Both the position numbers and the translations under genes were made by a program. The notes below the pieces were generated by a model that did no database searches, was not told the origin of the DNA, and saw nothing but the letters and a program-made list of their open reading frames with translations. Positions 1 through 64,000 of a stretch of 64,000 nt of DNA are shown here, piece after piece. The first letter of the stretch is position 1. Every line of letters starts with the position of its first letter. Source of the stretch: Sediminispirochaeta sp. (GTDB lineage Bacteria > Spirochaetota > Spirochaetia > B11-G9); contig JANTFL010000001.1 in NCBI GenBank assembly GCA_024763455.1, positions 26,678 to 90,677 on the forward strand. Reading direction: 5' to 3'.

Positions 1-27
1 CTTTAAAAGAGAGTAACGGAGGTACGT

Positions 28-876
28 ATGATTCGCGGTTTGTATACCGGTGCAAGCGGAATGGTAGCACAGATGCACCGTATGGATGCCCTTGCCAACA
101 ACATAGCCAATGTGGATGTAACGGGGTATAAAAAGGACACATCTGTAAGCAAGGCTTTCCCGCAGATGCTGTTACGTAGGATGAACGATGACGGGCTGTA
201 CAAGTTCCCCTTTGGAAGTATTGATGTTGCCCCTGTTATAGGAACCCTGGGAACAGGGGTAGAGTACAACGAATCCTACACTATCTTCAGCCAGGGGGCC
301 ATGAAACAGACTGAAAACCCCTTTGATGTTGCCCTTGACGGGAAAGGATTCTTCTCGGTAGATGTTGACGGTAAGGAAAAATACACCAGAAATGGTTCTT
401 TCCTGATTAACAGCAGCGGTGTTCTGGTAACTAAAGAGGGGCATCCCGTCCTTGGAGAAAAGGGAATTATACAGTTAAAGAAGAATAACTTCGTTATAGA
501 TGAAAAGGGAAATGTTTATCAAAACGCAGCTTTTGCAGATGATCCCGGAAGACTGGTTTCTATGAGGGAAAACGAATGGGATCAGTTGGAACTTGTGGAT
601 AAACTAAAAATTGTTGATTTTAAACGGCCACGGTATCTCAAAAAAGAAGGAAGCAGTTTCTGGAAGGATACTGAGGAATCAGGCAAGGCTGCCATAACAG
701 ATACAGGAAATGAAACGAAGGTTCTTCAGGGGTTTCTGGAAAGCAGCAATGTTAATCCGGTTACCGAGATGGTTGCAATGATTCAGGTGAACAGAGCTTA
801 TGAGGCAAATCAAAAGGTAATTCAGACCCAGGATTCATTAACCGGAAGAATACTGAATGACGTACTGAGAGTTTAA
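28..876 (+). CDS. flgF: flagellar basal-body rod protein (FlgF/FlgG family, likely FlgF)
   Basis: 282 aa. It has the N-terminal rod motif MIRGLYTGASGM..NNIANVDVTGYKK and the C-terminal rod helix NPVTEMVAMIQVNRAYEANQKVIQ. GGAGG lies 5 nt upstream of the ATG, and the gene sits immediately upstream of flgG. Confidence 0.8.
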   Translation: MIRGLYTGASGMVAQMHRMDALANNIANVDVTGYKKDTSVSKAFPQMLLRRMNDDGLYKFPFGSIDVAPVIGTLGTGVEYNESYTIFSQGAMKQTENPFDVALDGKGFFSVDVDGKEKYTRNGSFLINSSGVLVTKEGHPVLGEKGIIQLKKNNFVIDEKGNVYQNAAFADDPGRLVSMRENEWDQLELVDKLKIVDFKRPRYLKKEGSSFWKDTEESGKAAITDTGNETKVLQGFLESSNVNPVTEMVAMIQVNRAYEANQKVIQTQDSLTGRILNDVLRV

Positions 877-893
877 GAAGGAGAGTTAGTCGT

Positions 894-1688
894 ATGATGA
901 GATCACTATGGACTGCAGCATCGGGAATGACCGGACAGCAGTTTAACATAGATACAATTTCGAACAACCTGTCAAATGTAAACACAACCGGATTCAAAAA
1001 AATGAGAGCCGATTTCGAAGACCTTATTTACCAGACTTCCAGGATTGCGGGTACTCCTGCTACTGAATTGACAACGGTTCCCACAGGGATACAGGTTGGT
1101 CACGGTGTAAAGGTAGCTGCTACTCAAAAGGTGTTTACCCAGGGAGCGCTGCAGAGTACCGGAAACATTGCAGACCTTGCAATTCAGGGAGAAGGATTTT
1201 TTAGAGTACTGCTTCTTGACGGAAGTTACGGTTATACAAGGGACGGTTCTTTCAAAATTGATTCAAACGGACAGATTGTAAACTCCAATGGTTACCGGCT
1301 TATGCCGGAAGTCACTCTGCCGGAGAACTTTGTTAGAGAAAGCCTGGCAATTTCCCAGGACGGCAGGGTTACGGTTAAGGTTGCCGGTAATGATAACCCG
1401 ATTCAGGTAGCGCAGCTGGAACTTTACCGCTTTGTAAATCCTGCAGGGCTTCAGTCGATAGGCCAGAACAATTTTAAGGTAACCAATGGTTCAGGACCTG
1501 CAATCGGCGGGAGACCGGGATTTGACGGAATGGGTCTTGTAAACCAGAAATTCCTTGAGATGTCAAATGTTTCCGTTGTTTCAGAAATGGTAAACATGAT
1601 TGTAGCCCAACGGGCTTATGAGCTTAATTCCAAGGCTATTCAGACCTCTGATACAATGCTTGGAATAGCAAACAATCTAAAGCGGTAA
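894..1688 (+). CDS. flgG: flagellar basal-body distal rod protein FlgG
   Basis: 264 aa. MMRSLWTAASGMTGQQ..ISNNLSNVNTTGFKK at the N-terminus and SNVSVVSEMVNMIVAQRAYELNSKAIQT at the C-terminus are the canonical FlgG signatures. The length is typical. Confidence 0.9.
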   Translation: MMRSLWTAASGMTGQQFNIDTISNNLSNVNTTGFKKMRADFEDLIYQTSRIAGTPATELTTVPTGIQVGHGVKVAATQKVFTQGALQSTGNIADLAIQGEGFFRVLLLDGSYGYTRDGSFKIDSNGQIVNSNGYRLMPEVTLPENFVRESLAISQDGRVTVKVAGNDNPIQVAQLELYRFVNPAGLQSIGQNNFKVTNGSGPAIGGRPGFDGMGLVNQKFLEMSNVSVVSEMVNMIVAQRAYELNSKAIQTSDTMLGIANNLKR

Positions 1689-1700
1689 AGGAAGTGATGG

Positions 1701-2018
1701 ATGAACAGTATTGATTCACTTTACAGTCTTAATATTCAAAACAGCAGTATCGGAAAGACACAAGATATGAAAAACAGCCTCCGGAGCAGCAATGACCGGA
1801 GGCTGAAGGATGCATGCAGCGACTTCGAAGCACTGTTTATCAAACAAATGCTTGATTCCATGCGAAAAACAGTAGATAAAAGCGGATTACTGGACGGTGG
1901 AATGGCTGAAAATATCTTTCAGGATATGCTTTATGATAAATATGCAGAAAAAATGAGTAAAACTGGAAATTTTGGAATAAAAGATATACTTTATAAACAG
2001 TTAAAAAGTGTCTATTAA
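1701..2018 (+). CDS. flagellar rod-binding protein (FlgJ N-terminal-domain-like, no muramidase domain)
   Basis: 105 aa. DACSDFEALFIKQMLDSMRKT..FQDMLYDKYAEKMS fits the rod-binding domain pattern. The gene follows flgG. Confidence 0.7.
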   Translation: MNSIDSLYSLNIQNSSIGKTQDMKNSLRSSNDRRLKDACSDFEALFIKQMLDSMRKTVDKSGLLDGGMAENIFQDMLYDKYAEKMSKTGNFGIKDILYKQLKSVY

Positions 2019-2108
2019 ACTATACAAAATTCTGATCCAATCTCTTATGAATTATATAATTACTTACAATGTAAATAAATAGATATTTAATTGGTAAAAT
2101 GATGTTTT

Positions 2109-2125
2109 TGGCATGAAACTTGCAT
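2109..2125 (+). promoter_or_regulatory. candidate sigma54 (RpoN) -24/-12 promoter
   Basis: TGGCAT-gaaac-TTGCAT has one mismatch to TGGCAC-N5-TTGCA, with GG and GC exactly 10 nt apart. It ends 20 nt before the ATG at 2146 of the sigma factor gene. Confidence 0.5.
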
Positions 2126-2145
2126 GTTATTATGCAGGAGCTGTT

Positions 2146-2982
2146 ATGAAAAGAAATATAGAGAACGAAGAAAGTGCACTGAAAACATATTTTAACCAGA
2201 TTCAGAATACGCCCCTGCTAAGTTTTGAAGAAGAGCTTGAGCTTTCACGTAAGATCCAGAAGGGTGATGAGACTGCCAGGCAGCAGCTTGTCAAGGCTAA
2301 TTTAAGACTTGTTGTCAAGATTGCAAAAGCCTATACAACGGCAGATTACAGTTTTCTTGATATCATTCAGGAAGGTAATCTGGGGCTTATAAAAGCCGCA
2401 TCCCGGTATGATTATAAAAAAAATGTGCGGTTTTCAACCTATGCAGCATGGTGGATAAAACAATCAATAGTCCGGGCTTTATCAAAAAAGAAACGACCTA
2501 TACGCCTTCCGCACCGAAAAGAAGAGCTTTTAAAAAGGATTCAAAGAACATATTACGTTCTGAATCAAGAGCTTTCTAGAAAACCATCAGTTGAAGAGAT
2601 TGCAGAAGAGTTACAAGAAAAACCGGAGGATGTTGCGGCCCTCTTAAACTCCTCGACCCCCCTTTATTCTTTGGACAGTACCTTAAATGAGGATTCTTCA
2701 ACTCTCATGGATATGTACGAAGATACTACCTTCGATCCGGATGAGATGCTTATGAAGAAATGTTTTAAGGAAGAAACCATGCATTTCCTTGAACATCTCC
2801 TGGAAAAAGAGAAACAGATACTTATGTACCGGTTTTCCTTTTACGGAGGTAAGAAGTACACTCTTAAAGTAATTGGAGAGGAGATGGGCATCTCACCGGA
2901 AACAGTCAGGCAGATTGAGATGCGGGCTATCAGGAAGCTGAAAGACCATGCCAATGAGCTTAAAGATTTCATTTACAACTGA
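2146..2982 (+). CDS. RNA polymerase sigma factor, sigma70 family (group-2, RpoS/RpoD-like)
   Basis: Regions 2 to 4 are recognisable: ANLRLVVKIAKAY, DIIQEGNLGLIKAASRYD, FSTYAAWWIKQSIVRAL, and the C-terminal HTH LKVIGEEMGISPETVRQIEMRAIRKLK. I moved the start from the track ATG at 2113 to the ATG at 2146, which has AGGAG 5 nt upstream. Confidence 0.85.
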   Translation: MKRNIENEESALKTYFNQIQNTPLLSFEEELELSRKIQKGDETARQQLVKANLRLVVKIAKAYTTADYSFLDIIQEGNLGLIKAASRYDYKKNVRFSTYAAWWIKQSIVRALSKKKRPIRLPHRKEELLKRIQRTYYVLNQELSRKPSVEEIAEELQEKPEDVAALLNSSTPLYSLDSTLNEDSSTLMDMYEDTTFDPDEMLMKKCFKEETMHFLEHLLEKEKQILMYRFSFYGGKKYTLKVIGEEMGISPETVRQIEMRAIRKLKDHANELKDFIYN

Positions 2983-3026
2983 TAGAGTGTTGACCAAGAG
3001 TATAAATAATACTATTTTCTACTTCA

Positions 3027-3935
3027 GTGAAGAAAGGTAACGGAAAACTACTACTTGTATATATTCTTCTTGGGGTAATCGCAGCTGCCCTCTTGCTGAC
3101 CCTTGTTATACTACCGCCGGGGGCAATACAGGGAACGGCAGAAAGGGAAACAGAAAAAAGAGAGATAGAGAACGCGGAAGTAAAACCTCCGGAGCATCTG
3201 CCTGAGAGTCAGCCCGGGAAAGAGATCGTTAAAAAACCGCCGGCAAAAGGGCATCTTATCTTTGTAATCGATGATGTCGGAAACAATCTTTTTCAGTTGA
3301 AACCCTTTCTTGATCTCCCTTTTAAAATAACTTTTGCTATTTTACCCGGGCTGCCCTATACTGAAGAAGCTGCTGCGATGATCCATAAGGCAGGGAAGGA
3401 ATATATTCTTCACCAGCCTATGGATGCTGTCAATGGAGGTGATACAGGACCCGGAGCCATTCATACAGGGATGTCATTAGACGAGGTAAGGCATAGTGTT
3501 ACCGTAAATCTTGCACCCCTCCCTTATGCTCAGGGAATTAACAATCACATGGGTTCGGCCGGGACGGCAGACAAGGATTTAATGGTTTCGTTGTTTACAG
3601 TTTTAAAGGAAAAGGGTATGTTCTTTCTTGACAGCCGAACAACATCAAATAGTGTCGGGGCAGAGGTTGCCGCCCAGATAGGGCTTCCGTTTGCTGAAAG
3701 GAGTGTTTTTCTGGACAACAATAAAGAGAAAAAAGCGATAGAAGAATCCATTGAGAAGGGTGTTGATATTTCTGAAAAGAAAGGACATGCGGTTATGATA
3801 GGTCATATCTGGTCTGCAGAACTTGCAGAGGTTCTTCTTGAAATGTATCCAGCACTACTGGAGGATAATTACACTTTGAATAATCTTACTGAGCTTTTTA
3901 TGGGATATAAGGACGATGAAGATACTTGGTATTGA
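3027..3935 (+). CDS. divergent polysaccharide deacetylase family protein (YibQ-like), N-terminal membrane anchor
   Basis: 302 aa with a GTG start. It has an N-terminal TM helix followed by LIFVIDDVGNN..FAILPGLPYTEEAA..HQPMD..NNHMGS, the pattern of the YibQ/DUF610 family. Confidence 0.7.
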   Translation: MKKGNGKLLLVYILLGVIAAALLLTLVILPPGAIQGTAERETEKREIENAEVKPPEHLPESQPGKEIVKKPPAKGHLIFVIDDVGNNLFQLKPFLDLPFKITFAILPGLPYTEEAAAMIHKAGKEYILHQPMDAVNGGDTGPGAIHTGMSLDEVRHSVTVNLAPLPYAQGINNHMGSAGTADKDLMVSLFTVLKEKGMFFLDSRTTSNSVGAEVAAQIGLPFAERSVFLDNNKEKKAIEESIEKGVDISEKKGHAVMIGHIWSAELAEVLLEMYPALLEDNYTLNNLTELFMGYKDDEDTWY

Positions 3936-4929
3936 AAGCTCTTGTGATGAGTGTTCCGCCTCTGTTGTAGAAGATGGAAAAAAAATTTTAAGCAATGTAA
4001 TTGCTACTCAGATAGACTTTCACCGGGAGTACAATGGTGTCGTTCCTGAAATAGCATCGCGGCTGCATACTGAATGGATACTGTCTGTCGTGCGAGAAGC
4101 ACTTGAGAAAAGCCATTTGGCCCTTGGGGATATAGACGGTATTGCAGTAACTGCCAGACCGGGATTAGTCGGTTCACTTCTTGTCGGGGTTAGTTTCGCA
4201 AAAGGGATTGCTCTCTCTCTGGACAAACCATTAATTGGCGTTGACCATATAAGGGCTCATCTATACGCTCCTCATCTGGAGTATGATATTGAATATCCCT
4301 ATCTGGGGCTGCTTGTGTCAGGGGGACATACCGTGATAAGCAGAGTTGATGGGTTTGATACTATAGCTGTAATGGGGACCACCATCGACGATGCCTGTGG
4401 AGAAGCTTTCGATAAGGTTGCAAAGTTTTATAAGCTTGGGTATCCCGGAGGGGTGGCAATTGATAATCTATCCTCCAGGGGTGATCCGGAGGCCTTCGCC
4501 TTCCCGGACCCTTCGTTGCACAAAGGTGATCACCGGTATGACGTATCATATTCAGGTTTAAAAACAGCTGTAATCAATCAACTGGATCAATTCTGGAACG
4601 GCAAAAGTGAAAAGAGTAATGAGAACATTGCTGCGAGTTTTCAGAAAGCTGCAGTCGGCATGCTTATAAAAAGAGTTAAACGGGCTGTAGAAGACACGGG
4701 GATTACAACTGTTGTTGCCGGAGGCGGAGTTGTTGCCAATTCGTTACTACGGTCTGAGCTTAAAAATATCAAAGACGTCAAGGTGATTGTTCCTTCAATC
4801 AGCTTGTGTACCGATAACGGAGCCATGATTGCCGGGCTTGGTTATCATTACCTGAGTACAGGGATTACATCAGACCTTTCGTTAAACGCTTCTGCCAGGG
4901 TTCAGGCCTTCAGAAAGAAATATCCTTAA
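3916..4929 (+). CDS. tsaD: tRNA N6-adenosine threonylcarbamoyltransferase TsaD
   Basis: 337 aa. MKILGIESSCDECSASVV, the HIRAHLYAP metal-site region and GGGVVANSLLR are characteristic of Kae1/TsaD. Confidence 0.9.
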   Translation: MKILGIESSCDECSASVVEDGKKILSNVIATQIDFHREYNGVVPEIASRLHTEWILSVVREALEKSHLALGDIDGIAVTARPGLVGSLLVGVSFAKGIALSLDKPLIGVDHIRAHLYAPHLEYDIEYPYLGLLVSGGHTVISRVDGFDTIAVMGTTIDDACGEAFDKVAKFYKLGYPGGVAIDNLSSRGDPEAFAFPDPSLHKGDHRYDVSYSGLKTAVINQLDQFWNGKSEKSNENIAASFQKAAVGMLIKRVKRAVEDTGITTVVAGGGVVANSLLRSELKNIKDVKVIVPSISLCTDNGAMIAGLGYHYLSTGITSDLSLNASARVQAFRKKYP

Positions 4930-4937
4930 TAACTCTA

Positions 4938-4966
4938 TTGACAAAATGATAGGGTTTTTGTACATT
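4938..4966 (+). promoter_or_regulatory. sigma70-type promoter of the tRNA-Gln/tRNA-Glu pair
   Basis: TTGACA (4938-4943), a 17 nt spacer and TACATT (4961-4966). The tRNA 5' end lies 17 nt downstream. Confidence 0.5.
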
Positions 4967-4983
4967 ACCACGGTAACATTCTC

Positions 4984-5055
4984 TGGCCTATTGTGTAATT
5001 GGTAGCACAGCGGATTCTGGTTCCGTCAGTGAGGGTTCAAGTCCTTCTAGGCCAG
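4984..5055 (+). tRNA. tRNA-Gln (anticodon CUG)
   Basis: Hand-folded cloverleaf: acceptor TGGCCTA/TAGGCCA, anticodon arm GCGGA-TTCTGGT-TCCGT, T arm GAGGG-TTCAAGT-CCTTC. It resembles the E. coli tRNA-Gln2 layout. No CCA is encoded. Confidence 0.85.
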
Positions 5056-5061
5056 CTGCTT

Positions 5062-5133
5062 GGTCCCTTCGTCTATCGGCTAGGATGGAAGATTCTCAGT
5101 CTTCAGAGAGGGGTTCGATTCCCCTAGGGACTA
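5062..5133 (+). tRNA. tRNA-Glu (anticodon CUC)
   Basis: Acceptor GGTCCCT/AGGGACT (G1:U72 wobble), anticodon arm GAAGA-TTCTCAG-TCTTC, T arm AGGGG-TTCGATT-CCCCT. No CCA is encoded. Confidence 0.85.
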
Positions 5134-5134
5134 G

Positions 5135-5170
5135 AACGGCCTTTCTTGTGATTGGCCGTTTTTCTTTTTT
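5135..5170 (+). terminator. candidate intrinsic terminator after the tRNA pair
   Basis: 7 bp stem AACGGCC/GGCCGTT with a 12 nt loop, followed by the T-rich run TTTCTTTTTT. Confidence 0.45.
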
Positions 5171-5180
5171 ATGATATACT
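5152..5180 (+). promoter_or_regulatory. sigma70-type promoter positioned for a leaderless transcript of the 5189 gene
   Basis: TTGGCC (5152-5157), a 17 nt spacer and TATACT (5175-5180), then 8 nt to the ATG at 5189. No Shine-Dalgarno sequence lies in between. Confidence 0.45.
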
Positions 5181-5188
5181 CTTAAATA

Positions 5189-6892
5189 ATGAACAATTCC
5201 GTATTTGACAAACTAATTTCCGGTCTCACAGTGGAAGAGCGGATGAAAATGGCGGAGAAGATGAAAATCTCTTCCGTAATAACCAGTGAACCGCTTGTTG
5301 TAGAAGACGAAACAGCAGCTTTAGATTATTCAACCTATGTTCATAATCTGTCTATTATTGAAAGGCTGATAATTTTTCTAAAATCCCTCTTTTCCTCAAA
5401 CGAGTATGAAAAAGTTCTGGGTGATCATTTAATCAGTAAACTTGGTAAGAATGTGGAACGGAAAAGCCCCGGCATCATGCATTACCATGAAAGAGAGTTT
5501 ACCCAGGGGTTTTATGTCGAAATAGTAAATTTCAGAGATTCACTTTTAGATCTGAAGGAATATATCTGTACTACCCTTGAAATAAACAAGATGGATTTTC
5601 TTGCATTCCTTGGTGGATGGTTTCTTCCGCAAATTCATCAGCGGTTTATCAGTGAAACTGATCCCTGGGCGCTCAGTAAGGAAAATGATGAGCTTCTAAA
5701 TTTCGAGATCCGCAGGGAACTGGAATTCCGTCTGGAAGATATTCTGAGCTCTGTTTCAGAAGATGAGCGGAGGATGATGTACCGTTACTCCCGTTCTCTT
5801 CATATACTCAATACGCTCTTAAAGTTCGACTTTAATCATATCCTGGATGCTTTTGGACCTTCCGGGACAAAACAGGGAAAGGTCTGCAGATTTTCAGATA
5901 TCAGGAACAGTTTGAAAGAACTGGACAATATACTGTACAGCTTCAGGTTCCCACCGGAGCAGGATCTATTCAGGGCAGTATACTATTACTACAGGATTAA
6001 AGAAAACCAGGATCCTGAGGATGTTGATAAAGTGAGAGAGTTTCTCGAAACAGCTGAACAGACCATGAAAAGCATACGGTTATTCAACAAAAAGATACCT
6101 ATGGACACTATTCTTAAAATTGTTTACAGAAACATCAGTTATAATCCCACTGAAATAAGCGGGGGAGAAGACTGGTTTGCTCTGTATAAAAAGTTTTGGT
6201 ATAAAAAATTTGAAGTCTCCATGCTTACATTTACCTTGGAGAATAAAAAGAAAGAGCTGCTGGCCGAAAACAAAGAACGACTGAAGGTAGATAAGATTCA
6301 GTACCTTACCTATTACCGAAACAGGATCTGGGGGAATGACCTTTCGATACGGTATGAAGAATCAACTGCAATTCTTTATACTTTTTTGTTAACCATGTAC
6401 ACTCGTGAGATCCTTCCAACTTTGAAACTTATTCTTGAGGATGGCAAGTTTTATAAGAAACAGAACCAGCAGGAATTCACTTCATCATACACATCAATTA
6501 TACAAACTCTGGAAAGATTAAAGTTTCTTGACTCCTCACTTGCACCGGGAGGCGAGTATGCTCTGGAGATTGAGTCAATCAAGGAGGGTGAAGAGGGTGA
6601 TCTGGAGAAGATCGACAGAATACGGAAATTGTTTCTGAGAATAGATGAAAAGGTGGAATCGATAATAATGGACTTTGTCTCATCCTTAAATCTTATGAGC
6701 AGACTCCTTAAAGGGATAACTCATGGAGATGTGGGCGGACCCTACGATACCCTTTCAAACCTCGGGTATATAGGCAAAGGTAAAAATAATGATCTACTGT
6801 CCCTTCTGATTCAGATCTGCTACACCCTGGACGGGTTCCTTGAAAATTTTACTGCCTTGTACGATGTCGAGAAGAGCAGTGCTGCAGAATAG
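5189..6892 (+). CDS. hypothetical protein, paralogue of the 52619-54367 product
   Basis: 567 aa long ORF. It shares collinear motifs with the 582 aa protein at 52619: VFDKLISGLTVEER vs VFHDLSKGLTQNER, FNKKIPMDTILKIVYRN vs FSDKIPLSDLIRYFKKN, and LDSSLAPGGE vs FDDSLSPDSE. I recognise no catalytic motif. Confidence 0.6.
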   Translation: MNNSVFDKLISGLTVEERMKMAEKMKISSVITSEPLVVEDETAALDYSTYVHNLSIIERLIIFLKSLFSSNEYEKVLGDHLISKLGKNVERKSPGIMHYHEREFTQGFYVEIVNFRDSLLDLKEYICTTLEINKMDFLAFLGGWFLPQIHQRFISETDPWALSKENDELLNFEIRRELEFRLEDILSSVSEDERRMMYRYSRSLHILNTLLKFDFNHILDAFGPSGTKQGKVCRFSDIRNSLKELDNILYSFRFPPEQDLFRAVYYYYRIKENQDPEDVDKVREFLETAEQTMKSIRLFNKKIPMDTILKIVYRNISYNPTEISGGEDWFALYKKFWYKKFEVSMLTFTLENKKKELLAENKERLKVDKIQYLTYYRNRIWGNDLSIRYEESTAILYTFLLTMYTREILPTLKLILEDGKFYKKQNQQEFTSSYTSIIQTLERLKFLDSSLAPGGEYALEIESIKEGEEGDLEKIDRIRKLFLRIDEKVESIIMDFVSSLNLMSRLLKGITHGDVGGPYDTLSNLGYIGKGKNNDLLSLLIQICYTLDGFLENFTALYDVEKSSAAE

Positions 6893-6899
6893 AGAGGAT

Positions 6900-7589
6900 A
6901 TGCTCATCTTTAGCCCCCCCATCGACGGTCCAGACATCCTGATCAGTTTAAAAAAAGCAGGGAATATGGCCTATCGGGAGAATGGGATAACTCCTGAACG
7001 GCTAAATTTCTATGCTTCAATCGGGATAGATTCTGAAAGAGTTGTCAGTTGCCGTCAGATCCATTCCCGGAATATATTTCTGGTGGATAATCATCCGGAA
7101 GAAGAGCTACAGGGGGATGGCCTGATTACAGGAAATAAAAACCTTATACTCTGCGCTACTGCTGCTGATTGTATGCCGGTTTATTTATTTGACAGAAATA
7201 GCGGAAGTTTTGGAATTGTTCATTCTGGTTGGAAGGGGACCGGGATTGCAGCCGATGCGGTAAAAATATTCACGGAAAAAATGAATTCCCATAGAGATGA
7301 TCTGGTGGCGGTCATGGGTCCTTCTGCCGGGGTATGCTGCTACGAGGTGGATGAAGAACGATACCATATTTTTCGGAGAAAATGGGGAGCTGAAAGCGTT
7401 GATAAGAGGGATGGATCCTACTATATTGATTTGCCTTCGGCGAACAGGCATATTCTGGAGAGTACAGGATGTAAAAACATTTACAGTTTTCACGAGTGTA
7501 CAATCTGTAATGACATATACGGTTCATTCCGGAGGGAGGGGCCCGGCAGTTTTACCCTGATGCTTGCAATGATCGGTTATTTTAGATAA
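6900..7589 (+). CDS. pgeF: peptidoglycan editing factor PgeF / YfiH-family (laccase-domain) protein
   Basis: It carries CRQIHS, AADCMPVYLFD, GIVHSGWKGT and ECTICN..YGSFRREG motifs. I moved the start to the ATG at 6900, the first ATG after the upstream stop; the track start at 6840 overlaps the previous gene by 53 nt. Confidence 0.8.
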   Translation: MLIFSPPIDGPDILISLKKAGNMAYRENGITPERLNFYASIGIDSERVVSCRQIHSRNIFLVDNHPEEELQGDGLITGNKNLILCATAADCMPVYLFDRNSGSFGIVHSGWKGTGIAADAVKIFTEKMNSHRDDLVAVMGPSAGVCCYEVDEERYHIFRRKWGAESVDKRDGSYYIDLPSANRHILESTGCKNIYSFHECTICNDIYGSFRREGPGSFTLMLAMIGYFR

Positions 7590-7613
7590 TCTTGGACTTC
7601 CGAGGAGAATGTA

Positions 7614-9374
7614 ATGGAAGCTTTAAAAAATATTTGGAAAGACAGGATAAAAAAGGCTCTTATTGATTCAGCAGAAAAGTACGGGCTTGATGCCGGATCT
7701 GTTGATGGTATCCCCCTCATTCTTGAGACACCACCGAAAGCGGAGCTTGGCGATATAGCCTTTCCTCTTTTCCCCTTTGCAAGGGTATTTAAGCGAAATC
7801 CTGCCCAGATTGCTGCAGAAGTGGCTGAGATTTTAAACAGAGATTCTTCGTTCGGGTCTGCCGAAGCGGCGGGACCCTATATAAATATTAAACTCGATCT
7901 CTCAGGGCAGATTGAGAAAACCATTCTTGCAGTGAACAGTGAAGGGAATGACTACGGGAGAACCTCTCTTTACAAAGACGAAAAAATAATGGTTGAGTTT
8001 TCCTGTCCCAACACGAACAAACCTCTCCATTTGGGGCATCTGAGAAATGACTCCATCGGCGAGAGTGTTTCCAGAATTTTGGCAATGAACAGTGCTGATG
8101 TCAGGAAAGTTAATCTGATTAACGACCGGGGTATACACATCTGTAAATCAATGCTGGCTTATAAAAAATTCGGAGGAGATACTACTCCTGAAAGCGAAGG
8201 GATAAAAAGTGATCACTTTGTGGGAAAGTACTATGTCAAATACAACGAGTGGTCAAAGGAGTATCCCGGAGCTGAGGAGGAGGCACGAGCAATGCTCAGG
8301 GCGTGGGAAGCAGGCGACCCGGAGGTTACGGCATTGTGGAAAAAGATGAACAACTGGACAATAAGCGGTATTCAGGAAACCTACCGCAAAACCGGAATCA
8401 GTTTTGATACCTTCTACTATGAAAGTGAGACGTATAAAGCCGGGAAAGAAGAAATTTTAACTGGTCTGGATAAAGGTGTATTCTATGCTGAAGAGGACGG
8501 TTCAGTGTGGGCAGATCTTTCAGAGATAGATCTCGATAAGAAGGTCCTCTTGAGGAGCGACGGTACCTCACTGTATCTTACACAGGATATTGGAACTGCT
8601 ATTGCACGCCATAAAGACTGGCCCTTTGAAAGGTTACTATATGTTGTCGGGTCTGAACAGCAGTATCACTTCAAAGTGCTCTTTTACATTCTCAAAAAAC
8701 TGGGGTTTAAATGGGCTGAAAAGCTCTACCATCTCTCCTACGGTATGGTTAACCTTCCCGAGGGTAAGATGAAATCACGGGAAGGAACGGTTGTAGATGC
8801 AGACGATCTGTTTCAGGAACTGAAAAGGATTGCCTTCGAAGAGATCGAGTCAAAGGATAGAATCAGCGAAGTTGGAGATGTTGAGAAGACAACAGATGCC
8901 GTTGCCCTTGCTGCCCTCAATTACTATCTGCTACAGGTTTCACCGGGCAAGGATATGATATTTAATCCCAAGGATTCAATATCCTTTAATGGAAATACTG
9001 GTCCGTATCTGCAGTACATGGGAGCCAGGATTTCAAGTATGCTCAGAAAATTTGAAAAAAAAGAGAATCAGTATGCCGGAACAGCCCCGGATTTCAGTTC
9101 CCTGAATGAGGAATCTGAAAGGGAGCTTGTAAAACTTCTTTCCGCTTTCCCCGCAGTTGTGAAGGAAGCGGCAAAAGAGCTGAATCCGGCTGTTGTGGCA
9201 GGTTATTTATACAATCTTACAAAACTTTTTAGCAGGTTTTATCATGATGTGCCTGTTTTGAATGATGAGAACAAACAGCGTGTTTTGGCAAGAGTTGAGC
9301 TTGTAAAAGCTATTCGGCAGGTTCTCAAAAACGGTTTTTTCCTGATTGGGGTTCCCTTTCTGGACAGGATGTAA
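7614..9374 (+). CDS. argS: arginine--tRNA ligase
   Basis: 586 aa. It has the class I HLGHLRN (HIGH-type) motif, a DALR-type anticodon-binding C-terminus and ends in M, as is typical of ArgS. Confidence 0.95.
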   Translation: MEALKNIWKDRIKKALIDSAEKYGLDAGSVDGIPLILETPPKAELGDIAFPLFPFARVFKRNPAQIAAEVAEILNRDSSFGSAEAAGPYINIKLDLSGQIEKTILAVNSEGNDYGRTSLYKDEKIMVEFSCPNTNKPLHLGHLRNDSIGESVSRILAMNSADVRKVNLINDRGIHICKSMLAYKKFGGDTTPESEGIKSDHFVGKYYVKYNEWSKEYPGAEEEARAMLRAWEAGDPEVTALWKKMNNWTISGIQETYRKTGISFDTFYYESETYKAGKEEILTGLDKGVFYAEEDGSVWADLSEIDLDKKVLLRSDGTSLYLTQDIGTAIARHKDWPFERLLYVVGSEQQYHFKVLFYILKKLGFKWAEKLYHLSYGMVNLPEGKMKSREGTVVDADDLFQELKRIAFEEIESKDRISEVGDVEKTTDAVALAALNYYLLQVSPGKDMIFNPKDSISFNGNTGPYLQYMGARISSMLRKFEKKENQYAGTAPDFSSLNEESERELVKLLSAFPAVVKEAAKELNPAVVAGYLYNLTKLFSRFYHDVPVLNDENKQRVLARVELVKAIRQVLKNGFFLIGVPFLDRM

Positions 9375-9389
9375 AGGCTTTGGCGGTAT

Positions 9390-9419
9390 TGACCAGCTTT
9401 ACCCGATTATGCTATAAGG
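9390..9419 (+). promoter_or_regulatory. candidate sigma70 promoter of the rplU operon
   Basis: TTGACC (9390-9395), an 18 nt spacer and TATAAG (9414-9419), 38 nt upstream of the rplU ATG. Confidence 0.35.
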
Positions 9420-9457
9420 TATTCACTTAAGAATATAGATTTGTTGAGGTTGACTTC

Positions 9458-9772
9458 ATGTACGCAATGGTTGAAATTAAAGGTAAGCAGTATAAAGCTG
9501 AGAAAGGTGCTGTTCTAAAAGTAGATAAAATCGATGGAGAGAAGGGTGATGCAGTCGATTTTGACTCTGTTCTTCTTTTAAACGATGAAAAGAATGTAAA
9601 GGTTGGAACTCCGTATGTTGATGGAGTTACCATTAAAACCACTATAGAAGAGCATAAGAAGGACAAAAAAGTCGTTATCTTCAAGTTCAAGAGAAGGAAA
9701 GGGTACCGCAGAAAGCAGGGGCATAGAGAAACATACTCTTATTTGAAGGTAAATGAGATTACAGGAGCTTAA
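9458..9772 (+). CDS. rplU: 50S ribosomal protein L21
   Basis: 104 aa. MYAMVEIKGKQYKAEKG..FKFKRRKGYRRKQGHR is the canonical L21 sequence. Confidence 0.95.
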   Translation: MYAMVEIKGKQYKAEKGAVLKVDKIDGEKGDAVDFDSVLLLNDEKNVKVGTPYVDGVTIKTTIEEHKKDKKVVIFKFKRRKGYRRKQGHRETYSYLKVNEITGA

Positions 9773-9778
9773 TCTTTA

Positions 9779-10108
9779 TTGATTGAGGTCACCATACGGC
9801 TGAATGAATCCGGTGTCATATCCGGAATCAGAGCGGTCGGTCATTCGGGAGCTGCTGCGAAAGGACAGGATATTGTCTGTGCATCAGCTTCAGTTTTGTT
9901 CAGAACCCTTGGACGGTCGCTTGAAGGCAAAGAAGGTATTGTTATTGAGGGTTCTGCTGACAGCAGAGGAGAGTTCTTTCTGGAAGTTGTTTCCTATCCT
10001 CGTACTCTTTATGGATGGCTGGAAGGGATAACTTCCTACATCCTTACAGGGTTAAAGGATCTGGAAGTAGAAAATCCGGATGAATTGTCTGTCAGTATAA
10101 AAGTATAG
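9779..10108 (+). CDS. prp: ribosomal-processing cysteine protease Prp homologue (DUF464)
   Basis: 109 aa with a TTG start. It lies between rplU and rpmA. The His/Cys dyad context is conserved (AVGHSG ... [10 protein letters not shown]). Confidence 0.8.
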
Positions 10109-10122
10109 ATCAAGGAGAAGTT

Positions 10123-10377
10123 ATGGCACATAAGAAAGGTGGCGGTAGTTCTAAAAACGGAAGAGATTCAAACTCGCAGAGACTCGGTATTAAAAGATAC
10201 GGCGGACAGATTGTTAAAGCCGGAGAGATCATTGTAAGACAGCGGGGAACCAAATTCCATCCTGGAGCAAACGTTGGTAAAGGTAAAGATGATACGCTCT
10301 TTGCCAAAGAAGCAGGAACTGTTGTTTTTTCAAGACGGCTTGGAAGAAAGTACGTTACTATCGAAACTTCTCTCTAA
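10123..10377 (+). CDS. rpmA: 50S ribosomal protein L27 (no N-terminal propeptide)
   Basis: 84 aa starting [30 protein letters not shown] lies 5 nt upstream, and an in-frame TGA 14 codons upstream excludes an N-terminal extension. Confidence 0.95.
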
Positions 10378-10400
10378 ATTTAAACCCTTCAGAGGTAATT

Positions 10401-11378
10401 ATGCATGGGTTTGCTGATGAAACCTTTATCGATGTTACCTCTGGGAACGGGGGGCATGGCTGTGTCTCGTTCCGAAGGGAAAAATATGTTCCTAAAGGTG
10501 GTCCAGACGGCGGAGACGGCGGTAAAGGCGGCGATGTCATTTTTGTTGTCCGGGATAATTTAAAAACTCTTTCCCATTTAAAGACGAAACGTGTATACAG
10601 GGCCGAAAACGGCAGACCCGGCGAAGGGCGCAGAAAACACGGCAGGAATGGAAAAGATGCTGTTATCGCGGTACCTCCGGGAACCCTTATTAAGGACCCT
10701 GAAAACGGCGAGGTTATTAAAGATCTCACCGGTCTTGAGTCCTGGGTTTTCCTTAAAGGGGGACAGGGCGGCTTAGGGAACTGGCATTTTTCTACCTCTA
10801 GAAAACAAACTCCCCGGTATGCTCAGAGCGGGATGAGCGGAGAGGAGAGAAGGGTTCATGTAGAGCTTCAACTCATTGCGGATGTCGGGTTGGTCGGATT
10901 GCCGAATGCAGGGAAATCTTCCATGCTGAAAGCTCTTACCAATGCGCAGCCTAAAGTTGCTGCATATGCGTTTACAACAAAGATCCCCAATCTCGGGGTA
11001 ATGAAAGGTACATACAAAAGGATAGTCATTGCAGATATCCCCGGAATTATTGAAGGTGCCTCCAGCGGCGCCGGAATGGGGATCAAATTCCTTAAACATA
11101 TTAACAGGACAAAGGCTATTGCATTTGTTATAGATCTTACGGAAGAGGATCCATTTTCTGTCTACCAGACCCTTATTCAAGAACTCAAGGAATATGCTCC
11201 TGATCTTGCACAGAGGAAAAGAGTAATTATCGGCACAAAAAATGACCTCCCTGGAAGCGAAGCAGGGTATGATGCTCTTAAGGAAAGAATAAAGGACGGT
11301 TTTACTGTCTCCATATCATCCTTTACCCGGTCGGGGCTGGATGAACTCACGAAATACTTAGAGAAGATCACCGAATGA
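10401..11378 (+). CDS. obg: GTPase Obg/CgtA
   Basis: 325 aa. It has the glycine-rich Obg fold (GNGGHGCVSFRREKYVPKGGPDGGDGGKGGDV) and G motifs GLPNAGKSS, DIPG and NKND-like TKND. Confidence 0.95.
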   Translation: MHGFADETFIDVTSGNGGHGCVSFRREKYVPKGGPDGGDGGKGGDVIFVVRDNLKTLSHLKTKRVYRAENGRPGEGRRKHGRNGKDAVIAVPPGTLIKDPENGEVIKDLTGLESWVFLKGGQGGLGNWHFSTSRKQTPRYAQSGMSGEERRVHVELQLIADVGLVGLPNAGKSSMLKALTNAQPKVAAYAFTTKIPNLGVMKGTYKRIVIADIPGIIEGASSGAGMGIKFLKHINRTKAIAFVIDLTEEDPFSVYQTLIQELKEYAPDLAQRKRVIIGTKNDLPGSEAGYDALKERIKDGFTVSISSFTRSGLDELTKYLEKITE

Positions 11379-11379
11379 T

Positions 11380-11952
11380 ATGAAAACTGTTGTTTTCGGA
11401 GGAACATACAATCCTGTTCACAATGGACACCTTTATATCGGTGAAGAGATAAGGAAACAGCTTGGGTATGAGCGCATCCTGTTTATACCTTCAAACATTC
11501 CTCCCCATAAAGCAGCTGACCGGAAGACGAAAGCGGCACACAGGATACACATGCTGGAGTATGCATTGGAAAAAAGCCCTTTTTCTATTGAAAAGTGTGA
11601 GATTCACCGGGGAGGAACTTCCTATACTATCGATACAATCGATTTTCTCCGTGATAAATATCGTATATCAGATAAAATCGGTCTTGTTATCGGTGATGAC
11701 CTTGTTGATGGTTTTAAGAAGTGGCACCGTTGGGAAGAACTCATTGAAAAGGTTAACCTGATTATTGTGCACAGGAATTTTAAAAAGGAACAAACCATCG
11801 ATCTGCCGCACCGTTACCTGAACAATTTGTTGATCCCTGTTTCTTCACGGGAAATACGGAGAAGGATAAGAAAGGGAATGGCCTACCGGTATCTTGTCCC
11901 GGAAAAAGTCTATGCCTATATTGTAGAAAATCAACTGTACCTGGATACATAA
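11380..11952 (+). CDS. nadD: nicotinate-nucleotide adenylyltransferase
   Basis: 190 aa. GGTYNPVHNGHL (the HxGH motif) and ISSREIRRRI-like VSSREIRRRI are present. Confidence 0.9.
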   Translation: MKTVVFGGTYNPVHNGHLYIGEEIRKQLGYERILFIPSNIPPHKAADRKTKAAHRIHMLEYALEKSPFSIEKCEIHRGGTSYTIDTIDFLRDKYRISDKIGLVIGDDLVDGFKKWHRWEELIEKVNLIIVHRNFKKEQTIDLPHRYLNNLLIPVSSREIRRRIRKGMAYRYLVPEKVYAYIVENQLYLDT

Positions 11953-12536
11953 TGTACACTGAACTTAAAGATTATATAGAGAAAAATCTATCCCACCTGC
12001 GGTTTGAGCACCTCCTTTCAACTGCAAAGGAATGCGCCTATCTGTGCCAGATGTTCGGTCTGGACAGCAATGCAGGGAGGATCGCAGGCATATCCCATGA
12101 TATAGCGAGAGAACTCTCTGAAAAGGAGATTGTTACTCTTGTGGAAAAGGACGGAATGGATATTAGTGATTATGAATATACACATCCTGTTCTACTTCAT
12201 GGAAGAGCCGGAGCAGTGATTCTTCAGGAAGAGTTTGGAATAAACGAAGACGTCATCCTTAATGCAGTACGCTGGCATACCGTAGGACATCCGGATATGG
12301 GATCTATAGGAAAAGTTCTGTTTGTTGCCGATTATATTGAACCGGGGAGAGAACATATTACTGAAGACTTCCGGCGCAGGGTGCATGGTTTGAATCTGAA
12401 CGGAATGGTGATAGAGGTGCTTTCCCGTCAAATTGAATACCTGAGAAACAAGGGCAATATAATTGTCGAAAGTTCTATTTTATTGTATGATAAGCTGCTG
12501 TCGGAAAATGACAGGAAACATTTAAGTGTAGGTTGA
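11952..12536 (+). CDS. yqeK: HD-domain bis(5'-nucleosyl)-tetraphosphatase YqeK
   Basis: 194 aa. It has the HD motif (GISHDIAR) and WHTVG, and follows nadD as in Firmicutes. Confidence 0.8.
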   Translation: MYTELKDYIEKNLSHLRFEHLLSTAKECAYLCQMFGLDSNAGRIAGISHDIARELSEKEIVTLVEKDGMDISDYEYTHPVLLHGRAGAVILQEEFGINEDVILNAVRWHTVGHPDMGSIGKVLFVADYIEPGREHITEDFRRRVHGLNLNGMVIEVLSRQIEYLRNKGNIIVESSILLYDKLLSENDRKHLSVG

Positions 12537-12540
12537 TTGT

Positions 12541-13740
12541 TTGAATAGAAGAAAACAAATAGATAAAGCCGTGATTTTCATTATACTGATTTTTCTCGTT
12601 CTTTTTATGACGTCAATGTTCGTTTACACACGTTTGAAGAAGGATAAGATAACTGGAGCGGTGGAAAACGGTGAGACCTTAAAAACCCTTATTATGATAA
12701 CAAATGGTAATACACTTCTGTATACCGAGCTCTTTATGTACAACTCAGCAACCCACAAGGGAGCGCTATTTGATATTCCCGGAAACGTTGGTTCAATAAT
12801 CAGTCAGACAGATAAAATGGACCGAATCGATACTCTTTTTGTTGGTAACAAACCAGAACCATATATAGAAAAAGTGGAGGAAATCCTTAATACTTCAATA
12901 CCGTACTATCTAATTATTGAAAGAGAGAATTTTAAGGGATTAGTTGACCTCTTTGAAGGGATAAAGCTGTTCATTCCCAATCCTGTTGAACTTGTTACAC
13001 AAGAGAATATTCTTTTACTTCCTTCCGGAAATGTAGTTCTTGACGGAGAAAAAGCGGTTACTTTCATGATGTATCAGGAAGAGGGAGAAGAAAACATAGA
13101 GAGTATAAGCAGAAGGCAGAAAGTCGTTCAATCGCTTTTAGGTACAATTGGAGAGAGAAATCAGCTGCTGGAAAACAGAAAACTTTCATCTGTTCTGTAT
13201 TCGCTTATTGATTCAAATCTCTCAAAAACAGCTGTTACAGCCCTGTTCTCAGAGATGAAGTTCCTGGATTCAGACAGAATGGTTTTTCAGAGGGTTCTGG
13301 GGGCAAAGCGAATAACCGGCGATAAAACACTTTTATTCCCTCACTATGAGGGTAAACTTCTGAAGGAGACCCTGTCACAGACAATTGACTCACTTGCCGA
13401 TCAAGAGGGACAAAGTAACAAGGCACTACAGATGAGTATTGACATACTGAATGGTACAGGACAGAACGGTCTTGCTGCGAGAACATCCGAGGTTTTCAAG
13501 AGTTTTGGTTTTGATATAATCAAGGTCGGTAACTATAGTGAAGATGACTTGGAAAAAACTTTGGTAGTGAGCAGAAGCCTTGACACGAGTGCAGCTGAGA
13601 AAGCTGCTGAGTTAATAAAGTGCAAAAATATAAAGTTTTCTACTGCTGTAGAGATACCAACTGAAAGTGTATCAGGTGACAGTGCAGATGTCATTGTGAT
13701 TCTGGGGAAGGATTTTGATGGAAGATATTGCAAAGATTAA
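12541..13740 (+). CDS. LCP (LytR-CpsA-Psr) family protein with LytR_C-like C-terminal domain
   Basis: 399 aa with a TTG start and an N-terminal TM helix. A diverged LCP core (DRIDTLF..IPYYLIIERENFKGLVDLFEGI) is followed by a C-terminal ILNGTGQNGLAART..DVIVILGKDF module. Confidence 0.65.
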   Translation: MNRRKQIDKAVIFIILIFLVLFMTSMFVYTRLKKDKITGAVENGETLKTLIMITNGNTLLYTELFMYNSATHKGALFDIPGNVGSIISQTDKMDRIDTLFVGNKPEPYIEKVEEILNTSIPYYLIIERENFKGLVDLFEGIKLFIPNPVELVTQENILLLPSGNVVLDGEKAVTFMMYQEEGEENIESISRRQKVVQSLLGTIGERNQLLENRKLSSVLYSLIDSNLSKTAVTALFSEMKFLDSDRMVFQRVLGAKRITGDKTLLFPHYEGKLLKETLSQTIDSLADQEGQSNKALQMSIDILNGTGQNGLAARTSEVFKSFGFDIIKVGNYSEDDLEKTLVVSRSLDTSAAEKAAELIKCKNIKFSTAVEIPTESVSGDSADVIVILGKDFDGRYCKD

Positions 13741-14095
13741 GAATGAAAATGAAATAGCTGTAGAGATAGGTAAATTTATCGATGAGCACAAAGGGACCGG
13801 AACAGTCGTTCTGGATATTTCTGAATTCAGCAGCTGGACAAAATACTTCATTATCTCAACTATTTCGAGTATGGGACACCTGAAGGGTATTGTGAAACAG
13901 CTGAAACTATACCTTCTCGAAAGAAATATCGACATATATCATCGACATAAAAATATAGCAGAAGATGGGTGGGAACTTGTCGACTGCGGAGATTATGTTA
14001 TCCATCTTATGAGTAGTGAAGTAAGAAAATTTTACAATCTGGAGAAGCTCTGGTTTAACGGGGAGATTCTGTATCAGTCATCAAAATCCTCATAA
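13715..14095 (+). CDS. rsfS: ribosome silencing factor RsfS (iojap-like)
   Basis: 126 aa. TKYFIISTISSMGHLKGIV..WELVDCGDYVIHLMSSEVRKFYNLEKLW is the RsfS signature. Confidence 0.85.
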   Translation: MMEDIAKIKNENEIAVEIGKFIDEHKGTGTVVLDISEFSSWTKYFIISTISSMGHLKGIVKQLKLYLLERNIDIYHRHKNIAEDGWELVDCGDYVIHLMSSEVRKFYNLEKLWFNGEILYQSSKSS

Positions 14096-14298
14096 TCAAG
14101 ACCATCGTAGTAGTCTATTTCATCATCATCGTCATCAATAAAATCTTCATCCTCTTCAGGAACCGCTTCATCGTTCTCTAAACTCTCATCGTCAAAGGGA
14201 TCTTCGGCGAAACTGTCGTCAAATTCTGAGAAGTTATCATCATAGTCAGTTTCGTAATCATCAAAACTGTCATCGTAAAAATCATCTTCGTCAATCAT
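14074..14298 (-). CDS. hyper-acidic aromatic-rich microprotein (74 aa), function unknown
   Basis: MIDEDDFYDDSFDDYETDYDDNF...YEDFDD. By hand count it has 41 of 74 residues D/E, 14 F/Y and no K/R/H. It has its own near-consensus promoter ending 6 nt upstream of the ATG at 14298. The track start at 14334 is a TTG inside that promoter's -35 hexamer. Confidence 0.5.
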   Translation of the reverse strand: MIDEDDFYDDSFDDYETDYDDNFSEFDDSFAEDPFDDESLENDEAVPEEDEDFIDDDDDEIDYYDGLDYEDFDD

Positions 14299-14304
14299 TA
14301 CCAC

Positions 14305-14334
14305 ATTGTATGGTAATGAATAAATTATTGTCAA
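14305..14334 (-). promoter_or_regulatory. sigma70-type promoter (leaderless geometry) of the acidic microprotein gene
   Basis: On the minus strand: TTGACA (14334-14329), an 18 nt spacer and TACAAT (14310-14305), then gtggta (6 nt) and the ATG. No SD is present. Confidence 0.5.
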
Positions 14335-14351
14335 TAAACAACAGGGATAAA

Positions 14352-14816
14352 TTACTTGATTCCTACATATAGTGTAAATAAACCGTAACTTCCGGTAAGT
14401 GACTTGTGCAGTATATACCTGGTGTCAGCAGGTTCGGAAAAAATATTTTTCCCAATAATAAGAGTAGGTGGAGTTATGTCGCAGCAATAGCCTTTTTTTT
14501 CCAGGAGCATCATACTTCTGCCGGAAATTTGGTTGAGGAGCTCACCCATAGCCTCTTTATGAAACCGGCCGAAGCCCTTTTCCCCTTCCGGATTCATTCC
14601 GAGATTAGCCAGCATCTTCTTTATAAAATTGGAGGCACTGGAGATGTCTGATTTAAGACTAAGAAACCCCTTTAGATCGCCGGTAATTCCGATGTTAGCG
14701 ACGACTTCTGTGCTATTACATGTATTTATGGTATCAGTAGGAGTAATTTCAAAGCCTGCTTGCTCAAACACAATTTTGGTTGCTTCGGTGAATAGTTCAA
14801 GATCCTCAATTCTCAT
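14352..14816 (-). CDS. cheX: chemotaxis phosphatase CheX
   Basis: 154 aa. MRIEDLELFTEATKIVFEQ.. and GITGDLKGFLSL fit the CheX/CheC family, and the N-terminus resembles spirochaetal CheX. Confidence 0.85.
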   Translation of the reverse strand: MRIEDLELFTEATKIVFEQAGFEITPTDTINTCNSTEVVANIGITGDLKGFLSLKSDISSASNFIKKMLANLGMNPEGEKGFGRFHKEAMGELLNQISGRSMMLLEKKGYCCDITPPTLIIGKNIFSEPADTRYILHKSLTGSYGLFTLYVGIK

Positions 14817-14824
14817 AGGTGGTA

Positions 14825-14853
14825 AGTATAGGAAAAAGCAATTATGTTGTCAA
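14825..14853 (-). promoter_or_regulatory. sigma70 promoter (leaderless geometry) of cheX
   Basis: On the minus strand: TTGACA (14853-14848), a 17 nt spacer and TATACT (14830-14825), then 8 nt (taccacct) to the ATG at 14816. No SD is present. Confidence 0.5.
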
Positions 14854-14875
14854 ACCGGAGCAAATCTCCTATGAT
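14847..14875 (+). promoter_or_regulatory. sigma70 promoter (leaderless geometry) of ispE
   Basis: TTGTCA (14847-14852), a 17 nt spacer and TATGAT (14870-14875), then 6 nt to the ATG at 14882. Its -35 overlaps the cheX -35 on the opposite strand. Confidence 0.5.
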
Positions 14876-14881
14876 ACAGTG

Positions 14882-15763
14882 ATGGCAACAATTACACTTA
14901 CTGCTCAGGCTAAGATTAATCTGCATTTGGAAATAACCGGATTAAGGGATGACGGTTTCCATACGATAAACTCCATCTTTCAATTGGTTTCTCTCGCAGA
15001 CCTGATAAAAATATCAACGAAAAAAGATACCGGGTTCTATTCTCTTAAAGGTAACTTTAATTTTCCCCGGGAGCATAATCTTATTACCAAAGCTTTAAAA
15101 CTGTTTAGAGAGGTTACCGGTCTCCATGACGGGGTTGAGATCGAGTGTATAAAGAAAATCCCCGCTGGTGCAGGGCTTGGAGGAGGTTCAAGCGACGCTG
15201 CATCAGTTTTAAAAGGTTTGAACCTGCTTTTTAATGCCGGCCTTTCAAGTAAAGAGATGGCTGAGGCGGGGAGTACCCTCGGAAGTGATATCCCGTTTTT
15301 TTTTGGCACCGGAACAGCAGTTGTTATGGGTAGAGGTGAAGAAGTAAAGGGAATCGAAACGTTGTGGGATCTTCCTGTTGTGATTATTGACACCGGTATT
15401 CATGTGTCAACGCAGGAAGCATACAGGAAATTTGACGAGTACAGTAATCATTCTCCTGCAAAGATTGGAGCGTTGGAGGATGAATACCGCAAAAAGCCCT
15501 CTTTATGGCCCTTCTATAATGATTTTTTTACCGTTCTCGATTTGGAAGATCCTGTTTACAGAAACTGCATTAACCGTTTAAAAAGCTTTGGAGCTTTATA
15601 TTCTGCTATTTCAGGAAGCGGATCTGCAGTTTTCGGGATCTTCTCCGATGGGAAGGGAGCTGCTGCGGCTGCCGGGGCTTTGGAAAAAGAATTTAAAGGG
15701 GTTCATAAAGGAAAAATGCTTGCGATTCCTCCTAAGGCGGTTTACAATTCAGACAATAACTAG
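14882..15763 (+). CDS. ispE: 4-(cytidine 5'-diphospho)-2-C-methyl-D-erythritol kinase
   Basis: AKINLHLEITGLRDDGFH and the GHMP motif IPAGAGLGGGSSDAA are present. I moved the start from the track GTG at 14819 (2 nt from the cheX start) to the ATG at 14882, which gives the usual ~10 aa before AKINL. Confidence 0.9.
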   Translation: MATITLTAQAKINLHLEITGLRDDGFHTINSIFQLVSLADLIKISTKKDTGFYSLKGNFNFPREHNLITKALKLFREVTGLHDGVEIECIKKIPAGAGLGGGSSDAASVLKGLNLLFNAGLSSKEMAEAGSTLGSDIPFFFGTGTAVVMGRGEEVKGIETLWDLPVVIIDTGIHVSTQEAYRKFDEYSNHSPAKIGALEDEYRKKPSLWPFYNDFFTVLDLEDPVYRNCINRLKSFGALYSAISGSGSAVFGIFSDGKGAAAAAGALEKEFKGVHKGKMLAIPPKAVYNSDNN

Positions 15764-15785
15764 TGTGTAACGTCATGGAGGTCGT

Positions 15786-16082
15786 ATGGAGATTACTGAC
15801 ATTAGGATTCGAAGAGTTGGAGCAGAAGGGAAACTAAAAGCGTACGTAACGGTAACATTTGATGATTGCTTCGTTGTCCACAATGTAAAGGTAATTGAAG
15901 GGAAAAACGGTGCATTTATTGCCATGCCGAGTAGAAAAACAAAGGCTGGAGATTATAAAGATGTCGCACATCCTATAAATTCCGATTTTAGAAGCTTACT
16001 GCAGGCTAAAATACTAGAGGCTTATGAAAATGAACCTGCAGAAGAGTCCGGTTCTGAGCAAGAAGCGGCTGAAACCCTATAG
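15786..16082 (+). CDS. spoVG: SpoVG family nucleic-acid-binding protein
   Basis: 98 aa starting [53 protein letters not shown] lies upstream. Confidence 0.9.
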
Positions 16083-16127
16083 ACTTTTAATAGAAAAAAA
16101 GTATAATACTCAATTATTCTGATACTG

Positions 16128-16199
16128 TGGGGCGTTGGCAAGTGGTTAAGCCCCCGGTTTTTGGTGCCGGTATCGTAGGTTCGAATCCTACCGCCCCAG
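16128..16199 (+). tRNA. tRNA-Gln (anticodon UUG)
   Basis: Acceptor TGGGGCG/CGCCCCA, anticodon arm CCGGT-TTTTGGT-GCCGG, T arm GTAGG-TTCGAAT-CCTAC. It is collinear with E. coli tRNA-Gln1. No CCA is encoded. TATAAT lies at 16102-16107 upstream. Confidence 0.85.
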
Positions 16200-16230
16200 A
16201 AAACTAAAATGATGTTAAGGAGAATTTCCC

Positions 16231-16872
16231 ATGGAGCAGAAGACTCTCACAGGTTATGAGAGAAAGGAACTGAAAAAAGGTCCTTCACGGAGACTGAGAA
16301 AAGAAGGCAGAATACCAGCAATAATTTATGGTCATGATACTCCAAAACCAATATCCGTTGACCGGAAAGAGTTTCATACAAAATTCAAAAACAGTTCCGC
16401 GAGTACTATTCTCACCATTAAGGTGGGAAAGAAAGACTATGAGGTCCTTGTAAAAGGGTTTCAGGAAGATTATATCAAAGAAGTAATAACTCATATTGAT
16501 TTCTTTGAACTCGAAAGAGGAAAGCTTCTTAAAACCAAGATTCCTGTACGTGTAGAAGGTTCAGCTGTCGGAGTACGGGAAGGGGGACTTCTTGAGCAGA
16601 GGATACATGAACTGGAAGTGGAATGTCTTCCCAAAGACATCCCTGAGGTAATTGTTGTTGACGTTAGTGAGCTTGAAATAGGGGAATCTATTCACGTTGA
16701 GGATTTGAATGTTGCGGAAGAGGTAAAGGTTCTTAACCTTCCCAATCAGACAATTGTCAGTGTTACAAGCTTCAAGGAAGCTCCTGTTGAAGAAGAAGCA
16801 GAAGGAGAAGAGGAAGGACTTGAAGAAGAAGCAGCAGCTGAAGATTCCGGAGAAGAAGAAGAGGAAGCATAA
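16231..16872 (+). CDS. rplY: 50S ribosomal protein L25 / general stress protein Ctc (long form with acidic tail)
   Basis: 213 aa. It has LRKEGRIPAIIYG, both Ctc beta-barrel domains and a poly-E/A C-terminal tail. Confidence 0.9.
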   Translation: MEQKTLTGYERKELKKGPSRRLRKEGRIPAIIYGHDTPKPISVDRKEFHTKFKNSSASTILTIKVGKKDYEVLVKGFQEDYIKEVITHIDFFELERGKLLKTKIPVRVEGSAVGVREGGLLEQRIHELEVECLPKDIPEVIVVDVSELEIGESIHVEDLNVAEEVKVLNLPNQTIVSVTSFKEAPVEEEAEGEEEGLEEEAAAEDSGEEEEEA

Positions 16873-17445
16873 CTGTTTCTATTTATCGGTCTGGGCAATC
16901 CGGGAGAGAATTATTCGCAAACCCGGCACAACGCCGGGTTTCTTGTCTTGGACAGGATTGCTCAGAAATATTCAATTAATTTCAAGAAACCTTTCTTTAA
17001 AAAGTATCTCTACGGCAGAGGACAGTTACACGGCAAAGAGTTCATTATCGTAAAACCCCTTACTTATATGAATAATTCAGGGTTTGTTATCCCGGGATTA
17101 CTTAAAAAATTCCGCATCCCCTCTGAAAAAATGGTAGTTATCTGCGATAACATGGATCTGCCCTATGGTATGTGCAGAATAAAAAAGAAAGGGTCCGGTG
17201 GAGGGCACAATGGGCTCCGGTCCATTGATTCTTTTATGGAAGGCAGGGATTATACACGCCTCTTTGTAGGAGTTTCCAGACCGGATCGTAGTGTGAGTAT
17301 TATCGATCATGTCCTTTCTGTTCCCGATGGTTCCGACTTCCGGGATTTTATGAATGGGGTTGATAGAGCGTCGGGGGCCGTGGAAACGATAGTAGACAAA
17401 TCTGTAGAAGAAGCAATGCATGAATATAACAGAAGAATTACTTGA
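16873..17445 (+). CDS. pth: peptidyl-tRNA hydrolase (non-canonical start; 5' end uncertain)
   Basis: The conserved Pth N-terminus LFLFIGLGNPGENYSQTRHNAGF is encoded at 16873-16941, upstream of the track's TTG at 16948. There is no ATG/GTG/TTG between the rplY stop (16870-16872) and 16948. The candidate start is CTG at 16873, with GAGGA 7 nt upstream. Confidence 0.8.
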   Translation: MFLFIGLGNPGENYSQTRHNAGFLVLDRIAQKYSINFKKPFFKKYLYGRGQLHGKEFIIVKPLTYMNNSGFVIPGLLKKFRIPSEKMVVICDNMDLPYGMCRIKKKGSGGGHNGLRSIDSFMEGRDYTRLFVGVSRPDRSVSIIDHVLSVPDGSDFRDFMNGVDRASGAVETIVDKSVEEAMHEYNRRIT

Positions 17446-18814
17446 CAGGATATCCAGGTATCTGAGAGAAAACGGTGTAACTGCCGGGGATAGTGTTCAG
17501 ATTGGGTTTTCCGGCGGCCCCGATTCGACAGTGCTGTTGTTTCTGATGAACCAGCTTCAGCCTGAGTTTCGTTTTTCACTTCAGGCATTATACGTTGATC
17601 ACGGTATACGGCCCGGGAAAATAATAAGAAAAGAGATTGAAGGTGTCGAAAATAGTGCTTCAAGGATTGGATGTCCACTTGTTGTTGAACACATCCCGCC
17701 GGGTGAAATAGAACATAAAGCAAGGACAGAGGGAAGGAGCATAGAAGATCTTGCACGGGAATACCGCTACCGGATCTTTAGAAATAAAATGGGAGAATCC
17801 GCAGTGTCGTACACTGCCCTGGGGCATAATCTTGACGATAATGTCGAAACTTTGATTATGCGGGTTTTTCAGGGCTCTGGGATGGAAGGACTCAAGGGGA
17901 TCCCGTCAAGCCGTGATGGTTTTCTGCGACCGCTGCTGTCAGTTGAACGAAGTTTAATAGAACAATGTGCGGATGAAAACGGGCTCAAGCCCCTTCTGGA
18001 TGAAACAAATAATGAACTGATATATTTAAGAAACAGGATAAGAAAAGAACTAATCCCTGCAGTTGCTCAGATTTTCCCCGGTTACAGACGGTCAATGGTA
18101 ACTCTCGGCCGTAAGATGGAAGCAGCGAGTGACTATGCAAACCGGGAAATCAAGAAACGAATAAGCGGATTCACCGCTGATGGTGCTTTAAATGTGTCGG
18201 TTCAAGAGTTTAAAACGTTTCTCCCATTTGAAAGAATGAAGCTTCTCTATGAAAGCTGGGATATCTGGGGTGAAAAACCTTTTGAAACATTGCGTTACAG
18301 GACAATTGAGTCTCTATTGTACCATAAAGATCTTCCTTCAGGGAGAATTCTCCTGTCAGGAGGAGATTATATTCTGGAGCAAAGGGAAGGTATGATTTGG
18401 TGGAATAGGCTTGTCGTTTTATCCAAAAAAAGTTATCTTAGAGTGGTATCTCCTGGAGTTGTATCCATTCCCGGGAATCTCAGGCTGGAAGTGATAACTG
18501 GCGGGGGTAGCCCGGTCAAGAGTGATGTTTGGTTTGATAAGAGCAGGATACATGGACCGGTGGTGATCAGATCCAGAAAGCCCGGCGATTTTATTAATCT
18601 TTCCGGAGGAAGGAAGAAGATAAAAAAACTGTACAGCGAGTGGAAAATCCCTGAAAAGGACCGGTGGCAGATCCCTGTTGTTTGTGACAGGAAGGGCATT
18701 ATTGCTGTTCTGGGTGAACCGTTCGGATATAAAAACAGAGTTGCATCGGTACAGAGAGTGCAGAAGAGTAAAGCAGCAGATAATATATTGATTTTAAGAG
18801 CATACATGGAGTAA
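17420..18814 (+). CDS. tilS: tRNA(Ile)-lysidine synthetase
   Basis: 464 aa. It has the PP-loop GFSGGPDSTVLL, HNLDDNVETLIMR and a TilS C-terminal domain. Confidence 0.9.
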   Translation: MNITEELLDRISRYLRENGVTAGDSVQIGFSGGPDSTVLLFLMNQLQPEFRFSLQALYVDHGIRPGKIIRKEIEGVENSASRIGCPLVVEHIPPGEIEHKARTEGRSIEDLAREYRYRIFRNKMGESAVSYTALGHNLDDNVETLIMRVFQGSGMEGLKGIPSSRDGFLRPLLSVERSLIEQCADENGLKPLLDETNNELIYLRNRIRKELIPAVAQIFPGYRRSMVTLGRKMEAASDYANREIKKRISGFTADGALNVSVQEFKTFLPFERMKLLYESWDIWGEKPFETLRYRTIESLLYHKDLPSGRILLSGGDYILEQREGMIWWNRLVVLSKKSYLRVVSPGVVSIPGNLRLEVITGGGSPVKSDVWFDKSRIHGPVVIRSRKPGDFINLSGGRKKIKKLYSEWKIPEKDRWQIPVVCDRKGIIAVLGEPFGYKNRVASVQRVQKSKAADNILILRAYME

Positions 18815-18819
18815 TTACT

Positions 18820-20712
18820 GTGGGAACACAAAATGAGCAGCCTAATGATAACAGAAATAAAGAACCTAACAATTTAAAATTTGATTTTAACAAGAACAGG
18901 TTTGCGCTGTTTTTTCTGTTATCACTCATAGCAATGTTTTTTATCCTTTTTCTGGTTAATGGAGACACTCCATCAATGGAGATTCCCTATTCAACATTTC
19001 TTACGTATCTTGAACAGGATCAGATCACTTCGGTCAAGATTCTGGATGGGAACGAAATTTATGGTACATTGTCCGGTCAGGCGGATAACCTTTCTACCTT
19101 CAAGACCCGAATTCCGTACTATGATGAATTGCTGATGAAAGATCTTCGGGAGAAAGGAGTCAAGGTGACCGGTGCACCAAAGCCTGTTTCTTTTGGTGAA
19201 ATTCTCCTTCAGCTTCTGCCATGGGTACTTTTTCTGTTTTTCTTCTGGTTCATGTTCAGACAGGTTCAGGGAGGGGGCAGCAAGGCTTTTTCCTTCGGCA
19301 AGAGCAAAGCGAGACAGTATTCCGACGAAAAGGAAAAGGTTCGGTTTAACGATGTAGCAGGTCAGGAAGAAGCCAAATATGAATTGAGTGAAGTTGTTGA
19401 TTTCCTCAAAAATCCATCGAAGTACACCCAGATGGGTGCAAAAATTCCAAAGGGAGTTCTTCTCGTCGGCATGCCGGGTACAGGAAAAACTTTAATGGCA
19501 AAAGCTGTAGCAGGGGAAGCCGGGGTTGCTTTCTTTCATATGTCCGGATCAGATTTTGTCGAGATGTTTGTCGGGGTCGGTGCCAGCAGGGTTAGGGATT
19601 TGTTTGATAAGGGACGTAAAAATGCACCCTGTATCCTGTTTATTGATGAGCTTGACGCAGTCGGAAGGACCAGGGGAGCTGGTTACGGCGGAGGCAACGA
19701 CGAGCGGGAACAGACTTTGAATCAAATGCTTGTTGAAATGGATGGATTTAATACAAAGGATGGAGTAATTATTCTGGCTGCAACCAACAGACCTGATGTA
19801 TTAGACCCTGCATTGTTACGCCCAGGACGGTTTGACAGACAGGTAGTTGTCGATATGCCGGATGTCAGGGAACGGGAGCAGATTCTTAAGATACATGCAT
19901 CCAAAATACCCTTGGGGAAGAACGTGGATCTGAACAGAATCGCAAAGGCTACTCCGGGCAGTTCGGGGGCTGATCTTGCCAATCTGGTAAATGAAGCAGT
20001 TTTGTATGCTGCGCGGTACAACGCAAAGGAAGTTACCATCGAGCATTTTGAAGAAGCAAGGGACAAACTCCTCCTCGGTGTTGCGAGGAAATCAAAGCTT
20101 ATTACCGCCGAGGAAAAGCGGGCAACTGCATATCATGAAGCCGGACACGCACTGCTTCACTATCATCTCGAGAATTCCGATCCCCTTCACAAGGTTACCA
20201 TTATTCCCCGGGGGAGAGCTTTAGGTATGGCTATTTCTCTTCCAGAAAAAGACTCTTATTCAAGGAAAAAAGGATGGCTTCTTGACAGGATAAAAATTGC
20301 CATGGGCGGATACGTTGCAGAGGAGCTTATTTACTCGGAAACAACGACCGGAACCCAGAATGATATCAAGCAGGCTACCGAAATAGCCCACCGGATGGTT
20401 ACTGAATGGGGGATGAGTGAAGAACTTGGTTTTATCTCATTAGGAAAGGAAGATGAGCCGATATTCATAGGGAAAGAAATAGCCAGACATAAAGATTACT
20501 CCGAGGAAACAGCCAGGAAGGTAGATGAAGAGATCAAGAAAATTATGGAAAGTTGTCTTGCAGAAACAAGAAAGATCCTTTCTGATAATATCAACCAGCT
20601 TAAAACTCTTGCAGAAGAACTTATTGAAAAGGAAACCCTTGATGATGCGGATATCAAGAAACTCCTTGGAATCCCTGAAAAGGATACTGAGCAGGAAGAA
20701 GAGAAAGAATAA
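18820..20712 (+). CDS. ftsH: ATP-dependent zinc metalloprotease FtsH
   Basis: 630 aa with a GTG start. It has two TM segments, Walker A GMPGTGKT, Walker B ILFIDELD, the SRH and the zinc motif HEAGHAL. Confidence 0.95.
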
Positions 20713-20728
20713 AACCCCGGCACAGCTT

Positions 20729-22405
20729 TTGACAGCAAAACTGTCAGCAGCAGTGTTGTTACTATTTTCTCTCTCCTTTTATGTGTTCCCTGAAAATTTG
20801 GAAACCCGGCAGGACAAAGAACTTGCCGGGGTTTACTTCAATAATGCCCTTTCCGCCTTAAAGGCGGGCAATAGTACCGGTTCCCTTGAATTACTGAATG
20901 TTTCAATCCTGTTCAACAAAGATTCCTCCGACTCAAGATATTTGAAAGCTTTAATTCTTTCAGATATGGGCAAATACCGACTCTCGCAGAAAGAATTGAA
21001 GATTGCTTTCCTCCTTGGCTCCTGGGAACATTTCAGCAGTTTTGACGGAAAGAAACTCTTTGCGGATAATTTCCTGCGTCAGGGAGATTCCACATCTGCA
21101 TACGAGACACTTGCTCCCCTTGCAGATACCCTCGGTACAGATGCATCAGCAGCAAGGGTTTTTGCCCTTTCATCGGCAGCTTCGGGGCACGTAAACCAGG
21201 CTGTCCAAACAGCACGGCTGTTCCCTTCAAAGGATTTTTCCCAAAAAATACTTGCAAGATATGATACAGGATGGCGGAATAGTGCAATCGGAAAGATACT
21301 GCAGGGTGATCCCGCATTGTACTATACCAAGGAGGCTGTACAGGAGATCATCTTACTCGCTCCCGATGCGTACCTGCCGAAAATGCTTTCATATTATCAA
21401 AACAGGTGGGGGGATGACCGCTTTTTCCAGATTAACTCGCTTATTACCAATGATTCCAGCCTGGAAAAAAGAATAGAGTTGGTATTTGCCAAAGCAGAGT
21501 CTATAGACAGAGCAGATATAGTGAGAATCAAACAGATTCTTGACAGAAAAAATATTGTGTATGATGCCAAAGCATTTTTTAAAGATAAAAAGATTATAAT
21601 CAATGAGGATGACAACAAAGACGGTCTTATAGACGGCCGGACAATACTTGATTCAGGGTTTATTACGGAAACAGTTGCAGATGCAAACCATGATACCCTC
21701 AACGATTACAAAATAACCAGTCCCGGTGGGAAAATTACAACAGTAATGATAAGGACCAATGACAAAAAGATAGAAGCTGCATATAAACCATACCCATTTC
21801 TCTCTGAATATACCGTTACCCTGGAAGGCCGGCGGAGAGTGTACCATCTTTTGCCATACAAAGCTGTGTACCCTGTTGTGGTGATTCCTGAATCCATTAT
21901 AGATGATACCCTGAGGTTAAATGAATATACACAAGAGCTTTCTCCTCTGTATTTGGAGACTGTTTCAACGCAGATAGAGGAAACCTCTTTGACTGGAGAT
22001 GATGTTCTCATTGCAGAAAGAAAGAGTCTGCAGGATACAGAACTCAAACTATTACATGATAACGGATTGGTTTTCTCAGAACGTGAGTACAGCGGTGAAA
22101 AAGTTACGGCTGAAAAAAAGGATTTAGATGGAGACGGTATACCGGATCTTCTATATACGTACAAAAACGGCTCTCTACAATCCGCACGTGTTGACAGAAA
22201 CCATAATGGCTACCCTGAATACATGGAAGAATATATTCCTGTGCACATAACGAAGTGGGATTTTGATGATGACGGGACTTTCGATTACCGGGAGTACATG
22301 GAAAAGGATAATCTGATTAGGGAGTATTCTACTAACATGGATGGAAATTTCGATCTGCGTTTTGAAGGAAGAGCAGGTACAGAAAACAGTGGTTTAGTTC
22401 AATGA
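20729..22405 (+). CDS. secreted/periplasmic hypothetical protein with TPR-like N-region and repeated DxDxDG calcium-binding-like loops
   Basis: The ORF is open from 20525, but the first 188 nt overlap ftsH. The TTG at 20729 gives a signal-like N-terminus (TAKLSAAVLLLFSLSFYVF). Loops DDNKDGLID, DLDGDGIPD, DFDDDGTFD and NMDGNFD are present. The start is uncertain; an alternative ATG lies at 20645. Confidence 0.5.
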   Translation: MTAKLSAAVLLLFSLSFYVFPENLETRQDKELAGVYFNNALSALKAGNSTGSLELLNVSILFNKDSSDSRYLKALILSDMGKYRLSQKELKIAFLLGSWEHFSSFDGKKLFADNFLRQGDSTSAYETLAPLADTLGTDASAARVFALSSAASGHVNQAVQTARLFPSKDFSQKILARYDTGWRNSAIGKILQGDPALYYTKEAVQEIILLAPDAYLPKMLSYYQNRWGDDRFFQINSLITNDSSLEKRIELVFAKAESIDRADIVRIKQILDRKNIVYDAKAFFKDKKIIINEDDNKDGLIDGRTILDSGFITETVADANHDTLNDYKITSPGGKITTVMIRTNDKKIEAAYKPYPFLSEYTVTLEGRRRVYHLLPYKAVYPVVVIPESIIDDTLRLNEYTQELSPLYLETVSTQIEETSLTGDDVLIAERKSLQDTELKLLHDNGLVFSEREYSGEKVTAEKKDLDGDGIPDLLYTYKNGSLQSARVDRNHNGYPEYMEEYIPVHITKWDFDDDGTFDYREYMEKDNLIREYSTNMDGNFDLRFEGRAGTENSGLVQ

Positions 22406-24171
22406 AACGAGTAGTACTCCTTTTTCTCTCTTCCCTACTGATAATCTCCTGTGCAGGGCTCAGGGGTAATATCGGGAAAGATCCCCAACCTGTAGAGAAG
22501 GTTACGGTTGAGCGAATCAATTCGCTGATAGATGCAGGAGAGCTCGCAGAGGCATTTCAGGATCTTTCATGGCTGCCTGTTAACAGTAAAGCTGATAAAG
22601 CGGTCCTGGAGGAAAGATTAAAGAGCAAATTCCAATCCGAATATGATAAAGCTCTGGATAACAGTGGATATCTCGATGCCTACAGGATACTCATTTCAGT
22701 AAAAACCGCTGGGATTGAGATCAATAGCCGGGGTAGAACAGCAAACGATCTTATAAAGGAGCTGGTCTATTCACGGTCTGAAGAAAGCAGCCATGAATCA
22801 AGACTTTATGTTGCCAGAAAGTACTTTGACTTTGGCAGCCTGGGAAAAGAGGATCTGGGACGAATAACAGAAATGGCTGTGAAAGATGGGGATAAAGGGT
22901 TCCTTGAGTTTGTTGAGCCTTTTCTGAAGGAAAGAGGTCTTGACCCATCTCCTGACTTTAAAAAGGTACAAAAAAGCAGATATGCAAGTTCTCAGCTTAT
23001 TAAAGGAACCGTTACGATCTGGGTAAACCGGGGGATGAAAATTGAGAACGGTATGGGTATACCTGACCGGGTAATTGGCAGTGGTTTTTTTATTGACAGG
23101 AACGGATATATTCTCACCAACTACCATGTAATATCCAGTGAAGTAGATCCTGAGTATGAAGGATACTCCCGGTTGTATGTAAAGCTTTCAGATAATAGAA
23201 AGGAAAAGATTCCTGCGAAGGTTGTTGGTTGGGATTCTGTTTTTGATATTGCCTTGCTAAAAGTGGACAGTACTCCTGAAACGGTGTTCCGGTTCGGAAA
23301 AGAACAAGATTATGAACCGGGGACCCCTATTATTGCAATTGGCTCTCCAGGGGGGTTGGAAAATACAATTACATCAGGGATAATTTCAGCCTATGGGAGG
23401 AAGTTTCTTCAGCTTGGAACCGTTATCCAGGTTGATGCCCCGATAAATCATGGCAATAGCGGCGGACCGCTACTCGATATGGATAATAATCTTATCGGAG
23501 TCGTTTTCGCTGGTATTGAGCAGTTTGAAGGAATCAATTTTGCAATACCGAGCAGGTACATAGTAAGCCTTCTTCCTGATTTGTACCGGGGCGGAAAGGT
23601 AAAGCATCCTTTTCTCGGATTTTCCCTGACAGAAAAGAACAATACTGTATCGGTTACGTATGTAATGCCAGGGAGCAGCGCCGGCAGATCGGGAGTAGGA
23701 AAGGGCACGGTTATTAGAGAAATAAACGGTACCGGTATTGATTCTATTGAGAAGCTGCAGAGAGAGATGCTGAAGTATTCACCGGGCATGATCGTAAAAC
23801 TTGGAATGGAAAAAGATGGAAATCCCTTTAACGGATTCTTCGCTCTTTCGGCAAGACCTGAAATACCGGCGGAAGATGCTTATGACAACGATGCTACCGA
23901 AAATCTGTTTCTTCCTTTGTTTGGGATGGATGTGGATTCTGTTTCAACAGGAATAACAGGGAATAAATTTATAATCACTTCAATCCTTGAAGGATCAATT
24001 GCAGATGAATCAGGATTATCCGTCAACGATCCATTTACTGTGCAGAGGATCAAGATAGATAATGAAAATCATATCCTGTACATGGAGATTCGGATAAAAA
24101 GGAGAAAATCCGGTTTTCTAGAAAGCGGACTCATGCTGAGTACCTACCTGGAAACCGGTGATTTTATTTAA
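22402..24171 (+). CDS. S1C (HtrA/DegP-like) serine protease lipoprotein with PDZ-like C-terminal region
   Basis: 589 aa. It has a lipobox (LLIISC), the catalytic triad contexts TNYHVI, DIALLKV and GNSGGPLLD, and PDZ-like segments (LGFSLTE.., GSIADESGLSVND). Confidence 0.8.
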   Translation: MKRVVLLFLSSLLIISCAGLRGNIGKDPQPVEKVTVERINSLIDAGELAEAFQDLSWLPVNSKADKAVLEERLKSKFQSEYDKALDNSGYLDAYRILISVKTAGIEINSRGRTANDLIKELVYSRSEESSHESRLYVARKYFDFGSLGKEDLGRITEMAVKDGDKGFLEFVEPFLKERGLDPSPDFKKVQKSRYASSQLIKGTVTIWVNRGMKIENGMGIPDRVIGSGFFIDRNGYILTNYHVISSEVDPEYEGYSRLYVKLSDNRKEKIPAKVVGWDSVFDIALLKVDSTPETVFRFGKEQDYEPGTPIIAIGSPGGLENTITSGIISAYGRKFLQLGTVIQVDAPINHGNSGGPLLDMDNNLIGVVFAGIEQFEGINFAIPSRYIVSLLPDLYRGGKVKHPFLGFSLTEKNNTVSVTYVMPGSSAGRSGVGKGTVIREINGTGIDSIEKLQREMLKYSPGMIVKLGMEKDGNPFNGFFALSARPEIPAEDAYDNDATENLFLPLFGMDVDSVSTGITGNKFIITSILEGSIADESGLSVNDPFTVQRIKIDNENHILYMEIRIKRRKSGFLESGLMLSTYLETGDFI

Positions 24172-24175
24172 AAGA

Positions 24176-25588
24176 ATGCTTGATGACTTGATTGAAGACA
24201 AAGCTGTGAAAATTCTCGTTGTAGAGGATGAAGCGATCATTGCACATAATCTTATCAAGGAATTGAATACGAGTGGCTTTTCAGCCTCAGGGTTTGTAGA
24301 TACCGGAGAAAAGGCTTTGACGGAAATTGCAGAAAACCGTCCTGATCTTGTTATTCTGGATATTTCAATTAAGGGTAAAATAGATGGAATTAAGACGGCG
24401 GAGATAATCAAATCTCAATTTGGGATACCGTGTATATTCTATTCCGGTTGCGACGATCTTTCCTGTCTTAAGAGAGCCCGGCGTGCTGAACCCTATGGAT
24501 ATATCCCAAAGAATTCCACAAGAATCGATCTTTATACGACCGTCAGGATTGCTCTGCAGCGGTTCAGGATAGAGCAGGAATTTCGATCAAAAGATAGAAT
24601 GTTAAATGCAACGCTTAAAAGTATTTCCGATGCAGTTGTAGGGTTGAATCCCGAAGGAAAGATTATTGCATGGAACTGCGGAGCCGAAAAAATCTTCGGG
24701 TGGGTTGCTGATGATATTCTTGGTGATAATGTTGCTATCCTTGTCCCATCATACATACCGAACGAATTTCCGGGAATAATGGACGATCTCATTAAGACCG
24801 GCGATTTTAGACAATACGATACCCTTTTTCAACGGAAGGATAAAAAGATCTTCAATGCTGCAGTGACAATTTCACCGGTTGATGAACTTGGGGGTGGTAT
24901 CACAGGGTTTTCCCTGGTGGTCAAGGATATAAGTGATCGAAAAGAACTGGAAAAACAGATAATTGATATTCTGGAAGATGAACGGTTCAGAATCGGCAGG
25001 GATCTTCATGACAACCTCGGTCAATACCTGACAGGGATACTTTTAAAACTGAAGGTGCTTGAAACTTCCCTGGGGAAAAAGGGTATAGATGATGACAAGG
25101 CTATTGTTGTCAGAATTTCAAATCATGTGAAGATGGTCCTCGACAGGATGAGGGAGCTTTCAAGAGGGCTGATATCTCTGGGACTTCAGAAGATGAGTCT
25201 TAGGGAGGCAATTCATGAGCTCACCCTTTTCTATTCCAGAGTTAATGAGATAGAGGTTCTGTTCAATTCCGAGATGGAGTATAAAATCGTGAACTACCGG
25301 GTCGTTGTGCAGCTCTACCATATAACCCAGGAAGCTATAACAAATGCATTAAAACATGCATCATGCAGCCGTATCGAAATAGTCCTGAAAACCGATGAGA
25401 CCGATATAGTTCTTTCCATAAAGGATAATGGAAAGGGGTTCACCCTCAACGGCAGCTCCGGGATAGGACTGAAGATTATGAAGTATAGAGCTGGAATAAT
25501 AAATGGTCAACTTCAGATTTACAGTAACAGCTCCGGTTCCACCGTACAGTGCAGCATACCGAGGAAACTCATAAAGGAAGAGGTATGA
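24176..25588 (+). CDS. cytoplasmic hybrid sensor: N-terminal receiver + PAS + HisKA_3/HATPase histidine kinase
   Basis: REC (KILVVEDEAIIAHN..DLVILDISI), PAS (LNATLKSISDAVVGLNPEGKIIAWNCGAEKIFGW), the H-box ERFRIGRDLHDNLGQ, and N/G boxes (EAITNALKHA, DNGKGF, GIGLKIM). No TM segment is present. I chose the ATG at 24176; the track GTG at 24158 is also possible. Confidence 0.8.
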   Translation: MLDDLIEDKAVKILVVEDEAIIAHNLIKELNTSGFSASGFVDTGEKALTEIAENRPDLVILDISIKGKIDGIKTAEIIKSQFGIPCIFYSGCDDLSCLKRARRAEPYGYIPKNSTRIDLYTTVRIALQRFRIEQEFRSKDRMLNATLKSISDAVVGLNPEGKIIAWNCGAEKIFGWVADDILGDNVAILVPSYIPNEFPGIMDDLIKTGDFRQYDTLFQRKDKKIFNAAVTISPVDELGGGITGFSLVVKDISDRKELEKQIIDILEDERFRIGRDLHDNLGQYLTGILLKLKVLETSLGKKGIDDDKAIVVRISNHVKMVLDRMRELSRGLISLGLQKMSLREAIHELTLFYSRVNEIEVLFNSEMEYKIVNYRVVVQLYHITQEAITNALKHASCSRIEIVLKTDETDIVLSIKDNGKGFTLNGSSGIGLKIMKYRAGIINGQLQIYSNSSGSTVQCSIPRKLIKEEV

Positions 25589-26232
25589 ACGAAAAGAAAA
25601 TCCTGATTATAGAGGATCATCCTATTGTCAGAAAGGGTTTCAGTATGCTGATAAATCAGGATGATGAATTACAAACCATAGGGGAAGCAGGGGATTATCA
25701 CAGTGCTCTTGAAATGGTGCGGAATACAGAGGCAGACCTGATTTTGCTGGATTTATCACTGGGTGACGGAAACGGGATAGAGCTTATCAAAGAGATTAAA
25801 GTTATTAACCCGGCACTTCCGGTTTTGGTTGTATCACTCCATGATGAGAATCTATACGCCGAGCGGGCTCTTAAAGCAGGTGCTAAAGGGTACGTTATGA
25901 AAAGTGAAGCAACCGATAATATTCTGACTGCCATAAAAAAAATCATGAACGGCGAGGTGTATCTCAGCGAAGGGATGAAAGATAAATTCATAAACAGAAT
26001 GGCGGGAATGGGTAAGGAGGGTTCTTCTCCCATGGATATCCTGAGTGACCGGGAATTTGAAGTCTTTCAGTTTATCGGTGACGGCCGTACAACAAAGGAG
26101 ATAGCCCAGTTTTTAAACCTGAGTATCAAAACTGTAGAAACATATAAATCACATATAAAAACCAAACTTGAAATCAAAGATTCAACAGACCTTATCAGGA
26201 GAGCTGTTGAATGGAAAGTTGCTGACAGCTGA
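25585..26232 (+). CDS. NarL/LuxR-family response regulator
   Basis: REC ([28 protein letters not shown]) plus a LuxR HTH ([39 protein letters not shown]). The ATG at 25585 overlaps the kinase stop (ATGA). Confidence 0.85.
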
Positions 26233-26278
26233 AACCCCTCTTATTGAAGTCCTTACTCCTTTCAGGTATAGTGGGCTT

Positions 26279-28081
26279 ATGAAAGTACCGAGAGAACGAA
26301 TTAGAAATTTCTGTATTATTGCGCATATAGACCACGGCAAATCGACCCTGGCAGACAGGTTTATCGAAAAAGCCATGATTATAGATAAACGTAAATTCCA
26401 GAATCAGCTTCTGGACAGTATGGATATCGAGCGGGAACGAGGTATTACTATTAAATCCCAGGCGGTAACAATTCCCTATATCGGGAAGGAGGGGGAGATG
26501 TACACTCTGAATCTTGTTGATACCCCTGGACATGTGGATTTCTCCTATGAGGTTTCAAGAGCAATTTCCTCCTGTGAAGGCGCTCTTCTTCTTATTGATG
26601 CAAGTCAAGGAGTGGAAGCACAGACCCTGGCAAATATGTATATGGCTCTTGAACACGATCTGGAAATAATCCCGGTAATTAACAAGATAGACCTGCCCAG
26701 TGCTGATATAGATTTTGTCAAGCACCAGATCGATCATGATCTTGGTCTCGATTCCGATACCGCAGTGCTTGTATCAGCAAAGACGGGGGAGGGGGTAGAT
26801 GACCTTCTTGAGGCTCTGGTTGAATATGTTCCAGCTCCCAGAGGTGATGAAAACATTCCTCTAAAGGCCCTTATCTTCGATTCTCACTACGATCCATACA
26901 GAGGGGTGATTATACACGTAAGAGTCTTCGAAGGCACCCTGAAAAGCGGTGATACCATAAAACTCTTCTTTTCAGAGAATAGCTATAAAGTTGAGGAAAC
27001 CGGTATTTTCAGAATAGATTTGGAAAAAAAGGATAGACTGACATCCGGCGAGGTAGGATACATTATTGCAGGTATCAAGACCATTTCCGACATCAGAATC
27101 GGAGATACGATAACTGTAGTGGATAACCCCTGCAGTGAACCTTTGGATGGATTCAAAGAGGTACAGCCTGTTGTTTTTTCGTCGATTTATCCCGTCGATT
27201 CCGAGGATTACGAGGAACTGCATACAGCAATAGACAGGCTGAAACTGAATGATGCTTCCTTGGTATATGAAAAGGATTCTTCAGCCGCCCTTGGCTTCGG
27301 TTTCAGGTGCGGGTTTCTCGGTCTGCTTCATCTGGAAGTTGTACAGGAGCGGTTGGAGCGGGAATTCGGCCTCTCCATAGTGTTTACTTCCCCTTCGGTT
27401 CAGTATCATCTGTTTTTGAAAAACGGGGAGGATCATTTTATAGATAACCCTCTTGAGTTCCCTGATCCGATGCAGATAGAGTATGTTGAGGAGCCTTATA
27501 TCAAAGCAACCCTTATTACCCCCTCCGAATTTGTCGGGGGTATTATAAAGCTGTGCCTTGAAAAGCGGGGGGTTCAGGAATCAATGCATTATCTCGATGA
27601 GAAACGGGTGGAGCTTGTCTATGATATGCCTCTTGCAGAAGTTATTTTTGATTTTTATGATAGACTTAAATCAATCAGTCGGGGATATGCATCCTTTGAC
27701 TACGAGATCGATGACTTCAGGAGAACAGATCTTGTCAGACTTGATATCATGGTTAACGGGCAGGTAGTGGATGCTCTCTCCCAACTTGTATTCAGGGAGA
27801 ACGCTGTTCCAAGAGCAAGAGTAGTCTGTAAGAAGCTCAGAGAAGAGATCCCCCGTCAACAATTCAAGATACCCATACAGGGTGCAATTGGAAGCACAAT
27901 CATTGCCAGGGAGACAATATCCGCTCTACGAAAGGATGTCACTGCTAAATGTTACGGTGGAGATATATCTCGGAAGAGAAAACTTCTCGAGAAACAGAAA
28001 GAGGGAAAGAAGCGGATGAAAATGGTGGGGAATGTCGAAGTACCCCAGTCAGCTTTTCTTTCTGTCCTCAAGAGTGATTGA
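26279..28081 (+). CDS. lepA: translation elongation factor 4 (LepA)
   Basis: [32 protein letters not shown] and the LepA-specific C-terminal domain are present. I moved the start to the ATG at 26279, giving ~600 aa; the track start at 26168 overlaps the regulator gene. Confidence 0.95.
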
Positions 28082-29707
28082 CAGTGATTTTGTAAGAATG
28101 CCCCTGAAATATTCAGCCGAGAGCAGTACTCTTTTTATGTAATCTGGTGAAGCTTCATCTTTTGGAGGGAAGTCGGGGAAGTGTTTAAACAGGTAGTCCA
28201 TGGAGGAAAGGAGTTTTTTGACAGCTTCCCTGTCGGAAACTTCTCCCGCCAAAAATCTGTAGAGACCTGAATGCAGTTCCTCGATTTTTTTAAGCTCCTC
28301 TTCAAGAAATGAGATGTTTTTTACTAATCCCGGTTCAGTAACACTCCGTTTCGCTGAAGCATCTTCCCCTGCTGCAGGAATACTGCCCTCCTCACCAATA
28401 GCTTCGTCAATTTCTTGAATTATTCTTCCAGCGGATCTAAGTCCCAAAGTACCCAAATCGTACAATCTTTTTTCTTTTCCAAAATAAGCATTCATTAGGA
28501 GTGCGTATGAATAAAGAATTGTGTTTGAAAGCCTCATTGCTCCTCTTTTATCCTCTGTTTTCCTATACGGACGTGTAAGGAAAATATCGATGTTTTCGAC
28601 CGGAATAAGGCGTGTTGTATCAAAAAGTATAGAGGACTGAAAAGGGGTCCCCCTGGCATGAGACTTTCCGAGAATATATGAAAAATCAAGCCCCGTGTGA
28701 ATAACCGGTCCGCTGCTCATCATAAGGGCTATATAGACAGCGGTTATCCCGACCGATCCAAGGGGAGGGAGCATTGCAAGGTCCTTGAATTGGCTTCTGA
28801 CCCGTGTTATCAGGGTATTGTCATTGAATACCGAAAGGAAGGGATAAAGTGGGCCATTGAAGTTTCTGACTATGGAGGGGTAACAGGTTAAGTCGAAGAA
28901 CAAGGGGATGGAACTTTTTGTAAGTCCGATAAAATCAAAAAGATTGTAAACTTGCGCATCAACAGCAACTATGTAATCAGGGGTAATACCACTCTTCAAA
29001 AGGGCTGAAACCGCTGTATCAACAGCAACTAGTGCGATTTCATGCTGGTGGCGTTTTATCTGCGGTATCGATTCTTCCAGGGACTCACCGGCTCCCGTGA
29101 CAAGAACAGGACGGGAGTGTTCTATTCCGGTAAAATTCCCATTAATTATCCTGTCTTGATGTTCTTCGGTTAACGAAGCCATATTTAAAAATATATTTCT
29201 GATCCAGAGCGGCGCCATGTGTATTTCAGTCATCCTGTTCTGCCAGAACTCTTTGACTGCTGCTTCCAGAACCCCGAGTATCCTTTGATACTCATCTTTG
29301 TTCAGAAGATATCCCCCGGTAAGGGTAATCATTGATACTCTTCTGAAATGGTGAATACCGGCTTGCCGGAGTATTTGTAGGGCTTCCTGGATGTCGTTTC
29401 CGATATAATGAAAGCGGCTGTCCCGGGGGACAGAGGTACCAGTTTTTTCATAAAGATTAAAAAGTTTTTGATCAGTTTCGATAGCCAGGACCAGGCAGTC
29501 ATCCGGTAGATTTTGCAGCAGGGGTTCAATACCGTAAAAAAGGAGCGGAGAGGGAATAAAAAGGACAGTTTTCGGCAGAATCTTTATATGCCGAACTTTC
29601 CTTTCAACGGATTCTACAGGTGTTAGTGTATTGTAAAGATGTCTTTTCCGGTAAAAAACAGAAAACCCTCTGCCTGTATCAACAAGAAGAGGGTTTTGAG
29701 GCTTCAT
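28049..29707 (-). CDS. Maf-like (motility accessory factor) DUF115/MptE-like domain protein, putative glycosyltransferase
   Basis: 552 aa. The core [46 protein letters not shown] matches the GAGPSL...D...PD..v..D pattern of DUF115/Maf. It is co-directional with, and 13 nt downstream of, the PpiD-like gene. Confidence 0.7.
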
Positions 29708-29720
29708 ACCTTTACTGCCC

Positions 29721-31223
29721 TTAGTTGGTTCTTAACACTTGCTGTGAGAAAACTGACAGGAAGTTATTCTTGAGTTTATCGGAACTCAGAAATTTCCTGT
29801 ATAACGACTCCTGTCTGAACTGATCAACAAGATATGCATAATATGCATCCAGATAGGCAAGTTCATCTGCACCAACGTTTCGTTCTTCAATGAGCTGTGC
29901 CACAATCACTGAATTGTCCAGAATCAAAGGCTCGGTTGTTTCATTTTTCTTTAATGAAAAGAGAGCTTTCAGGGCTCTTTCGTCGGTTGCAGCAGCGTTG
30001 AGTTCTTTGTCGTCATCCAAGGCTCTGATCTGCTTCATAAAATAGCTGTTACCATAGTTAATTGGAAAGTAGTCAGTCACATGAGAGGTAAGGTTCATTC
30101 CACTGCCTGCCGTATCGAATCCTGAAGTGGAAGCATTTTTTCTGAAATTTTCAGCTTTTGATACAAAGAAATCTTCGACTTTACCTTTTTCATTAGTAAG
30201 GAGATAATTTCTGATGTCAGCAATATCTTCTTCCGCAGCAAAGTCGGGATCGGTCCTTTCGTTATTTACCCGGTAAATACTGTAGCCGTAAGGTGTTTTG
30301 ATCAGGGAACTTAACTCTCCTGATTTAAGCGTGAAAACGGTATCAAGGTCTTTACTGTCAGAGAAATCCCCGGTAAGTGAGTGGTATCTGACCCAGCCCA
30401 TATCTCCGCCTTTATCAGCGTATATATCAGTTGACTGATTCTGGGCAATTTCTTCAAAGCGTGCAGGGTTTTCTTTAAGCTGTGTATAGAGAGTATCAGC
30501 TGTTTTTTTATCATCCTTAAGTGAAATGCGGCTTAGATTTACCTTTGCAAAAAGAGCTGAGTTATCCCTGCCGTAGGATATCACTTCCGAATCAGGATAT
30601 GCATCAAAGCTGAATGCCACGTATTTAAAACTCCGTTCAGGAGAAGACATTCCCTTTACAAAATCTTTTTCCTTTTCAGATGAGAGGGTACTGCTTACAT
30701 CACTTAAATACTGCTGCTGCGTAAGCTCTTCACGGTAGAGCTGCCGGGTTGCGTATTTCTCCGAATTAGGGGTGGAATTATAGATTTCAGGGCTGAATTT
30801 CCCGTTATCCATATATGGACCGTACTGGGTAAGAGCTTTGTCTATCCGGTGGTCGGAAATATACAGACCGCTCTCTTTTGCACTGTCAAGGATTGCCATA
30901 TGGAAGACTGTACTGTCAAAGGCACCCTTCCAGATCTGATACGTCTGGTACTGGTAGTTTGAACTGGTGGTATCTGTATTCTGATATTTTTGAACAAAGG
31001 AGTCCAACTGACGTGCGAAATAGCTATTTTGAGTGTATTTTATATCCTTACCGGCGTATTGACCGAAAGTCATATCCTGCCCGCCGCCTAATAGTCCTCT
31101 GAAAAAGGGCGCTCCTACAAAACTGACAACAACCAGTACAAGGATTGCAATACTGAAAACCCATAGAAACGGGTGTTTATGTTGTTTTTCTGCTACAATA
31201 TTTTCTTTGTTTTTTGAAGGCAT
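29721..31223 (-). CDS. membrane-anchored peptidyl-prolyl isomerase/chaperone (PpiD/SurA-like, parvulin domain)
   Basis: It has an N-terminal TM helix (FLWVFSIAILVLVVVSFVGAPFF), a parvulin-like segment (DKGGDMGWVRYHSL..LKSGELSSLIKTPYGYSIYRV) and long chaperone-like flanks. I moved the start to the ATG at 31223, which is preceded by GAGGA. Confidence 0.7.
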   Translation of the reverse strand: MPSKNKENIVAEKQHKHPFLWVFSIAILVLVVVSFVGAPFFRGLLGGGQDMTFGQYAGKDIKYTQNSYFARQLDSFVQKYQNTDTTSSNYQYQTYQIWKGAFDSTVFHMAILDSAKESGLYISDHRIDKALTQYGPYMDNGKFSPEIYNSTPNSEKYATRQLYREELTQQQYLSDVSSTLSSEKEKDFVKGMSSPERSFKYVAFSFDAYPDSEVISYGRDNSALFAKVNLSRISLKDDKKTADTLYTQLKENPARFEEIAQNQSTDIYADKGGDMGWVRYHSLTGDFSDSKDLDTVFTLKSGELSSLIKTPYGYSIYRVNNERTDPDFAAEEDIADIRNYLLTNEKGKVEDFFVSKAENFRKNASTSGFDTAGSGMNLTSHVTDYFPINYGNSYFMKQIRALDDDKELNAAATDERALKALFSLKKNETTEPLILDNSVIVAQLIEERNVGADELAYLDAYYAYLVDQFRQESLYRKFLSSDKLKNNFLSVFSQQVLRTN

Positions 31224-31258
31224 ATGTTCCTCATATTTCTCATAAAATGGCGTTCCAA

Positions 31259-31287
31259 ACCATACCACGTGCTTTTAGATGTGTCAA
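31259..31287 (-). promoter_or_regulatory. candidate sigma70 promoter of the PpiD-like/Maf-like operon
   Basis: On the minus strand: TTGACA (31287-31282), a 17 nt spacer and TATGGT (31264-31259). It gives a ~35 nt leader carrying GAGGA. Confidence 0.4.
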
Positions 31288-31302
31288 TTCTCTTAATAGT
31301 AA

Positions 31303-31331
31303 TTGTATTTTCTCACTATTGTTTGTATATT
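31303..31331 (+). promoter_or_regulatory. candidate promoter (leaderless geometry) of mcsA-mcsB-clpC
   Basis: TTGTAT (31303-31308), a 17 nt spacer and TATATT (31326-31331), then aaaaat (6 nt) to the ATG at 31338. No SD is present and the -35 is weak. Confidence 0.35.
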
Positions 31332-31337
31332 AAAAAT

Positions 31338-31853
31338 ATGTTATGCGATGTTTGCGGAAAAAGAGAAGCGGCGATACATATTCAGCAGATCATAGGAAAG
31401 AAAGTGATTGATCTGCACTTGTGCCGGCAGTGTGCCAGGGAGAAGAATGTCTCGGAAACAGAGGGGTCTGTAAACAATTCAATTATAAATTTGGTAAAGA
31501 ATCTCCTGGATGGAACTCGTTTGACACAGTTCATTGATCAAAAAACTACGTATTGCCCGACTTGTAATACAAAACTGCATGAAATCAGAGAAACCGGAAA
31601 GACGGGTTGCCCCGACTGTTACAGAGAGTTTAGAACAGTTATCCGTGAATCTCTGGGTGTGGGAAACACACCTCTTCTGCATAACGGCAACATCCCTGAA
31701 AAGCTGAAGAGCTATAAAACAATTCTGGTTGACAGAGAAAAGCTGAAAAAAGAGCTTGAAGAGGCAGTGTTTAAAGAGGATTACGAAACTGCCGTTGTAC
31801 TGCGGGATAAGCTGAAGGAACTTGAGATTGAGCTGGGAAGGGGTAATGAGTAG
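31338..31853 (+). CDS. mcsA: protein arginine kinase activator McsA-like (zinc-ribbon repeats + UVR motif)
   Basis: 171 aa from the ATG at 31338. It has CDVCGKREA..CRQCA and CPTCNT..CPDCY cysteine pairs and the UvrB/C motif AVFKEDYETAVVLRDKLKELE. It lies directly upstream of mcsB. Confidence 0.75.
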   Translation: MLCDVCGKREAAIHIQQIIGKKVIDLHLCRQCAREKNVSETEGSVNNSIINLVKNLLDGTRLTQFIDQKTTYCPTCNTKLHEIRETGKTGCPDCYREFRTVIRESLGVGNTPLLHNGNIPEKLKSYKTILVDREKLKKELEEAVFKEDYETAVVLRDKLKELEIELGRGNE

Positions 31854-32901
31854 TTTTTCAGGATTTGAAACTGCTCCTCTTTGGTGCAGGAAGGAAGGAG
31901 AAGCGCGTGATGTAGTCCTATCCAGCAGGGTAAGACTGTCGAGAAACCTGGCGGGATTTACTTTTCCTGAAAAATTGACCCTAAAGGATGAGGAAGAGGT
32001 AAAGAATATTGTCCTTTCAGCGGTAGAAACAAGCAACCAGTACAAGGATATGGAAGTTCTGTACATGAACGATGTTATTCCTGTTGAAAGAATGATGCTG
32101 TTCGAGAAAAGGCTTGTTTCCAGGGATTTTTCTGAAGGCAGGAATAAAGCGGTCGTTATACGGAGTGATAAGAGTCTTTCCTGCATGGTTAATGAAACCG
32201 ACCACCTTAAGATAGCTGCGTATACCGGTGGGCTTGATCTTGAAGAGGCATTTAATGAAGCCCGGGAGTTTGACGTAGCATTGGAAAAAAATCTGGATTA
32301 TGCAGTTTCTCTGGAGTTTGGATATCTCACCAGTCAGATAAAGAATGCCGGGACCGGTATGAAAGCTTCAGTTATGCTTCACCTGCCGTTTCTTGTAAGA
32401 ACAGGGCTGTTGGATAGAGCGATTAAATCCTCACTGACGGAGGAATTCTCAGTAAAAGGCTTTTTAAGTGATGAAGAAAACTCTCTGGGAGACCTGTATC
32501 AGGTTTCAAACGAAGTATCGATAGGAATAAGCGAAGAGGCATATTTGAAAAAACTGCAGACAGTGGCATCTTCACTCATGGGGTATGAACGACGGGCACG
32601 GGACCAGTTCTACAAGAGTAAAAGCATGGAGCTGGAAGATATATTTTACCGGGCTTATGGAATCCTTAAAAACTGCAGACTTCTGTCTTTGAAGGAAGCG
32701 GTACGGTATCTTATGGATTTTAGAATTGGAATAATAATGGGTTGGTCCGATGTCCCTTTGGAACGGATTGACTATCTGATAATTCTGGTGCAGAAAGCGC
32801 ATATCCAGTCTACTCTTGACTTTGATGAGGAATCAAACTCAAAAATTATTAATTATACCCGTTCAAAGCTTGTCAAAAGATATCTTGAGTTACTACAATA
32901 G
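31846..32901 (+). CDS. mcsB: protein arginine kinase McsB (ATP:guanido phosphotransferase family)
   Basis: VVLSSRVRLSRNLAGFTFP, NETDHLKI and the TSQIKNAGTGMKASVMLHLP phosphagen-kinase signatures are present. The start is the ATG at 31846. Confidence 0.85.
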   Translation: MSSFSGFETAPLWCRKEGEARDVVLSSRVRLSRNLAGFTFPEKLTLKDEEEVKNIVLSAVETSNQYKDMEVLYMNDVIPVERMMLFEKRLVSRDFSEGRNKAVVIRSDKSLSCMVNETDHLKIAAYTGGLDLEEAFNEAREFDVALEKNLDYAVSLEFGYLTSQIKNAGTGMKASVMLHLPFLVRTGLLDRAIKSSLTEEFSVKGFLSDEENSLGDLYQVSNEVSIGISEEAYLKKLQTVASSLMGYERRARDQFYKSKSMELEDIFYRAYGILKNCRLLSLKEAVRYLMDFRIGIIMGWSDVPLERIDYLIILVQKAHIQSTLDFDEESNSKIINYTRSKLVKRYLELLQ

Positions 32902-32916
32902 GAGTAGGGGGATCAT

Positions 32917-35409
32917 ATGTATAAGGGGCTAACACAACGGGCTAAATTAATAGTAACCGTATACTCACAGGAAGAGGCAAAGCGGTTCAGATCAGACCAG
33001 CTTTTACCGGAACATATACTCCTGGCAATAATAAAAGAGGGCGAAGGGACAGGTTTAAAGGTTTTGAAATCCTTAAAAATAAATCCTGTTGAACTTCAGC
33101 TGGAGATTGAGAAGGGAATTCCCAGAAAACACTCAGGATATATCCTGGGAGACGTATCACTATCCAGAAGAGGGACGCGAATTATTGAAGACTCTGCCGA
33201 AGAAGCAAAAGCTCTTGGCCATGAGTATATTGGTACAGAACATTTTATTCTTGCAGCTATTAAAGAGCAGGGGAGTATTCTTCAGCGTTTCCTCGGAAAA
33301 AACGGAGTTTCATACAGTGATTTTCGGAAGGCAGTCATTGCCATGCGGGGCGCCGGTTCAAATTCGGCAAGTAGAAATACCCGGTTTCAGGCACAAAAGA
33401 AGAATCAGCCGGTGAGCAGCAAGAAGGGAACACCTACCCTGAACGACTTCTCCAGGGATCTTACAGAGTATGCCCGCAAAGGAGCCCTTGACCCTGTCAT
33501 AGGTCGGGAACAGGAGATTAAAAGGGTTATCCAGATTCTTGCCCGGCGCACAAAAAACAATCCGGTTCTTGTAGGTGAGCCGGGAGTAGGGAAGACGGCA
33601 ATAGTCGAAGGACTGGCCCAGCGGATCGTGGACGGGACGGCACCCGATTTACTTCTTGGTAAACGGGTTTTGACCCTGGATATTGCTTCTCTCATTGCGG
33701 GAACAAAATACAGGGGAGAGTTTGAGGAACGTCTAAAGCGTGTAATGAAAGAGATCCGTAATGATGGAAACGTGATTCTTTTTATTGATGAACTGCACAC
33801 AATAATAGGAGCCGGCGGTGCTGAGGGGGCAATTGATGCGTCTAATATGTTAAAACCTGCCCTTTCCAGAGGTGAGATTCAGTGCATCGGTGCAACTACA
33901 TTAAATGAATACAGGAAATATATTGAAAAAGATTCAGCTTTGGAGAGAAGATTTCAGAGTATTTTTGTGGATGAACCTACGGTGGAGGATACAATAAAAA
34001 TACTTAACGGAATTAAAAAGCAATATGAGAATCATCATAATGTAGAATATGAAGATAAGGCAGTTACCGCAGCTGCAATGCTCTCGCACAGGTATATCTC
34101 AGACAGGTTCCTTCCTGACAAAGCAATTGATCTGCTGGATGAAGCAGGTGCAGTAAAAAGAATTAACAATACTGTACGGCCGGGCAGTATACGGAAGATG
34201 GAGGAAGAGATTGAAGAACTCACTTCAAAAAAGATTGAACTGGTCAATAATCAGGACTACGAGAGGGCAGCAGCTGTCAGAGATCAGGTTCGCCAGCTTA
34301 AGCTCGAAATGGATAAAAAACTCAATGACTGGAATAGTTCCATGAAGGTGGAAAAGGTAACAGTCTATGAAACCGATATAGATGAGATAATATCCAGTAT
34401 CACCGGGATACCAGCAGCCAGGATTGCTGAGAGTGAATCGGAAAAGCTCCTTCAGATTGAGAGTGAACTGCATAAAACAGTAATAGGACAGAATGAAGCA
34501 ATAACCGCTATTGCATCAAGTATAAGACGGTCAAGAACAGGACTTTCTTCTCCTGGAAGACCTTTGGGGTCCTTTATTTTCCTGGGACCCACAGGGGTGG
34601 GAAAGACTCTCCTTGCAAAAACCCTTGCACAGTATCTTTTTGGAAAAGAAGATGCACTTGTAAGGATAGATATGTCCGATTTTATGGAAAAACACAACAT
34701 TAGCCGGCTGGTTGGAGCACCCCCCGGGTATGTAGGATATGAAGAGGGAGGACTTCTCACCGAGAAAATTCGGAGACGACCTTACAGTGTTATCCTTCTT
34801 GATGAGATTGAAAAAGCACATCCTGACGTTTTTAATCTTCTGCTTCAGCTTCTTGAGGAAGGGGAGCTTCAGGATAATCTGGGACATAAGGTTTCTTTTA
34901 AGAATACTGTTCTTATTATGACATCCAACGCAGGAGCCAGAGAAATCTCACAGGAAAATTCTCTGGGGTTTAAATCCAACGATGGAATACTGAGTTACTC
35001 AGAGATACGGGCTTCTGCTTTAAATGAACTCCGGCTTCAATTCCGACCTGAGTTTATAAACAGAGTGGACGAGATTGTAGTCTTCAACAGCCTCACAAGA
35101 GAAGAGATAAGAAATATTGTGGATATTCTCCTTGATGAGATTAAGTTACGGCTGCTTGAGATGAATATAATCCTGGAATTGAAGAAAAGTGCCAGAGAGT
35201 ATCTGGTTGATAACGGTTATGATCCGAAGTTCGGCGCACGGCCATTACGAAGAGTCCTTCAAAAAGAGATAGAAGACCCCCTTTCCGTTCAAATACTTGA
35301 GGGGAAATGTCCTGCCGGTAGCAGGGTTACCGCAGGAGTACGTAAAGGGCATCTCTCTTTTGCGATAGATAAACCAAAACTTATAGAAGCTAAAACACCG
35401 GTTGTATAA
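32917..35409 (+). CDS. clpC: ATP-dependent Clp protease ATP-binding subunit ClpC
   Basis: 830 aa. It has a Clp_N repeat, two AAA+ modules (GEPGVGKT, GPTGVGKT), a UVR-like linker (QDYERAAAVRDQVRQLK), and follows mcsAB. Confidence 0.9.
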   Translation: MYKGLTQRAKLIVTVYSQEEAKRFRSDQLLPEHILLAIIKEGEGTGLKVLKSLKINPVELQLEIEKGIPRKHSGYILGDVSLSRRGTRIIEDSAEEAKALGHEYIGTEHFILAAIKEQGSILQRFLGKNGVSYSDFRKAVIAMRGAGSNSASRNTRFQAQKKNQPVSSKKGTPTLNDFSRDLTEYARKGALDPVIGREQEIKRVIQILARRTKNNPVLVGEPGVGKTAIVEGLAQRIVDGTAPDLLLGKRVLTLDIASLIAGTKYRGEFEERLKRVMKEIRNDGNVILFIDELHTIIGAGGAEGAIDASNMLKPALSRGEIQCIGATTLNEYRKYIEKDSALERRFQSIFVDEPTVEDTIKILNGIKKQYENHHNVEYEDKAVTAAAMLSHRYISDRFLPDKAIDLLDEAGAVKRINNTVRPGSIRKMEEEIEELTSKKIELVNNQDYERAAAVRDQVRQLKLEMDKKLNDWNSSMKVEKVTVYETDIDEIISSITGIPAARIAESESEKLLQIESELHKTVIGQNEAITAIASSIRRSRTGLSSPGRPLGSFIFLGPTGVGKTLLAKTLAQYLFGKEDALVRIDMSDFMEKHNISRLVGAPPGYVGYEEGGLLTEKIRRRPYSVILLDEIEKAHPDVFNLLLQLLEEGELQDNLGHKVSFKNTVLIMTSNAGAREISQENSLGFKSNDGILSYSEIRASALNELRLQFRPEFINRVDEIVVFNSLTREEIRNIVDILLDEIKLRLLEMNIILELKKSAREYLVDNGYDPKFGARPLRRVLQKEIEDPLSVQILEGKCPAGSRVTAGVRKGHLSFAIDKPKLIEAKTPVV

Positions 35410-35411
35410 TT

Positions 35412-36341
35412 ATGAATTTAGAATTATTTATTCTCGGTACAGGGGGTATGATGCCCCTGCCCGGGAGATTTCTCACGTCAGCACTCCTCAGGAGAGAGGG
35501 AGAACTTTTCCTTTTTGACTGTGGTGAAGGGACCCAGGTATCTTTACGAAAGCTTAATTTAAAATGGAAAAAGATATCAGTAATCTTTATCAGCCACACC
35601 CATGCAGATCATGTTACCGGCCTTCCCGGGATACTTATGCTCTCCAGTCAAGTTGAGCGGGACGAGCCGTTATACATAATAGGACCTCCGAATATAAAGG
35701 AGTACGTCGAATCCAGCAGAAAAGCTTTGGATATGTACATAAACTATGAGATTATAGTCAAGGAGATTAATGAACCGGGAATTGTATACGAAGGAGACGG
35801 CTATTCGGTCAAAGCTTTTTCCCTTCAGCATACAAAACCCTGCTTTGGCTATACGCTGGTGGAGGATCCCCGTCCCGGTGTCTTTAATCCGGATGCTGCC
35901 CGGAATCTTCAAGTCCCCATGGGACCTTTATGGGCACGGCTGCAGTCAGGTGAAAATGTTACTCTGGAAAACGGAATTGTCATAACACCGGAGATGGTGC
36001 TTGGGGAGCAGCGAAAGGGGAGAAAATTTTCCTTTGTTACAGATACAAAATATTTTAGTGGTATAAAGGATAATGTGAAAAATTCTGATGTTCTTATCTG
36101 TGAGGGGATGTTCAGGGATGAGCTGAAGGAAAGTGCCGCAGAAAAAAAACATATGACTGCCACCCAGGCGGCTACCATAGCAAAAGAAGCAGGAGGTGTT
36201 AAAAAAATGGGACTGATTCATTACAGCCCACGGTACACCGAATATGACTTGAGGTTTCTCTTAAAAGAAGCAAAAACGATTTTTCCAAATACCTTTCTTT
36301 CCAGGGATGGTCAATCCGTGAATATCCCTTTCGAGGATTAA
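35412..36341 (+). CDS. rnz: ribonuclease Z
   Basis: 309 aa. It has an MBL fold with ISHTHADHVTG, the exosite region and the IHYSPRY C-terminal motif. Confidence 0.85.
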   Translation: MNLELFILGTGGMMPLPGRFLTSALLRREGELFLFDCGEGTQVSLRKLNLKWKKISVIFISHTHADHVTGLPGILMLSSQVERDEPLYIIGPPNIKEYVESSRKALDMYINYEIIVKEINEPGIVYEGDGYSVKAFSLQHTKPCFGYTLVEDPRPGVFNPDAARNLQVPMGPLWARLQSGENVTLENGIVITPEMVLGEQRKGRKFSFVTDTKYFSGIKDNVKNSDVLICEGMFRDELKESAAEKKHMTATQAATIAKEAGGVKKMGLIHYSPRYTEYDLRFLLKEAKTIFPNTFLSRDGQSVNIPFED

Positions 36342-36343
36342 CT

Positions 36344-37012
36344 GTGGTATCTGTTCATAATATTTCCCGAAGGTACGGCTCAAAAAAAGTTTTGGATAAT
36401 ATAAGTTTTACCCTCGAAAACAACGGTGTTTATGGCTTTTTAGGACCGAACGGTGCCGGAAAATCAACACTTTTAAAAATTATTTCCGGTTTTAAATTCC
36501 CGGATGAGGGAATGGTACGTACCGATTCATCTATCGGGTACCTGCCTGAGAATTCACCCCTGGATGGAAATCTTACTGTTTATGAATTTCTTTTTCTTTT
36601 TGCATCGTTGAAAGGTCTCAAAGGAACTGAAAGAACTGAGGAGCTTAGGAGGGTTATTGAGCTCTGTTCTATACAGGATGTAGCTGGATTCAGAACGGAT
36701 ACGCTCTCCAAGGGGTATAAACAGCGGACAGGGCTAGCCCAGGCTCTTTTAAACCGCCCAGGGATACTTCTTTTGGACGAACCTCTTTCGGGACTGGACC
36801 CGGAACAGGTGGTCAGTGTCCGTAAAATAATTGAAAATGCTGCAGAAGAGAGTATTGTTATCGTATCTTCCCATAATTTGAAGGAAATGGAGCAGATAAG
36901 CAGCCGGATATTTATACTGAATAAAGGAAGCATTGAAGCACAAGCAAACTTTTCCGATGACATCAACCTTGAAGAGTTTTATTTGAAAACAATTGGCAGC
37001 ATTTTATTATGA
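36344..37012 (+). CDS. ABC transporter ATP-binding protein (GldA-like)
   Basis: 222 aa with a GTG start. It has Walker A GPNGAGKST, the signature LSKGYKQR and Walker B ILLLDEP. Confidence 0.85.
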   Translation: MVSVHNISRRYGSKKVLDNISFTLENNGVYGFLGPNGAGKSTLLKIISGFKFPDEGMVRTDSSIGYLPENSPLDGNLTVYEFLFLFASLKGLKGTERTEELRRVIELCSIQDVAGFRTDTLSKGYKQRTGLAQALLNRPGILLLDEPLSGLDPEQVVSVRKIIENAAEESIVIVSSHNLKEMEQISSRIFILNKGSIEAQANFSDDINLEEFYLKTIGSILL

Positions 37013-37731
37013 GAAACGCGTACTACGTATTTACAAGAGATATAAAAAAATTTTATAGATCCCGGGGAGCCTCTTTTCTTTATTTCACCTTTTTGATAAT
37101 TACTTCGCTTTGGCTCTATAAAATAGATAATTTTCTCATACGGGGCAGAGCTGATTTCACCAGCTATTTTACTTTATTTCCCTATATTCTTACTATTATT
37201 ATCCCTGCACTCACCATGGGTAGTATCGCCGGGGAAAAAAATAGAGGTACCTACGAATTGCTTCTTGCTCAGGGGGTTAGTGTACTTTCCTTAACAGTAG
37301 GAAAGTATGCTGCTGTCCTTGTTCAAATCGCTAGTATGATACTCCTTACCGTCCCGGTCCCCGTATCTCTCAGCAGCCTCGGCGATTTTGACGGTGGTAG
37401 AATAGTTGCCAACTATATCGGTGTACTGCTTTTTTCTTCTACCCTGGCTGGATTGGGTCTTTACATTTCAGCTTTATCCCGAAAACAGATTCAGGCATTT
37501 ATTCTCTCTGTACTGTTTATCCTGATTCTGGTATTACCCTGGACGGTTGTCAGTGTATCAGCTGGCGGGGGGATTTTTGCAGAAATCTTGAAAAATAGTT
37601 CTCCCTGGTATCACCTTGCTTCTTTCTCCAGAGGACTGTTGGACAGCAGGGATCTGATATACTTCGTTGCAACAGCACTATTTTTTATCTTTTTAACTAT
37701 ACGGAAGATTAACCTGGAGCGATGGTCATGA
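37009..37731 (+). CDS. ABC-2 type permease (GldF-like)
   Basis: 240 aa with about 6 hydrophobic segments. It includes the GEKNRGTYELLL motif typical of ABC-2/GldF permeases. Confidence 0.7.
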   Translation: MRNAYYVFTRDIKKFYRSRGASFLYFTFLIITSLWLYKIDNFLIRGRADFTSYFTLFPYILTIIIPALTMGSIAGEKNRGTYELLLAQGVSVLSLTVGKYAAVLVQIASMILLTVPVPVSLSSLGDFDGGRIVANYIGVLLFSSTLAGLGLYISALSRKQIQAFILSVLFILILVLPWTVVSVSAGGGIFAEILKNSSPWYHLASFSRGLLDSRDLIYFVATALFFIFLTIRKINLERWS

Positions 37732-39221
37732 AGAGACGGGAAATACTCTTTACAATTGCAGGTGGAGCGGTTTTTATCATTATACTGTTCTACAGTAACC
37801 TGTTTAATTTCCGGATAGATATTACCGACACAAAGGCATACTCCCTTACCCGGATTTCCAGATCCATAGGTAAGGAACTTCCCCAGCCGGTGAGGATAAC
37901 CTATTATAAAACAAAGGGTATTGAGGGAATATTCCCCGGTACGGCGGATATAATACCTCTTCTGGATGAATTTGCAAGGACATCAGGAGGAAAGATCAGT
38001 CTTAAAATTGTTGATCCTGATTCTATCGTAGATGAAAAAGTTTTTGAGGCCGAAGGAATAGCTTCCCGGCAGGTGAGAATTGTCCGGGATAACAAGAAGT
38101 TTGATTTAAAGGTATATTCTTCGATAACAATCAATTTCCTTGACAGGACAAAGGTTCTCAATTTTGTATACGACATCTCCAGCCTGGAGTATCAGGTTGT
38201 AAGTGCTATCAGGGAGTTAGTTCAAAACAGGAGACGGGTAGTCGGTCTTCTTTTAGGTGACCAAACCCGAAGTTTAAATAAAGATTACACCATGCTGACC
38301 GGCACATTAAGCAGAGATTTTGATTTGGTACCGGTAGATTCCACCAGTTCCTCTACTGTCGGAATGAACGTTCTTCTGGTCCTGGGAAGCAGGGATATAA
38401 CCCTGTTGGACACACAAAAAATAAAGAGTTTTATTGAAAACGGCGGGAATGTATTTTTTGCTGCGGAGGGAGTATTCGTTAATGTGAAAAACAGCTTTTC
38501 TGCTGAGCCGGTTAAGAATAATCCGCTTTTTCAACTGCTTGCAGACTACGGGGTATCTGTTAAAAATACACTGGTTATTGATCCTCTTAACCCGAAGGAT
38601 TTTCGAATACCGAAATCTTTTTATGGCGATGTTGCGTGGAAAACCATCGGACCCTATCCCCAATGGATAACAGTGAGTCATGCTGTTTCAGTAGACAATC
38701 CGATAACTGCTCATTTTGCCGGAGTGGACCTTTTATGGGCAAGCCCCCTCATTCTGGATAGAGATAAAAATGACGGAAGCAGTGTCCTTTTTACAAGTTC
38801 AACTCTCGCTTGGGAAATGAGTGCTCCCTTTGCAACGGATCCATTCAGTACCGAACAGTATAATGAGGGTAGAGCAGCAACTCGTTCAGTACACGTTCTG
38901 GGTGTTTCGATTATCAAAGGTAACTCTCGGATGATTGTGGTGGGTGATTCTGATTTTTTATCTGATCTGATAACCTGGAGCGAAAGCTACCGGAACATGA
39001 ATTTTATTCTTGATTCAGTTGACTGGTTATCACAAAATGAGGATTTTATGGAGATCAGAACCAAAAGAAATGTTAACAGGAGCCTTGATATCCTTGATGA
39101 GGGGCGAACCCAGGCCGTGTACAGCCTTTCTGAATTTTTAAATGTTATTTTAATACCGGTACTTATTCTGGTTGCAGGATTTATTAAAAAGAGTAGAAAA
39201 CGAAAGAGAAATGAAGATTAA
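37722..39221 (+). CDS. GldG-like ABC-transporter auxiliary protein
   Basis: 499 aa with N- and C-terminal TM anchors. The pattern YSLTRISRSIGKELPQPVRITYY fits the GldG/ABC_transp_aux family. It follows the ATPase and permease genes. Confidence 0.65.
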   Translation: MVMKRREILFTIAGGAVFIIILFYSNLFNFRIDITDTKAYSLTRISRSIGKELPQPVRITYYKTKGIEGIFPGTADIIPLLDEFARTSGGKISLKIVDPDSIVDEKVFEAEGIASRQVRIVRDNKKFDLKVYSSITINFLDRTKVLNFVYDISSLEYQVVSAIRELVQNRRRVVGLLLGDQTRSLNKDYTMLTGTLSRDFDLVPVDSTSSSTVGMNVLLVLGSRDITLLDTQKIKSFIENGGNVFFAAEGVFVNVKNSFSAEPVKNNPLFQLLADYGVSVKNTLVIDPLNPKDFRIPKSFYGDVAWKTIGPYPQWITVSHAVSVDNPITAHFAGVDLLWASPLILDRDKNDGSSVLFTSSTLAWEMSAPFATDPFSTEQYNEGRAATRSVHVLGVSIIKGNSRMIVVGDSDFLSDLITWSESYRNMNFILDSVDWLSQNEDFMEIRTKRNVNRSLDILDEGRTQAVYSLSEFLNVILIPVLILVAGFIKKSRKRKRNED

Positions 39222-40104
39222 AACCATAATTATCTTTTCCATCATTGTAGTAATCCTGCCTGGAATATTTGTTTTTAAAAAGTCTCACACCCGTTCTCTG
39301 CTTTCTGCATCGTTTATCAGTACGGTTAACACTATGACGATGGAAAATGGGAGCGGGAGTTATACCTTGATAAAGCAGGGCAGAGACTGGTTCCTCGACG
39401 AAGGAGCTACGCATTTTATCTGCAGAAACGGAACGGTTAATGCTTATCTCCAAAAACTTGCTGGTTTAAAAATAATTGAAACGGCTGGTACTTCCAAAGC
39501 TGTCTGGGGAGATCTCGGAGTTGCTGATAACGATCATCATTCAACCACGCTGAAAAACGGTAAGGAAACAGTAAAGCTTTTCTGGGGAAAAAAGAGTGCT
39601 GGCGGAGAAGAGGTTTTTGTCCGGAAAAACCGGGAAGAGTCAGTCTATGTTACAACCTTTCCGGGGGCCGCCATTTATGCAGATAAATGGGGTTGGGTCA
39701 ATGTAAAAATTTTGCCAGTTGCTATTGATACTACTGAAATTATCTCCCTGGACTTTAAGAAAGAGGGGCAGGACTACTCGATAATACGGAAGAATTACTG
39801 GGAGTTGCACTCTGCACGAGGAACCGCCAGGATGGATACCAGGAAGATGAATCTATTACTGGAGAGGATAAAGAACCTGAAGGGAGAAGCTGTGGTCTTG
39901 AAAACGAAGAAGGCTGAGATGATGTCCGCAGGTACACTTATAGTACACCTTGCCGGAGACACCGCTTTGATACTGAATTTCTTAAAAGACAAAAAAGGCA
40001 GTTATTTTGCTGCAGAAGAAAGCAGTGGCTACCTCTACAGGATAAACACAGCAGAAAGAAACGGCGTGTTACCGGATGTAAAATACCTTCTGGATCACTT
40101 TTGA
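39211..40104 (+). CDS. DUF4340-like membrane-anchored protein
   Basis: It has an N-terminal TM helix and a beta-rich body, and occupies the usual position after gldG-like genes. I moved the start to the ATG at 39211. The assignment is by context and weak pattern only. Confidence 0.5.
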   Translation: MKIKTIIIFSIIVVILPGIFVFKKSHTRSLLSASFISTVNTMTMENGSGSYTLIKQGRDWFLDEGATHFICRNGTVNAYLQKLAGLKIIETAGTSKAVWGDLGVADNDHHSTTLKNGKETVKLFWGKKSAGGEEVFVRKNREESVYVTTFPGAAIYADKWGWVNVKILPVAIDTTEIISLDFKKEGQDYSIIRKNYWELHSARGTARMDTRKMNLLLERIKNLKGEAVVLKTKKAEMMSAGTLIVHLAGDTALILNFLKDKKGSYFAAEESSGYLYRINTAERNGVLPDVKYLLDHF

Positions 40105-41154
40105 CTAACCGTTTTTAGTTAAGAACTCCCGGTATTTTGCCGGGTCAGGTCTAAATCCAATTATATTTGCATCTTGTTCTTTTCCAGCCCTTTTAAGTGC
40201 AGCCGAAGCTTCTGAAAACAGAACATCTCCGTCTACAAGCCGCCCGTTTCTTGAACTGATACCGTACAGGATTGTATACCGTGTAAGAATATCAATCTTT
40301 GTTGAGGTGTTTTGATCAAAATCACGAATCAGTGCTATTCCCTTTTCAATATCAGCGTTTGGAATGATTACAGCATACAAATCAGAGGCACATCTGCATA
40401 TAAGGTCGGAATAGGTAAAGGTTTCCTGCAAAAGCCTTTCAAAAGAATTCATGGCTGAAGCAGAGGTCTCGTTTGGAATGTTTACCAAAGCCAGGACCAT
40501 ATCCTGATCGAATGATGCCGAACGTTTCAGTTCATTAGAAATCTTTGAGATAAATTCATATCTCATCCCTGATCTGTCTTTCTCAGCTTTTCGATCTTTT
40601 GAGTAGTGAGCTGCTTTAGAGATATCTTTCGAGTCCCTGCTGGATATAAGAATAATAAATGCGATAATGATAAATACCAGGGATGCTGCAATTGCATATT
40701 TTAGAAGAGATGCAAACTGATTAATCTGAAGTACCGTAAATACGGTTTTTATTTGATAAATCCTGCCTCGGTAGGGTTTGAACGTTGAAAGAGACGTATC
40801 CCTGATAGTGTCAACCACCTGCGTAAACGTCTCTGCTGTAGTGGATACCGCAGTTGCATTCCTGGCAAATACATAGAGGGATGATCCCTTATCATCAGAG
40901 ATTATCAGGGATTTTAACGAAGGGGAAGAAAGTGCCAGGTTTGAAAGTTTGACAAAGTTAGAAGTTTTTGATGAAGCACTGGTTTTGCTAAAGAGATCAT
41001 CAATAACAGTTTCCGAGATTGAATCAAACATAGTCTTTGCCTTCAAAGTATTCAGATGAAGATTAAAACCCATACTCAAAACAAGGTACAGAACGAGAAT
41101 TGTTATAAAAACAACACCGAAAACGTTAAAATATAATAATTTATTATCCTTCAT
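40105..41154 (-). CDS. membrane protein with C-terminal degenerate GGDEF-like domain (signature replaced)
   Basis: 349 aa with two TM helices flanking a periplasmic-looking segment. The C-terminal layout (VLALVNI...DLICRCASDLYAVIIPNADIEKGIALIRDF...YGISSR..LFSEASAALKRAGKE) resembles a GGDEF fold with ASDLY in place of GGDEF. TATAAT lies 6 nt upstream of the ATG. Confidence 0.4.
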   Translation of the reverse strand: MKDNKLLYFNVFGVVFITILVLYLVLSMGFNLHLNTLKAKTMFDSISETVIDDLFSKTSASSKTSNFVKLSNLALSSPSLKSLIISDDKGSSLYVFARNATAVSTTAETFTQVVDTIRDTSLSTFKPYRGRIYQIKTVFTVLQINQFASLLKYAIAASLVFIIIAFIILISSRDSKDISKAAHYSKDRKAEKDRSGMRYEFISKISNELKRSASFDQDMVLALVNIPNETSASAMNSFERLLQETFTYSDLICRCASDLYAVIIPNADIEKGIALIRDFDQNTSTKIDILTRYTILYGISSRNGRLVDGDVLFSEASAALKRAGKEQDANIIGFRPDPAKYREFLTKNG

Positions 41155-41233
41155 TCGACTATTATAAGCATGAATCTCTGATTTTAAAACCTTTTTTCTT
41201 TTCTTTTTAAGTATAAAATACTATCCTAATGAT

Positions 41234-42067
41234 ATGAAACTTTACGAAAAAAGAGACAGGTCACTACCTTCAGGCTGGTATCCTGATACAGAAGAAGGGG
41301 TGCGGAAAATTTTAATAAACTGGGAGGAGCGCTACGGGAAAAGAGAAGAGGGCTGTATCTCGGGAATAGTCCCCCATGCTGGATGGTTTTTTTCAGGGTA
41401 TATTGCTTTCTCTGTAATGAGTAACCTCTCTCCAGATGCGGATACGATTGTGATTGCAGGCGGTCATTTGCCTGGCGGAGTATCACCAATGCTCTTCAAC
41501 TATAAGGTAATGGAAACACCTATCGGTCCTTTGGAGACAGATTTAACCTTCCTTGAGGAGCTTTCAGGGCGAATTACATTTTACGAAGGTACAGAAGCAG
41601 ACAACACTGTTGAAATCCAGCTGCCTATTGTCAAGTATCTTTTCCCTGGGAGTAAGGTCGTAGCTTTAAGGGTTGGTGCAGGCAGCGATGCAATTGAACT
41701 AGGCGGGGAAATTGCAGCCGTTTCAAGAAAGCTGGGTAAAAAGACTGTTGTTGTTGGATCAACTGATCTCACCCATTACGGACCTTCATACGGATTTACC
41801 CCCCATGGGACCGGTAATTCAGCCCTCCGCTGGGTTAAAGAAGTAAATGACAAGAAAATAGTAAATGCTTTTTTATCAATGGAAGAAGAAAAAGTTCTGG
41901 AGTACGGGAACAGGAACAAGGCGGCATGCTCATCCGGCGCTGCTGCGAGTGCTATAGCATTTGCCCGTCACTTTGGCAGGTCACAAGGGGAGCTTATTTC
42001 ATACATGACCAGTAATGATGTCTATCCATCAGACTCCTTTGTCGGTTATGCCGGAGTAGTGTACTAA
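41234..42067 (+). CDS. MEMO1-family protein (AmmeMemoRadiSam system protein B-like)
   Basis: 277 aa. GWYPD, IVPHAGWFFSG, AGGHLPG, VEIQLP, STDLTHYG, AACSSG and the terminal FVGYAGVVY match the Memo family layout. Confidence 0.8.
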   Translation: MKLYEKRDRSLPSGWYPDTEEGVRKILINWEERYGKREEGCISGIVPHAGWFFSGYIAFSVMSNLSPDADTIVIAGGHLPGGVSPMLFNYKVMETPIGPLETDLTFLEELSGRITFYEGTEADNTVEIQLPIVKYLFPGSKVVALRVGAGSDAIELGGEIAAVSRKLGKKTVVVGSTDLTHYGPSYGFTPHGTGNSALRWVKEVNDKKIVNAFLSMEEEKVLEYGNRNKAACSSGAAASAIAFARHFGRSQGELISYMTSNDVYPSDSFVGYAGVVY

Positions 42068-43746
42068 GATGCAATTACCTTCGCTACTGTTTCAATTGTC
42101 CAGTCAAGAGTTTTTCTAAGAATCTCCATCCCTCCTGTATCAGGGGAACACACTCTCCTGATTGCAGCTGCTGCGGGGAAAAGAGTGATGCAAACCTCTT
42201 TTTGTCTTGAGGTAAGAGAGTGCATATATCCGGATAAAGACTCTGCCGGTACTGGAAGAGATTTAAGATCCTGGTAGTACGAGTAAAGAAAATGATTCCA
42301 TGAGAGATCAGCTGGCCCTGCGGAAAATATACTTGATATTCCGTATGATTCGGGTATTTTTTGATATGCAGGGATTTCTATCATTTCACCTTCCCCTTCA
42401 GGAATGATTACTTCGGATTTGAGACTGCTGATCAGTTTTTCAAGTCTTTTTTTATAACTAATCATTGGTTTCGTCACATACCGTGAGCTTCTCGTATCAG
42501 TTACATGGTTAGTCTCATCGTTGTGAAAAATAAAATCAATAAAAAAATCTTCAAGAGGTTGTGTTCTGTGTGTCAGAGCGCTGAAATATGGATATAAATA
42601 GGTACCTCTGGCATAACTCTTGCCGTAGGGATAAGAGAAGTCAACCCCGAAAAGCAAAATTTTTTTTGCCCCCAGAGAGTAGGCAAGGGATACTGCGGCA
42701 TGGCTGACATTTCCGCCTGAAGTATCAATAAAAGGGAATTCCCTCCATCTTTTTTTTACATACAATGAGAACGGGTGACCGCTGGTAAAAAAAAGAACAT
42801 TGTCTGTAAGCCGGGTTATGAGCTGAGGCGATGCAAGATCAAGAACAAGAGGGATATCATTGGGGATTCCAGTCATAAAGTGATGAAACGTAATATGCTG
42901 GCAGTCGATAGATAATATCAGGTCAGGTTTAATCCCATTTTGTATAAGAGCGGGATAAGCGGTGTCTGTTGTAATCAGAAATCCATCTTTTGAATGCTCC
43001 TTTAATTGTGGCAGCTGCTTTTCTAACGACGGACCGGCTCCGGCTATGAGTGCTTTATTAACAGGAGAAATAACAGTAGTAGTTTTTTCTGCCGCCTTCA
43101 GGTTAAGAAGTGTGTTCACAAACCACCTTTTGCCGAAGTAAGATTGTACTGAAAAATCCTCTGAAAGCGGTGTTATTACATCATTGATTGTTTTTGTAAC
43201 ACTGGAAAAAAATTCGTTTTCCATTTCAACTCTTGCTCTGAGTTTAAGAATATCAAGGTTTCCTGATATGGCAGGGATATAGTTTTCAAGAATATGACTG
43301 GATATATCCTCTGGTGAGGGATCAATAAGTATGCGTACTCTTTTATCAAGAAAAAGTGAGGTGAGATTAAAATGAGTGAGTATTTTCTTGAAAAAGCCAT
43401 AATCCTTGTCAATTACAAGAATCTCAGATATTTGTTTATCTTCAGTAAAGGGTAGTATATGATAACCGGCACCAAAACCGAGGATAATTATGTAACCACT
43501 TGCTTTAAACGTAGAATAAAACCTCTTCCCTTCTTTCTCCGGATCAAAGGTTGAATGAAGAGGGACTTCTCTATCGTTTTTTTTCAAAAACGGAACCCGC
43601 ATTCCTGTTCTGCTTTCTTTTATCAGGTACTGATCAGATTCATCAACATAGCTTATCTTGGAGGCAAGACTGGAATTCGTCGCCGAAAGTGCAAGAAGAT
43701 TGGATTCAAGAAACGACTGATTACTCTGTTTCTGCATTATGTTCAA
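42064..43746 (-). CDS. Maf-like DUF115/MptE-like domain protein, putative (flagellin) glycosyltransferase
   Basis: 560 aa. The core ALIAGAGPSLEKQLPQLKEH..ITTDTAYPALIQNGIKPDLILSIDCQ is present, with a Maf-type N-terminus (..PLHSTFDPEKEGKRF..ILGFGAGYH). It is the last gene of the 48395-42064 operon. Confidence 0.75.
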   Translation of the reverse strand: MNIMQKQSNQSFLESNLLALSATNSSLASKISYVDESDQYLIKESRTGMRVPFLKKNDREVPLHSTFDPEKEGKRFYSTFKASGYIIILGFGAGYHILPFTEDKQISEILVIDKDYGFFKKILTHFNLTSLFLDKRVRILIDPSPEDISSHILENYIPAISGNLDILKLRARVEMENEFFSSVTKTINDVITPLSEDFSVQSYFGKRWFVNTLLNLKAAEKTTTVISPVNKALIAGAGPSLEKQLPQLKEHSKDGFLITTDTAYPALIQNGIKPDLILSIDCQHITFHHFMTGIPNDIPLVLDLASPQLITRLTDNVLFFTSGHPFSLYVKKRWREFPFIDTSGGNVSHAAVSLAYSLGAKKILLFGVDFSYPYGKSYARGTYLYPYFSALTHRTQPLEDFFIDFIFHNDETNHVTDTRSSRYVTKPMISYKKRLEKLISSLKSEVIIPEGEGEMIEIPAYQKIPESYGISSIFSAGPADLSWNHFLYSYYQDLKSLPVPAESLSGYMHSLTSRQKEVCITLFPAAAAIRRVCSPDTGGMEILRKTLDWTIETVAKVIAS

Positions 43747-45253
43747 AAGTTCCCCTTACTATTTCTTCGGCTGTTGTAATTATCGGATAAAGATCATCTA
43801 CAGTGCAGCTTTCGCCTGAAGAAAGTTTTTTTACACAGATAATAATTTCCTGGAGTGAAAATAGATAGAATAAACCGGTTAAAGATTCATCTCTGGTAAG
43901 AAAGCGGACTAAGTCCTGAAAACCAGTTATCTCAGGGATCTCCCTCTTTACGATTTGAAGTTTTTTTATGATTGCATGAAGGGAAGAATCAATGAGATCA
44001 AAAGATTTCGGTTTTGCTACTGAAGAAAAAAAGAATTCAGTGGAATCGGCACGTATATTCCCGGTTACTAATTGAATGATTTCACTACCCTTTACTGAGT
44101 GGAAAAAATTTAATGTGGAAGACGATGGATTAACCCTGTAAATATTGTTACTGATACGGACATTATTAAACCAGTTAGCATAGGTTTGGTAAGCTCTATT
44201 GCTCCCCTGATGCTGTGAATCAATCTTGTGTGAATACAATATGTCAAGATATGGGTGAACCCTGGATTCTCGGCATTTAAAATAATTATCAAAAGTATGG
44301 GGGCTTACATGGCTGTGGACATCATTGAATGCAAGATCCAGTCCAGCTACAAATACTGAGGGACTGCCAAGTTTTAACGAGAGTACTAGAGCTGTAGCTG
44401 CAACAGTGCCGGTTTCAAAGAGTTTTACTGAGGGGATCGAAATAAATGAAGACACCCATTTTTCCAATTCAGAGTTCTGGTTAATCAGGAGAACAGGTCC
44501 ATCAACTTTGAGGTGGGTTGCAGTCAAAGGCATGGCAAATGGAATTCCCCGAATAAAATCCTGCCTGAAATGAAATCGATTCCAGAAACCGGGATCAGTA
44601 TTTACAATTAAATCAGGATAAATCGAATAGTATTCAAGTGCATGAAGCGATGAAGGAAGTGCTGTTATAAAAAAAAGTTCCCGATGCTCTTTTATCAGCG
44701 GTAACATCTTGGAAAGAGACGGTCCTGCGGCAGTAATAAGAACAGGCTTTGAAATTTTAAATGAATCCGGGTTTATAAACGTATTGATGTATTTTAGATT
44801 TAGGTATAAATTTCGAATCCATTTTCTACTGAAGTTAACTGTTGTAACTACAGAGCCGTTTCTTTCTTCCATGAATGAAAAAATAGTATCAGCTACCAAT
44901 TGATGGATCTCTGGGAAAGCTTTTGAACACGGTTTCCAAACAATCAACCGGAGAACCGGAATCATGAAATCGGGTATTGAAGAGCCCAAAAAACTTTTCA
45001 ATGAAGTATTTGAACCGACGTACCATGAAAGTTTTTTATCCTTGGCTTTGTCATAAAAAATCTTGTTGTAATATACAGAAACAACTAAGGAACCAGGATA
45101 CCTATCCATCAGATACTTTTTCAGATATTCCCCTCCCGGCCCGGTCAGGAGAAATAGATAACATCCCTTTTTAATATTTAAAGAATCCACATACCGTGAG
45201 GCTGCACGCTCAGGCGCATAAGGTGAATGAATGGTAATACCGTTGTATTTCAA
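43721..45253 (-). CDS. Maf-like DUF115/MptE-like domain protein (second tandem paralogue)
   Basis: 510 aa. The core VLITAAGPSLSKMLPLIKEH..ALPSSLHALEYYSIYPDLIVNTDPG is present. Its 3' end overlaps the next Maf-like gene by 26 nt. Confidence 0.7.
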   Translation of the reverse strand: MKYNGITIHSPYAPERAASRYVDSLNIKKGCYLFLLTGPGGEYLKKYLMDRYPGSLVVSVYYNKIFYDKAKDKKLSWYVGSNTSLKSFLGSSIPDFMIPVLRLIVWKPCSKAFPEIHQLVADTIFSFMEERNGSVVTTVNFSRKWIRNLYLNLKYINTFINPDSFKISKPVLITAAGPSLSKMLPLIKEHRELFFITALPSSLHALEYYSIYPDLIVNTDPGFWNRFHFRQDFIRGIPFAMPLTATHLKVDGPVLLINQNSELEKWVSSFISIPSVKLFETGTVAATALVLSLKLGSPSVFVAGLDLAFNDVHSHVSPHTFDNYFKCRESRVHPYLDILYSHKIDSQHQGSNRAYQTYANWFNNVRISNNIYRVNPSSSTLNFFHSVKGSEIIQLVTGNIRADSTEFFFSSVAKPKSFDLIDSSLHAIIKKLQIVKREIPEITGFQDLVRFLTRDESLTGLFYLFSLQEIIICVKKLSSGESCTVDDLYPIITTAEEIVRGTFEHNAETE

Positions 45254-45265
45254 AGAGGTATTCCT

Positions 45266-46186
45266 CTAAAGGATATCCAGCTTGGAAAGAAGCAAATCCA
45301 CATCTCTGCCCTGTTCAGGATACAAGATATAGGAATGTTTTATAACCGGAAGATCAGTCTGAATATTAAAATAATTTTTTAAGGTTAATTCAATTTGAGT
45401 TGTTAGAATCTGCGGTTTTTTCATAGTATGTGATGAAAAGAGCAGCAAGGATGTATAAAGATCAATCTGTAATAATCTGCCGGATATATTAACCATAGAG
45501 TAGATTGTGTCAAAAATATCCTGGGATATCTGTTTATCTTCCTGGCTTTCAGATCCGGACTCAGAAATAATGGAAATAAGCTCTTCAAAGTTGAGTTTAA
45601 TAAGGAAAATAACAGAATCCCTATGTTTTGAAAGGTACCGTGATACGAAAGGAATTATTGATGAATCAGCGGACACTGCAGTTTTTTTACTGCTTTCAAT
45701 TTTGGATAGCTTTTCAAGAATAAGTCTTAGAGTTTTTATTGCTTCATCAACAGCTCGTGGTTTTTGAATCATCGGTGAATTGATACCCAGAAATGCAGTA
45801 TCTTGATGCTTCATAAAAGTGATGTTCTTCAGTCCTGTGAATTCGCGTATTGAAAGCAGCGGTTTAAAATTCTGCAGATCCTCAGGTGAAGTAAGTATGT
45901 TAAACCCTTCTGTTTTGAAGATGGAACTTAAAAATTTATTGTTAAATCTAACTCTTCGGCTGGAGGTTATATCAATACCGGTTTGGGCTGCCGGTAACCA
46001 AAGATCTTCTTTGGGGTTATAAGAAAGAAACAAAGCTTTTTTAAGACCAACAAAATCACAAAAAAGGTTTAATGACTTTAAAGGATATGATTCATCAGTG
46101 GATAAATCTCTTTCACTACGAACAAAATCTTCGTAGCTTTTTTTTTTAGAATCTTTTGTATCTAAAACAGTGTTTAGTAAACCCAT
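45266..46186 (-). CDS. hypothetical protein (306 aa), operon partner of the acidic repeat protein and Maf paralogues
   Basis: Long ORF lying 4 nt after the upstream stop and 12 nt before the next start. I recognise no diagnostic motif. A possible small-ligand-sensor-like two-domain layout is only a guess. Confidence 0.5.
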   Translation of the reverse strand: MGLLNTVLDTKDSKKKSYEDFVRSERDLSTDESYPLKSLNLFCDFVGLKKALFLSYNPKEDLWLPAAQTGIDITSSRRVRFNNKFLSSIFKTEGFNILTSPEDLQNFKPLLSIREFTGLKNITFMKHQDTAFLGINSPMIQKPRAVDEAIKTLRLILEKLSKIESSKKTAVSADSSIIPFVSRYLSKHRDSVIFLIKLNFEELISIISESGSESQEDKQISQDIFDTIYSMVNISGRLLQIDLYTSLLLFSSHTMKKPQILTTQIELTLKNYFNIQTDLPVIKHSYILYPEQGRDVDLLLSKLDIL

Positions 46187-46190
46187 CTAC

Positions 46191-48395
46191 CTAATGAAGC
46201 CCCAACTCATCAAAAAGTTTTTTATAAACTGAAAAGTACTCGGAGTTTGCAAACTCTTCTATCTTCTCCTCTGGGAGGGACTCGAGCAGCTGATCCATAT
46301 ACGATAGAACTGAAATAACCTCAGATTGCAGATGAGATGGAATCGGTTCTTCTCCAGGAGCATTGTCTGCTATTTCAGTATCCTCTGTTATTTCTTCAGG
46401 AATTTCGATTTCCTCAGGTGCCTCAACAGAATCAGACAATAAATCATCATCCTGGAGTTCCGGTATCTCGATATCAATAGCAGTACTTTCCATAGGTTCA
46501 GAAGGTTCTTTAGGGGGAAGAATATCAAATTCCTCATCAAGATCATTAAGCTCCGGCAGGTCTTCTACAAACTGTTCTTCACTTACTTCTGGAACTTCTT
46601 CAACACGTGCTGCCTCTTCCGGAATCTCAAGATCGGTAAGGTCGGAATCCAGAGAAAGTTCTTCTTCCTCCGGCATCTCCAGGTCGGTAAGGTCAGAATC
46701 CAGAGAAAGTTCTTCTTCCTCCGGCATCTCCAGGTCGGTAAGGTCGGAATCGAGAGAAAGTTCTTCTTCTGGGATCTCAAGATCAGTAAGGTCGGAATCA
46801 AGAGAAAGTTCTTCTTCCGGGATTTCAAGATTCGGCAGATCTGAATCCAGGGATAACTCAGCCGGTTCTTCCTCTTCCTCGATATCAATAAGTTCCGGAG
46901 TTTCGTCGGCTGCCTCATCAAGTACTTCCAGATCGATCAGATCTTCATCTTCAGCGTCCAAATTTAGTTCCGAAACGTCATCAAGCTCAAGGTTTTCGAG
47001 TTCCAGGTCAGGTTCGTCTGTAAAATCTACATCTTCGGAAACTACAGCTTCCGGTATCTCCTCTGCTTCATCGAGTTCGAGTTCTTCAACTTCCGGAATT
47101 TCTTCTTCCATGGAAAGTTCATCCAGTATATCTGGCTGATCAATTAAATCCAGATCTTCTGCTTTGGTTAGTTCCTCGTCCATGGAAAGTTCTTCAGAAT
47201 CTTCAAGAGATTCAGTTTCTACAGCCAGTTCCTCTGTTATATCAGCCGTATTAAGGATATTATCGAGTTCATCCCCTGTTAGAGCAATAGTTTCGTCATC
47301 ATCCTCATTAAAGAAATCACTCGTCTCCTCAGCTGTTTCATCCGTTTGAGAAGCGGTAACCGGAACTGTTTCAGTTGTTTTTAGAGTAGATAACTCCTCT
47401 TTCATTGTAAGAATTTCATTCTTTATGGTAAGGAGTTCGTTTTCAATCTTTTTTAATACTTCAGAAGCCGATTCAACGGATACTTCAGATGCCGTATAAG
47501 AGGGGATGTCACTTTCAACGATATCCTCCTCCTCACCAGTTGTAAGATCTTCAATGATACTTTCAGTTTCATCGAAGTCAACAGAGAAGTCATCAGGGGC
47601 TCCATCACCGGCTTCTTCATCTTCGGAGATTTCAAGGTCAGGGAGTTCTTCAATAGCAAGTTCTTCAGCTCCAGAGATCTCTTCGGCGTTGCCGGGAAGA
47701 GCAGCCTCTTCTTCTCCTTCTTCGTTAAGGAGGATATCATCATCTTCAAGAAAGCTGTCAACATCAAGGTCTTCAAAATCTTCATCGAGGCCGGAACTGA
47801 GTAGATCATCTTCATCAAGATCAAGATCAAGATCATCAACTGAATCTGTCTCAGGGTTAACGGAACTTATACTCTCAGTTTCACGTTCCGGTTCTGTGAC
47901 AGCCTCGATATCTTCTATATCCTCAAGCTCAAGGTCTTCCAGTTCACTGTCCAGGTCATCAAGATCAGCCAATTCTACATCTTCAAGTTCCAGATCATCC
48001 TCTTCCATAGTCTCCATTTCCGGTTCATCTCCTATGCCAGCAGTTTCAGTCTCTTTGGTATTTTCAGGAGACTCATCAAAAGTCTCTGAAGATTCTATAT
48101 CAAGAGGCATGTCAAAAGATTCGTCTTCTTCAAGATCGAAGTCAAGATCATCCAGTTCGTCAATCTCGTCATCGATTTCTTCTGTAACAAGTTCCTTTTC
48201 AAGTTCTCCCAGAAGATTTTCTTCTTCCTCTGTAATTGCACTCTCAGTAGTATCCTGAATATCATGAAGAGAGAAATCTTCTCCTGTATTTAAAGTGTCT
48301 TCGGTTTCAATCTCTTCCGGACCTGCTTTTACCCATACTCCGTACTGTTCAAGCTCTTTTTCTTTTTTTATGTCATCATTCCCGTTTGACACCAT
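46191..48395 (-). CDS. hyper-acidic repeat protein (~734 aa), function unknown
   Basis: Long ORF. 39 of the first 100 residues are D/E by hand count and the composition is similar throughout. There is no TM helix or signal peptide. Three non-acidic islands are present: N-terminal KELEQYGVWVKAGPEE, a central coiled-coil-like VLKKIENELLTIKNEILTMKEELSTLK, and C-terminal VISVLSYMDQLLESLPEEKIEEFANSEYFSVYKKLFDELGL. AGGAG lies 6 nt upstream of the second ATG (48395); the first ATG at 48401 abuts the SD. Confidence 0.6.
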   Translation of the reverse strand: MVSNGNDDIKKEKELEQYGVWVKAGPEEIETEDTLNTGEDFSLHDIQDTTESAITEEEENLLGELEKELVTEEIDDEIDELDDLDFDLEEDESFDMPLDIESSETFDESPENTKETETAGIGDEPEMETMEEDDLELEDVELADLDDLDSELEDLELEDIEDIEAVTEPERETESISSVNPETDSVDDLDLDLDEDDLLSSGLDEDFEDLDVDSFLEDDDILLNEEGEEEAALPGNAEEISGAEELAIEELPDLEISEDEEAGDGAPDDFSVDFDETESIIEDLTTGEEEDIVESDIPSYTASEVSVESASEVLKKIENELLTIKNEILTMKEELSTLKTTETVPVTASQTDETAEETSDFFNEDDDETIALTGDELDNILNTADITEELAVETESLEDSEELSMDEELTKAEDLDLIDQPDILDELSMEEEIPEVEELELDEAEEIPEAVVSEDVDFTDEPDLELENLELDDVSELNLDAEDEDLIDLEVLDEAADETPELIDIEEEEEPAELSLDSDLPNLEIPEEELSLDSDLTDLEIPEEELSLDSDLTDLEMPEEEELSLDSDLTDLEMPEEEELSLDSDLTDLEIPEEAARVEEVPEVSEEQFVEDLPELNDLDEEFDILPPKEPSEPMESTAIDIEIPELQDDDLLSDSVEAPEEIEIPEEITEDTEIADNAPGEEPIPSHLQSEVISVLSYMDQLLESLPEEKIEEFANSEYFSVYKKLFDELGLH
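46614..46862 (-). repeat. in-frame tandem repeat, 5 units of 48 or 51 nt (ELSLDSDLTDLE[I/M]PEE[E])
   Basis: Five consecutive near-identical DNA units are visible, e.g. ccggcatctccaggtcggtaaggtc[a/g]gaatccagagaaagttcttcttcct occurs twice. They encode 17+16+17+17+16 aa. Confidence 0.9.
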
Positions 48396-48593
48396 TTCCA
48401 TCTCCTGATATTTAGTTCACTTTTACAAATATCGGCAAATAAATTTAAAGTATGACTTATTTATCAGTTTCAATACTATTAATTACAAGTTATCAGAATT
48501 ATAGAGAAATAACAATCAAAATCTAAAAAATATTGAGCCCTTTTCTCTTTCCCGGCTCAAGATTAAGACCTGAATTTCCGTAAAAAAGAACAT

Positions 48594-49067
48594 ATGAAGC
48601 TCATTCACCGTTTACTGATAAGTTTATACACCGCATTTATAGTATTTACCTGGTTATCCTTCTTTGTGGGTCCAAATGGACTGGCAGAAAGCCGCCAGCT
48701 GGAACAATACAAGGAGAAGCTTGTAAAAGGGAATCTCGAAATGGAGAAGATAAACCAGAAGCTTGACAATGAATTTAGAAGACTTGAAAGTGACCCTGAT
48801 AGAATTGCCCTGGAAGCAAGAAGCCTTGGATACTATCGTGATAATGAGGGGATATTCCTTTTGGAAGGATATCATGTAAACCGTAAGGGCTATTCGGTAG
48901 GATCACTTTTCAGAGAATATTCGGGTAAAACTTCAAGTATAGCGGCAATCAGGCTGACAGCAGTATCGCTGGGTGTTGTTGTGTTCTTTTTTCTGACCAT
49001 ATTTTCGAGGAACAAAAATGATTATACTATCCGCAGAAGACGATATTCGGAAGCACGTTATAATTAA
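48594..49067 (+). CDS. FtsB/DivIC-like septum formation initiator family protein
   Basis: 157 aa. It has an N-terminal TM helix, a coiled coil (QLEQYKEKLVKGNLEMEKINQKLDNEFRRLESDPDRIALEARSLGYYRDNEGIFL, matching the family pattern ending ..AR.LG....E) and an extra C-terminal TM helix. Confidence 0.6.
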   Translation: MKLIHRLLISLYTAFIVFTWLSFFVGPNGLAESRQLEQYKEKLVKGNLEMEKINQKLDNEFRRLESDPDRIALEARSLGYYRDNEGIFLLEGYHVNRKGYSVGSLFREYSGKTSSIAAIRLTAVSLGVVVFFFLTIFSRNKNDYTIRRRRYSEARYN

Positions 49068-49584
49068 AACACTGAAAGAAAACGGAATTGTTATTATGCC
49101 CTGCGATACCATATACGGTTTTGTTGGTGCTGTCCCTGATACGGGAGAAAAAATCGCATCAATCAAGGGGAGGGAAGAGGGGAAAAAGTTTCTTCAGCTT
49201 ATTCTTCCATCATGGCTCGGCAACTTTACCGATATGAAAATAGAAGAGGAGCTTCTTAAGGTGAGTCCCGGCTGTATTACCTTTATTATTAAAAACCGGA
49301 CAGGAGATACTACAGCAGTCAGGTTCCCTGAAGATCCCTTCCTTGCTGATATTATTGATGGTGTTGGCAGACCGTTGTACTCAACCAGTGTAAACAGGAG
49401 CGGAGCACAGATCCTGTTCCGCCCCGTTGAAATGATTGAGGAATTCGGCAACGAAATAGATGTTCTGCTTGATGCCGGTGAAATTCCCGGTAAAAAACCA
49501 TCCACCATACTCGATGTTACTGCGAGACCTTACAGAATACTAAGACAGGGTGCAGGTGCTGTTCCGGAAAAGTACCTTACCTGA
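49018..49584 (+). CDS. tsaC: L-threonylcarbamoyladenylate synthase (TsaC/YrdC family)
   Basis: 188 aa. VIMPCDTIYGFVG, KGREEGKKF, PLYSTSVNRSG and STILDVT are YrdC-domain motifs. GAGGA lies 6 nt upstream of the ATG. Confidence 0.8.
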   Translation: MIILSAEDDIRKHVIIKTLKENGIVIMPCDTIYGFVGAVPDTGEKIASIKGREEGKKFLQLILPSWLGNFTDMKIEEELLKVSPGCITFIIKNRTGDTTAVRFPEDPFLADIIDGVGRPLYSTSVNRSGAQILFRPVEMIEEFGNEIDVLLDAGEIPGKKPSTILDVTARPYRILRQGAGAVPEKYLT

Positions 49585-50917
49585 CTATTTTTCGGCACTC
49601 GATATAGTATCTTTTCTCATCTGCCTCCCCCATGGAGAATGTTTTCCTTGGAAATGTTTTATCTTTGACTATTGTCTGAAAGAACGAGTGCTTATCGATA
49701 GCCGGAAGAAAGATTCCAATAGTACCTTTCTTCCGTCCCAGTTTCTCTGTTTCTTCTTTGCCGTGAATGTAGTCAACAGATGCATCTTTATTCTCTGCAA
49801 GAATCGAATCTATGACCCTTTGTATTGAACCTGCAGTAATTGTAGCAGCAGGAGCTTCGATATCAATGGTTCCCAGAACAGATTCGTCACAGTATCCTAT
49901 TCTCTGGTGTGGTTTTTGATTCTCAAGAGAAGCCATAACCTCTTGTAAAGATGATTTTTCACTGATCCTGCAGGAGCTGTATTTTTTTAGTTCTTTAAAG
50001 AAGGTTTCTCTGGAACAGTTAAAAACAACTCTGTGAATCGGTTCGAAAACAATCCCCTCGTCGTGAATGTTCTCAAGCTCAACCAAAGCCCATCTGGCTG
50101 GATGATTCATAAGATCAGGATCAGATGAGTTGTTTTTTTTGATCTCTTCCCAGACTGATTTCGCAGTGGCAAGTGAGTGGTTCCCGTCGCCCATTGCGTA
50201 TAGCAGCAGATCAGAGGAGCCGTATTTGTTTTTAAAGGTATCAATATCCGCAAGTTTTTCAAGTGCGGCTGCAATAGATGAAACAGTTTCTGGGTCATCA
50301 ATCCTATATCCCTCGATATGCCCGCCATTTTTCATCAGATCAAAGTTGTATATCTCCTGAAGTTCAGATGTTTTTGCAGCTAAGGGTTCGATAACGGTTT
50401 TATCCGGATCATCGATAAGAACGAGAATATGAGGCAGCTCCAGTGATGCATCGATCCTGATTTTTTTTCTCGGGGGTATTCTCTCTTCGATTGTTCCTTC
50501 AGTCGCTCTGATCAGGCTTTTAGAGTCTTTTGAATAGTCATACTTTTCAAGATCAAGAGCGGCAACCAGCCCCCATCTATAGGATCCCTCTTTCCCGTTT
50601 TGTCTTTTTACAAGATAGAAAGCAGGGTCATATCTTTTTAAGATTCCATTTTTAAGGTAGTTTTCCATTGTTGTATTGATCTGTTTAATCCTGCGTTCGG
50701 GATTATCCTCTCCAAGATAACATTCTGGGTATATCAAGTTCAGGGTTGAAGGAGAATCCCCGACTGTTTTTTGTACATCTTCCCAATAGCCGGTATCTGA
50801 AGTGTATTGATCACAGGCTACAACCGCCCATTCTTTCATCTTTCCGGTATCTGCAGGTAGGTACACCTCTGGCATTCTGATACCTAATTTAGCAAGTCTT
50901 TTTTCTAAATTGGTCAT
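49577..50917 (-). CDS. DUF1015-like protein
   Basis: 446 aa. The overall layout and the LLYAMGDGNHSLATAK segment (family motif ..ADGHHR..) suggest DUF1015. AAGGGGG lies 6 nt upstream of the ATG. Confidence 0.6.
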   Translation of the reverse strand: MTNLEKRLAKLGIRMPEVYLPADTGKMKEWAVVACDQYTSDTGYWEDVQKTVGDSPSTLNLIYPECYLGEDNPERRIKQINTTMENYLKNGILKRYDPAFYLVKRQNGKEGSYRWGLVAALDLEKYDYSKDSKSLIRATEGTIEERIPPRKKIRIDASLELPHILVLIDDPDKTVIEPLAAKTSELQEIYNFDLMKNGGHIEGYRIDDPETVSSIAAALEKLADIDTFKNKYGSSDLLLYAMGDGNHSLATAKSVWEEIKKNNSSDPDLMNHPARWALVELENIHDEGIVFEPIHRVVFNCSRETFFKELKKYSSCRISEKSSLQEVMASLENQKPHQRIGYCDESVLGTIDIEAPAATITAGSIQRVIDSILAENKDASVDYIHGKEETEKLGRKKGTIGIFLPAIDKHSFFQTIVKDKTFPRKTFSMGEADEKRYYIECRKIVR

Positions 50918-50970
50918 AAATTACCCCCTTAAGTGTCGAATAATATTAGGAAAATAAATAAAATACAAGT

Positions 50971-51993
50971 ATGCATGGTATTTATCTTGATTGTCAGGAC
51001 GCACCCTACAAAACAAACCTGTTGTTCAAGTTCCTTGAAGGAATGAGCTCTGCCGGATTCCGGTATTTGTTTTTTAATCCCGGAAGATTCTTCCCCTGGT
51101 CGGAGGATTTCCATTTCTCTTCCTTCTATACTTATCCGGAAGAATTTATGCAGAAATTCGCAGAGAAGGCAGCACAAAAAGGGATCGTTTTAATCCCTGT
51201 CCTTGATGCTGGAAGCGGAAGCGGTTTTATTGTGGAAAAATTGTTTTACAGATTCATGGCGCCGGAATATCCTGAAAAGGCAGCAATAGATCCCGACACC
51301 GCAGGAACTGTGCTCTTTTTTGAAGAATTAATGGAAGACCTTTTTTCAGTTATTCCGGAAGCCGGGTATCTTCTTGTCCTCACAAGCAGGAGCCTCCCCG
51401 CAGAATCAGAGATCCGGTTTCTTTCCCGGATCATAAAAACTGCTGAAGCACTTGGTAAAAAAATTATATTCACTGAGGGGGGAGGCGGGTGTCTCAACGA
51501 TATTCCGGGGGCTGCAGGGTCTCTGTGTGAGGGGATACAAGAACCTGGCAGAAGTATTCTGAAGTTAGAGAATAGTGAGATAATTATCCGGAGGATACCT
51601 GGGGTAGATCCGTTTACACCTTTCAGTGGCTGGAAATCTCTCTGGGATAAAAGTTCAGAAAGGGAATTTGTAACAGACCGGGAACTGCTGGAATCATTCA
51701 TAAACAATAAAAAGAACTGTTGGGAACTATACAGTACATTGGAAGCTGAAATTTCACTTCTTATCTACGGTAGTGCACGGGGGTCTGTACTAAAAGCTTT
51801 TGACATATACCGGAGGCTTGAAGAATGCTATGGTAAAACTTCAGCTATTCGAAATAGGATTGAATCAGTGTTCTCATCAAGTTTTGAAGGACAATACGTT
51901 GAAAACCTGTGTCTTTCCATTATGGAACCACTTGAGAGTATTGCAAACAGAGCCAAGGAAAAAATCAGAATTCTGGAAAGAAGGAGCTTATGA
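50971..51993 (+). CDS. hypothetical protein (340 aa)
   Basis: Long ORF translationally coupled to thiN (overlapping ATGA). The N-terminal GIYLDCQD..GFRYLFFNP.. is faintly reminiscent of a TIM-barrel glycosidase start, but no catalytic motif is recognised. Confidence 0.45.
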   Translation: MHGIYLDCQDAPYKTNLLFKFLEGMSSAGFRYLFFNPGRFFPWSEDFHFSSFYTYPEEFMQKFAEKAAQKGIVLIPVLDAGSGSGFIVEKLFYRFMAPEYPEKAAIDPDTAGTVLFFEELMEDLFSVIPEAGYLLVLTSRSLPAESEIRFLSRIIKTAEALGKKIIFTEGGGGCLNDIPGAAGSLCEGIQEPGRSILKLENSEIIIRRIPGVDPFTPFSGWKSLWDKSSEREFVTDRELLESFINNKKNCWELYSTLEAEISLLIYGSARGSVLKAFDIYRRLEECYGKTSAIRNRIESVFSSSFEGQYVENLCLSIMEPLESIANRAKEKIRILERRSL

Positions 51994-52622
51994 CGGGGAT
52001 AATCTTTACAGGAGGGGAAGGTCCGGAAAAGAGATTTATTGAAAACGAGATAAAGGCAGGAGACTACATAATAGCAGCCGATTCCGGACTGGATAGAGCC
52101 CTTTTATGCGGATATTCACCGGATCTTGTCGTAGGGGATCTGGATTCTGTAAAAAACAAAACTTTTTTAGATGACATTCCTGCTGACTGTGTTAAGATAT
52201 TCCCTGAAGATAAAGATGAAACGGATACAGAAATCGCCTTGAGAATTATGAAAGAGATAAAGGTTGATCGGGTAATCCTCGCAGGCGGGGGAGGGGGACG
52301 TCTCGACCATCTTCTGGGCATTGTATCCATCTTCGACCGTTCATATTATCCTGATGTTTGGTATACCGCAATGGAGAAGATTGTACCTGTCAGCAGCAGG
52401 GATGAGTTTTACGGAATGCTGGGTAAAACGGTTTCACTGTTTCCCGCCGGTAAGGAACCCTGCAGGATAAAAAGCACCGGTTTGAAGTGGAATCTTGATA
52501 CAGTGCAATGGAGTAAAGGTGATGCAGGGATCAGTAACATTGTTGTTGAAGATCCTTTTACAATAACCATGGTAACCGGAAAAGTACTGCTGATAAGTTT
52601 TTTGAAGGAGTTTGGCGAATGA
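51990..52622 (+). CDS. thiN: thiamine diphosphokinase
   Basis: 210 aa. IIAADSGLD, PDLVVGDLDS, DKDETDTEIAL and AGGGGGRLDHLL are the TPK signatures. Confidence 0.8.
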   Translation: MTGIIFTGGEGPEKRFIENEIKAGDYIIAADSGLDRALLCGYSPDLVVGDLDSVKNKTFLDDIPADCVKIFPEDKDETDTEIALRIMKEIKVDRVILAGGGGGRLDHLLGIVSIFDRSYYPDVWYTAMEKIVPVSSRDEFYGMLGKTVSLFPAGKEPCRIKSTGLKWNLDTVQWSKGDAGISNIVVEDPFTITMVTGKVLLISFLKEFGE

Positions 52623-54367
52623 CGAAAAAAGATGTGGTATTCCACGATCTTTCAAAGGGGCTTACGCAAAATGAAAGGGATGAATTTCTTAAAAAAATAA
52701 AATACAGTCTCAGTTTAGATAATGAAGAAAGTGGGCTTCATCAGGAGGAAATGGACAAGGATGAACGGCTTGCTCTGATTAAAAAAGAGAAGAATGAAAT
52801 ATCCATGTTATGGAGGTTTTTTCTCTGGATACAGTCAAAATTTACCGGGAAGAGTGTTGAAGAGCTGCTCCTTGCTGGAAAACTCCTTCGAATAAAAAAG
52901 AAAATAAAGAAAAAGCACTCCGGGCTTACAGGGTTTGAGACCAGAAATCTTACTCCTCATTTTGCAGAAATGGTGTACGATCTCTATAAATCCACGGTAC
53001 CGGTAAGGACCCTTTTTAAAAGGATTTGGCTGGACGAAAAAGCTCTTAATACATTTTTTATGGATATAGTAGAGGAAGCGGTCGGGGAAAGAATTCTCGA
53101 TCTTGAGGATGTAGCAAGTTTTGATTCCATAATTGGTGCTTTCGGAGAAGCGGGAAAAAAAGATGATGTTAAGAGACTGATCATAGAAAAACTTGATGCT
53201 TACCTTGAATCGCTTAACAGTAATATCTTTAAACAGCTGGAAATCGATCTGCTTCCCATATACAGGCTGAGAGATCTTGTTCTATTCCCCTATGTTCAGT
53301 TTTTTCAGCAATTTGGCTATACCCTCCTTGATACTCCCTATACGGAAAATCCCCAATTTAAAAATGCCTCCGCCATACTCTGTCTGAATGATCTCGAAAA
53401 ACTGAATTTTGCTGTGTATTCTGCTACAAAACTGGAAAGAAGAGTCAATTTTAACTCCAGAATGCTGGACCGCCTTGGAGTTGTCGCGGGGAATGAACCT
53501 GATGAAAATGTTGAGCATTTTTCTTCTGATATGGAATTAGTCATTCAAAAAGCAAAATGGTTTTCTGATAAGATTCCTCTTTCTGATCTCATACGGTACT
53601 TTAAGAAGAATCCTTTTATAAAAATGATCTTTTATATTCCTGAAGTTAATCTAAGAACCTTTTACAGGACCAGCTTGACTGTAAGGATGATAACCCGGAT
53701 TGATGAACGACTTGCAGAAATACAGGAAAAGTATATCGCCCATGAAATAGAGTCGCTTTTTGCCGGAAAGCATTATGTGAAATTTCAAAACTACCGGGAA
53801 TATTCATCAATAGATTACGAGAAACTTGGAGTTTCCTCCTTCAGGAATATGGAGCCATTGTCCCTGATATATAACTTTATCGAGTGCTACTACAGAGGTA
53901 ATGTAATACAATCGATAGTCAGGGTCCTTGAAAAAGGTGTACTGGCGCAGAACAGACTTATGAGGGATAATATGCTGCAGTACGCTTCTGTTATCGAAGA
54001 TGTAGCAGAAAGGATTCGGGTTTTTGATGATTCCCTTTCCCCTGATTCTGAGGAAGGTAAGGTTTTTCACAAACTCAGATTTTCCATGACCAAGGATATT
54101 TCTCAGCAAAAGGTTTTTAGAAAAATTGTTATCCAAAAAGACCGGGAAGCAAGAAATTTATGCGAAGCAGGTATGGATGCTCTGACAGGGTTAAAAAGAG
54201 TGTTGGGTGAGATAAACCGGAGTACGAATGATGCCGTTACCGAGCAGTTAAAACAACACTATCTTATTAACAACAAACCTGTTGTGCTGCAGGATCTGCT
54301 CACTGGTTCTCTGGAGAATCTGAATAAGGTTGAACACCTCTATCATCACATGCTTACAACCGTATAG
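52619..54367 (+). CDS. hypothetical protein, paralogue of the 5189-6892 product
   Basis: 582 aa. It shows collinear motif similarity to the 567 aa protein at 5189 (see that entry) and is coupled to thiN (ATGA overlap). Confidence 0.6.
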   Translation: MTKKDVVFHDLSKGLTQNERDEFLKKIKYSLSLDNEESGLHQEEMDKDERLALIKKEKNEISMLWRFFLWIQSKFTGKSVEELLLAGKLLRIKKKIKKKHSGLTGFETRNLTPHFAEMVYDLYKSTVPVRTLFKRIWLDEKALNTFFMDIVEEAVGERILDLEDVASFDSIIGAFGEAGKKDDVKRLIIEKLDAYLESLNSNIFKQLEIDLLPIYRLRDLVLFPYVQFFQQFGYTLLDTPYTENPQFKNASAILCLNDLEKLNFAVYSATKLERRVNFNSRMLDRLGVVAGNEPDENVEHFSSDMELVIQKAKWFSDKIPLSDLIRYFKKNPFIKMIFYIPEVNLRTFYRTSLTVRMITRIDERLAEIQEKYIAHEIESLFAGKHYVKFQNYREYSSIDYEKLGVSSFRNMEPLSLIYNFIECYYRGNVIQSIVRVLEKGVLAQNRLMRDNMLQYASVIEDVAERIRVFDDSLSPDSEEGKVFHKLRFSMTKDISQQKVFRKIVIQKDREARNLCEAGMDALTGLKRVLGEINRSTNDAVTEQLKQHYLINNKPVVLQDLLTGSLENLNKVEHLYHHMLTTV

Positions 54368-54848
54368 GTGACTTTTCAAGGGCTTTTTTAATCCTTTTAC
54401 AGGTAACCCGGGGATCTTCAACAAGTACTTTTTTACCAGCGATAAGATCAGAGATGCCTATCTCCCGTGGATAACGGGGAATAATATGTCGATGAAGATG
54501 GTTTATGGAAGCCCCTGCGACTGGACCCATATTATACCCCAGGTTATAAGCTGAAGGTTTGTGTGTTTTGTCAATAATATTCAGCAGACTTTTAGTAATA
54601 ACGATCATCTGTCTTTCTTCTTCTTCGGTAAAATCTCTTATGTCGGTTATGTGCCGACGGGGAAATATAATCAAATGCCCAGGGTTGTATGGATAGAGAT
54701 TGACGGATACGATAAAAAGTTCGTTCTCCCAAACCTTAAGTTTTTTAACCGCTGATGAATTTTCAGCAATCATGCATAGAATACAGCCATCAGGCTTCTC
54801 CCCTGTAAGATACTCCATCTTGCTGAAGCTGAAAAAATAGTTACTCAT
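54354..54848 (-). CDS. HIT-family nucleotide hydrolase/transferase
   Basis: It has the histidine triad HLHRHIIPR and the CILC..NLYPYNPGHLIIFPRRH pattern. I moved the start to the ATG at 54848, preceded by GAGAGGA; the track start at 54926 lies inside the upstream gene. Confidence 0.8.
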   Translation of the reverse strand: MSNYFFSFSKMEYLTGEKPDGCILCMIAENSSAVKKLKVWENELFIVSVNLYPYNPGHLIIFPRRHITDIRDFTEEEERQMIVITKSLLNIIDKTHKPSAYNLGYNMGPVAGASINHLHRHIIPRYPREIGISDLIAGKKVLVEDPRVTCKRIKKALEKSPIRL

Positions 54849-55698
54849 TTTTTTCCTCTCCGGGAAGTGAAATTGAGGGAATAACATTGCTGCGCAGGGA
54901 GCTGTCGGTTGAAAGTACTTGAACAAGTTCAGGATATTTTTTTAAAAGATCGCCATATTTCTTTAAAAGCTCAATCTTTGAAGCTTCTCGTATTTCATCC
55001 TCCGCTGCTCTCTGTTTTGCTTCTGCGTCTATGGCTGTCCGGGAACTCAAGTAGTTAAAATAATTTTCTTTTGCCTTCCTGTACAGTGCAATATCTGGGA
55101 ATTCAATGCTTGTTATGGTAAGATTTATTAAAGAGATATACGGGATAGTTTCTTTCAGCGCATCGCTTGCTGCATTGGTAAAATCAATGGAAAGCAGGTC
55201 TTTATAATCACTTTTTGACGTTTCATCAAGTTTATTAAAAACAGCTGTTTGAATCAGGTTGGTAAGTTTGTCTTTAGTGTCTCCGTAAAACTGCTCCATG
55301 GATCCGGGGTCAATGAGATTTTTCTGCAACAGTCCGGGAAGTGATTCCTCTTTCAGCAGGTATGAAACAGAAAATGAGAGGGAGTAGGAAAAATCCGGTT
55401 CACCGGTCATAAATTTACCGTACACTCTCCCCGACGGAAGTATCCCGTTTTTAGAAAACGAAAATGAACGGGGGAGAATTTTTACTTTGATGAGCTTTAA
55501 ATTTCCGGGAATGATTTTTTGTAAACTCCAGGAAAAAGCTCCCGGCTTGTATACCCGCTCTCCGTATCCTGCTGATTTGGTAAAGGCTACAGCGTAAGTA
55601 TTTTCATCAAGATGAATCTGGATCCATCCCAGATAAAATATCACTGCTGCCATAAGGAGTAATATAATCAGTACAAATATATTTCTAATTTTTTTCAT
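54841..55698 (-). CDS. membrane-anchored hypothetical protein (possible SPFH/band-7-like)
   Basis: 285 aa. An N-terminal TM helix is followed by ..YAVAFTKSAGYGERVYKPGAFSW.., which resembles the start of SPFH domains. This is a weak call. Confidence 0.4.
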   Translation of the reverse strand: MKKIRNIFVLIILLLMAAVIFYLGWIQIHLDENTYAVAFTKSAGYGERVYKPGAFSWSLQKIIPGNLKLIKVKILPRSFSFSKNGILPSGRVYGKFMTGEPDFSYSLSFSVSYLLKEESLPGLLQKNLIDPGSMEQFYGDTKDKLTNLIQTAVFNKLDETSKSDYKDLLSIDFTNAASDALKETIPYISLINLTITSIEFPDIALYRKAKENYFNYLSSRTAIDAEAKQRAAEDEIREASKIELLKKYGDLLKKYPELVQVLSTDSSLRSNVIPSISLPGEEKNE

Positions 55699-56600
55699 AC
55701 TATCCTCTCATACAGTTGATTGAGACTCGTAATAATTGCATCTGGAACACTATCCGGGCATACATCTTCCCGAATACGGAGCGATCTCTGGTCTCCTGCA
55801 AAAAGTACGGTCTTTAATCCGGCAGAAGAGGCTGTCTTTACATCGTTGAGCATATCATTCCCAATATAAACAGTTTCATCAGCAGTTATTCCGTAGATAT
55901 TATACAGTCGATCTTTGAGTTTTTCAAACATAATCGGAGAAGGTTTTGCCTGACCGTATTCATAGGAGTAAAATGTCAGATCCTTTTTAAACCCATTTCC
56001 CGCCACGTCTTCTCCTGTCAGAGCTTTAAAAAGCAGGGGGGTATAAAACTGGGCATTGGATACAATACCAGTGACAAATCCCCGTTGTCCAAGAGCTTTT
56101 AGGGTTTCTTCCAAGCCGGGCATTGGCCATACCGGGTTGGAAAGAATTTCATAGTAAACAGCAAACGTACGAATTTCTGTCTCTGACGGCAGAGTGAGAA
56201 CCAGATTATCTTCTTTCAGTTTGGAAAAAAAATCGGTCCAGATTGAAATAATATCAACCTCAGGATGGGGGATCCCCTTTGCCCTGGAATCTGAATGACT
56301 TTTGGAAATAAGAGAGGAGAAAAGATTTCCCAAGATTTCACATGGTGTATCATAATGTATAACAATACTGCTCTTCTCTGCAGCTTTAAGATAAAGGCAA
56401 TCCCTTTCCCGTTTGTGAATCGTTCCGATATCACCGGAACCTGAAATAAAAAGTGTCCCGTATACATCAAAAATAACACTCCTGATATGATCTATTGTAT
56501 TGAAAGAGGGTGTTATCTCTGTCTTAATAGGCACCAGAGGGGATGAATTGGCTCTTATAATTTCAATCAAAGAATCCCTGAACGCCGGTATTAGTGTCAT
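55695..56600 (-). CDS. HAD-superfamily hydrolase
   Basis: HAD motifs I (VIFDVYGTLF), II (GIVSNAQ) and IV (YIGNDMLNDV) are present. I chose the ATG at 56600, supported by TTGCAA-N17-TTTAAT-N6-ATG on the minus strand. The track start at 56798 would overlap the divergent gene at 56689. Confidence 0.7.
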   Translation of the reverse strand: MTLIPAFRDSLIEIIRANSSPLVPIKTEITPSFNTIDHIRSVIFDVYGTLFISGSGDIGTIHKRERDCLYLKAAEKSSIVIHYDTPCEILGNLFSSLISKSHSDSRAKGIPHPEVDIISIWTDFFSKLKEDNLVLTLPSETEIRTFAVYYEILSNPVWPMPGLEETLKALGQRGFVTGIVSNAQFYTPLLFKALTGEDVAGNGFKKDLTFYSYEYGQAKPSPIMFEKLKDRLYNIYGITADETVYIGNDMLNDVKTASSAGLKTVLFAGDQRSLRIREDVCPDSVPDAIITSLNQLYERIV

Positions 56601-56606
56601 ACACTG

Positions 56607-56635
56607 ATTAAAGAACAAAAAAGGATAACTTGCAA
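56607..56635 (-). promoter_or_regulatory. candidate promoter (leaderless geometry) of the HAD-SPFH-HIT operon
   Basis: On the minus strand: TTGCAA (56635-56630), a 17 nt spacer and TTTAAT (56612-56607), then 6 nt to the ATG at 56600. Confidence 0.35.
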
Positions 56636-56652
56636 TATAAAAAATACCTGTA

Positions 56653-56681
56653 CTGACTTTTTCAATCCAAACCGATACAAT
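56653..56681 (+). promoter_or_regulatory. candidate promoter (leaderless geometry) of the 56689 membrane-protein/aroH/map operon
   Basis: CTGACT (56653-56658), a 17 nt spacer and TACAAT (56676-56681), then 7 nt to the ATG at 56689. No SD is present. Confidence 0.4.
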
Positions 56682-56688
56682 AGGCAGA

Positions 56689-57024
56689 ATGAGAAAGGAA
56701 AAAAATATCATTTGGCTTCCGGATATAATTAATAAAATCACCCTTTTTACGTTTATGCTGTCGATACTGATAGTATTTACCTTTCTTGCCGGTAACAAAC
56801 AAGGGTTTATTGATTCTACTCAAAACCTGCTGCTCAGGCTGTTCAGAACAACAGCCCTGGTTTTCATCGTTACCGGAGTATATAACATTTTAATCAGTCT
56901 TGCAGTTCTCATAAGAAAACGGCGGTTATACTCTTCCCGGTTAATAATGACAATATTGGCGGAGGGCTTGATGATCTCTTTTTTTCTGGGAACGAGCGGT
57001 ATACTTGCAATCATTAAGGGATAG
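56689..57024 (+). CDS. small integral membrane protein (3 predicted TM helices), unknown function
   Basis: 111 aa with three hydrophobic stretches. The start is supported by the promoter geometry above, and the gene abuts aroH. Confidence 0.45.
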   Translation: MRKEKNIIWLPDIINKITLFTFMLSILIVFTFLAGNKQGFIDSTQNLLLRLFRTTALVFIVTGVYNILISLAVLIRKRRLYSSRLIMTILAEGLMISFFLGTSGILAIIKG

Positions 57025-57039
57025 GTGAGGATTATGGTC

Positions 57040-57399
57040 ATGAGGACTCGTGCAGTAAGGGGCGCAGTGCAGATAAGCAAAGACTCTGTAGAGTTGATTG
57101 AGAGAAATGTCGGCGAATTGGTTAAAACTATTATTAAAGTGAACGGAATAAATGAGGAAGATATAATTTCAATACAATTCACCATTACTGGAGACTTGCG
57201 ATCTAAAAACCCTGCAGCAGCGTTAAGAAAATACGGCTTTGAAACTGTTCCGCTGTTCTGCAGCCTGGAACCGGATATTGAAGGAGCAATGGAAAGGGTA
57301 ATCCGGGTTCTTGTTACCTTTGACCAGGCAGCTGGTGATCCGATTGTTCCTGTATACTTGTATGGTGCTGAAAAGTTACGACCGGACCTGGCAAAATGA
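57040..57399 (+). CDS. aroH: chorismate mutase, AroH class
   Basis: MRTRAVRGAVQI.. aligns with the B. subtilis AroH start MMIRGIRGATTV. ISIQFTITGDL, PLFC and RVIRVLVTF motifs are present. GAGGA lies 8 nt upstream of the ATG at 57040. Confidence 0.8.
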   Translation: MRTRAVRGAVQISKDSVELIERNVGELVKTIIKVNGINEEDIISIQFTITGDLRSKNPAAALRKYGFETVPLFCSLEPDIEGAMERVIRVLVTFDQAAGDPIVPVYLYGAEKLRPDLAK

Positions 57400-58172
57400 G
57401 AGATGATACGATACTGCTAAAGACATCTGTAGAGGTAAACAGAATTCGGCGTTCATGCAGTCTGGTAGAAAGGATCCTGGATGCACTTGAAACAGTTATT
57501 GCCCCGGGGATTTCTACTCTGGAGATAGAAGAAATTTGTAAATCCGCACTTAAATCTGCCATGGCAAATTCCTCCGCTCTTAACTTTAAGGGTTTTCCCT
57601 CAACGATCTGTACCTCGGTTAACAGTGTTGCTGTACATGGTATTCCTGACCACACTGTTCTTGAGAACGGTGATATTCTCACCGTTGATATATCGCTAAA
57701 CCTTGACGGGTGGCATGGGGACAGTGCCAGAACCTATGTTGCAGGGACAGGAAGTAACGATGTCCTCCGCCTTCAGAAAGCAGCCTATGCAGCGACTGTT
57801 GCCGGAATAAATGCTGCTGTTTCAGGGAAACGTTTGGGAGATGTTGGGTGGGCAATAGAAACAGCAGTGAAAAAATGGGGGTGTTCGGTGGTAAGAAAAT
57901 TTGCCGGACATGGGATAGGCCGGGATCTCCATGAAGATCCTGTTATCCTCCCATACGGTGAAAAAAATACCGGTTTAAGGATAATACCGGGGATGGTTTT
58001 TACCATAGAACCCGTTGTTGTCCTGGGCAGAGGTGACGTGAAGCAGATGGATGACGGGTGGTCATTCGTAACCAGTGACGGATCTCTTTCTGCCCAGTAT
58101 GAGCACACTCTTGCCGTTTTCAGTGACAGGACAGAAGTACTTACAGACGATAACCTGTCCATTCATTTATAA
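57396..58172 (+). CDS. map: type I methionine aminopeptidase
   Basis: 258 aa. Metal-ligand contexts VAVHGIP, DISLNLDGWHGD, GHGIGRDLHE, FTIEP and QYEHT are present. Confidence 0.9.
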   Translation: MRDDTILLKTSVEVNRIRRSCSLVERILDALETVIAPGISTLEIEEICKSALKSAMANSSALNFKGFPSTICTSVNSVAVHGIPDHTVLENGDILTVDISLNLDGWHGDSARTYVAGTGSNDVLRLQKAAYAATVAGINAAVSGKRLGDVGWAIETAVKKWGCSVVRKFAGHGIGRDLHEDPVILPYGEKNTGLRIIPGMVFTIEPVVVLGRGDVKQMDDGWSFVTSDGSLSAQYEHTLAVFSDRTEVLTDDNLSIHL

Positions 58173-58196
58173 GATTAAATCATTCTTAGTGGTGTC

Positions 58197-58225
58197 TTGA
58201 CATAATTCATAAAAACAATTATGTT
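58197..58225 (+). promoter_or_regulatory. sigma70-type promoter of the tRNA-Thr/tRNA-Tyr pair
   Basis: TTGACA (58197-58202), a 17 nt spacer and TATGTT (58220-58225), 12 nt upstream of the tRNA 5' end. Confidence 0.5.
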
Positions 58226-58237
58226 CTCTTTCAAGAC

Positions 58238-58311
58238 GCCACCTTAGCTCAGCTGGCCAGAGCACGTGACTTGTAATCTCGGGGTCGTCAGTTCGAATCT
58301 GACAGGTGGCT
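58238..58311 (+). tRNA. tRNA-Thr (anticodon UGU)
   Basis: Acceptor GCCACCT/AGGTGGC, D arm GCTC-AGCTGGCCA-GAGC, anticodon loop CTTGTAA, T arm GTCAG-TTCGAAT-CTGAC. It is 74 nt long and no CCA is encoded. Confidence 0.85.
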
Positions 58312-58356
58312 TGACCATATTGGACAACTTATGATAGTGTCTTTTCAAGGTTTTAT

Positions 58357-58438
58357 GGGGAGGTTCCCGAGTGGTCAAAGGGGGCAGACTGTAAATCTGT
58401 TGGCTACGCCTTCGAAGGTTCAAATCCTTCTCTCCCCA
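58357..58438 (+). tRNA. tRNA-Tyr (anticodon GUA), long variable arm
   Basis: Acceptor GGGGAGG/TCTCCCC, anticodon arm GCAGA-CTGTAAA-TCTGT, a long variable arm, T arm GAAGG-TTCAAAT-CCTTC. It is collinear with E. coli tRNA-Tyr. No CCA is encoded. Confidence 0.85.
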
Positions 58439-58440
58439 TA

Positions 58441-58471
58441 GGTCTTCTCGAAAGAGAAGGCCTTTTTTTTT
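58441..58471 (+). terminator. intrinsic terminator after the tRNA-Thr/Tyr pair
   Basis: 9 bp stem GGTCTTCTC/GAGAAGGCC with a GAAA tetraloop, followed by nine T residues. Confidence 0.7.
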
Positions 58472-58482
58472 AGGGAAAAATT

Positions 58483-58929
58483 ATGAATAAACCGTTCTAC
58501 AAAAAAGGCTTGAATTTTGAGTGCGTCCAGTGTTCGGCGTGCTGCAGGTTTGATCCGGGATATGTATTTCTTTCTGCTTCAGATATGGATAGACTCGTTC
58601 TATACTTCAAGATGGAGAAGAAGGATATCGTGGAAAAGTATTGCCGGATTGTCGATATGGGAGACAGCAGACGTCTAAGTTTTAATGAAAAAAGGAATTT
58701 TGACTGCATCTTCTGGAAAGATGGAGGATGTTCTATTTATGAAGCAAGACCGCTTCAATGCCGCAGTTATCCATTCTGGCGCCCCTTTCTTGTAAATGAA
58801 GAAGCATGGAATAAAGAAGCTGAGAACTGTCCCGGGATGAACAGGGGGAAAAAACATTCTTTAAAAACTATTGAAAATTGGCTTGAAAAAAGAGATAATG
58901 AAACGTACAGACTTGAGGATATACTATGA
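58483..58929 (+). CDS. YkgJ-family cysteine-cluster protein (CxxCxxCC)
   Basis: 148 aa. FECVQCSACCRF and the second cluster CIFWKDGGCSIYEARPLQCRSYPFW fit the YkgJ/UPF0153 family. Confidence 0.7.
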   Translation: MNKPFYKKGLNFECVQCSACCRFDPGYVFLSASDMDRLVLYFKMEKKDIVEKYCRIVDMGDSRRLSFNEKRNFDCIFWKDGGCSIYEARPLQCRSYPFWRPFLVNEEAWNKEAENCPGMNRGKKHSLKTIENWLEKRDNETYRLEDIL

Positions 58930-59870
58930 AGGTACGGTTCTGGGGGGTGCGCGGCTCAATCCCCACTCCATTGACTTCGTCTCAGATACAGGGAAAGATT
59001 TCAGCGGCTGTCCAGCGTATACAGCCCAAGGATATAGTTGATCAAAAATCCAGAGAGTTGTTCATTGCATCTTTGCCGGAAAACCTGTTTGGAACGGTCG
59101 GTGGAAATACTACCAGCGTTGAGGTTCGTCTTGATGACGATACCGTTATAATTTTCGATGCAGGTTCAGGAATTTGCCGTCTTGGCGCGGATTTGGTACG
59201 GAAAAACGAGCATTTAAGGGATTATCATATCTTCTTTACCCATTTTCACTGGGACCATATACAAGGCTTGCCGTTTTTTTCTCCCCAGATGTATGATCCC
59301 CGATGTACCGTAAACTTTTATACACCCGAAGAGGGACTCAGGGATATCTTGAGCGGTCAGATGAGAAAACCCTACTTCCCTATAACGATGGATGTTTTCC
59401 ACGAGAATATAACCTATAACCAATTGAAAGGAAATTCTTTACGAATAGGCAATGCTGTAATTTCCTGGAAAAGAATGAAACATCCCGGTGGAGTTTTTTC
59501 ATATAAGATAGAAGAGAATGGCAAAACATTGATATTCTCCACCGATACGGAGCTTTCGGACAAAGATTTCGAAAAGAGCAGCAGGAATAGTGATTACTTC
59601 AAGGATGCTGATGTTTTGATTATCGACAGCCAGTATACCCTTGATGAGGCGATAGAAAAGTATGATTGGGGACACTCCTCCTACAGTTTATGCGTAGATT
59701 TTGCCTCAGTCTGGAATATAAAAAAACTTGTCCTCTTCCATCATGAACCTTCCTATGATGATAACAAAATGTATTCCATCCTCCAATCGGCGCGATGGTA
59801 TAGACAGTATCAGCAAAACTCAAATATATCCGTTTCTCTGGCGAAAGAGGGTATGGAGATTGTGCTTTGA
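58926..59870 (+). CDS. MBL-fold metallo-hydrolase
   Basis: 314 aa. It has the FTHFHWDHIQG (HxHxDH) motif and downstream D/H ligands (STDTE, WGHSS, LFHHEP). Confidence 0.75.
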   Translation: MKVRFWGVRGSIPTPLTSSQIQGKISAAVQRIQPKDIVDQKSRELFIASLPENLFGTVGGNTTSVEVRLDDDTVIIFDAGSGICRLGADLVRKNEHLRDYHIFFTHFHWDHIQGLPFFSPQMYDPRCTVNFYTPEEGLRDILSGQMRKPYFPITMDVFHENITYNQLKGNSLRIGNAVISWKRMKHPGGVFSYKIEENGKTLIFSTDTELSDKDFEKSSRNSDYFKDADVLIIDSQYTLDEAIEKYDWGHSSYSLCVDFASVWNIKKLVLFHHEPSYDDNKMYSILQSARWYRQYQQNSNISVSLAKEGMEIVL

Positions 59871-60064
59871 TAATTCTTCAGGGGAAAGAACTGGTTGCAG
59901 TGTATTTGCTGCTGAAAAAAGATGATAGTGATCTTGATCCTGCACAACTCAGTGTAAAGAACAGGATAGAAAAAGTCCTGTTTGAATCTCTTTCCATAGA
60001 AGAAATTGAATCTATAGAAGAACTATACAAAAAGAATGTTGATGTTCTGGGAAAAAAGCTATAA
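59867..60064 (+). CDS. small hypothetical protein (65 aa)
   Basis: The TTG start overlaps the MBL stop, and the ORF fills the gap before the giant ORF. There is no motif support, so coding status is uncertain. Confidence 0.3.
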   Translation: MIILQGKELVAVYLLLKKDDSDLDPAQLSVKNRIEKVLFESLSIEEIESIEELYKKNVDVLGKKL

Positions 60065-60073
60065 ATTCATAAC

Positions 60074-63000
60074 ATGAAAAAATATAAATTTATCAGTATT
60101 GCAGTAGTTTTTTTGGGTTTAACCACACTAGGCTCGTTCGGGCAGGAAAATGCCCGGGTAAAGGAATTTTATTCGCCGCTTTTCCTTTCTGGAACATGGA
60201 ATGAGACTGAACAGGCTGCTCCGCAGTCAGATGCCGTCAATCCTGCATCGTCTGCTCTTTACCAACGGACGACCCTTGATCTAAGCTATATGGGAATTGT
60301 CGGTGATGAAGGTACGCTTACGGGACAGAACGGATTCGCTTTTAATCTGGGGAATACCATTCCGACGAGAGCCGGGGTTTTTTCCTGGTCCGCACATATG
60401 CTGAAGTCAGATTATCTGAACTTTAATGTACCTTTTTATTTTGCAGTTTCGGGGTCTTTTTCAAAGGATCTCTATCCGAATCTTCTTGCTGGTCTAGGGG
60501 TGAAGGCTGCATATTCTTCCTTGCCCGGGTACAGTGCTGCAGTTGATCTGGGGATAATCTATCTTTCCGGAAATTTCTGGAAATTCACCGATACTGCCGT
60601 TGGCCTCACCCTTGCTGATTTGGGTTACAGCACAATTACAAAGGGATATCAACAGCCCTTTACTCCCTCTGCAGGAGTAAGCGGAACCCTGTTCAAGACT
60701 GATATTTTTTCCATGAAGCTCAACAGTAATATTAGTTCACCCGGTTTAAGTTCTGTTTTTATGAGCCTTGGGGGAAGTGTTGACTTTAAAAACATTATCT
60801 CTCTTACCTTTGGCAGCAGAATGGATTTAAGGTCCCTTCTAAACGGCAACAGCGCGGGGTTGATCCCTTCTGTAGGGCTTAATTTCAGATTTAATCCATC
60901 ACTAGGAGAAAACTCAACGTTTCTCGGGCTATCCGAAAAGGGCTGGAACAAGGGGCAGGTTGAGCTGCAATCATCTTTTGCACCCATTGCAGACGGGATT
61001 TGGTCATACGGCGCAGGGGCTAACGTGCAACTTGGAGTTTTAGATAAAGATCCACCGGAAATAGAGATCGATATTTCCGGTTTTGAATCGCAATCCATGA
61101 ACGTTCCGGCAAAGGGGCATAGTGAAAAGTACTCTTCCCACAGTAAACAAAGTAAAAAAATTGTTTATGTGGATTCAGGTAAAGACTCGATAAAAAAGAA
61201 TGCTCTGAAAAGTGACGGAGCAGTGCTTACCTATCTTTCTCCAAACAATGATGGAATTAAAGATGATTTGAAACTACCCATTAAAATAAAGGATTCAAGG
61301 TACATAAAAGGGTACTCTCTCGTCGTTACTGATTCTGAAGGAAATTTAGTCAGAGAGATAAAAAATAAAGAGAAAAGATCCGAAAATCAGGGATTTATGG
61401 GCTTTTTTGACCGTCTTACTGCAGTGAAGAGCGGTATAGATGTGCCGGAGGAACTGCGGTGGGATGGGTACAACGATTCGGGGAAGGTTGTTCCGGACGG
61501 AACCTACTATTTCCATGTCGAAGCCTGGGATGATAATGGTAACGTGAGTAAAACAAAAGAGTATGCGGTCGTTATCGATACTACTCCGCCGGAGGTAACC
61601 ATTAAGGAACCGCCGGAGGAAGAAAAAATATTCTCCCCGAATAACGACGGCAGCAAGGACACAGTATCGTTTGAACAGAATGGTTCCGTTGAGGATACAT
61701 GGACCGGAACAATACTGGATTCAAATGGAACAGTTGTAAAAACTTTTACCTGGTTAAATTCCGAACCGGAAAAAGTTGTCTGGAATGGTCTTGATAATAA
61801 CGGGAATATGGCTCCCGACGGAGTATATTCGTATGCAGTTACTAGTACTGACAGAGCCGGGAACAGCGTAGAGAAGGATTTTCAGAATATTATAAAGAAC
61901 ACAGAAGAGACACCCATTGCACTTAAAATTGATAAACAATTTTTCAGCCCAAACAACGACAAGATCATGGACACAATAATTCTTACTCCGGAAGTAAGTG
62001 TTAAAACAGGTCTGAGGAGCTGGAGCCTTTCTGTTTTTAATGCAAAGGGTGACGTTGAAAAGATCTTTTCAGGAACAGACAGTATACCTGAGAATCTGAT
62101 ATACGATGGCAGAGATAATTCCGGAATTATTCTTAAGGAAGGTACGTATTACGCCCTGCTGGACGTACAGTATGTAAACGGAAATAATCCTTCTGCGAAA
62201 TCTCCTGAATTTACAGTGGATGTTACTCCTCCCTCTGCAACAGTGAGGGTAAGTACAAAAGTTTTTTCACCCAATGGGGATGGACAGAAAGATACGGTAA
62301 AATTCTTTCAGGAAACATCCTTGGAAGAGGTGTGGACCGCTTCCATTTATTCCGCAGAGGGTGAGGTGGAGTATGACTACAACTGGATAGGTACTGCCGA
62401 ACCAGAGATTGAATGGAATGGGATCAGTAAAGACGGCAGACTTGGTTCTGACGGTGTTTATACCTACCAGCTTAGTGCTATTGACAGGGCTGGAAATCTG
62501 GGTAAATCAAATATCGTTTCGTTTAAGCTTGATACAGAAAAGACTGCAGTCATTCTTACAACCGAATACAATGTTTTTTCTCCTAACAACGATGGATCGA
62601 AGGATGAGATTAAGATAATACCTCAGTTGTCAGTAAAAGAGGGTATAGCGGCCTATACAATGAATATCTATGACAGCAGTAACACATCGGTGAGGGTATA
62701 TAGGGGCACAAAAAGTATTCCCGAGTATTTCCTCTGGGATGGGTCGGATGGTAAAGGAGTGAGAGTCCCTGATGGAGTCTACTATGCAAAACTGGATATG
62801 GAATATGACAAGGGGGATAAACCATCGGCTGTTTCGAGAAACATTGAGGTCGATACTGCATATCCTCAGATTACCCTGGCAACAGAGTATGTTTTGTTCT
62901 CGCCTGATGGTGACGGGAAAAAAGATTCGGTTATAATCAGCCAGCGATCTGAGGGAAGCGAGCAGTGGAGAGGAGAGATTCTAGATGCTGAAGGGAATAC

Positions 63001-64000
63001 GGTAAAGACCGTTTTTTGGAAAAATAGCGTAACCGACTTTTTGTGGGACGGGAGCGATACTGCAGGAAATATTGTAAAAGACGGGGTCTATACCTACAGA
63101 GTGAGTGCCGAGGATCAGGCAGGGAACCTCACCAAGAAAGAGATCAAAGGAATTACCGTTGATACCTCTATAACCAAAGTTTTTATTACTGCCAGTGATT
63201 CTTACCTGTCACCCACCGGGAACGGAAAGTATGAGAATTTAACGTTTAGGACCATCGTAACAAATAAAAAAGGGATAGCTTCCTGGTCGTTAATGCTTGT
63301 CAGAGAAGATTCAGGAAAGGTCGAAAAACTTTTCACTGGTGAAAACAGAATCCCCTCTAAGGTTATCTGGGATGGTGTGAACGATGATGGCCGATATTCC
63401 GAGGGTGAATATACTGCCGTATTTAAAGTTGTTTATCTGAAGGGAAATGAACCTGAGGCGCGTTCTTCAAAATTCATTCTCGATATATCTCCTCCCCGTG
63501 CGGATCTAAAACTGTCTCCCATCCCTTTCTCTCCGGATAATGACGGATTGAATGATGAGCTGACACTATCACTGAATGTGAGTGATCTGAGCGGAGTAGA
63601 AGATTGGGAACTGAATATCTACGATCCAGAGAAGAAACCTTTTATAAGTTTTAGTGGAAAGGGGACTCCTGCAGATTCCATTATATGGAACGGTAAGTCG
63701 TCCACCGGAGAACTTGTTTATGCGGCAATGGACTATCCCGTAATCTTTAAGGTAAAAGATATTCTCGGTAACGTTACGGTAAAACAGGATAAAATACCAA
63801 TTGATGTTCTTGTGGTCAAAGAGGGAAACGTACTCAAGATAAAGATCGCAAACATTGTTTTCAAGCGGGACAGTGCTGAACTTGTTGATGACGATCCTGA
63901 AAAAGCCAGGACGAATGAATATGTTCTGAACAGAATCAGTGAAATTCTGAGGAAATACAAGTCTTACCAGATAGTTATTGAAGGACACGCGGTTGTGACA
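60074..64000 (+). CDS. giant OmpA-family envelope protein, partial (3' end beyond window): signal peptide + beta-rich N-domain + 8 FlgD-Ig-like modules + OmpA-like C-terminal domain
   Basis: This ORF is not in the supplied ORF track because it has no stop in the window. Hand translation from the ATG at 60074 gives 1309 sense codons to 64000 in one frame. It has a signal peptide (MKKYKFISIAVVFLGLTTLGSFG/QEN) and eight modules each starting [FL]SPN(N/G)DG.KD and containing W(D/N)G.D..G....DG.Y.Y...A.D.AGN. From ~63830 it reads KIANIVFKRDSAELV...NRISEILRKYKSYQIVIEGHA, the start of an OmpA C-terminal-like domain. Confidence 0.85.
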   Translation, partial: MKKYKFISIAVVFLGLTTLGSFGQENARVKEFYSPLFLSGTWNETEQAAPQSDAVNPASSALYQRTTLDLSYMGIVGDEGTLTGQNGFAFNLGNTIPTRAGVFSWSAHMLKSDYLNFNVPFYFAVSGSFSKDLYPNLLAGLGVKAAYSSLPGYSAAVDLGIIYLSGNFWKFTDTAVGLTLADLGYSTITKGYQQPFTPSAGVSGTLFKTDIFSMKLNSNISSPGLSSVFMSLGGSVDFKNIISLTFGSRMDLRSLLNGNSAGLIPSVGLNFRFNPSLGENSTFLGLSEKGWNKGQVELQSSFAPIADGIWSYGAGANVQLGVLDKDPPEIEIDISGFESQSMNVPAKGHSEKYSSHSKQSKKIVYVDSGKDSIKKNALKSDGAVLTYLSPNNDGIKDDLKLPIKIKDSRYIKGYSLVVTDSEGNLVREIKNKEKRSENQGFMGFFDRLTAVKSGIDVPEELRWDGYNDSGKVVPDGTYYFHVEAWDDNGNVSKTKEYAVVIDTTPPEVTIKEPPEEEKIFSPNNDGSKDTVSFEQNGSVEDTWTGTILDSNGTVVKTFTWLNSEPEKVVWNGLDNNGNMAPDGVYSYAVTSTDRAGNSVEKDFQNIIKNTEETPIALKIDKQFFSPNNDKIMDTIILTPEVSVKTGLRSWSLSVFNAKGDVEKIFSGTDSIPENLIYDGRDNSGIILKEGTYYALLDVQYVNGNNPSAKSPEFTVDVTPPSATVRVSTKVFSPNGDGQKDTVKFFQETSLEEVWTASIYSAEGEVEYDYNWIGTAEPEIEWNGISKDGRLGSDGVYTYQLSAIDRAGNLGKSNIVSFKLDTEKTAVILTTEYNVFSPNNDGSKDEIKIIPQLSVKEGIAAYTMNIYDSSNTSVRVYRGTKSIPEYFLWDGSDGKGVRVPDGVYYAKLDMEYDKGDKPSAVSRNIEVDTAYPQITLATEYVLFSPDGDGKKDSVIISQRSEGSEQWRGEILDAEGNTVKTVFWKNSVTDFLWDGSDTAGNIVKDGVYTYRVSAEDQAGNLTKKEIKGITVDTSITKVFITASDSYLSPTGNGKYENLTFRTIVTNKKGIASWSLMLVREDSGKVEKLFTGENRIPSKVIWDGVNDDGRYSEGEYTAVFKVVYLKGNEPEARSSKFILDISPPRADLKLSPIPFSPDNDGLNDELTLSLNVSDLSGVEDWELNIYDPEKKPFISFSGKGTPADSIIWNGKSSTGELVYAAMDYPVIFKVKDILGNVTVKQDKIPIDVLVVKEGNVLKIKIANIVFKRDSAELVDDDPEKARTNEYVLNRISEILRKYKSYQIVIEGHAVVT
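61235..63850 (+). repeat. eight tandem FlgD-Ig-like coding modules with alternating A/B subtypes (~633 nt super-period)
   Basis: The [FL]SP motif codons start at 61235, 61631, 61943, 62264, 62576, 62897, 63206 and 63527. From the second module the spacings alternate 312/321/312/321/309/321 nt. Conservation is at the protein-motif level, not the DNA level. Confidence 0.75.

What the first reader, a model, noticed from the sequence alone, without database searches (positions are those of the whole stretch)
60074..64000. Largest gene in the window is invisible to the ORF track: a beta-domain + 8x FlgD-Ig + OmpA envelope protein
Seen in sequence: the track shows only short antisense ORFs between 60065 and 64000. 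Reading the + strand from the ATG at 60074 gives an uninterrupted frame of 1309 codons to the window edge. It encodes a Sec signal peptide, then a ~330 aa region with alternating hydrophobic/polar beta-strand-like periodicity. This is followed by eight Ig-like modules carrying the FSPNGDG.KD / WDG.D..G...DG.Y.Y / D.AGN motifs of the FlgD Ig-like family, and then the beginning of an OmpA-like peptidoglycan-binding domain.
Inference: if the N-domain is an outer-membrane barrel and the C-terminus binds peptidoglycan, the eight Ig modules would form a long periplasmic tether. In a spirochaete the periplasm must accommodate the flagellar filaments. A ruler or tether of this kind could set or buffer OM-to-PG spacing, by analogy to Lpp length controlling periplasm width in E. 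coli. The gene is co-directional with, and 9 nt downstream of, the YkgJ-MBL-65aa genes.
Basis: partly seen in the sequence, partly recalled or inferred. Interest (0 to 1): 0.65.

Follow-up and report, generated by a model that had tools for sequence, protein, structure and literature searches.

The report
Spirochaete outer-membrane-to-cell-wall tether protein
This is a real 1383-residue spirochaete envelope protein, built from an outer-membrane barrel, a rod of eight Ig-like modules and a cell-wall-binding domain, and it is the best candidate yet for what ties the spirochaete outer membrane to the cell wall across the flagella-filled periplasm.

Summary
The + frame from 60074 is open for 1309 codons. 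It is absent from the ORF list only because it runs off the window edge. A 99.9%-identical contig supplies the stop, giving 1383 aa.

More than 250 spirochaete relatives share this plan. The Ig array follows a strict grammar: first module, (A-B)n, last module, with n = 3 in about 80% of complete proteins and n = 1, 4, 5, 6 or 7 in the rest. The membrane anchor is interchangeable: a fused barrel here, a separate adjacent barrel gene in Treponema, or a lipoprotein signal peptide in other lineages.

The fused 8-module form sits in a conserved cluster, ykgJ-mbl-65aa-gene-mltG-dnaG (22 of 26 loci). All of this fits an outer-membrane-anchored, periplasm-spanning peptidoglycan tether. The "ruler" role is plausible but untested. 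It is a new variant of the OmpA/Pal kind, unnamed in databases and not found in the literature I searched.

The parts
58440..58463 (+). Terminator-like hairpin (10-bp stem plus T-run) just upstream of ykgJ. It probably marks the start of the transcription unit that contains the gene.
   Evidence: L001 56-79; L001 position 1 = window 58385. This is a consensus match only.
58483..58929 (+). ykgJ-like CxxCxxCC gene, a conserved upstream neighbour.
   Evidence: Pfam PF03692 E = 1e-11. Found upstream in most fused 8-module loci.
58926..59870 (+). Metallo-beta-lactamase-fold gene, a conserved upstream neighbour.
   Evidence: Pfam Lactamase_B_2 E = 7e-15. Conserved in synteny.
59867..60064 (+). Conserved 65-aa ORF of unknown function. 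It ends 9 nt before the gene.
   Evidence: No Pfam family.
60074..60145 (+). Sec (SPase I type) signal peptide, residues 1-24.
   Evidence: Sequence. The N-terminus is conserved in homologues. The AF2 model is helical with low pLDDT here.
60146..60268 (+). N-terminal hatch/plug segment, residues 25-65. It carries S34-P35, the NPA motif (N56-P57-A58) and Q64-R65.
   Evidence: Invariance in 32 diverse homologues. Short helices with pLDDT 87-94.
60269..61033 (+). 14-stranded outer-membrane beta-barrel, residues 66-320. The presumed extracellular turns are very short. A 21-residue periplasmic turn (274-294) carries a conserved GWN.SE motif.
61034..61216 (+). Junction motif D..PPEI, then a K/S-rich linker, residues 321-381. 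This is the point where the gene is split in Treponema.
   Evidence: Low pLDDT. The barrel-only proteins end at this motif.
61217..61612 (+). Ig module 1 (type 'f', residues 382-513, with a 22-aa insertion).
61613..63508 (+). Three A-B di-modules, modules 2-7: 514-617 A, 618-724 B, 725-828 A, 829-935 B, 936-1038 A, 1039-1145 B.
63509..63808 (+). Ig module 8 (type 'l', residues 1146-1245).
63809..64000 (+). Start of the OmpA-like domain (residues 1246-1309 of 1383). The remainder, the stop codon, and the downstream genes mltG, dnaG and rpoD lie beyond the window edge.
   Evidence: Pfam OmpA E = 4e-10 on the full protein. L001 extension. PDB OmpA-like and MotB hits. YceG and sigma-70 downstream.

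Best explanation
The gene encodes an outer-membrane-anchored, periplasm-spanning, peptidoglycan-binding tether. After Sec export, residues ~25-320 insert into the outer membrane as a plugged, 14-stranded FadL/PorV-type barrel with almost no surface loops. The chain leaves the barrel on the periplasmic side. It continues as a rod of eight Ig-like beta-sandwich modules, arranged as a first module, three A-B pairs and a last module. It ends in an OmpA-like domain that binds the peptidoglycan sacculus non-covalently. If the array is extended, it would span roughly 30 nm. That estimate uses the usual 3.5-4.5 nm per Ig/FN3-type domain, which is general knowledge and was not measured here. [quoted passage not shown] The protein would be this clade's version of OmpA/Pal and may limit or buffer the spacing.

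Shown here: the domain identities, their order, the module grammar, the interchangeable anchors and the synteny. Inferred: periplasmic location, peptidoglycan binding, an extended conformation and any role in spacing.
For: 2. **OmpA-like C-terminus.** It scores above Pfam's cut-off. PLS..RA and NRWKNRRVEF are invariant across the family.
3. **Interchangeable anchors on a constant Ig-OmpA body.** The barrel is fused in more than 180 proteins. In three independent Treponema/Spirochaetaceae loci a separate barrel gene sits immediately upstream of an Ig8-OmpA gene that has its own Sec signal peptide. In eight loci (seven distinct sequences) with 6, 8 or 12 modules the protein starts with a lipoprotein lipobox-Cys. 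These match the three known ways OmpA-domain proteins associate with the outer membrane (PMC5104382).
4. **Conserved length.** The grammar is f-(AB)n-l, with 8 modules in 150 of 186 complete proteins despite only 27-57% identity in the barrel.
5. **Synteny.** The peptidoglycan glycan-strand terminase mltG lies immediately downstream in 22 of 26 fused 8-module loci. An SLT/LysM transglycosylase lies upstream in one split locus.
6. **Literature.** OmpA-type proteins, defined as PF00691 plus a barrel, are reported as the only outer-membrane tether system in Spirochaetes (bioRxiv 10.1101/2021.05.31.446380).
Against: - There is no experimental localisation, and no peptidoglycan-binding assay.
- The canonical Asp of the TD(x)7NxxLSxxRA motif is not conserved, and a ~10-residue insertion sits in that loop. 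The comparable Tp0624 domain did not bind DAP. Binding to ornithine-type peptidoglycan is therefore assumed.
- The invariant hatch residues (NPA, QR) suggest the barrel does more than anchor.
- Classical models of spirochaete motility have the outer membrane moving relative to the cell cylinder (my recollection, not checked). Permanent tethers would hinder that.
- The Leptospira relative Lsa66 was reported as a low-copy surface adhesin. That evidence is weak.
Confidence: 0.62

Rival explanations
1. The primary role is transport. The barrel is a working FadL/PorV-type channel for hydrophobic molecules that is merely held in place by the Ig-OmpA leg. This would be a dual tether-plus-channel, as proposed for OmpM in diderm Firmicutes.
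For: The FadL-type fold and an invariant NPA hatch motif plus other invariant hatch residues. NPA is functionally essential in FadL (PMC8407342). OmpM is a precedent for a tether that is also a channel (bioRxiv 10.1101/2023.08.14.552755, listed).
Against: The barrel region is ~295 residues against FadL's 427. By DSSP, all presumed extracellular turns are 2-11 residues, so the extracellular capture domain of FadL is missing. There is no Toluene_X/FadL Pfam hit in 32 members. Lipoprotein-anchored relatives have no barrel at all yet keep the Ig-OmpA body, so the barrel is dispensable for the core function.
Confidence: 0.15
2. It is a periplasmic scaffold or layer rather than a vertical ruler. The Ig arrays lie along the outer membrane or peptidoglycan, or they contact the periplasmic flagella as a guide or bearing. 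Alternatively, an outer-membrane-anchored probe reaches MltG or the peptidoglycan synthases, as LpoA and LpoB do in E. coli.
For: FlgD-type Ig modules. Tight, conserved coupling to mltG, with the stop overlapping the mltG start by 1 nt in L001. In Leptospira an outer-membrane lipoprotein layer, not a classical tether, sets periplasm width (PMC13547282).
Against: No flagellar genes are in the conserved neighbourhood. The 12-module and lipoprotein forms are not next to mltG. Nothing here speaks to lateral assembly.
Confidence: 0.13
3. It is a surface adhesin. The Ig array is exported through or beside the barrel in the manner of an inverse autotransporter, or as claimed for Leptospira Lsa66, and binds external ligands.
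For: The barrel-then-Ig-repeats order resembles intimin and invasin. FlgD_ig, CHU_C and Big_13 domains are common in extracellular proteins. Lsa66 bound laminin, fibronectin and plasminogen in vitro and gave spots in live-cell immunofluorescence.
Against: - The distal domain is a peptidoglycan-binding type, which is pointless outside the cell.
- Split-lineage Ig-OmpA proteins have only a Sec signal peptide and no translocator.
- The carriers are mostly free-living sediment and gut spirochaetes.
- The Lsa66 study used LipL32 as its surface control, and LipL32 is now placed in the periplasm.
Confidence: 0.06

Closest known systems
OmpA (E. coli type) and Pal: OmpA_C-domain outer-membrane-to-peptidoglycan tethers
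   Same: The logic is the same: an outer-membrane anchor (barrel or lipid) followed by a C-terminal OmpA-like domain (PF00691), here above Pfam's cut-off. The family also has both barrel-anchored and lipoprotein-anchored versions.
   Different: The barrel has 14 strands and is FadL/PorV-like, not the 8-stranded OmpA barrel. About 860 residues of Ig modules separate the anchor from the binder, where OmpA has a short Pro-rich hinge. The canonical Asp of the peptidoglycan-binding motif is missing.
FadL / TodX and the T. pallidum FadL-like OMPs (TP0548, TP0856, TP0858, TP0859, TP0865)
   Same: A 14-stranded barrel with an N-terminal hatch carrying an NPA motif. Three of the five T. pallidum FadL-likes also have presumptively periplasmic C-terminal extensions (PMC8407342).
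   Different: There is no Pfam Toluene_X hit. The extracellular loops are minimal. The extension is Ig modules plus OmpA rather than alpha-helical.
PorV / PorQ (T9SS) and BamG of Bacteroidota
   Different: Scores are far below the family cut-off (22 against 90 bits). The Ig modules are internal repeats rather than a C-terminal sorting signal. No T9SS genes were seen in any locus. The array ends in OmpA, which implies a periplasmic rather than a surface position.
Leptospira Lsa66 (LIC10258) and T. pallidum Tp0624 / TP0292
   Same: These are spirochaete proteins with an OmpA-like C-terminus and no barrel. Lsa66 shares the Ig modules (NCBIfam NF053608 scores 368 bits over residues 386-745). Tp0624 shares the loss of the canonical Asp with retention of the Arg.
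   Different: Lsa66 is ~590 aa and barrel-less, and the score is below its 700-bit equivalog cut-off. Tp0624 has unrelated N-terminal domains and matches only over the OmpA domain.
Lpp (Braun's lipoprotein) as a periplasmic ruler
   Same: Proposed functional analogy only: the length of an outer-membrane-to-peptidoglycan connector sets periplasm width (cited in PMC13547282).
   Different: There is no homology. Lpp is a covalently linked helical trimer. Here the connector is a non-covalent OmpA-like binder on a modular Ig rod whose length changes in A-B steps.
OmpM (SLH-domain porin tether of diderm Terrabacteria)
   Same: A barrel plus a periplasmic cell-wall-binding domain acts as the main tether in a phylum that lacks Lpp and Pal.
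   Different: The wall-binding domain differs (SLH rather than OmpA), as do the barrel type and the domain order, and OmpM has no Ig spacer.

Membership tests
OmpA_C-like peptidoglycan-binding domain (Pfam PF00691) | Profile match above the gathering threshold | tested here: met
   40.3 bits against 27.2, E = 4e-10, residues 1263-1374 of the full-length protein. PDB sequence hits to Rv0899, MotB, YiaD, OprF and Pal.
OmpA_C-like peptidoglycan-binding domain (Pfam PF00691) | Binding motif TD(x)7NxxLSxxRA with critical Asp, Asn and Arg (as defined in PMC5104382) | tested here: inconclusive
   LS..RA with the Arg is invariant. The Asp after GH(T/A) is not conserved (EGHA[V/N/x]). A ~10-residue insertion follows, and an invariant Glu sits near the Asn position. 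The pattern resembles the spirochaete Tp0624 type.
OmpA_C-like peptidoglycan-binding domain (Pfam PF00691) | Actual binding to peptidoglycan | not testable with these tools
   Needs a sacculus pull-down or ITC with ornithine-type muropeptides.
Classical OmpA (8-stranded barrel + OmpA_C) | N-terminal 8-stranded OmpA-type barrel (PF01389) | tested here: not met
FadL / Toluene_X outer-membrane transporters (PF03349) | Sequence-profile membership | tested here: not met
   No hit in the window protein or in any of 32 diverse members at E <= 1. The family profile finds nothing among PDB sequences.
FadL / Toluene_X outer-membrane transporters (PF03349) | 14-stranded barrel plugged by an N-terminal hatch | tested here: met
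FadL / Toluene_X outer-membrane transporters (PF03349) | Conserved NPA motif in the hatch | tested here: met
   N56 32/32, P57 32/32, A58 30/32. It is also present in the Treponema barrel-only protein.
FadL / Toluene_X outer-membrane transporters (PF03349) | Extracellular ligand-capture loops and an S3-kink lateral gate | tested here: inconclusive
   DSSP shows only 2-11-residue turns on the presumed outer face, which argues against a capture domain.
PorV/PorQ family (NCBIfam NF033709, NF033711) | Profile match above the curated cut-off | tested here: not met
PorV/PorQ family (NCBIfam NF033709, NF033711) | Genomic co-occurrence with T9SS components | not tested
   None were seen in the ~87 loci examined, but whole genomes were not surveyed.
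FlgD Ig-like domain (PF13860) | Profile match above the gathering threshold | tested here: met
FlgD hook-capping protein | FlgD equivalog models at full length | tested here: not met
   NCBIfam FlgD equivalogs score 38-83 bits against cut-offs of 230-383, and only over the Ig part.
T9SS type B C-terminal sorting domain (TIGR04131 / PF13585 CHU_C) | The domain lies at the extreme C-terminus of a secreted cargo | tested here: not met
   The models hit above cut-off (72.5 against 35 and 125 against 27). The matches are internal tandem modules, and the C-terminus is OmpA.
Lsa66 (NCBIfam NF053608, equivalog) | Score above the equivalog cut-off | tested here: not met
   368.6 bits against 700, covering only residues 386-745.
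Inverse autotransporters (intimin/invasin) | 12-stranded translocator barrel with the linker threaded through the pore, and a periplasmic LysM domain | tested here: not met

The most novel reading that the evidence does not exclude
The family is a modular molecular ruler. The number of A-B Ig pairs (n = 1, 3, 4, 5, 6 or 7) sets the outer-membrane-to-peptidoglycan distance in each spirochaete lineage so that the periplasmic flagella fit. The non-covalent docking of the Ig-OmpA leg onto its PorV-like barrel, made explicit in the split Treponema genes, is homologous to PorV/PorQ-CTD docking in type IX secretion. That would link the T9SS attachment module evolutionarily to an ancient envelope tether.
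Probability: 0.2. Interest if true: 0.82.

Novelty: new variant of a known kind. Interest (0 to 1): 0.62.

Why it matters
How the spirochaete outer membrane is held to the cell, and what sets the width of the periplasm that houses the flagella, are open questions. Borrelia appears to lack the usual peptidoglycan-associated proteins (PMC8118282). T. pallidum's OmpA-like proteins have no barrel (PMC8407342). In Leptospira an unrelated lipoprotein layer was only recently implicated (PMC13547282).

This family is widespread in free-living and gut spirochaetes, with hundreds of clusters. It has a clear anchor-spacer-binder design. It also comes with natural experiments: 4-, 8-, 12- and 16-module versions, fused, split and lipid-anchored forms, and a conserved link to mltG. 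These make the tether/ruler idea directly testable by cryo-ET and genetics.

The work also assigns a fold and a likely role to a barrel domain with no Pfam family, and to about 80 clusters of Treponema 'hypothetical proteins'.

Tried and rejected
- **Frameshift or pseudogene.** Rejected. The frame is open, and the 1383-aa product aligns end to end with more than 100 homologues.
- **Antisense ORFs.** The short antisense ORFs at 60494-63988 are treated as non-coding, because the + frame is conserved across the phylum.
- **Classical 8-stranded OmpA barrel.** Rejected.
- **Inverse-autotransporter reading.** Considered and ranked low.
- **FlgD or flagellar protein, and 'gliding motility / T9SS cargo' as some databases name it.** Rejected on the membership tests.
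- **N-domain-only word-index search.** It returned just 2 proteins. That was a sensitivity artefact. The exhaustive profile search found 495 clusters.
- **The search for related loci with the barrel alignment.** It failed for lack of a conserved 7-10-column stretch. I used the single protein instead and later the OmpA-domain alignment.
- **afdb50 fold search.** Unavailable, so named UniProt relatives of the barrel could not be listed.
- **Published envelope dimensions.** I could not retrieve outer-membrane-to-peptidoglycan distances for Treponema or Spirochaeta. The ~30 nm comparison rests on general knowledge only.
- **Link between the 65-aa ORF and the gene.** In this window the 65-aa ORF is in the same frame as the gene, separated by TAA plus 3 codons. 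It is not in frame in S. cellobiosiphila, so readthrough or fusion was dismissed.
- **Taxon names for the 4-module variants.** They stayed at MAG level, so I could not test whether non-flagellated spirochaetes carry shorter versions.

Full report
**Observation.** Translating window 60074-64000 on the + strand gives 1309 codons with no stop. The ORF list shows only short antisense ORFs there because the tool, by its own rule, does not list ORFs that run off an end of the source. The 'invisibility' is therefore an edge artefact. The largest complete ORF in the window is 830 aa, so this is the largest gene. Looking up the neighbouring metallo-beta-lactamase gene retrieved a 9.5-kb contig, L001. 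It overlaps the window from position 58385 with 5 mismatches in 5616 bases and carries the rest of the gene. The full product is 1383 aa and ends at a stop that overlaps the next gene's start by one base. The closest genome record is a Guaymas Basin 'Spirochaetes bacterium' MAG at 93% identity.

The hatch segment carries an NPA motif that is essentially invariant (N56 and P57 in 32/32, A58 in 30/32), followed by an invariant Q64-R65. NPA is the hallmark of the FadL hatch (PMC8407342). At the sequence level the only signal is sub-threshold similarity to the NCBIfam PorV/PorQ family, in 9 of 32 members (best E = 2e-5; the window protein scores 22 bits against a cut-off of 90). No member hits FadL/Toluene_X. 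By the DSSP string, the turns on the presumed outer face are only 2-11 residues long. The longest non-strand insertion, residues 274-294 with a conserved GWN.SE motif, falls on the periplasmic side (orientation inferred from FadL topology). This is a minimal, plugged FadL/PorV-type barrel. With an even strand number, the chain leaves it into the periplasm (established OMP topology).

**Family and grammar.** A search with the full-length protein returned 180 hits (E <= 1e-5), of which the best 120 were listed. Nearly all of those are full-length relatives (39-96% identity) with the same Pfam content. They are annotated only as 'OmpA family protein', 'FlgD immunoglobulin-like domain containing protein', 'gliding motility-associated C-terminal domain-containing protein' or 'MotB, partial', and all come from Spirochaetia, including Spirochaeta cellobiosiphila. 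The barrel is present in every one. An exhaustive profile search with the barrel found 495 representative clusters at E <= 1e-3 and 228 at E <= 1e-30.

I counted modules with my own HMMs in 266 fetched proteins. Complete proteins, meaning barrel plus OmpA, have:
- 8 modules: 151 proteins
- 12 modules: 21
- 4 modules: 7
- 11 modules: 3
- 10 modules: 2
- 14 modules: 1
- 16 modules: 1

Shorter OmpA-less ones look like contig truncations. Typing each module shows a strict grammar, f-(A-B)n-l:

| n | modules | proteins |
|---|---|---|
| 3 | 8 | 150 |
| 5 | 12 | 20 |
| 1 | 4 | 7 |
| 4 | 10 | 2 |
| 6 | 14 | 1 |
| 7 | 16 | 1 (Rectinemataceae) |

The A-B pair is therefore the unit of length change, and n = 3 is strongly preferred across lineages whose barrels are only 27-57% identical.

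**Interchangeable anchors.** About 30 of the barrel relatives from the profile search, and 78 clusters found with one of them as query, are complete proteins of 337-382 aa that consist of the barrel alone. They come from Treponema spp. or Spirochaetaceae, and all that carry a name are 'hypothetical protein'. In three independent loci (L005, L006, L007) the barrel gene is followed, at -4 to +141 nt, by a 1060-1074-aa gene with FlgD_ig and OmpA domains. In L005 this gene has its own Sec-type signal peptide and eight modules. In the same locus the barrel protein ends exactly at the conserved D..PPEI junction that follows the barrel in the fused proteins.

A metagenome scan with the OmpA-domain alignment gave 442 relatives, of which I analysed 80 loci. 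That scan also turned up complete barrel-less Ig-OmpA proteins in eight loci (seven distinct sequences; L064 and L068 are identical). They have 6, 8 or 12 modules and begin with lipoprotein signal peptides ending in LVGC, AAGC, ISGC, IPGC, SASC or ITGC.

The Ig-OmpA body is therefore constant while the membrane anchor is a fused barrel, an adjacent separate barrel or a lipid. These are the three known routes by which OmpA-domain proteins associate with the outer membrane (PMC5104382). This is the strongest comparative evidence that the Ig array is a periplasmic spacer between a membrane anchor and a wall binder.

**Neighbourhood.** In the window and L001 the order is:
1. a terminator-like hairpin
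2. ykgJ (CxxCxxCC)
3. a metallo-beta-lactamase-fold gene
4. a 65-aa ORF
5. the gene
6. YceG/MltG
7. DnaG
8. the start of sigma-70

The same order, without the MBL gene, is found in S. cellobiosiphila at 40% protein identity. Among metagenome loci with a complete fused 8-module gene and at least 600 nt downstream, 22 of 26 have YceG immediately downstream, usually followed by DnaG. The fused 12-module genes (0 of 3) and the lipoprotein forms lack this context. One split locus has an SLT/LysM lytic transglycosylase immediately upstream. The link to peptidoglycan-remodelling enzymes is suggestive, but it may simply reflect a housekeeping operon.

**The OmpA domain.** Across 186 family members, EGHA, E..EL.PLS..RA..V and G.GG..P.VP..D..NRWKNRRVEFIL are conserved. 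The canonical binding motif is TD(x)7NxxLSxxRA (PMC5104382). Relative to it, the Arg is invariant, the Asp is not conserved, and a ~10-residue insertion precedes the LS..RA helix. Parker et al. describe the same kind of deviation, Asp lost and Arg kept, in Tp0624 and its spirochaete homologues. They showed that Tp0624 does not bind DAP, and they noted that most spirochaetes have ornithine rather than DAP in their peptidoglycan. Peptidoglycan binding by this domain is therefore a reasonable inference, not a demonstrated fact.

**Interpretation.** The best-supported reading is an outer-membrane-anchored, periplasm-spanning, peptidoglycan-binding tether. It would be the spirochaete variant of the OmpA/Pal principle, with a FadL/PorV-type anchor and a modular Ig rod. 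Witwinowski et al. defined OmpA as PF00691 plus a predicted barrel and reported it as the only tether system in Spirochaetes. This family would have been scored under that heading without its architecture being described. I found no paper that describes it.

It fits the conserved, quantised length and the reported greater distance between outer membrane and peptidoglycan in treponemes (PMC5104382). I also could not retrieve published envelope dimensions or correlate module number with morphology.

Rival readings are:
- a working hydrophobic-solute channel that is also tethered. This is supported by the invariant hatch and weakened by the missing extracellular loops and the barrel-less relatives.
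- a lateral scaffold, flagellar guide or MltG-directed probe.
- a surface adhesin of the Lsa66 or inverse-autotransporter kind. This is disfavoured by the fold, the plug, the distal wall-binding domain and the Sec-only split form. The Lsa66 surface evidence also relied on LipL32 as a surface marker.

**Verdict.** The architectural interpretation is supported and refined. The ruler function remains a good, testable hypothesis. The family is uncharacterised, and its barrel has no Pfam model, but in kind it is a new variant of the OmpA/Pal class of envelope tethers rather than something categorically new.

Noticed in passing
window 59867-60064 (+); L003 562-756: A ~65-aa acidic ORF with no signal peptide and no Pfam family is conserved immediately upstream of the tether gene from this window to S. 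cellobiosiphila. It has blastp matches in about 15 metagenome loci. In this window it is in the same frame as the big gene (TAA plus 3 codons between them), but it is not in frame in L003.
   Followed up: partly
window 58926-59870 (+): For the conserved upstream MBL-fold gene, the precomputed Pfam list includes PF23023 (Anti-Pycsar Apyc1, a cyclic-nucleotide phosphodiesterase family). My own hmmscan at E <= 1e-3 returned only Lactamase_B_2.
   Followed up: partly
L005 8001-12255; L006 7001-11401; L007 3836-8052: In Treponema and Spirochaetaceae the gene is split into a barrel-only gene (~340-380 aa, 78 clusters, those that carry a name 'hypothetical protein') and an adjacent Ig8-OmpA gene that (checked in L005) has its own signal peptide. 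This is a natural fission that implies non-covalent barrel-leg docking.
   Followed up: yes
L037, L038, L043, L064, L068, L072, L073, L077: Barrel-less Ig-OmpA relatives with 6, 8 or 12 modules start with lipoprotein signal peptides (lipobox-Cys). L043 carries two such genes in tandem: an Ig6-OmpA gene (844 aa, lipobox confirmed) followed by an Ig2-OmpA gene (436 aa, N-terminus not inspected).
   Followed up: partly
L001 5841-6872 and 22 of 26 metagenome loci: The peptidoglycan glycan-strand terminase gene mltG (YceG) lies immediately downstream of the fused 8-module gene. It overlaps the stop by 1 nt in L001 and is followed by dnaG and rpoD. The 12-module and lipoprotein forms lack this context.
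   Followed up: partly
L007 2322-3767: An SLT + LysM lytic transglycosylase gene sits directly upstream of the split barrel / Ig-OmpA pair in one Spirochaetaceae MAG. This is a second, independent association with a peptidoglycan-remodelling enzyme.
   Followed up: no
window 58440-58463 (+): A strong terminator-like hairpin (10-bp stem plus T-run) lies just before ykgJ. It suggests that the ykgJ-mbl-65aa-tether-mltG-dnaG-rpoD genes form one transcription unit.
   Followed up: no
window 58385-64000 compared with L001: There are five single-base differences between the window and the Logan contig. One changes a residue in module 7 (T to S, in ...KLF[T/S]GENR...), so this is strain-level variation and not a frameshift.
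   Followed up: partly
window 61034-61216 (residues 321-381): This clade has a K/S-rich linker between the barrel and module 1 that is ~40 residues longer than in many relatives, where D..PPEI is followed almost directly by the first FSPN motif.
   Followed up: no
(tool behaviour): The word-index homologue search with the N-domain alone returned only 2 proteins, although more than 100 already-found homologues carry the domain. The exhaustive HMM search recovered 495 clusters.
   Followed up: yes
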